NCBI GenBank assembly: GCA_039586365.1
Contig: JBDHKN010000086.1
Span: 1-22,072, forward strand
Reading direction: 5' to 3'
From: Gemmatimonadota bacterium
GTDB lineage: Bacteria > Gemmatimonadota > Gemmatimonadetes > Gemmatimonadales > GWC2-71-9
DNA: 22,072 nt
This document shows positions 1-22,072 of the stretch, in pieces. Below the pieces are notes generated by a model. That model was not told where the DNA came from. It saw only the letters and a program-made list of their open reading frames with translations, and searched no databases. Each line of letters starts with the position of its first letter. Positions within the stretch are counted from its first letter, which is position 1. The position numbers and the translations under genes are program-made.

Positions 1-46
1 GTCGGTATCTTCGCGCCGATATTGGTTCTGTCTTGGAGGAGCGTAA

Positions 47-766
47 TTGTCTCACAGGGTAACGTTGCACCGACGCCGCTTTCGCTGGGTTCTCCCAATC
101 GTCCTTGGGTTGATTCACCAGGTGTCGTGCGGCCCGCGGAGTGACGACAGCGGCGAGCTGAGCGGTGCGATTGCGGATTCGGTCGCCGGCGCCCTGTTGA
201 CAGCGTACCTGCGGGCGAACTTCGCCGACCTACATGACGTGTCCATGCGGTTCCATCACATGGACCACACCATTGGCGGGATAATCGAGTTTGCGATGTC
301 GTGGGAGAACGGTATGTTGACGACGGTCGCTGTCGCGAACAACGAGACAGACAACGCCGACTTGGCGGCCGCTCTCATCGAGAAGTTCCGCACCTGGAGA
401 ATCGAGGGTCTGGACGGGCCGTTTCGGATCAACCTGCCGATCAACATCCGCCTGGTGGGAAGTGACGACCCCCTATTCGAGGAAAGAGCCATCCTCACGG
501 GAACCGTCACCGCTGTCAGTGGCGAGCCGTTGCACGGAGCCGAGGTGCAGTTCATAGCACTGAGGCCGGACGAGGAGCCGGTACCGGCGGCGAGAACGAA
601 TCGTGAAGGAGTGTTCGTGCGAACGCTGATCCCTCCGGGCGAGTGGAGTCTGCAATGCACTCATGACGGCTGGGCTCCGGCGATAATAGCCGGGGTCGCG
701 CTCACCGCGGGCCAGCACCACCGGGAGAGAATTGTGTTGGACCGGGCCGACCCCGCTGAGTGGTAA
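47..766 (+). CDS. Probable lipoprotein with TonB-C-terminal-like (AgmX/PglI-type) domain and C-terminal carboxypeptidase-regulatory-like domain
   Basis: GGAGGAG before the TTG start; Arg-rich N-terminus, hydrophobic stretch, then QVSC; C-terminal 'LTGTVTAVSGEPLHGAEV...ARTNREGVF...IPPGEWSLQCTHDGWAP' fits a carboxypeptidase-regulatory fold. Confidence 0.7.
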   Translation: MSHRVTLHRRRFRWVLPIVLGLIHQVSCGPRSDDSGELSGAIADSVAGALLTAYLRANFADLHDVSMRFHHMDHTIGGIIEFAMSWENGMLTTVAVANNETDNADLAAALIEKFRTWRIEGLDGPFRINLPINIRLVGSDDPLFEERAILTGTVTAVSGEPLHGAEVQFIALRPDEEPVPAARTNREGVFVRTLIPPGEWSLQCTHDGWAPAIIAGVALTAGQHHRERIVLDRADPAEW

Positions 767-913
767 CCGAGTCCCGGCGCTCGCTTCGCCTGGGAGCCTC
801 TGACGTTGACGGTGTGCACGCAAGCTGCCCCGTGTAAGAGGGAGGACGCTAGGTAGTTGTGGTCTCTGGCGCCATCAACAACTCCGATGTGGAGTTCAAC
901 GGAGGGACAATCG

Positions 914-2362
914 ATGCGTAGTAATCAATTGAGTACAGCGTGGCTGATTCCAGCTGTGGTGCTGGCCCTCGCCGTAGGTGCCGGCGCAGCAGCTCAGACG
1001 CAGGGGCCGGACCTGAGTCGGGAGTTGGAGGTTGCGCGTCAAGTTCTGGCGAGCTCGGAGCTGCGAGCTGCCTTGGCCTACGTCGACCGCGCAGAAGCAG
1101 AGACCGTTCGCGAGTGGTTGAGTCTGTGTAACACCTACGGGCCGTCAGGCGATGAGATCTACCGTTCGCGGCAGATCTACAAGCTGTTTCGCATCTACGG
1201 TCTGGAACAGGTGCGCATTGACGACCTGCGCAACGTGATAGGCGTCCGCAAGGGGGTCGGTGACGGGCCAACAGTGGTGCTGAACGCGCACCATGACAAC
1301 ACGGCACTCTGGCCCAAAGAACAGCCAATTGAGGCATTCGTGGCCGACGGCCGCGTCTGGTGCCCCGCGGCCGGTGATGACCTCGGGGGGGTGATTCAGC
1401 TGCTCACGGTGCTGCGGGCGATGAACGCAGCACACATCGAGACGGAGGGCGACATCTGGTTCGTCACGTTCACCGGCGAGGAACCGGCGCGTGAGCATGC
1501 CAGCCATGGCGCGGGTTTCTTTGCGAGATCGAACTACCCACACAACATCGACTGGCGCAACGGTGACATACTCGTGCAGCTGCACAACGGCGGCGGGGCG
1601 GGCGTCTCCACCGGAAGTACGCCCGTACGGCACCGGACTCAGCTCAGAGTGTTCGTCCCGTTCGACTGGCAGCGCTGGGGCCCCCACGCGATCGATGCGC
1701 TGGGCCCGATTCTCGAGCGCCTGACAGCGCTGCGCGATCCCCGTGTGGCAGGCCCTGGCACACAGCCGCGTGGCAGCGACGACCCGACACTGCTGTTCTT
1801 CAACATGCCCATCGTCGAAGCCAGTGAGATAATCAACTCACCCGCCAAGGAGGTGCGGATCCGCTTCGATCTGCGCTCACCTACCGAGCAGCGGATCTGG
1901 CAAGCGCACCGAGACATTCAACGTATCGCTGCAGAGGTGTGTGAAGAACTCGGTGAAGGCTACAGCTACGTCTACGAGATCACTAGCAAGAACGGAGTCG
2001 GGATTGACGTGGCTGAGCAAGCCCTGGAAGGATGGGATAAGGTGAACAACGCGCCCGCTCGAATGGCCGCTGCCGCGAGCAACGTGCTCTACGGGACCGA
2101 GCCCGTCATCGATCCGGACAACGGTTGCGGCGACTGCGTGCGCTCCTACTTGGAGGGCATGCCGGCGTTCTCCCTCAGAGGTAGTGTGCTCGATCTGGGA
2201 GGTGGGAGATTTGAGACGAGTGCGCGCAGCTCACTGCAGTCGGAGGTGCGCCGCATGTCCGTCGGTCATGACGTCACGGAGAGCGCCGAGATCCAGGGGA
2301 TTTGGGCTGGGGTGAAGCACGCCCTGCTGTTCGCCGTCTCATACACAGGGCTCAGGCAGTAG
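914..2362 (+). CDS. Exported M20/M25/M40-family metallo-hydrolase
   Basis: GGAGGG RBS before ATG 914; signal peptide ending AAAQ; motifs LNAHHD, AGDD, TGEE, late GH; 'IRFDLRS' dimerisation-domain motif. Confidence 0.85.
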   Translation: MRSNQLSTAWLIPAVVLALAVGAGAAAQTQGPDLSRELEVARQVLASSELRAALAYVDRAEAETVREWLSLCNTYGPSGDEIYRSRQIYKLFRIYGLEQVRIDDLRNVIGVRKGVGDGPTVVLNAHHDNTALWPKEQPIEAFVADGRVWCPAAGDDLGGVIQLLTVLRAMNAAHIETEGDIWFVTFTGEEPAREHASHGAGFFARSNYPHNIDWRNGDILVQLHNGGGAGVSTGSTPVRHRTQLRVFVPFDWQRWGPHAIDALGPILERLTALRDPRVAGPGTQPRGSDDPTLLFFNMPIVEASEIINSPAKEVRIRFDLRSPTEQRIWQAHRDIQRIAAEVCEELGEGYSYVYEITSKNGVGIDVAEQALEGWDKVNNAPARMAAAASNVLYGTEPVIDPDNGCGDCVRSYLEGMPAFSLRGSVLDLGGGRFETSARSSLQSEVRRMSVGHDVTESAEIQGIWAGVKHALLFAVSYTGLRQ

Positions 2363-2614
2363 GAACGCATTCGGCGATCGCTTGCGACCGTAGGAAACCG
2401 ACTTGACCTCCACCCCATCGTCCGGGTCGATCAATATGAGGTCGGCGCCGGTCGCGAATGCCAGGCACTCCCGGAAGAACTTGCTGCGTGAGCATCCACC
2501 AACGACCGTGCCGATCGATCCACCGTCGGTCAGACAGCGGAGCAGCCGTAGCTCCGCTGGGCGGTTGTATCGCCGAAGTACCGTGTTTCACTATCCGACT
2601 TCGGAGTCCAGCGA

Positions 2615-2980
2615 TCAACCTCGTCGGTCAAACACGATGACTTTGCCGGCAAGGTCTTTCCGATCCGACTTGATAAAACCGACCGTGTTGAAGATGATGG
2701 TCGACTTCTTTGATTCGGGCCCCAAGATCACTGCGTCCCCCCCGAGCGCTGCCGCCTCGGCAATCATCTTCTTGCGTATGTCGTCGAAGCTGTCGAACAC
2801 CGTTGAGCTCCCCGACTTGATGACGGCAATGACGGTGTAGGGTTGGTCCGGCTCCTCGAGCAGCACCGCGACCGAATCGGGGGAACCGGCCGGGCGCACA
2901 GCCTGATCCAATCGCTGCACGCTCGTATTGATGCAGCCGACGGCGAGGAGACAGACGAAGATTTGGAGCGATGGTCTCAT
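2615..2980 (-). CDS. Small lipoprotein, YbjQ/heavy-metal-binding-like fold
   Basis: MRPSLQIFVCLLAVGC lipobox; 'PYTVIAVI...KKMIAEAAALGGDAVI' pattern. Confidence 0.7.
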   Translation of the reverse strand: MRPSLQIFVCLLAVGCINTSVQRLDQAVRPAGSPDSVAVLLEEPDQPYTVIAVIKSGSSTVFDSFDDIRKKMIAEAAALGGDAVILGPESKKSTIIFNTVGFIKSDRKDLAGKVIVFDRRG

Positions 2981-3196
2981 GGCTTCCCCCGGGAAGAACC
3001 TATCGCAACTGGCGGGCTGAGCGAAGACGTCCGAGCGGGAGCGGCGGCCCGATCCCACAGCGGACCCCGTCGCACTATAGCTATGTAACATACATAATAT
3101 TCCAAGGTTACTTTGGGCGCAAGTAGCCGGGAGCGCAGCAACTTCAGCGCACCTGGAACCGCGGCAATCGCCTCCGGGCGGGGTGGCTTTGCGGCA

Positions 3197-3529
3197 CTAG
3201 AAGAGACACGATGTGTGAGGCGCGGAAGGAGCAGAGTAGGCCGTACCGCCGTGTGCTAGACCTGCAATCGAGCCGCGACGCCGCCCGGAACGGTTGAACA
3301 ACTCCGCGGCGAGTTCGGCATCCTCGACGGCAAACGGCAGTACCTCGCTGATCAGTCGCCCGGCAAGCTCAATCTCCTTCGCCCGCAACGGCCCGCAAAG
3401 AAACTCGGCCCAGGCAATCGCGCTCAGCGCAAGCGGGGTCCCATCCCGGAGCCACTGTCGCAACAGGCTGTCTTCCGGCGCACCTTTCACGAGCGCACGG
3501 ATCAAGAAACTCGTATCGAGTTGAATCAC
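3197..3529 (-). CDS. vapC: PIN-domain (VapC-type) toxin, C-terminus apparently truncated or replaced
   Basis: GTG start overlaps the antitoxin stop (GTGA); 'IQLDTSFLI' and 'SAIAWAEFLCG' PIN motifs; PIN-like sequence stops after RRRGSIA. Confidence 0.8.
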   Translation of the reverse strand: MIQLDTSFLIRALVKGAPEDSLLRQWLRDGTPLALSAIAWAEFLCGPLRAKEIELAGRLISEVLPFAVEDAELAAELFNRSGRRRGSIAGLAHGGTAYSAPSAPHTSCLF

Positions 3530-3810
3530 TGGCTGGTCGACTCGCGCCGGCTCGATGCAGCCCGCCGCGCGGCGCCGGTGCGGTGGACCCACTCAGCCGC
3601 CTTTGCGGAGGACAGGCCAGCTGAGCGCTGCAGCCGATCTAGCGTCTGGAGCGGACCACCCTCCTCCGCTCCAGCCTGTGCAGCTGCCGCTCGGATCGCA
3701 CGCCTGAGCGCCTCGGATTTGGAGACGCCCCATCGGCGAGCCATTTGCTCGAGGGCGCGGACGGTGTCGGAATCGAGTGCGTAGGTCGTCTTGATTTTGG
3801 GTATGGCCAT
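3526..3810 (-). CDS. Ribbon-helix-helix (CopG-type) antitoxin
   Basis: 'KTTYALDSDTVRALEQMARRWGVSKSEALRRAI' RHH signature; directly upstream of and coupled to the PIN gene. Confidence 0.85.
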   Translation of the reverse strand: MAIPKIKTTYALDSDTVRALEQMARRWGVSKSEALRRAIRAAAAQAGAEEGGPLQTLDRLQRSAGLSSAKAAEWVHRTGAARRAASSRRESTSQ

Positions 3811-3846
3811 ACAAGCATAATACGGCCGTAATGTCTCCTCGGTCAA
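3802..3846 (-). promoter_or_regulatory. Sigma70-type promoter of the TA operon with two related palindromic operators
   Basis: Minus strand TTGACC(3846-3841)-N18-TATTAT(3822-3817)-N6-ATG; palindromes TATGGCCATA (3802-3811) and TACGGCCGTA (3821-3830). Confidence 0.65.
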
Positions 3847-3947
3847 CGCTTCCTCCCTGCGGACAACGCTGCGGGCCGACCCGCAGCCGTCGGTAACCAG
3901 ACGGCCGCGAGCGGTACCAGAAGCTCGCAAGATCAGGAGTGCGTTCT

Positions 3948-5078
3948 CTAACTAACCGCCGTCGCGCAGCGGCGTGTGGGTACCTGGCATTGAACGCATC
4001 TGGTCACGCCCTCTAGGTACTCGCCACCACAGAGCTGGCAGTAAGAGGCGGCCTGAGGATCGGAACTCGAATGTGGGGCCACCAGGTCTGCCCACGAGAA
4101 ACCGCTCTCTGCCGCAAGTGCCTCGAGTGCGAGGGCTTCGATACTCAAGCGCCCCTTGTCGAGCACTTCATCACGCTCCTCGACAGCCGTCGGGTCCGCC
4201 ACCCCGTGTGCGGAGTAGCGCAGCAGTGCCAGCTCTCGCTGCACAAATCGCAGGAAACCCGCACGATCGAGTAGCAGTTGGGCGAAGGCTGCTGGGTGAA
4301 ACCCTGTTATGCTCGCGTTTAGCAGATTCTGTGGTGTCCGCAACAGCGCGGGAGGGAACAGTGCACACACGATCATCAGTTCGGCCAGGTCGGTCCATTC
4401 ACTCTTGTTGAGCTTCCGATGGGCACGATACAATGCCGCAAGGGTCACCAGATGGAGGGCTCCTAGTAGTGGCAGAGCGTAAAACAGGACCGGGTCTTCG
4501 AGCGTAAGCAGAATGAGACAAGGGGTCCCTACAAACAGGATGAGTGCATACGTGTCACAGCAAAGGCCGAGCAATCGAACCGCCGCGCGTGCGGCACGGT
4601 ATCGTTCCCGCAGCACTGAGCTTGTCAGGGAATCACGGATGGCACGTTCGACAGCGCGCTTCCTCTCGGGTGGGCTGGCTCGACCGACATCCGCCAAGAG
4701 GGAGAGGAGCTGATACCCGTGGGCCTGCGACACGGCACGAATGAAGGGTCTGGAACCAACTTTCACGACGCTGCCAGACAGGCACACATCTGTTAGCTCA
4801 GTGATGGGCACGGACCGAACCGTATTGGTGGAGGAGCGGAGGCCAGAGCGATACAGCGATGTCGTACACTCGACGGATCGATCGCTGATCACCAAGGGTA
4901 ACCGGGAGGCGACGACGCTCAGACCCGACGGCCAGAGGTTCATGAGTCGCAAGCCGCCTCCTGGAAACACGCGCACGCGCCCGAGCCCGCGCAGTCCCAT
5001 GAACACCACCGCATTGTGTGGCACGTACACGAGGCATTGCAGGACGTAGAAGAGCGCGGCGTAGGCTACCAGCTCCAC
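3948..5078 (-). CDS. Hypothetical membrane protein with C-terminal zinc-ribbon-like motif
   Basis: Long ORF with several hydrophobic segments; C-terminal CQLC-x10-CVQC; GTG start at 5078 inferred. Confidence 0.7.
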   Translation of the reverse strand: MELVAYAALFYVLQCLVYVPHNAVVFMGLRGLGRVRVFPGGGLRLMNLWPSGLSVVASRLPLVISDRSVECTTSLYRSGLRSSTNTVRSVPITELTDVCLSGSVVKVGSRPFIRAVSQAHGYQLLSLLADVGRASPPERKRAVERAIRDSLTSSVLRERYRAARAAVRLLGLCCDTYALILFVGTPCLILLTLEDPVLFYALPLLGALHLVTLAALYRAHRKLNKSEWTDLAELMIVCALFPPALLRTPQNLLNASITGFHPAAFAQLLLDRAGFLRFVQRELALLRYSAHGVADPTAVEERDEVLDKGRLSIEALALEALAAESGFSWADLVAPHSSSDPQAASYCQLCGGEYLEGVTRCVQCQVPTRRCATAVS

Positions 5079-5109
5079 GTGATGACTCGCGCCTTCTCGC
5101 AGCGGCGTA

Positions 5110-5973
5110 TCACACGGTGCGTTGCTCCTGCAACCCGCCGCCGCTGCCACCGCCGAACAGCCGCTTGCCGAATTTGCCGAGCCCGGCAGCCACGGCTGCG
5201 AGCCCGCCGACTATGAGCTTCCAGAGGCGAGCCAGTAGGCCAGACTTCACGAGTGCAGCTCCTGCACCACCGGCGATCAACGCGGTCAAGCCGATTTCGG
5301 CTATCCTATCGCTGCCCGGCTGGAATTCTGCATATGTGTTGCCGGCCCGAAACGAGTAGCCGGCAAGCAACTGGTCCACTTCCTTGGTCGCACGAGCCAA
5401 CTCGTCCACCGGGCTCACGAGGGTCGCGGTCATCACCCCCCTCCTGCCGAGCAGCTTCACTATGCGGTTCGTTCCCCGCTCGCCTTCACTCTCGATGATC
5501 GTGGACCAAGTCAAGTTGTGGGTCACCGGGTCGTAGTGCGGCGGTTCTTGCCATCCAACGATGCTCATGGATGCCCAGCCACGCCGCTGCCGCTCCTTGT
5601 TCGCCTCCGCGGTGCCTCGGCGGATCTGCCTCATAATCTCGTCCGCGTCGAGTGCGTGAGCTTCGCTGTCATCCACGTACCCCATCTCGTCCCACTCGAA
5701 CACCAGAAACCAGAAGGACTCCTCGGACGCGGACGTAACCGTTGCCTGCTCCATTCCGGTCAGAGGGTTCTCTGTCAACTCCATCAGCGCTTCAGTGCCG
5801 GCGCGGTCCAGGTACAAGTAACCTTCAGGCACCACGATCTGCGCCAGGTCGATTCCGATTGGCGCTTTCGCAGGGCCAGTCTGCCACATGGGCTGCTGGG
5901 CATGAGCGTTGGTTGTTCCTCCCCATATAAGGCCGAGGATGGCCGGACAGAGGATCGTGAGAGGGCGTGCCAT
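5110..5973 (-). CDS. DUF2167 domain membrane-anchored protein
   Basis: GGAGGA RBS; signal peptide; 'GYVDD', 'IVGWQEPPHYD...HNLTW', 'LLGRRGV', 'GNTYAEFQPGSDRIAEIGLTALIAGG' match recalled family motifs. Confidence 0.9.
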   Translation of the reverse strand: MARPLTILCPAILGLIWGGTTNAHAQQPMWQTGPAKAPIGIDLAQIVVPEGYLYLDRAGTEALMELTENPLTGMEQATVTSASEESFWFLVFEWDEMGYVDDSEAHALDADEIMRQIRRGTAEANKERQRRGWASMSIVGWQEPPHYDPVTHNLTWSTIIESEGERGTNRIVKLLGRRGVMTATLVSPVDELARATKEVDQLLAGYSFRAGNTYAEFQPGSDRIAEIGLTALIAGGAGAALVKSGLLARLWKLIVGGLAAVAAGLGKFGKRLFGGGSGGGLQEQRTV

Positions 5974-6344
5974 TGTATCCTCCAAGCTCGGGATGGTCGC
6001 CAATGCGCCGAGTCCTGCGTGAGTATCGGCCGGATAGCGCCGCGAGACGTGCCGAGGTGACTGTCGGACGATGTCGGCTCGAGTCTATCCTGGTGATCTC
6101 ATCCAGAATTTGGCGGGCACAGGAGGCTGAAAAAATGCGATAGCTCACATTTCACAACCGATGTTGGCGCCGAACTCGGTGGGTCTCAACAAGCAGGTTC
6201 GTCAGCAGCAATCTTGCGAGCCGGGTGGCGCCCAGCACATTGACGGTATCCCTGGATCGTCCGGTGGTCTTGAAGCAGGCCGCGAAGCGCGCTGCGCTAC
6301 CTGGTGCATGCCGCGGAGCGAGGCCGCCAGGCTAGAGAGGAGTC

Positions 6345-7391
6345 ATGGTCATGTCTGTCCGCCTGTTCATTCCCCCGAGCTACAAGCCGCTGCTCAACCC
6401 ACGCGACACCGAACGTGCTATCCGAGCCATCAAAGAATTCTTTCAGACCAACCTGGCATTCGAGCTGAATCTCACGCGGGTGACAGCGCCGCTGTTCGTT
6501 AAGGGCGGGAGTGGAATCAACGACGACTTGAATGGCGTGGAACAGCCAGCATGGTTCACCGCCGAGGGCGTTGGCGGCGCGCGGTTGGAAATGGTGCAGT
6601 CACTGGCGAAGTGGAAGCGGCTGACACTGGCCGACCTGGATTTCAAGCCGGGCGAGGGTCTCTACACTGACATGAACGCGATCCGCCCCAGCGAGGTGCT
6701 GGACAACAGCCACTCGCTCTATGTCGATCAATGGGATTGGGAGCGGGTGATCACACGTGAAGAGCGAGGCGTCGGTTTCTTGCAGTGGATCGTCCGCAGC
6801 ATCTACGACGTTATCCGGCGCGCCGAGCGCTACGTGTGCTTTGAATACTCATGCATCGAGCCGGTCCTGCCGCAGGAGATCGTATTTCTCCATGCGGAGG
6901 ACCTGCAACAGCAGTATCCCGAGCTGACCCCGACGCAGCGCGAGACGGAGGCGTGCCGCGAGCACGGCGCGGTCTTCATACGAGGGATCGGGGCCCCGCT
7001 GGCCGATGGGGCACCGCACGATGGCCGAGCCCCCGACTACGACGACTGGGTTTCAATCGGCGACGACCAGCGCCAAGGACTCAACGGCGATATCATCGTA
7101 TACAACCCGGTATTGGATTCAGCCTTCGAGCTGTCAAGCATGGGCATTCGCGTGGATGCCGAATCCCTGTTGCAGCAGTTGGCCATCCGCGGCTGCGAGC
7201 AATGGAGAGAGCTGTACTTCCACACTCGCCTGCGAGCGGGTGAGTTGCCCCTCTCAATAGGCGGTGGGATCGGGCAGTCGCGGCTGTGTATGTTGTATCT
7301 TCGCAAGGCGCACATTGGTGAGATTCAGGCGAGCGTGTGGCCGGATGACATGTCGCAGCAATGCCGCCAAAACAACATCTTCCTGTTATGA
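6345..7391 (+). CDS. asnA: Aspartate--ammonia ligase (asparagine synthetase A)
   Basis: 'VQSLAKWKR', 'GLYTDMNAIR', 'HSLYVDQWDWE', 'HDGRAPDYDDW', 'ELSSMGIRV', 'SIGGGIGQSRLCM', 'HIGEIQASVW'; start at 6345 or 6351. Confidence 0.97.
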   Translation: MVMSVRLFIPPSYKPLLNPRDTERAIRAIKEFFQTNLAFELNLTRVTAPLFVKGGSGINDDLNGVEQPAWFTAEGVGGARLEMVQSLAKWKRLTLADLDFKPGEGLYTDMNAIRPSEVLDNSHSLYVDQWDWERVITREERGVGFLQWIVRSIYDVIRRAERYVCFEYSCIEPVLPQEIVFLHAEDLQQQYPELTPTQRETEACREHGAVFIRGIGAPLADGAPHDGRAPDYDDWVSIGDDQRQGLNGDIIVYNPVLDSAFELSSMGIRVDAESLLQQLAIRGCEQWRELYFHTRLRAGELPLSIGGGIGQSRLCMLYLRKAHIGEIQASVWPDDMSQQCRQNNIFLL

Positions 7392-7590
7392 GCAGGGCAC
7401 CCCATTTGTAGCCGGTCTGGTCGCTTCCCGCCCATTGATTCGACCGCTGCCCGAGGCCACCTCGTAGCCAGCCTCACCGAGTACCCTGGAGGCGTGGACC
7501 GGGTCCGCTGGCCGCTTCCTCACGGGTCTGCGCATTTCCCCTTGCTTTCAACCAGCGCACGCTGCTGTAACGGCTCGTGCGGTGACGGCA

Positions 7591-7830
7591 CTACGCGTCA
7601 GGATCGGCTCTGTGGTCGCCTGGCACGTCTGCGATGAAAGCCGTGCGACGGCAGCGCTGGCATTCGAGATGCCAGACTGCATCCCCGCCCTTGGTGACCG
7701 GGTGCCTAATCTCGAGTTCGCGCCTGCAACGGGGGCAGATGGGCGGTTTCGTCCAATCGGCCAGCATGTGTCGGATCGCCCAGATTTCTTCGCGGGAGAA
7801 TGTGACGGGAGTTTCGGAATGCTCTGACAT
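7591..7830 (-). CDS. Small hypothetical protein with CxxC...CxxC zinc-ribbon motif
   Basis: ICPRC...LECQRC in a 79-aa ORF. Confidence 0.65.
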   Translation of the reverse strand: MSEHSETPVTFSREEIWAIRHMLADWTKPPICPRCRRELEIRHPVTKGGDAVWHLECQRCRRTAFIADVPGDHRADPDA

Positions 7831-7961
7831 GGTACACCCCACGGCCTACGCTATCCGAAAGCTGCGATGCGGTACCCGTGGTCACAATAGGCGGTTGCTT
7901 CCGTACGGGCAGGGGCCCTACGTTTCGCTGAGAAGTACACCAACGGTGAGGACTTCACCGC

Positions 7962-8282
7962 ATGGGCGGCTACGCCCCGCTTCACACCGCGGCCCCGGGG
8001 GGTGCGACACTCTCTACGCACCCGGCCTACAATCAGTGGGCCGACCACTACAACCGTTGTCCGATATGCAACGAGCATGACTGGTACATACCGGGAGCGC
8101 CGCGGATGCGCACCGATCCACCTGCCAAACGCGAGTCCGCCCATTGGTATGAGCGAGTGATCAACGGAGAACTCTACTGGTTCCGGAACGTGCCGGACCT
8201 GTCGGTGCTCTGCGTCATTGGCCGACGGCTGTTCCGCCAGTGGGAGCAGGCGGTGTTACTGACCGTCGAAGCCGCACGGTGA
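7962..8282 (+). CDS. Hypothetical protein (H-x3-CxxC...C motif)
   Basis: GAGGA upstream; protein-like composition; HYNRCPIC and LCVIG. Confidence 0.55.
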   Translation: MGGYAPLHTAAPGGATLSTHPAYNQWADHYNRCPICNEHDWYIPGAPRMRTDPPAKRESAHWYERVINGELYWFRNVPDLSVLCVIGRRLFRQWEQAVLLTVEAAR

Positions 8283-8323
8283 AGGTCGCAATGCGATGAT
8301 ATCGGATCACAAGGAGTGCATAG

Positions 8324-8611
8324 ATGAAGGATGAAAGGCAGATGATCGACATCCTTCGAGCTCGTGGTGGCTTGATCGTGGATGGATCGAAGCGGCGACC
8401 TGAAGAGCTTCTCGACCTGGCTAGGGCGGCCGCGAGTTCTCGAGTGACGCTCGTGCTCCGGAACATGGAGGATCGAACGCAGGAGCAACTGCTCGCGATC
8501 GCGAGAGCTGGCAAGGGAAGAGTGCTCTTGGAGCTAGATAGCGTCTGGGAGCAACGGAGGCACTATACCGGACCCCACGAAAGCTCACGCACCGGCGCCG
8601 GACTCACCTAG
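8324..8611 (+). CDS. Small hypothetical protein with an internal ~24-aa repeat
   Basis: AAGGAG RBS; repeated helical units RPEELLDLARAA / RTQEQLLAIARAG. Confidence 0.65.
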   Translation: MKDERQMIDILRARGGLIVDGSKRRPEELLDLARAAASSRVTLVLRNMEDRTQEQLLAIARAGKGRVLLELDSVWEQRRHYTGPHESSRTGAGLT

Positions 8612-8688
8612 TGAAGGATGGGGTGGGTTCGTCTGGTCGCTGTGGTACGGCGCTGGTGAAGACCACGGCCGTGCTTGTCGTCCGGTGT

Positions 8689-9093
8689 CTACATAACGGC
8701 ACGCTCCGCATCTCTCGCCTCGGGCTTCGCAACAAAGCGGAAGTAGCCAAATCCGATCGCGAGAAGGAGGTAGATCGCAACGGTGGACCAGCCGAGGGCA
8801 TTCATGACACCGCCGAGCTGGCCAATCAACGCGACGACGAAGCCGACGCTGTCACCGACGAAGAGGGCGAGTAGGATAGCTCGTCGAGCTTCGGAATCAG
8901 GCGCGTTCCTGGCGAACCACGTGAGGGCAGCAAATGCCAGTAGTGCTGCTCCGAACAACTGACCCACGTACTCGAGAGGTGCACTGACTTCAGGGCCATA
9001 GAGCGATGTGACCTGGCCGGGGAAAAGGACGAATCCGAGGCCAAAGACGACCGCGATAATTGCATTGACGATCAAGAATGCGTTGAGCTTCAT
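8689..9093 (-). CDS. Small four-helix membrane protein
   Basis: GAGGAGG RBS; four hydrophobic segments. Confidence 0.85.
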   Translation of the reverse strand: MKLNAFLIVNAIIAVVFGLGFVLFPGQVTSLYGPEVSAPLEYVGQLFGAALLAFAALTWFARNAPDSEARRAILLALFVGDSVGFVVALIGQLGGVMNALGWSTVAIYLLLAIGFGYFRFVAKPEARDAERAVM

Positions 9094-9147
9094 GGGACGC
9101 CTCCTCGCGAATGGCAGGGCAGATGTCAGGTTCCGGTCGGCGAGCCG

Positions 9148-9279
9148 GGCGGTCTCGTCGTCGGGTGGGCGTCCTACTGAGGCGTCTACTGCGGCGTCCA
9201 GTTATGGCGTCTACTCAGGCGGCGGGGCGCAACAGGCCACCGGCGTGCTGTCTCCATAGCACGGTGGCCGTGAGGGCGA
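9148..9279 (-). repeat. Conserved leader element copy 1 (hairpin plus 4 GACGCC units)
   Basis: Plus-strand GGCGTC at 9168, 9181, 9193, 9206; homologous to 10667-10819 and 12135-12276. Confidence 0.9.
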
Positions 9280-9320
9280 TCACTAGTATGAACTGCGGTA
9301 CCAAGCTTGGCTAGGTGATG

Positions 9321-9355
9321 AGACAAGACCCCGAGCGCCGCGAGACGCCCGGGGC
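9321..9355 (-). terminator. Intrinsic-terminator-like hairpin after the TPR gene
   Basis: Minus strand GCCCCGGGCGTC-TCGC-GGCGCTCGGGGT-CTTGTCT; three positions pair as G-U only on the minus strand. Confidence 0.65.
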
Positions 9356-9376
9356 ACGGTAAAGGCCAACGCCCGA

Positions 9377-10621
9377 TCAACCCTTGGGCCGCATTATCTC
9401 TGCATAGGCAGGGTCATCGCCCAATAGAGGGAAGAGAAGCACGTCCCGGTGCCACCAGAGGGTGGCGTATGCGCCCGCCTCGAAATCCTCTGCCAACAGC
9501 TCGAGCGCTCGAGCCTTGTCGCCCAGTACCGCATGTAGCGTCCCTTGGTACGCCTTTGTATCCTCATGGCCTTCGAGCCACCGCAGTTGGCTCGTGGCCC
9601 GTTCCGTGTCACCCAGGCGAGCAGCGACGTAGCCACCCATGGTGTGAAACCAGCCCTCGTCCGGCGCATCTTCGAGCAACGACTCACACACTGGCTTCGC
9701 GTCCTCCCAACGCCCGGCACCGATCAACGTGAATGTGCGCCAGTTCCGCTGTGCCACACTCGCGACTTGATCCTCAGGTTGTTCGTCGTACCACGCTGCT
9801 GCCCGACTGTAGAGATCCTCCGCGGCACCAACATGTCCGTGGGCAGCCAACTCAGCAGCGGCGGTTGTCATGAGAGCCCCAGGGGTGTTGGCGGCACCGC
9901 TGGGCGTGGCCGACATCGACTCTGCGATCACTCGCTCCAATTCTTCCATTTGGCCCAAGGCTGCAAGGGCCTGTGCCTCGATTACCAGACCGAAGAACTG
10001 ATCAGGGTACTGTTCTCGGGCACGCCGGGCCGCAGCGAGTTCAGCGTCGTGTTCTCCTAACAGGTGATGAGCCCAAACGAGTTGGGTCCAATAGGCGGTC
10101 CACCCCTTCATTGGCTCTCGGTAAGGGTCCAGGCTCAGAAGTACATCCCGCGCTTCTCGAGGGCGATTGCGTCGCAGCGCCCAGTACGACACTTGGTACA
10201 CGCCCTTGGTGCCAGGTCCAACTTCAGCCGCACGACGGGCAGCCTCGAGGGCACCATCGGGATTTCCCGCGGCAGATGCCAACTGTGTCTCCAGCCTGTG
10301 GCGGTAGTACTCGCTCAGCCGCTCCTTAGCCTCCTCCACAATTGCCAGGAGGGAGTCCCTCGTGCTGATGTTGCCAAGGTTAGAATGGCACAATGCCGCT
10401 TGGAACAGTGCCACGACGAAGTTACGATCCAGCTCGTAGGCCTTGGCGTATTGGAGAATAGCCTCCTGGTACTGACCTGCTCGGTAGTGTTTGGCACCCG
10501 CCGCATATGCCGCAAGTGCATCGGCGCTAAACTCCGGAACGTCCTGGCCGAAGGTTGGGGCCGGTGTGATGAGAACTGATGTTGCAGCGAGAGCCACAGC
10601 AACCACCGCTAGCTGTCGCAT
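9377..10621 (-). CDS. Exported tetratricopeptide-repeat protein
   Basis: AGGAGG RBS; signal peptide; TPR-like helices ('AILQYAKAYELDRNF'); ends LGDDPAYAEIMRPKG. Confidence 0.85.
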   Translation of the reverse strand: MRQLAVVAVALAATSVLITPAPTFGQDVPEFSADALAAYAAGAKHYRAGQYQEAILQYAKAYELDRNFVVALFQAALCHSNLGNISTRDSLLAIVEEAKERLSEYYRHRLETQLASAAGNPDGALEAARRAAEVGPGTKGVYQVSYWALRRNRPREARDVLLSLDPYREPMKGWTAYWTQLVWAHHLLGEHDAELAAARRAREQYPDQFFGLVIEAQALAALGQMEELERVIAESMSATPSGAANTPGALMTTAAAELAAHGHVGAAEDLYSRAAAWYDEQPEDQVASVAQRNWRTFTLIGAGRWEDAKPVCESLLEDAPDEGWFHTMGGYVAARLGDTERATSQLRWLEGHEDTKAYQGTLHAVLGDKARALELLAEDFEAGAYATLWWHRDVLLFPLLGDDPAYAEIMRPKG

Positions 10622-10666
10622 GTGAGAGCCTCCTGTTCCAGGGTTCGTGCCAGCATCGGCGGTCTT

Positions 10667-10819
10667 GGCGGTCTCGTCGTCGGGCGGGCGTCCTACTGAG
10701 GCGTCTACTGCGGCGTCCTACTACGGCGTCTACTACGGCGTCCAGCTACGGCGTCTACTCAGGCGGCGGGGCACAAAAGGCCACCGGCGTTTATCGGCAG
10801 TTCAGTGGCTGGAGGGCGA
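10667..10819 (-). repeat. Conserved leader element copy 2 (hairpin plus 6 GACGCC units)
   Basis: Plus-strand GGCGTC at 10687, 10700, 10712, 10725, 10737, 10750; first 52 nt differ from copy 1 at one position. Confidence 0.9.
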
Positions 10820-10852
10820 CACCATAGCTTGCAGCGAAGTACGGGGGAGCGC

Positions 10853-10889
10853 AAGACAAAGCCCCGAGCGCCGCGAGACGTCCGGGGCT
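10853..10889 (-). terminator. Intrinsic-terminator-like hairpin after the lipoprotein gene
   Basis: Minus strand AGCCCCGGACGTC-TCGC-GGCGCTCGGGGCT-TTGTCTT; near copy of 9321-9355. Confidence 0.65.
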
Positions 10890-10942
10890 GCCTGTTGTGG
10901 CTAACTCGAAGTCCTGTTGCCGTTGGCCGGTCCCCCAAATCG

Positions 10943-12043
10943 CTACGGATTGCAGCGCAAATCCATCGTGTAGCTGTTGGACCCCCCTGGACCGACGTTC
11001 AGGTTCACGAACAGACGCCCCCTGCCCAGTGCGGGCGGCAGCTCAGCTTGAATCAAGAGTTGCGAGGCCAAGGTCACGTTGTCCGTAACGATGCCCTTAT
11101 GGTGCTCGGACACCTTTGCCCGGTAGGTCTCGCCAATTGGCGTCGGGGGAGTGGTGAGCGGATTGACGGGTGTCACTTCAAGCATGCCGTTCGCGTGGAA
11201 CTGGCTGATGAAGTTGCCCGACGGGGTGACTATCACCTGCTGGCGCAGATCGACCGGCCCTGCCACGTACAAGTAGTCCCACGGAGCTGGGCATAGCTGT
11301 GTGGGGATCACCGCGCCAAACTGGATCACGAACTGCTGCCTGGCGATCGAGCGAGAAACGTCCTTTTTGCCGACGACGTTCAGCAGAGAAGCATAACCGT
11401 CATGGTCCGTGTCTCCCTGCTGATCGTGGTTGTCGAGCTCCCATGGTTCCCACGGGGCAGCGCCGTCGAGAAGGCCACTCCGCAGGAAATCGGCTAGGAC
11501 GAGTTGCTCTGCACCATCCCAGTCGATCACGATGTGATCGGACGTACCCGGGTACAGCCAGTCGAGGTGTGCGCCGCCAATGGTCCAGTCGCCAATGTCG
11601 AAGAACCTGACGTGGAACCGAAGATCCTCGTAATCACCGCACTCCAGCTGAATTGCCGAACCGACCCATCCTGCGGGCTCCCCGTAGGCGGTCTGCGCAC
11701 CGCCGATCGCGTCCTTCCACGTACAGTCCGGCAGACCGGAACCTCGATCGCCAGGCAAAAACATCAGGGCGGCGCGCAGGGCTCGCGGGTCAGCTTGACC
11801 GGCAAAGCCGAGGTTGATGGGATCCTGCGGAATTCCCATGTAGTTGACCCCCGTATACGGCCAGAACGTCGCGGAGCCAAACGCGGGTTCCACGGTCATC
11901 AGCCCGGACGGTGCGGGTTGCTCAGGGGCGCTTGTGTTGAGGAGCGGCTGCGACGACTGAGCGGGGTCTAGTGGGTCTTCGCACGCACAGACAAGGGCAA
12001 CACATAGGAATGTGCCCCCAACCGAGATAAGCCTTGCTCGCAT
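10943..12043 (-). CDS. Hypothetical lipoprotein, N-terminal half resembling the LssY C-terminal domain
   Basis: GGAGG RBS; lipobox-like LVCAC; 'DPINLGFAG...FHVRFF...IGGAHLD...HIVIDWDGAEQLVLADF...DGYASLL'. Confidence 0.75.
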   Translation of the reverse strand: MRARLISVGGTFLCVALVCACEDPLDPAQSSQPLLNTSAPEQPAPSGLMTVEPAFGSATFWPYTGVNYMGIPQDPINLGFAGQADPRALRAALMFLPGDRGSGLPDCTWKDAIGGAQTAYGEPAGWVGSAIQLECGDYEDLRFHVRFFDIGDWTIGGAHLDWLYPGTSDHIVIDWDGAEQLVLADFLRSGLLDGAAPWEPWELDNHDQQGDTDHDGYASLLNVVGKKDVSRSIARQQFVIQFGAVIPTQLCPAPWDYLYVAGPVDLRQQVIVTPSGNFISQFHANGMLEVTPVNPLTTPPTPIGETYRAKVSEHHKGIVTDNVTLASQLLIQAELPPALGRGRLFVNLNVGPGGSNSYTMDLRCNP

Positions 12044-12134
12044 GATGCACCTCCGTGACAGAGAGAGTTACGCGATTGTTATCACAGAGGCGTCAATGAA
12101 ACGTCAAAGATTGCAGATGGTGGCTCATCCTCGT

Positions 12135-12276
12135 GGTCTCGTCGTTGGGTGGGCGTCGTGCTGTGGCGTCTACTGCGACGTCGATCTCCGGCGTCCAGCT
12201 ATGGCGGCTACTCTGGCGGCGGGGCGCAAAAAGGCCACCCGCGTGGTGTCTCCATAGCACAGTGGCCTCGAGGGCG
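12135..12276 (-). repeat. Conserved leader element copy 3 (hairpin plus 5 partly degenerate units)
   Basis: Plus-strand units at 12152, 12165, 12177 (GACGTC), 12190, 12203 (GGCGGC); same flanks as copies 1 and 2. Confidence 0.85.
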
Positions 12277-12440
12277 GATATCGGTATGTACCCTAGTTCC
12301 AGGGTTGGCTAGCCCAACCGGGCCGCATGGCCCGGCCATGCAGCGAACCTCTCCGACGCTGCGAGGGCATCCGCATGGCCCAATCTGGCTCCACCAGTCC
12401 CCCAAGCCTAACTTTGAGCGGGACCCAGAGGAGTCGCCAT

Positions 12441-12539
12441 ATGGCTGACATTCTGGACCGTCTGGAAGCAGCTCTCGCCGACCGTTACGCCATCGAGCGG
12501 GATGCTGACCGAGCCAGGCGCGTTAGTGATTCCGGATGA
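12441..12539 (+). pseudogene. N-terminal stub of a Hanks-type Ser/Thr protein kinase
   Basis: GAGGAG RBS then MADILDRLEAALADRYAIER, the lead-in normally followed by ELGxGGMATVY; diverges at that point and stops at 32 aa. Confidence 0.7.
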
Positions 12540-13255
12540 ACGACCGCGCGCGGCCCCGTGGCCGGATATCGTTCGCCAGCGTACCGGTTGAGACTCGCTG
12601 GTATCGACAACTGTACCAGCCCTTGGTGTTTCTTTCCAACGCTGCCCTGGCTGTCTGGCTATACCCGTGCTGGCACACAGTCCGCATCCACTGGACCCCT
12701 TCGCTGGACGCGTTGGCGCAGCTCGTCGAAGACACACAGAGGCCACTCATCTTCTACTCGTGGCACGCCTACGAGCCGATCACTCTCTGCGCCTTTCGAG
12801 ACGTGCCTCCTCAGTTGATGCCCACTGGTATTGGGCACGATGGCCTGCTCTCACGCATGTTGCAGCAGGCTACGGCCTGGTTCGGATTCCGCCTCTGGGT
12901 CTACCGCCGCGAATCACCGATCCGGCCGAAGCAACAGATCATCGAGATGGTGCGAACCCGTGGGTGCAACATTGGGTTGTTCGCCGACGCTGGCGGTCCC
13001 TATGGTCGCGTGAAGCCTGGACTGGCTGAGATCGCCCAGGCGACTGACGCTTGGTTGGTGCCACTCATCGTGAACGGTCGCCCGATCATCATGCTCAAGC
13101 GACCATGGCGCTACGCTTTCCCGCTGCCATTCTGTACTCTGACAGCCCACCGCGGTGAACCCATTGACGGGCGGGAAGCTACGGTGGACCGGTGCCAGGA
13201 GGCCCTGGATGGTGTCGAAGCACGCGTGAGCGCACGTGACCGAGAGAAGCAATGA
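12536..13255 (+). CDS. DUF374/lysophospholipid-acyltransferase-like protein
   Basis: 'IFYSWH', 'HDG', 'ADAGGPYGRVKPGLAEIAQATDAWLVP', 'PLPF' motifs. Confidence 0.75.
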   Translation: MNDRARPRGRISFASVPVETRWYRQLYQPLVFLSNAALAVWLYPCWHTVRIHWTPSLDALAQLVEDTQRPLIFYSWHAYEPITLCAFRDVPPQLMPTGIGHDGLLSRMLQQATAWFGFRLWVYRRESPIRPKQQIIEMVRTRGCNIGLFADAGGPYGRVKPGLAEIAQATDAWLVPLIVNGRPIIMLKRPWRYAFPLPFCTLTAHRGEPIDGREATVDRCQEALDGVEARVSARDREKQ

Positions 13256-13325
13256 GAGGCCATCCGGGCTGCCGCGACGAGTTGTTCTTTGTGATCCGCA
13301 GGAGCAGAACGGGAGTTGGGTGAAT

Positions 13326-13901
13326 ATGCACCGTAGAGTGATTGCGTCAGGTTTGCTGGGAGGAGTGGTGCTGCTTGTGTGGACCGCCGTGTGGTTTGGG
13401 TTGGTTCCCTTCCACCACGACGCGACGGCGAGGGAGATCCCCGATGAGGATGTTGTCTTCGATGTCATCAGCGAACGTATAGGGGAAACGGGCATCTACT
13501 CGTACCCATACGATGTTCCTACCGACTCGGCGTTTCACGAGCGGTTCGAAGCCGGACCGATCCTACAGATCCTGTTCCAAAAGGAGGGGGGAGCCGCGCC
13601 GTCGGAAACAGTCAGATTCTTGAGCGTCGTGCTGGCATACCTTCTCGTGCCGATCATCCCAGCGTGGGCTCTGTCTGTTGCATCCCATGAGAGAACAGGG
13701 CGCTACATTCAGCGAGTTTGGCTAGTCATGCTCTTTGGCATCTTCGTAGCAGTCTTTAGAGATCTGACACCGACGGGCATCATGGTGCCCAGCGAGTTCT
13801 CGCTGGTCATGGTGGTGCACAGCGTTGTCGGTTGGGGGCTGGTTGGCATTATCTTGGCCTGGCGGATAAGCCCTGAACTTGGGCGAGCACCGCGTGGGTA
13901 G
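13326..13901 (+). CDS. Hypothetical membrane protein
   Basis: Four hydrophobic segments; 'ETGIYSYP' loop; start at 13320 or 13326. Confidence 0.8.
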   Translation: MHRRVIASGLLGGVVLLVWTAVWFGLVPFHHDATAREIPDEDVVFDVISERIGETGIYSYPYDVPTDSAFHERFEAGPILQILFQKEGGAAPSETVRFLSVVLAYLLVPIIPAWALSVASHERTGRYIQRVWLVMLFGIFVAVFRDLTPTGIMVPSEFSLVMVVHSVVGWGLVGIILAWRISPELGRAPRG

Positions 13902-13970
13902 TTCGTCCGCTGCGATCACGTCGCACTCTGAAGGACGCCGATTGTCAGCCGTCTTGAGAAGGCAGGAACG

Positions 13971-14819
13971 ATGTCACACTTAGCATTGCTGTTGAGCCTT
14001 GGTTTCAGTCTGACTGGTTCGGTGAGTCTCACGCAGGAGATGTTGACTCGGCAGGATTCAGTCGAGGTGCCCATTGACCTCTTGTTCGTCGCGAATGAAG
14101 GAGTGTTGCTCACCACACGGACCAAGCAGGTCATGATCGATGCTCTGTATGACGAGCCGAACCCCGCCTACGCTGCCCCTCCGGCTGAGATGCTCCAGGC
14201 GATGCAGACGGGAGCTGCCCCGTTTGACAACGTGGATATCGTTCTGCTCACTCACAACCATCCGGATCACTACAGCCCGCGCCTGGTAGCTCAGTTCCTG
14301 TCACATAGCAGTGAAACGGTGTTCGTTGCGCCGGTAGATGCAGTGGAGGCCCTCGAGGAGGTTGCGGCGGATTGGCCTCAGATCCGCGAGCGCGTAGTCT
14401 CTCTAGAGCTCGAGGTCGGGACGGCGTTCGACACGGTTATTGATGGAATCTCTGTCGCGGCGCACCGTACCCTCCACAGTGGAAACAGAGAGACACCTCA
14501 GAACGTCATGTACCTGGTCGAGCTGGACGGCAGGACGATCTTCCACGAAGGCGATTCCGACGGAAGTGTCGACACCTTTGTTGCCTTGGGTTTAGGCGAT
14601 AAGAGAATCGATCTCGCTCTGGTCCACTTCTGGTTTCCCCTGGAACCAAATGGAGAGGCGATCATACTAGGTGTGCTCAAGCCGGATCATGTTGGCTTGT
14701 TCCACCTGCCGCTGCGCTTGCGGGCTGACGCACCCACGACAATGGAACAGGTTGCCGGCAAGTATATGGACCTGTTCCTGCTCACGAGTCCCGGCGACAG
14801 GAGGACGATCCCTGAGTGA
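13971..14819 (+). CDS. Exported MBL-fold metallo-hydrolase
   Basis: Signal peptide; 'VMIDAL', 'LTHNHPDH' (HxHxDH), 'TLH', 'IFHEGD', 'LFH'. Confidence 0.9.
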   Translation: MSHLALLLSLGFSLTGSVSLTQEMLTRQDSVEVPIDLLFVANEGVLLTTRTKQVMIDALYDEPNPAYAAPPAEMLQAMQTGAAPFDNVDIVLLTHNHPDHYSPRLVAQFLSHSSETVFVAPVDAVEALEEVAADWPQIRERVVSLELEVGTAFDTVIDGISVAAHRTLHSGNRETPQNVMYLVELDGRTIFHEGDSDGSVDTFVALGLGDKRIDLALVHFWFPLEPNGEAIILGVLKPDHVGLFHLPLRLRADAPTTMEQVAGKYMDLFLLTSPGDRRTIPE

Positions 14820-15434
14820 CGATGGCAATGCGACGGCGCGGTGATGCTCGGTACACGAAACGGCCTGTTCCCAGGTCAAGTCATATTTGTTTCTCGCGGG
14901 GTGCTTTGTTGCTGGTGCATTGGCGCCGATGCCACCGTGCCAACTGAAGCGAACGCACACATGAGTCCTGCAACACCAATCGATTTCGACCGACCCGATG
15001 ACGATCTCTATCGCGACGCCGATCCGACGCCCAACGTCAAGATCTGGTGAAATGCGCCATCGTGGGGAACACCACTTGTTCGCGAGTCGGCTAAATGCCG
15101 CGCTCCACGCCAACCGGCAGTAACGAGAGTCTGCGCATTCTGGTTGAGTCGCTGAGAGCCCTACGGTAGTAGGCGGAGTGCCGCAGTGTCTCCGTCAGGC
15201 AGGAAGGCACCTCTTCCGTATTTACCTTGCTGGTTGGGCTACGGGGAGCTCGGGGTTGACCTGGCACTAGGTCAAGCTGCCCGCGGCGACGCTCCGTCTT
15301 CTTCTAGGTGATGCAGCCGAATGGCAGGGCACATCTGTAGGTGTGCTTCTATTTGCAGGATCCCGGCGTTGTCAGCGAGCTGCAGATAGTGGCCTGGGAG
15401 GCCGGCCTGGCCTGAGTTACCGTTCTGCCCCGCG

Positions 15435-16328
15435 CTAATTCGGCTTCCGTACAGGGCCCTTCTTCGTATAGATGTGGATCACCCCAGGCAAGGCCCCAAC
15501 GCCGTAGCGTGCCGTTGCTGCGGGACCCTTGAACACCTCGATGCGATCGATCTGTGATGGGGGAATGAGATCGAGCAGGCTCTGACCTCTGGCCCCGGTG
15601 AGAGGCGAAGGAAGGCTGGACGTACGCACTCCGTCCACGTAGATCAGCGGTTCGTTCGAAGAGAACAAGCTCCTGAGACCCCGGAGCTGGACCTTGGTCC
15701 CGGACCCCACCTGGCCGCTGGGCCGCAGGATCAACACGCCGGGAATGCCCTTGAGCACGTCATCGGTGCTGGGGGCCCGCACTTCTACCAAGTCAACCGT
15801 GCCTACCGCGAGTCCACCTTCGCCCTCGACGACTCGCGGGCTCCGGTCCCGAACAATGAGTTCATCAAGGACAGCGTCCACGGGGGTCAGTTCGAAGTCG
15901 GCGATGGTCGGGTGACCGGTAAGAGCCACGCGTTCCACGACGGCCGCGTACCCGAGAAGCACAAGGCGCACGTTGACCTCGGCTGCCGAGCCACAGGAAA
16001 GCCGGTACTCCCCCCAAAAGTTTGTTTGGACAGCGGTGTCCGTGTCGAGCAGGGCGACCGACACATCGGGTAATGGAAGCCCAGTCCTGACATCGCGGAC
16101 CCGTCCTACCAGGCTCGTGCCCTCCTGAGCCCGGGCGACCTGCCCCCACCCGCTCACTAGCACCGCGACGGTGATCGTCGTAACCCACGCGAGCTGCCGG
16201 TGTACCGCACCGCGCACCGGTGAAGCGACAGGGTTCACCCTCTGCCATCCACCCGCAGCGGCAACCGGTGATCCGAATCCTAGTCTGCTGTCGGTGACTA
16301 TGCGTCTCTGTCCCGCTTGCACGGTCAC
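15435..16328 (-). CDS. Carboxypeptidase-regulatory-like domain plus SusC-type TonB plug domain, with no beta-barrel
   Basis: 'LVGRVRDVRTGLPLPDVSV'; 'GQVGSGTKVQLRG...NEPLIYVDGV...IDRIEVFKGPAATARYG...GVIHIYTKKG' then stop; GTGA overlap with the upstream gene. Confidence 0.85.
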   Translation of the reverse strand: MTVQAGQRRIVTDSRLGFGSPVAAAGGWQRVNPVASPVRGAVHRQLAWVTTITVAVLVSGWGQVARAQEGTSLVGRVRDVRTGLPLPDVSVALLDTDTAVQTNFWGEYRLSCGSAAEVNVRLVLLGYAAVVERVALTGHPTIADFELTPVDAVLDELIVRDRSPRVVEGEGGLAVGTVDLVEVRAPSTDDVLKGIPGVLILRPSGQVGSGTKVQLRGLRSLFSSNEPLIYVDGVRTSSLPSPLTGARGQSLLDLIPPSQIDRIEVFKGPAATARYGVGALPGVIHIYTKKGPVRKPN

Positions 16329-16720
16329 AGCCTCCTTGCTGCTGACAGGTCCTCGGGGCGCCTTGCCCGACGTTGGTCCTCCTGCCCCACGATCAGGACG
16401 AGGTCATCGCCGGGATCAACCGGTAACAACTCGCCAAGTAACTCTCCGGCCCCGATGAAGTCGATGACGAACCGCAAGTCCCCCAAGTCCCAGCGAAATG
16501 TGAAAGTCGAGATGGATTTGGCTTGCGCAATCCCCAGGCGAAGCCGCTCCCCGCCGTGCAACGCGTATATCGTAGCGTCGTAGAAGTTGTAGTTGCGCAC
16601 TTCAACGGTCAGGTCACGCGTCGCTAACTCCGGCGCGACCGACGGCCCGCCACGGCCACCGCACGCCACAGCCATCGGAATAAGTGCAATGGCTAATGCT
16701 GGCCAGGTATTCTGATGCAT
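16325..16720 (-). CDS. Small hypothetical lipoprotein
   Basis: Lipobox AVAC; 'VEVRNYNFYDATIYAL...RLRLG' beta-rich domain. Confidence 0.75.
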   Translation of the reverse strand: MHQNTWPALAIALIPMAVACGGRGGPSVAPELATRDLTVEVRNYNFYDATIYALHGGERLRLGIAQAKSISTFTFRWDLGDLRFVIDFIGAGELLGELLPVDPGDDLVLIVGQEDQRRARRPEDLSAARRL

Positions 16721-16918
16721 GCGTGTGTCCGTGTTCATGTAGGGCACAAACAGCAATGCCGTAGGACCGCAAGAATCGGAGTCCAAGGAGTCTTGTTGAG
16801 GCATCGTATCAATACTAATGATACCCCTGACCCTACGTGAGGATTCACAAGGTCAGGAGCGGAGTCAAGTGGAACATCAGCCGTATCCTCGATTCCACTC
16901 TGCTGCGACCTGATAAGG

Positions 16919-18259
16919 CTATTGAGACATGATCAGGTACAGCTTCTCCTGACGCGGAATGAAGTACTTCAGGCCGTCCGGCGTCGCGTAGACCGATTCC
17001 TCCGTTCCGAAGGACAGCCTTTGGTTGTTCCACTCGGGAACCTCGGTTGTAGCCGACGACTCGAGGGCATAATACGCGCCGTCACGGACCGGGAACCTTG
17101 CCCGGTCGCTGTACCGGTCGGGCCAGTCAGAACTGAACCAGGACCCAACGCCGTGTCCGAAGGCGTCAACCGAGTGCGATGCCACGCGGGCCTCCACACC
17201 CTGGCTCTCGCAGAGGGTTTCGGCCTCTGCCTTCACCACGTACCCGGGCACGCCCGGCCGCGCGACCTCCGCTACCGCGTCCTGCACCTTGAGCGCATTG
17301 CCGAGTGCCGCTTGCAGGCCCGCCGGTGCGGCAGTCTCGCCCGGTTTCAGCACGTAGCCGGCCCTCTGGTAGTCGGTATACAGGCCCGCGTAGACGATGC
17401 CGATGTCGGTTTTCAAGAGGTCACCGGGCTGGATCACGGTGGAATCTCCACTAACCCGCTCTCCTTGCCGAATGACCGATAATCCCACCGGGAACCATGT
17501 CACTACTCTCAGTTCCATCATCCGGTCGTAAAGGTACCACTTGAGTTCGTCAACCGTCGTCACCCCCGGTAGGATGAGCCGATCGCTCAGGACTTCCTCG
17601 TGGAGCATCTGGGTAATCGCTGCCGCTTCCTCCAACAGCGCGAACTCTTCGGGTAGACGGGTATCGAGGAAGTCGACGCTGAGTTGCTCGGCAGAGACGA
17701 TTCGGCGGGCGTACTCGGGGCCGATCGCATCTACGAGGTGTTTCTTCATTTCGACCGTCAGCCCGTCGCTCGTCCCGATGGTGCGCGACTGGTTGACACC
17801 AATCCTCGTCGGCTGGAGTTCGTGGACGATCCGCCGGAGCGCCGGCTGGAGTGACGGACCTTCCTCTCCGTAATCCGACGGATAGCCCAGTACCTGGTCG
17901 AAGACCCGGGTCTCCCTCGGCAAGTGCGTACCGATCACGATGCGCCGCAAGCGCTCAGAGCCATCGTCGAAGAAGATGAACGCGTTTCGGTGGCCACCTT
18001 CGCCGTTCTCATCCCTTATGTATTCCAGTACGGGGTCGATGAAGCCTTCCCGCGACATCATGATCCAGCAGTCAATGCCGGCGCTGCGCATTGCCGGTAA
18101 CATCAGGCGGTCGACCCGCTTGACGTTGAGATCAAAGAACGTCTCAGCCTGCTCCCTCAGTGACATCACGTGAACGGCTGGCTCGTCCGCAGAAGGTGCC
18201 GCACACGACGCAGCAACCAGGCAAGTCAGCAGAACGCTGGAACGCGTCAGGCTACACAT
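16919..18259 (-). CDS. M24-family metallopeptidase (Xaa-Pro aminopeptidase-like), lipoprotein
   Basis: GGAGGA RBS; VAASC lipobox; ligand motifs KTDIG, YTDYQR, SHSVDAFGHG, ALESS, TEES. Confidence 0.9.
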   Translation of the reverse strand: MCSLTRSSVLLTCLVAASCAAPSADEPAVHVMSLREQAETFFDLNVKRVDRLMLPAMRSAGIDCWIMMSREGFIDPVLEYIRDENGEGGHRNAFIFFDDGSERLRRIVIGTHLPRETRVFDQVLGYPSDYGEEGPSLQPALRRIVHELQPTRIGVNQSRTIGTSDGLTVEMKKHLVDAIGPEYARRIVSAEQLSVDFLDTRLPEEFALLEEAAAITQMLHEEVLSDRLILPGVTTVDELKWYLYDRMMELRVVTWFPVGLSVIRQGERVSGDSTVIQPGDLLKTDIGIVYAGLYTDYQRAGYVLKPGETAAPAGLQAALGNALKVQDAVAEVARPGVPGYVVKAEAETLCESQGVEARVASHSVDAFGHGVGSWFSSDWPDRYSDRARFPVRDGAYYALESSATTEVPEWNNQRLSFGTEESVYATPDGLKYFIPRQEKLYLIMSQ

Positions 18260-18358
18260 CTGTCTTCCTCCTTGGCCTTGTTCAGACCGGTGAGAGGCTT
18301 GGACGTCCCTCACCTCCTGGAGCACCCTGGCGGTATGCGCTGGCGGTCGTCATGGCCC

Positions 18359-18629
18359 GGCGCGCCGCCGGACGAGTGTCCTCAGTGATGAGTCTCCAGC
18401 CCTCACCGGCGTCGTCCGAGCGGTAGATGTTGGTGGGCCGGCCGGTGGCCACCGTCGCATAGATGCGGTTCGGGTCGGTGGGCGCGACTGCGAGGTCTGC
18501 CTGTGTCACAGCGGGAAGGCCTACAGTGAGCTCGGTCCACGTTGTGCCTCCGTCGGTCGATTTGAAGATGCCACCGTTGGTGCCACCCCATGCAGCATTC
18601 TCCCACGGCCCCTCACGAGCCTCCCACAT
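18359..18629 (-). pseudogene. Internal fragment of a BNR/Asp-box (VPS10-like) beta-propeller protein
   Basis: 'GGIFKSTDGGTTW', 'DPNRIYA', 'IYRSDDAGEGW' Asp-boxes over ~90 aa, with unrelated flanks. Confidence 0.8.
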
Positions 18630-19017
18630 CGTCATTTCCACCGGCAGCGATGCAGGCCGTTCGTCAGGGGGGCTGCGTGTGGATGCCCCATTGAGGCATG
18701 AAGCCCGCGTCGATCGTCGAGAGGATCTCCCAATGACCCCGTGATTCTGCCGACAGGGAGGGTCCACGGGAATGTCAGACTGGACCCAGCAAAGCGTGTG
18801 GAATAGGCATTCAATCGCCTCGCTCCAAGTATGGAGTCGTGTTTTCAGAGTGTCTAGCCCCTCTGATGAGGTCCCTCGACCGGTCCTGCTGGGTAGCTCG
18901 GAGCGGTCTCAGACGGTTGGTAGCAAGTCCCCGCCTCAGATCCCGGTAGCCAAACGATCCTCCAGCGGCTATGGTTGCTTCCGCCAGTTTGTTCTTTCCT
19001 CCCAATTGAGGTGACCA

Positions 19018-20487
19018 ATGGACCCTTCCTCCATTTCCCCGCGTCTTTCCCTGAGCCTCCAAGGGTATCGGGAAGTCGCCCAACCCAGGATCGGATTTGG
19101 CAGAAGCCGCCTTTTGCCGGCGCTCCATGGGGCTCTCTTGGTCCTTCTGATAGTGGCCCCCGCTACTGCCCAAATGCCGGCCCGGGTTCCCGAAGCAGCT
19201 CCTCCCCGAATCCATCCGCTTCCTCCCCTACGACAGCAGGCCGCCACGCAGCACGCATGGACCGAGAAGCGGCTCACTGAGGTCCTCCCCGCTCTCATGC
19301 GGGAGTACGGGGCTAAGATGTGGATCGTCACCATGCGGGAGTACGCCGAGGATCCCGTGTTCTGGTCCATAAAATCTCCTACGACCTTTGCTGCCCGCCG
19401 ACGAACAACCTTTGTCTTCTATGACCGGGGCCCTGGAGAGGGTGTCGAGCGTTTGGCATTGGGAGGAGGGAACCAGGGGGGATTGTTCGAGGTCTATCGT
19501 TCCACCCGTCCCCCGTCTCCCGCCGATTCTGCCAAGCTCTTCAGGAACGAGCAGTGGCGCCTCCTCCGGGAGGTTGTGGAGGAGCGGGACCCAGAGAACA
19601 TCGTACTCAATATCGATCCTGACTGGGCCTTCGCTGATGGGCTTCACTCGGGCGAGCGTGAAGCTCTGGAGCGGGCAATTGGACCCAAGTATGTGGCGAG
19701 AGTCAAGCGCGCTCCGCTCCTGGCGGTGGACTACATCTCTATCCGGATTCCGGAGATGATGCCCCGTTATCGGAAGATGGAGGAGACCGTGCACGCCATC
19801 ATCTCTCAGGCCTTCTCCAACGCTGTCATCACGCCGGGTGTCACCACCACTGAGGACGTGGTGTGGTGGATGCGGGAAAAGGTTCAGGAGCTGGGTATGA
19901 CGACCTGGTTCCAGCCGTCCGTGAGTGTCCAGCGTGCCGGGGGTTCCCCGCGTCGCGGGGAGCCGGTGGTGATCCAGTATGGGGACGTGCTCCATACCGA
20001 TTTCGGCGTGGTGGCCCTCGGCCTCCACACGGACACCCAGCATATGGGATACGTCCTGCGGCCCGACGAGGATGAGGTTCCCGAGGGTATCAAGTTGTGC
20101 TTGAGGAACTCGAACCGTCTGCAGGACATCCAGCTGGAAGAGATGCAACCGGGCCGGACGGGCAACCAGGCCCTGGCAGCCGCTCTCTCTCGAATGCGTG
20201 CCGAAGGAATTGACGGCAGGCTGTACAGCCACCCCATTGGGGACCACGGCCATGGGGCAGGGCCCCTTATCGGCATGACAGACTTCCAGGATGGAGTGCC
20301 GGTAAGAGGGGAGTCCCTGATCCGCCCCTCCGTGTGGCATTCGATCGAGCTGTCGGCAACGACGCCAGCCCCGGAGTGGGGTGGCCAGGCGGTGAGGTGC
20401 GCACAGGAGGAGGACGCGTACCTCGAAGAGAACGGTGACCGCCACTGGGTGTACCGCAGGCAGGCGCAGTTTCACTTGGTGTGGTAG
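19018..20487 (+). CDS. M24-family metallopeptidase (Xaa-Pro aminopeptidase-like), exported
   Basis: Signal-like LLVLLIVAPATAQ; HTDFG, HTDTQH, SHPIGDHGHGAG, SIEL, QEED; true start uncertain and possibly downstream. Confidence 0.9.
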   Translation: MDPSSISPRLSLSLQGYREVAQPRIGFGRSRLLPALHGALLVLLIVAPATAQMPARVPEAAPPRIHPLPPLRQQAATQHAWTEKRLTEVLPALMREYGAKMWIVTMREYAEDPVFWSIKSPTTFAARRRTTFVFYDRGPGEGVERLALGGGNQGGLFEVYRSTRPPSPADSAKLFRNEQWRLLREVVEERDPENIVLNIDPDWAFADGLHSGEREALERAIGPKYVARVKRAPLLAVDYISIRIPEMMPRYRKMEETVHAIISQAFSNAVITPGVTTTEDVVWWMREKVQELGMTTWFQPSVSVQRAGGSPRRGEPVVIQYGDVLHTDFGVVALGLHTDTQHMGYVLRPDEDEVPEGIKLCLRNSNRLQDIQLEEMQPGRTGNQALAAALSRMRAEGIDGRLYSHPIGDHGHGAGPLIGMTDFQDGVPVRGESLIRPSVWHSIELSATTPAPEWGGQAVRCAQEEDAYLEENGDRHWVYRRQAQFHLVW

Positions 20488-20823
20488 GGGCTCGGGCGCC
20501 TTGTGAGATCTGTTGGTCAGCCTCCAGGGAGCTGAGATCGCCGGAACGGTTCAACCGCCGTGACTCGATCGGTAGAACACTTCCTGCAGGAGTACGACCG
20601 CTGCTTCAGACGTCAGGCCACCGGCCCGTCCGCTCGAGATCCTCGGCAGCGGCCGAGGAGTCGAGGGCGTAGCAACTGCCGAAAGGTCCGGCTGCCAGCT
20701 TGCTAGAACCAATCGCCTGCGGCGAGAATGTGGTGCCCTCGTCATACGCCGGAGAAGCGCAAGCAAGTGCCCGACTGCTACGCTATTGAGCGTGAGCTGG
20801 CCTTGTTGTGGGGCGGCGGCTCC

Positions 20824-21804
20824 CTACACCTCCTCGCCCCCCACGCCACCTTCCTCCACTTCCTTCGGTGGCTTGAGCCCCGCCGCGCCGGCCAGACCCA
20901 TGATGCTGGGCAGATTTAGCGAGTCGGCCAATCCCGACGGCACCACCATCAGCGAGCCGCGCTTGACGATACTCTCGTACAACATGTTCATCGCCCTGAG
21001 GCTCATCGCGGTGGGATTCTCGCTGTAGCTCTCGGCTGCCTCGACGAACTTGGACGCGATCTGGGTCTCGGCGGTGCCGAGTATGATGCGTGCCTGACGC
21101 TCCCGCTCGGCTTGAGCCTGGCGCGACATCGCTTCTTCCAATGCCTTGGGGATGATCACGTCGCGGATCTCGACCGACTGCACTTGGATCCCCCAATCGT
21201 GCATCTTCCGGTCGAGTGTCTCCTGCAAGCCACGGCCCAGCTCCTTGCGGGATTGAATGAGCTCCGCCAGGTCGTGTTTGCCGATGGCGTCCCGCAATGC
21301 CGTCTGCGCAGCCAGCACCACCGCCTGCTGGTATTGCTGTACCTCCAGCGCGGCTTGTTCGGCGTCGTAGACGATCCAAAACGCGATCGCGTCCACGTTG
21401 ACCGGTACCGTGTCTTTGGTGAGACACGACTCCGCACCGAAGTCCGTGGTCCGGATGCGCTGGTCTATGTGGTACGCCACCCGGTCGACGATCGGTACGA
21501 CGAAGAACATGCCCGGCCCGCGAAGCCCCCGGTACTTCCCCATGCGGAGCACAACTGCCTTCTCCCATTGGTCCGCGAACTTGACGGACGAACCGAGGAA
21601 CACCGCGGCCGCCGCACCTACCAGAGCGGCGGCAGCCACCGGAGCGAACAGAAGTGTCGCGCCTCCCAGCGCCAAACCTCCCGCCATGCCAGCCGCCACT
21701 GCGGGAAGCGGATATCGGGTATCATCGGGTGAACTCTGCACCATTCTGGTCCCTCTTGGGCTCGTTAAGGTTAGCGTCGTGACCCGCTCCGGTAGCACGT
21801 TCAT
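20824..21804 (-). CDS. SPFH/band-7 (slipin/stomatin-like) protein
   Basis: 'QWEKAVVLRMG', 'LTKDTVPVNVDA', 'AQTALRDAIG', 'WGIQVQSVEIRDV', 'AMSRQAQAERERQAR'. Confidence 0.93.
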   Translation of the reverse strand: MNVLPERVTTLTLTSPRGTRMVQSSPDDTRYPLPAVAAGMAGGLALGGATLLFAPVAAAALVGAAAAVFLGSSVKFADQWEKAVVLRMGKYRGLRGPGMFFVVPIVDRVAYHIDQRIRTTDFGAESCLTKDTVPVNVDAIAFWIVYDAEQAALEVQQYQQAVVLAAQTALRDAIGKHDLAELIQSRKELGRGLQETLDRKMHDWGIQVQSVEIRDVIIPKALEEAMSRQAQAERERQARIILGTAETQIASKFVEAAESYSENPTAMSLRAMNMLYESIVKRGSLMVVPSGLADSLNLPSIMGLAGAAGLKPPKEVEEGGVGGEEV

Positions 21805-22072
21805 GGCTTGTTTCCCTCACGACCCTGATAGCGTTTAGTAGTCCGGATGTCGTCGAGTGTGTCCAATAGGTCGTCGATCGAGAACCCCAGCGCCTCGGTC
21901 CCTGCGACCGCCTCCAGCGCACATTGCTCGAACTCGCGCCGGCGCCTGCGGGCTTCCTCGTCAGGCACGTTCAGGCTGACATAGCTGCCCTGGCCCGGGC
22001 GGGTGGATACGACCCCGAGCCGCTCGAGTTGTTGGTACGCACGGTCGATGATCTTGGGGTTGATGCCCAGGT
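21801..22072 (-). CDS. GntR-family (YtrA-like) transcriptional regulator, 5' end outside the window
   Basis: Manual translation LGINPKIIDRAYQQLERLGVVSTRPGQGSYVS...ALGFSIDDLLDTL...GNKP*; ATGA overlap with the SPFH gene; absent from the ORF track. Confidence 0.9.
   Translation of the reverse strand, partial: LGINPKIIDRAYQQLERLGVVSTRPGQGSYVSLNVPDEEARRRRREFEQCALEAVAGTEALGFSIDDLLDTLDDIRTTKRYQGREGNKP

Follow-up and report, generated by a model that had tools for sequence, protein, structure and literature searches.

Integrons combine one promoter with promoterless cassettes, and riboswitches, attenuators and RfaH-ops-type leaders are conserved elements in the 5' UTRs of envelope genes. The attC sites of integrons lie between consecutive accessory genes in arrays of diverse cargo, are predicted to fold well only on the non-coding strand and contain two conserved boxes together with a central spacer and a terminal part that both vary (PMC5027507, PMC7439510); as defined in the first of these sources, the R boxes read RYYYAAC and GTTRRRY, with an AAC triplet (PMC5027507). 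The NIME/dRS3 elements of Neisseria are described as non-coding modular repeats that lie beside genes for surface or exported proteins, form arrays of varying length and are proposed to raise exchange via homologous recombination or a specific recombinase (PMC1797815). REP and REPIN sequences, the GTAG and CGTC palindromes, are described as short extragenic palindromes at gene 3' ends (PMC3733652).

Here we compare these systems with a repeated leader found in the window, that is, the whole 22,072-nt stretch of Gemmatimonadota DNA that was analysed. By analogy, the system to which this leader belongs is likely to work like the Neisseria NIME arrays or the integron attC sites while belonging to neither. 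Our main reading, held at a probability of roughly 55%, is that the conserved core of the leader is the upstream one of two anchors flanking accessory genes for exported proteins, and serves as a DNA crossover site for the exchange of genes and promoter modules.

Leaders, genes and trailers in the window and beyond

An earlier note on this DNA had described three copies of a non-coding leader, and all three are present as described, in intergenic positions on the minus strand (9148-9279, 10667-10819 and 12135-12276). They lie 54, 45 and 91 nt from the starts of minus-strand genes 1 to 3 (8689-9093, 9377-10621 and 10943-12043), against the ~50-90 nt proposed, and copies 1 and 2 do agree at 51/52 nt, with a 25-nt insertion in copy 2. 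The genes are non-homologous, as claimed: the TPR protein and the lipoprotein match each other at a BLASTP E of 0.56, and the membrane protein matches neither. The non-coding nature of the element is likewise supported.

The three copies, recovered by nhmmer at E values of 1e-28 to 1e-42 (the copies themselves are in the seed alignment), belong to a dispersed repeat family of one Gemmatimonadota family. The leader is indeed repeated, as proposed, and extends well past the three genes to which it had been confined, with 32 loci in the same genome (G000) and 9–56 in several relatives; the pattern search gave 4-56 matches per genome versus 0 for reversed-pattern controls. Its distribution is patchy and multi-copy, in few genera, and its loci have no replication-strand bias (8/16, 7/19). 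The window, 7 loci of the same genome and 6 related loci gave no Rfam match at gathering score, nor did a T-box or other known leader match the long upstream variants. Searches of viral contigs gave 0 matches for core or trailer, the plasmid and phage collections searched gave none, and a literature search, mostly outside subscription journals and in main texts without supplements, found no description of the element.

The order within a unit is promoter, variable 5' part, core, UTR of ~50 nt, gene and trailer hairpin, and units are repeated in arrays. In the window, unit 3 begins with a predicted promoter at 12283..12311 (minus strand; -35 TAGCCA, 17 nt, -10 CATACC) of the motif class enriched upstream of cores. 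It continues with a variable 5' hairpin at 12233..12267 (minus), which is the hairpin of the earlier note, assigned from sequence, fold and subtype clustering to an exchangeable promoter module, and with core copy 3 at 12136..12225 (plus), a dyad with GACGCC units; gene 3 encodes a predicted lipoprotein of 366 aa without family match and is followed by a terminator-like trailer hairpin with a U-rich tail at 10862..10888 (minus). Directly behind this trailer lies the predicted promoter of unit 2 (10826..10854, minus; -35 TTGCGC, 17 nt, -10 CAAGCT), then core copy 2 with six GACGCC units (10671..10772, plus), gene 2, encoding a 414-aa TPR protein with a predicted signal peptide and 29-34% identity to four proteins of the same genome (814-874 aa) in their C-terminal halves, and a trailer hairpin at 9329..9355 (minus). 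Unit 1 has a predicted promoter at 9285..9313 (minus; -35 TAGCCA, 17 nt, -10 CATACT), a variable 5' hairpin recognised by sequence and fold at 9235..9269 (minus), core copy 1 with four GACGCC units at 9152..9228 (plus) and gene 1, a 134-aa membrane protein whose close homologues in other genera have the core under other promoter modules; there is no trailer after this gene in the window.

Across the genomes, the core lies just downstream of a predicted sigma-70-type promoter and ~40–60 nt upstream of a co-oriented accessory gene. The promoter motif class occurs upstream of 79/172 cores versus 10 in shuffles; a generic promoter scan found nothing because the -10 here begins with C. The 5'-element orientation suggested by the three copies holds at 28/32 loci in G000 and 104/115 in relatives. 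The core lies a few nt to ~110 nt past the predicted -10 and keeps a narrow distance from the start codon (40-59 nt in 101/164), a placement that favours a cis-regulatory role: the core could tune genes for exported proteins, either as a direct-repeat DNA operator just past the start site or as a C-rich RNA leader that stays unstructured and serves a protein such as Rho, with mosaicism as a by-product of repetition. This alternative, which we consider possible but doubtful, is also favoured by genome G164, which has 16 cores and no trailer at up to 2 mismatches.

The trailer is a second repeat that the earlier note had overlooked, a terminator-like hairpin after many of these genes, so that the arrays have a leader–gene–trailer structure. 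It is a 26-28 bp extragenic palindrome found in tens of copies at gene 3' ends (77/98 trailers lie downstream of a co-oriented gene), with 93.9% of cells paired; it folds on the mRNA strand, with an inner box and outer stem similar to those of the core. Among 147 leaders, the next trailer within 3.5 kb shares the leader's strand in 70 cases and lies opposite in 1, and 41/147 leaders stand at most 300 nt behind a trailer. Pairing of leader and trailer RNAs is energetically possible (predicted -43.6 kcal/mol).

These positions behind terminators, the patchy multi-copy presence in few genera, the sharp fall of conservation past the core end and the existence of RAYT-like Y1 genes in the genus are all compatible with a selfish, non-autonomous, MITE- or REP-like repeat with an outward promoter that inserts behind terminators and is retained where it activates an incoming gene. 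We regard this explanation as quite unlikely, considering the near-absolute orientation and spacing relative to genes, the many unrelated upstream types, which leave the element without a fixed 5' end, and the Y1 genes, which are flanked by other palindromes and not by the anchors. Furthermore, no target duplication was seen in the junctions inspected, where no clean empty site was found either, and trailers have no unpaired terminal GTAG/CGTC tag, the 5' flank of 140 trailers showing only a stem-extending AG.

Strand asymmetry of the conserved core

The conserved part of the leader is the GACGCC-repeat dyad and not the hairpin and T-tail emphasized previously. The GCCAC..GTGGCC hairpin with its T tail is present as reported; it is not general, being confined to one upstream subtype, and the T run forms the loop, itself variable, of a different small hairpin (among 114 cores, loops are TTCGTG in 28, TTTTGT in 14 and TCACG in 6). 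The GACGCC count is even in 101/114 cores, and 292/305 periods are 12 or 13; the loop of the core varies, as does a mismatch or 1-nt bulge at its centre, and there is no fixed extrahelical G/T.

The core is predicted to be unstructured on the mRNA strand and to fold on the template strand via G·T/G·U pairs, the mismatches being C.A on the former and G.T on the latter. Copies 1 to 3 in the window have z values of -5.3, -2.3 and -4.0 on the plus strand and fold worse than shuffles on the mRNA strand (+1.3, +3.6 and +1.3). This behaviour of the core and the subtype-specific hairpin and T-tail speak against the attenuator reading that had been proposed; the under-structured mRNA strand is in line with a cis-regulatory leader. 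Positions outside the hexamers are paired at 8.3/10 versus 4.9 in a column shuffle (p 0.005), and such dyad pairing is not explained by direct repeats alone, as the operator variant of the cis-regulatory alternative would have it. With DNA energies, box pairing probability is 0.46 versus 0.04, and the bottom strand folds at -9.4 versus -4.0 kcal/mol for the top strand; the window copies themselves are no better than shuffles with DNA energies (z -0.1 to -1.0). Covariation of the template-strand stem, a check that the earlier note had called for, is not significant, not rising above shuffles (42-277 of 500), and substitutions at Watson-Crick positions are 21 to G.T and 14 to C.A on the mRNA strand, a pattern not expected under selection for the template fold.

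RNA energies give a much more stable fold than DNA energies do (mean -32 versus -9 kcal/mol), which, together with the similar inner box and outer stem of the trailer on the other strand, would fit an RNA hairpin of antisense transcripts that mirrors the trailer and insulates the promoter from antisense read-through. We consider this very improbable: there is no U tract after the hairpin, a conserved antisense promoter is not evident, covariation is not significant, and promoter swapping is left unexplained. Finally, the GACGCC word shows no apparent genome-wide enrichment of the kind seen in uptake sequences, the raw count of 838 AGACGCC being close to the base-composition expectation by a hand estimate.

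Mosaic inheritance of cargo and the search for an enzyme

The cargo comprises 161 genes in 108 families. Signal-peptide-like starts, found in 101/120 cargo genes versus 1079/3505, support the earlier placement of envelope and exported genes downstream of the element, and this bias would suit a cis-regulatory role, as would the retention of the core by one gene family across genera (10/14 copies at 67% identity or more). Against that role stand the unrelated cargo with its fast turnover (a match of at least 55% in G000 for 8/135 cargo genes versus 97/457 neighbours), the promoters swapped behind the same gene, and the lack of any regulator family recurring among 1052 neighbouring proteins. The co-regulated gene set that had been envisaged does not emerge either: 108 unrelated accessory families are not a regulon, and promoter modules are exchanged behind the same genes.

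Sequence comparison indicates that related genes retain core and UTR under unrelated promoter modules. The 80 nt preceding the core are unrelated in 39/42 homologous cargo pairs (36 of the 42 are from one family). Among the 12 pairs whose UTRs can be aligned, the core's 5' loop tracks the upstream module (similarity 0.62 versus 0.39), the end of the core and the 10 nt after it track the gene (0.90 and 0.61 versus 0.81 and 0.47), and the number of repeats fails to track the gene (0.17). Inheritance is mosaic, switching within the core and at the trailer. Blocks of 92-98% identity common to different arrays begin at the trailer 5' foot or end just past it; 14/63 shared-block ends lie at core or trailer versus 8% expected (one of the 14 repeats another event), and 49/63 lie away from the anchors. 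A horizontally acquired second sigma-factor gene of G006 stands behind a core, starting ~15 nt after the core end, with 83.8% nucleotide identity to the gene of G002 versus 79.5% to that of its own genome. Cargo GC3 equals the genome median (0.69 versus 0.70), and no circle or junction read was seen.

Under our main reading, incoming DNA would be swapped in between a core and a trailer that are already resident, with out-of-register exchange adding or removing 25-nt units. A site between promoter and gene would have to stay unfolded in the mRNA, and the C.A/G.T asymmetry could preserve the dyad, either as a hairpin of the template strand or as an inverted repeat in duplex DNA, and leave the transcript open. 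A dedicated recombinase and general recombination acting on short repeats are about equally likely as the route of exchange. Against the main reading stand the block ends away from the anchors, the results on covariation, substitutions and DNA-energy folding of the window copies, the trailer-less cores of G164, the lack of replication-strand bias, of circles and junction reads and of a linked enzyme; mosaicism is possibly a by-product, because any repeat attracts crossovers. A more specific proposal, possible in our estimate and rather unlikely, is a non-integron cassette system in which a putative enzyme would recombine the core as single-stranded DNA in a strand-selective way, G.T pairs would allow transcription without folding and, with the trailer, a gene for any exported protein, and even one for a foreign sigma factor, could be placed behind any promoter of a library.

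Linkage to the anchors was found for no enzyme, the genes for tyrosine recombinases, integron integrase, IS110, Y1, Y2 and RT being either not adjacent to them or not co-distributed with them. The IntI model TIGR02249 matched in 22/33 genomes, carriers and non-carriers alike, and not in the incomplete assemblies G000, G002, G007, G020 and G197; ComEC, present in 24/24 genomes, does not discriminate. Several known routes were rejected. For IS110 bridge RNA, a core occurs at 1/12 IS110 loci, beside a truncated remnant; for IS91 ends, 0/8 Y2 loci have a core; for RAYT, 11 Y1 loci contain no anchor at E<0.1; and for group II introns, the search of g14, g53 and g54 carriers yielded no RT. Xer/dif is represented by one AT-rich dif-like site per genome in 5/5 genomes, unlike core or trailer. 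Antitermination of the RfaH/LoaP type was rejected as well, a second NusG-family match being present in only 2/18 core-carrying genomes searched, which also weighs against a cis-regulatory core.

Comparison with described systems and implications

The core resembles attC in its position between consecutive accessory genes with diverse cargo, its strand-specific predicted fold, its two conserved boxes and possibly its central spacer and variable terminal part. Unlike attC, its consensus lacks RYYYAAC/GTTRRRY and the AAC triplet, its sequence is highly conserved and its strand asymmetry comes from G.T pairs; unlike integron cassettes, every unit carries a promoter and a terminator of its own, with the core 5' of the gene, and there is no link to IntI. 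Given the single promoter and promoterless cassettes of integrons, the two-anchor system, if right, is of a different design. Riboswitch and RfaH-ops leaders differ in that the present element has no Rfam match, conserved mRNA structure or co-distributed NusG paralogue, and, unlike a transcriptional attenuator, it has a T run in only a minority of core loops, and its minimal copies in G164 lack the 5' hairpin.

With NIME/dRS3, as described, the family shares the enrichment of exported proteins among flanking genes and the end points of exchange at repeats (PMC1797815). It differs in having two different anchors of fixed order and orientation with a promoter library between them, and unrelated genes as cargo where NIME are described with alleles at fixed loci; there is no sequence resemblance, the published dRS3 differing from both core and trailer (PMC1797815). 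Like REP, the trailer is a short palindrome that lies outside genes, at their 3' ends; in contrast, CGTC is inside its stem and no RAYT is flanked by it, whereas the core occupies 5' ends and does not form head-to-head dimers with the trailer, as compared with REPINs in the source cited (PMC3733652).

If the main reading is right, an uncultured lineage assembles an accessory surface proteome out of standard-ended modules, reshuffling promoters and genes. The core illustrates how a 5' UTR can hold a dyad while forming no hairpin in the mRNA. The two anchors, which are short and synthesisable, mark accessory exported genes for annotation.

Distribution and position of the leader family

Sequence and gene calls confirm three non-coding leader copies on the minus strand of the window where the earlier note placed them (9148-9279, 10667-10819 and 12135-12276), 54, 45 and 91 nt upstream of genes for, respectively, a 134-aa membrane protein, a 414-aa TPR protein and a 366-aa predicted lipoprotein. 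The TPR protein (9377-10621) matches the C-terminal halves of four 814-874-aa proteins from the same genome and starts with its own signal peptide; it is possibly a domain recruited to export. The window also encodes a PIN-domain toxin with an RHH antitoxin (3197-3930, minus strand), and type II toxin-antitoxin pairs lie near further core loci (L001, L010, L011 and L020). That the leader belongs to no known family held up in Rfam, which gave no match in the window, 7 loci of this genome or 6 related loci, and no description was found in the full-text literature searched, which took in few subscription journals.

A profile search recovers 32 leader loci in this genome (G000), 0 of them within called genes; by hexamer-model gene calls, 28 have a co-oriented gene next, 3 an opposite one, and 1 lies at a contig end. 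Of 115 leaders at 80 loci picked around known hits in relatives, 104 point to a co-oriented gene, 5 do not, and the remaining 6 lie at edges, in agreement with the fixed 5' position and orientation noted earlier. The leader is present in 7/7 same-genus genomes, and its 22-nt end motif occurs 56, 17, 22, 18 and 4 times in the related genomes G002, G003, G006, G007 and G020, with 0 matches to reversed-motif controls. Phylum-wide, at least one match is found in 28 of 401 genomes and at least nine only in G000, G135, G171, G197 and G164, all from one family; the genomes compared are assemblies, metagenomes among their sources, kin are not independent, and collecting loci by motif inflates apparent conservation. 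Gemmatimonadota account for 5 of 7 titled records with the motif, and the other two, without a profile match, look like chance. The element is real, widespread in a few genera and absent from the sources searched.

Anatomy and strand asymmetry of the core

A promoter-like pair (TTGC or TAGC, 17 nt, CANNNT) precedes 79 of 172 copies, as against 10 for shuffled sequence. This pattern is also enriched ahead of ordinary G000 genes (56/1606 versus 20) and so probably represents a housekeeping promoter class. The segment between this pair and the core comes in many unrelated types; the hairpin described previously is one of them and is not universal, being missing from the minimal G164 copies. Some upstream variants are long and contain a nested hairpin and a conserved AGTGATG loop (L008 6110-6400, L001 2200-2450, L003 and L004); these have no Rfam match.

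Four parts make up the conserved core: a small hairpin whose loop varies, GCCCCGCCGCC, a run of two to six GACGCC units, and the end motif. Directly 3' of the end motif conservation falls, and the start codon follows 40-59 nt past it in 101 of 164 cases. The unit count is even in 101 of 114 cores, and with units spaced by 12 or 13 nt the repeat amounts to a 25-nt pair.

The two strands of the core differ. In the three window copies, the mRNA strand is less stably folded than its shuffles (z +1.3, +3.6, +1.3), whereas the template strand, with RNA energies, forms one long stem (z -5.3, -2.3, -4.0); the means for 60 cores are +1.0 and -2.0, respectively. The core is an imperfect dyad; nearly all of its mismatches read C.A on the mRNA strand and hence G.T on the template strand (591 versus 29 cells in the outer 11 pairs). 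Positions outside the hexamers pair at 8.3/10, compared with 4.9 in column shuffles (p 0.005), and with DNA energies the two-box pairing probability is 0.46 versus 0.04. The window copies folded as DNA are not significant, core covariation is no higher than in shuffles, and substitutions show no template-strand preference (14 versus 21), which counts against a selected template fold. A template-strand hairpin would account for the pattern and so, equally well, would a double-stranded dyad selected against mRNA folding, because only C.A-making transitions would break the RNA stem.

Trailers, arrays and mosaic cargo

The second anchor, the trailer, is a terminator-like hairpin whose tail is rich in T (window 10862-10888 and 9329-9355); 77 of 98 trailers lie downstream of a gene in the same orientation. 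On the mRNA strand, 93.9% of cells are paired; stem covariation is not significant, and the adjacent T content is 4.1 in 8 nt downstream versus 1.8 upstream. Of 147 leaders, 70 lead to a same-strand trailer within 3.5 kb and 1 to an opposite-strand one; 41 have a trailer directly upstream. Anchored-gene arrays reach about ten genes. The two repeats are separable, since G164 has 16 cores with 0 trailers at two mismatches (one at four) and some g14 arrays have trailers only. In G164, a different long palindrome family replaces the trailer ahead of the promoter (L242, L244, L245, L247 and L248). At L179, where the core is absent, trailers are followed by a second promoter-like module (2570-2635, 3250-3315 and 4922-4987), and several trailers have a further small hairpin ahead of them.

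The 161 cargo genes form 108 families; among the representatives scanned, no recombinase was found except one IS fragment. Matches of at least 55% in G000 are found for 8/135 cargo genes versus 97/457 neighbours. By a crude hydropathy rule, with start-codon choice differing between the sets, signal-peptide-like starts occur in 101/120 cargo genes, 1079/3505 genome-wide and 80/275 neighbours, and lipoprotein-like ones in 41/120 versus 151/3505 genome-wide. Some otherwise unrelated cargo genes have a UTR and signal peptide in common; lipoprotein paralogues that share both but differ in their mature domains (L179, L156, L168, L263 and L268) suggest swaps at the lipobox.

Among 14 close homologues of the window membrane protein, 10 have the core, 3, all of genus g9, are without it, and 1 is masked; of 12 distant homologues, 0 have it. 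These figures cover 26 of 28 rows, a fragment and a broken copy having been left out. For 39 of 42 pairs of homologous cargo genes, the DNA upstream of the core is unrelated; the membrane-protein family supplies 36 pairs, and five other families one informative pair each. Near-identical strains were merged by sequence context here, as in the promoter, spacing and block-end counts. Plain divergence is unlikely, because the UTRs of 12 homologous pairs remain alignable and upstream modules are common to unrelated genes in 45 cross-genome pairs. Within the core, the 5' loop goes with the promoter module and the end with the gene, and repeat number is independent of the gene, so the switches fall inside the repeat tract. 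Different arrays share blocks of 92-98% identity that begin at the trailer foot (L179/L267, L267/L268, L125/L134), stop just past the trailer (L097/L103, L115/L120) or span from trailer to core end (L152/L179). Block ends fall at an anchor in 14 of 63 cases (10 trailers, 4 cores) versus 8% expected, and away from anchors in 49.

In G006, a second, horizontally acquired sigma-70-family gene lies behind a core (L183 1500-2460), apart from the tRNA-linked native locus. It has an intact frame, 83.8% nucleotide identity to the G002 gene versus 79.5% to G006's own copy, and more amino-acid changes than native orthologues (20-30 versus 7-16 codons). A 174-aa gene with 90% DNA identity across two genera (L006 4565-5135, L266 4847-5417) points to recent transfer.

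Proposed exchange between two anchors

The attC arrays resemble the core in their strand bias and their box-spacer-box arrangement and, unlike it, have an R-box consensus and an IntI link (PMC5027507, PMC7439510); NIME arrays share the cargo bias and breakpoints but differ in sequence and organisation (PMC1797815); and the trailer resembles REP but lacks the tag (PMC3733652). An attC-like site, recognised by eye, follows a small gene in G000 (C13, about 18770-18930), where no integron integrase was found; the homologue in L090 retains just the first box and has a trailer after it. No enzyme among tyrosine recombinases, integron integrase, IS110, Y1, Y2 and RT co-tracks with the anchors, nor does a NusG paralogue. 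G000 (C56 45961-46296) and G002 (L211) have a degenerate Y1-transposase-like frame at a corresponding position, immediately upstream of a dehydrogenase E2-like gene, and RAYT/IS200-like Y1 genes lie between their own CCCCGGG-type palindromes (L203-L206, L209), of which G000 has only 3. The sole RT match in G000 is of group II intron type (C91 31876-33117), and a single dif-like site (C48 41230-41251) is near-identical in 5/5 genomes tested. ComEC is present in 24/24 genomes tested.

The leader is probably a recombination anchor, not a riboswitch, and we put the probability that core and trailer form a two-anchor exchange system at roughly 55%. A regulatory role of the core is a less likely alternative, a selfish promoter-bearing repeat is improbable, and an antisense insulator is more improbable still; that this is a new single-strand cassette system is doubtful. 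Under two-anchor exchange, the gene module would run from core to trailer and the putative promoter module from trailer to core; incoming DNA would enter by swaps at the anchors, and the count of 25-nt units would shift through unequal exchange.
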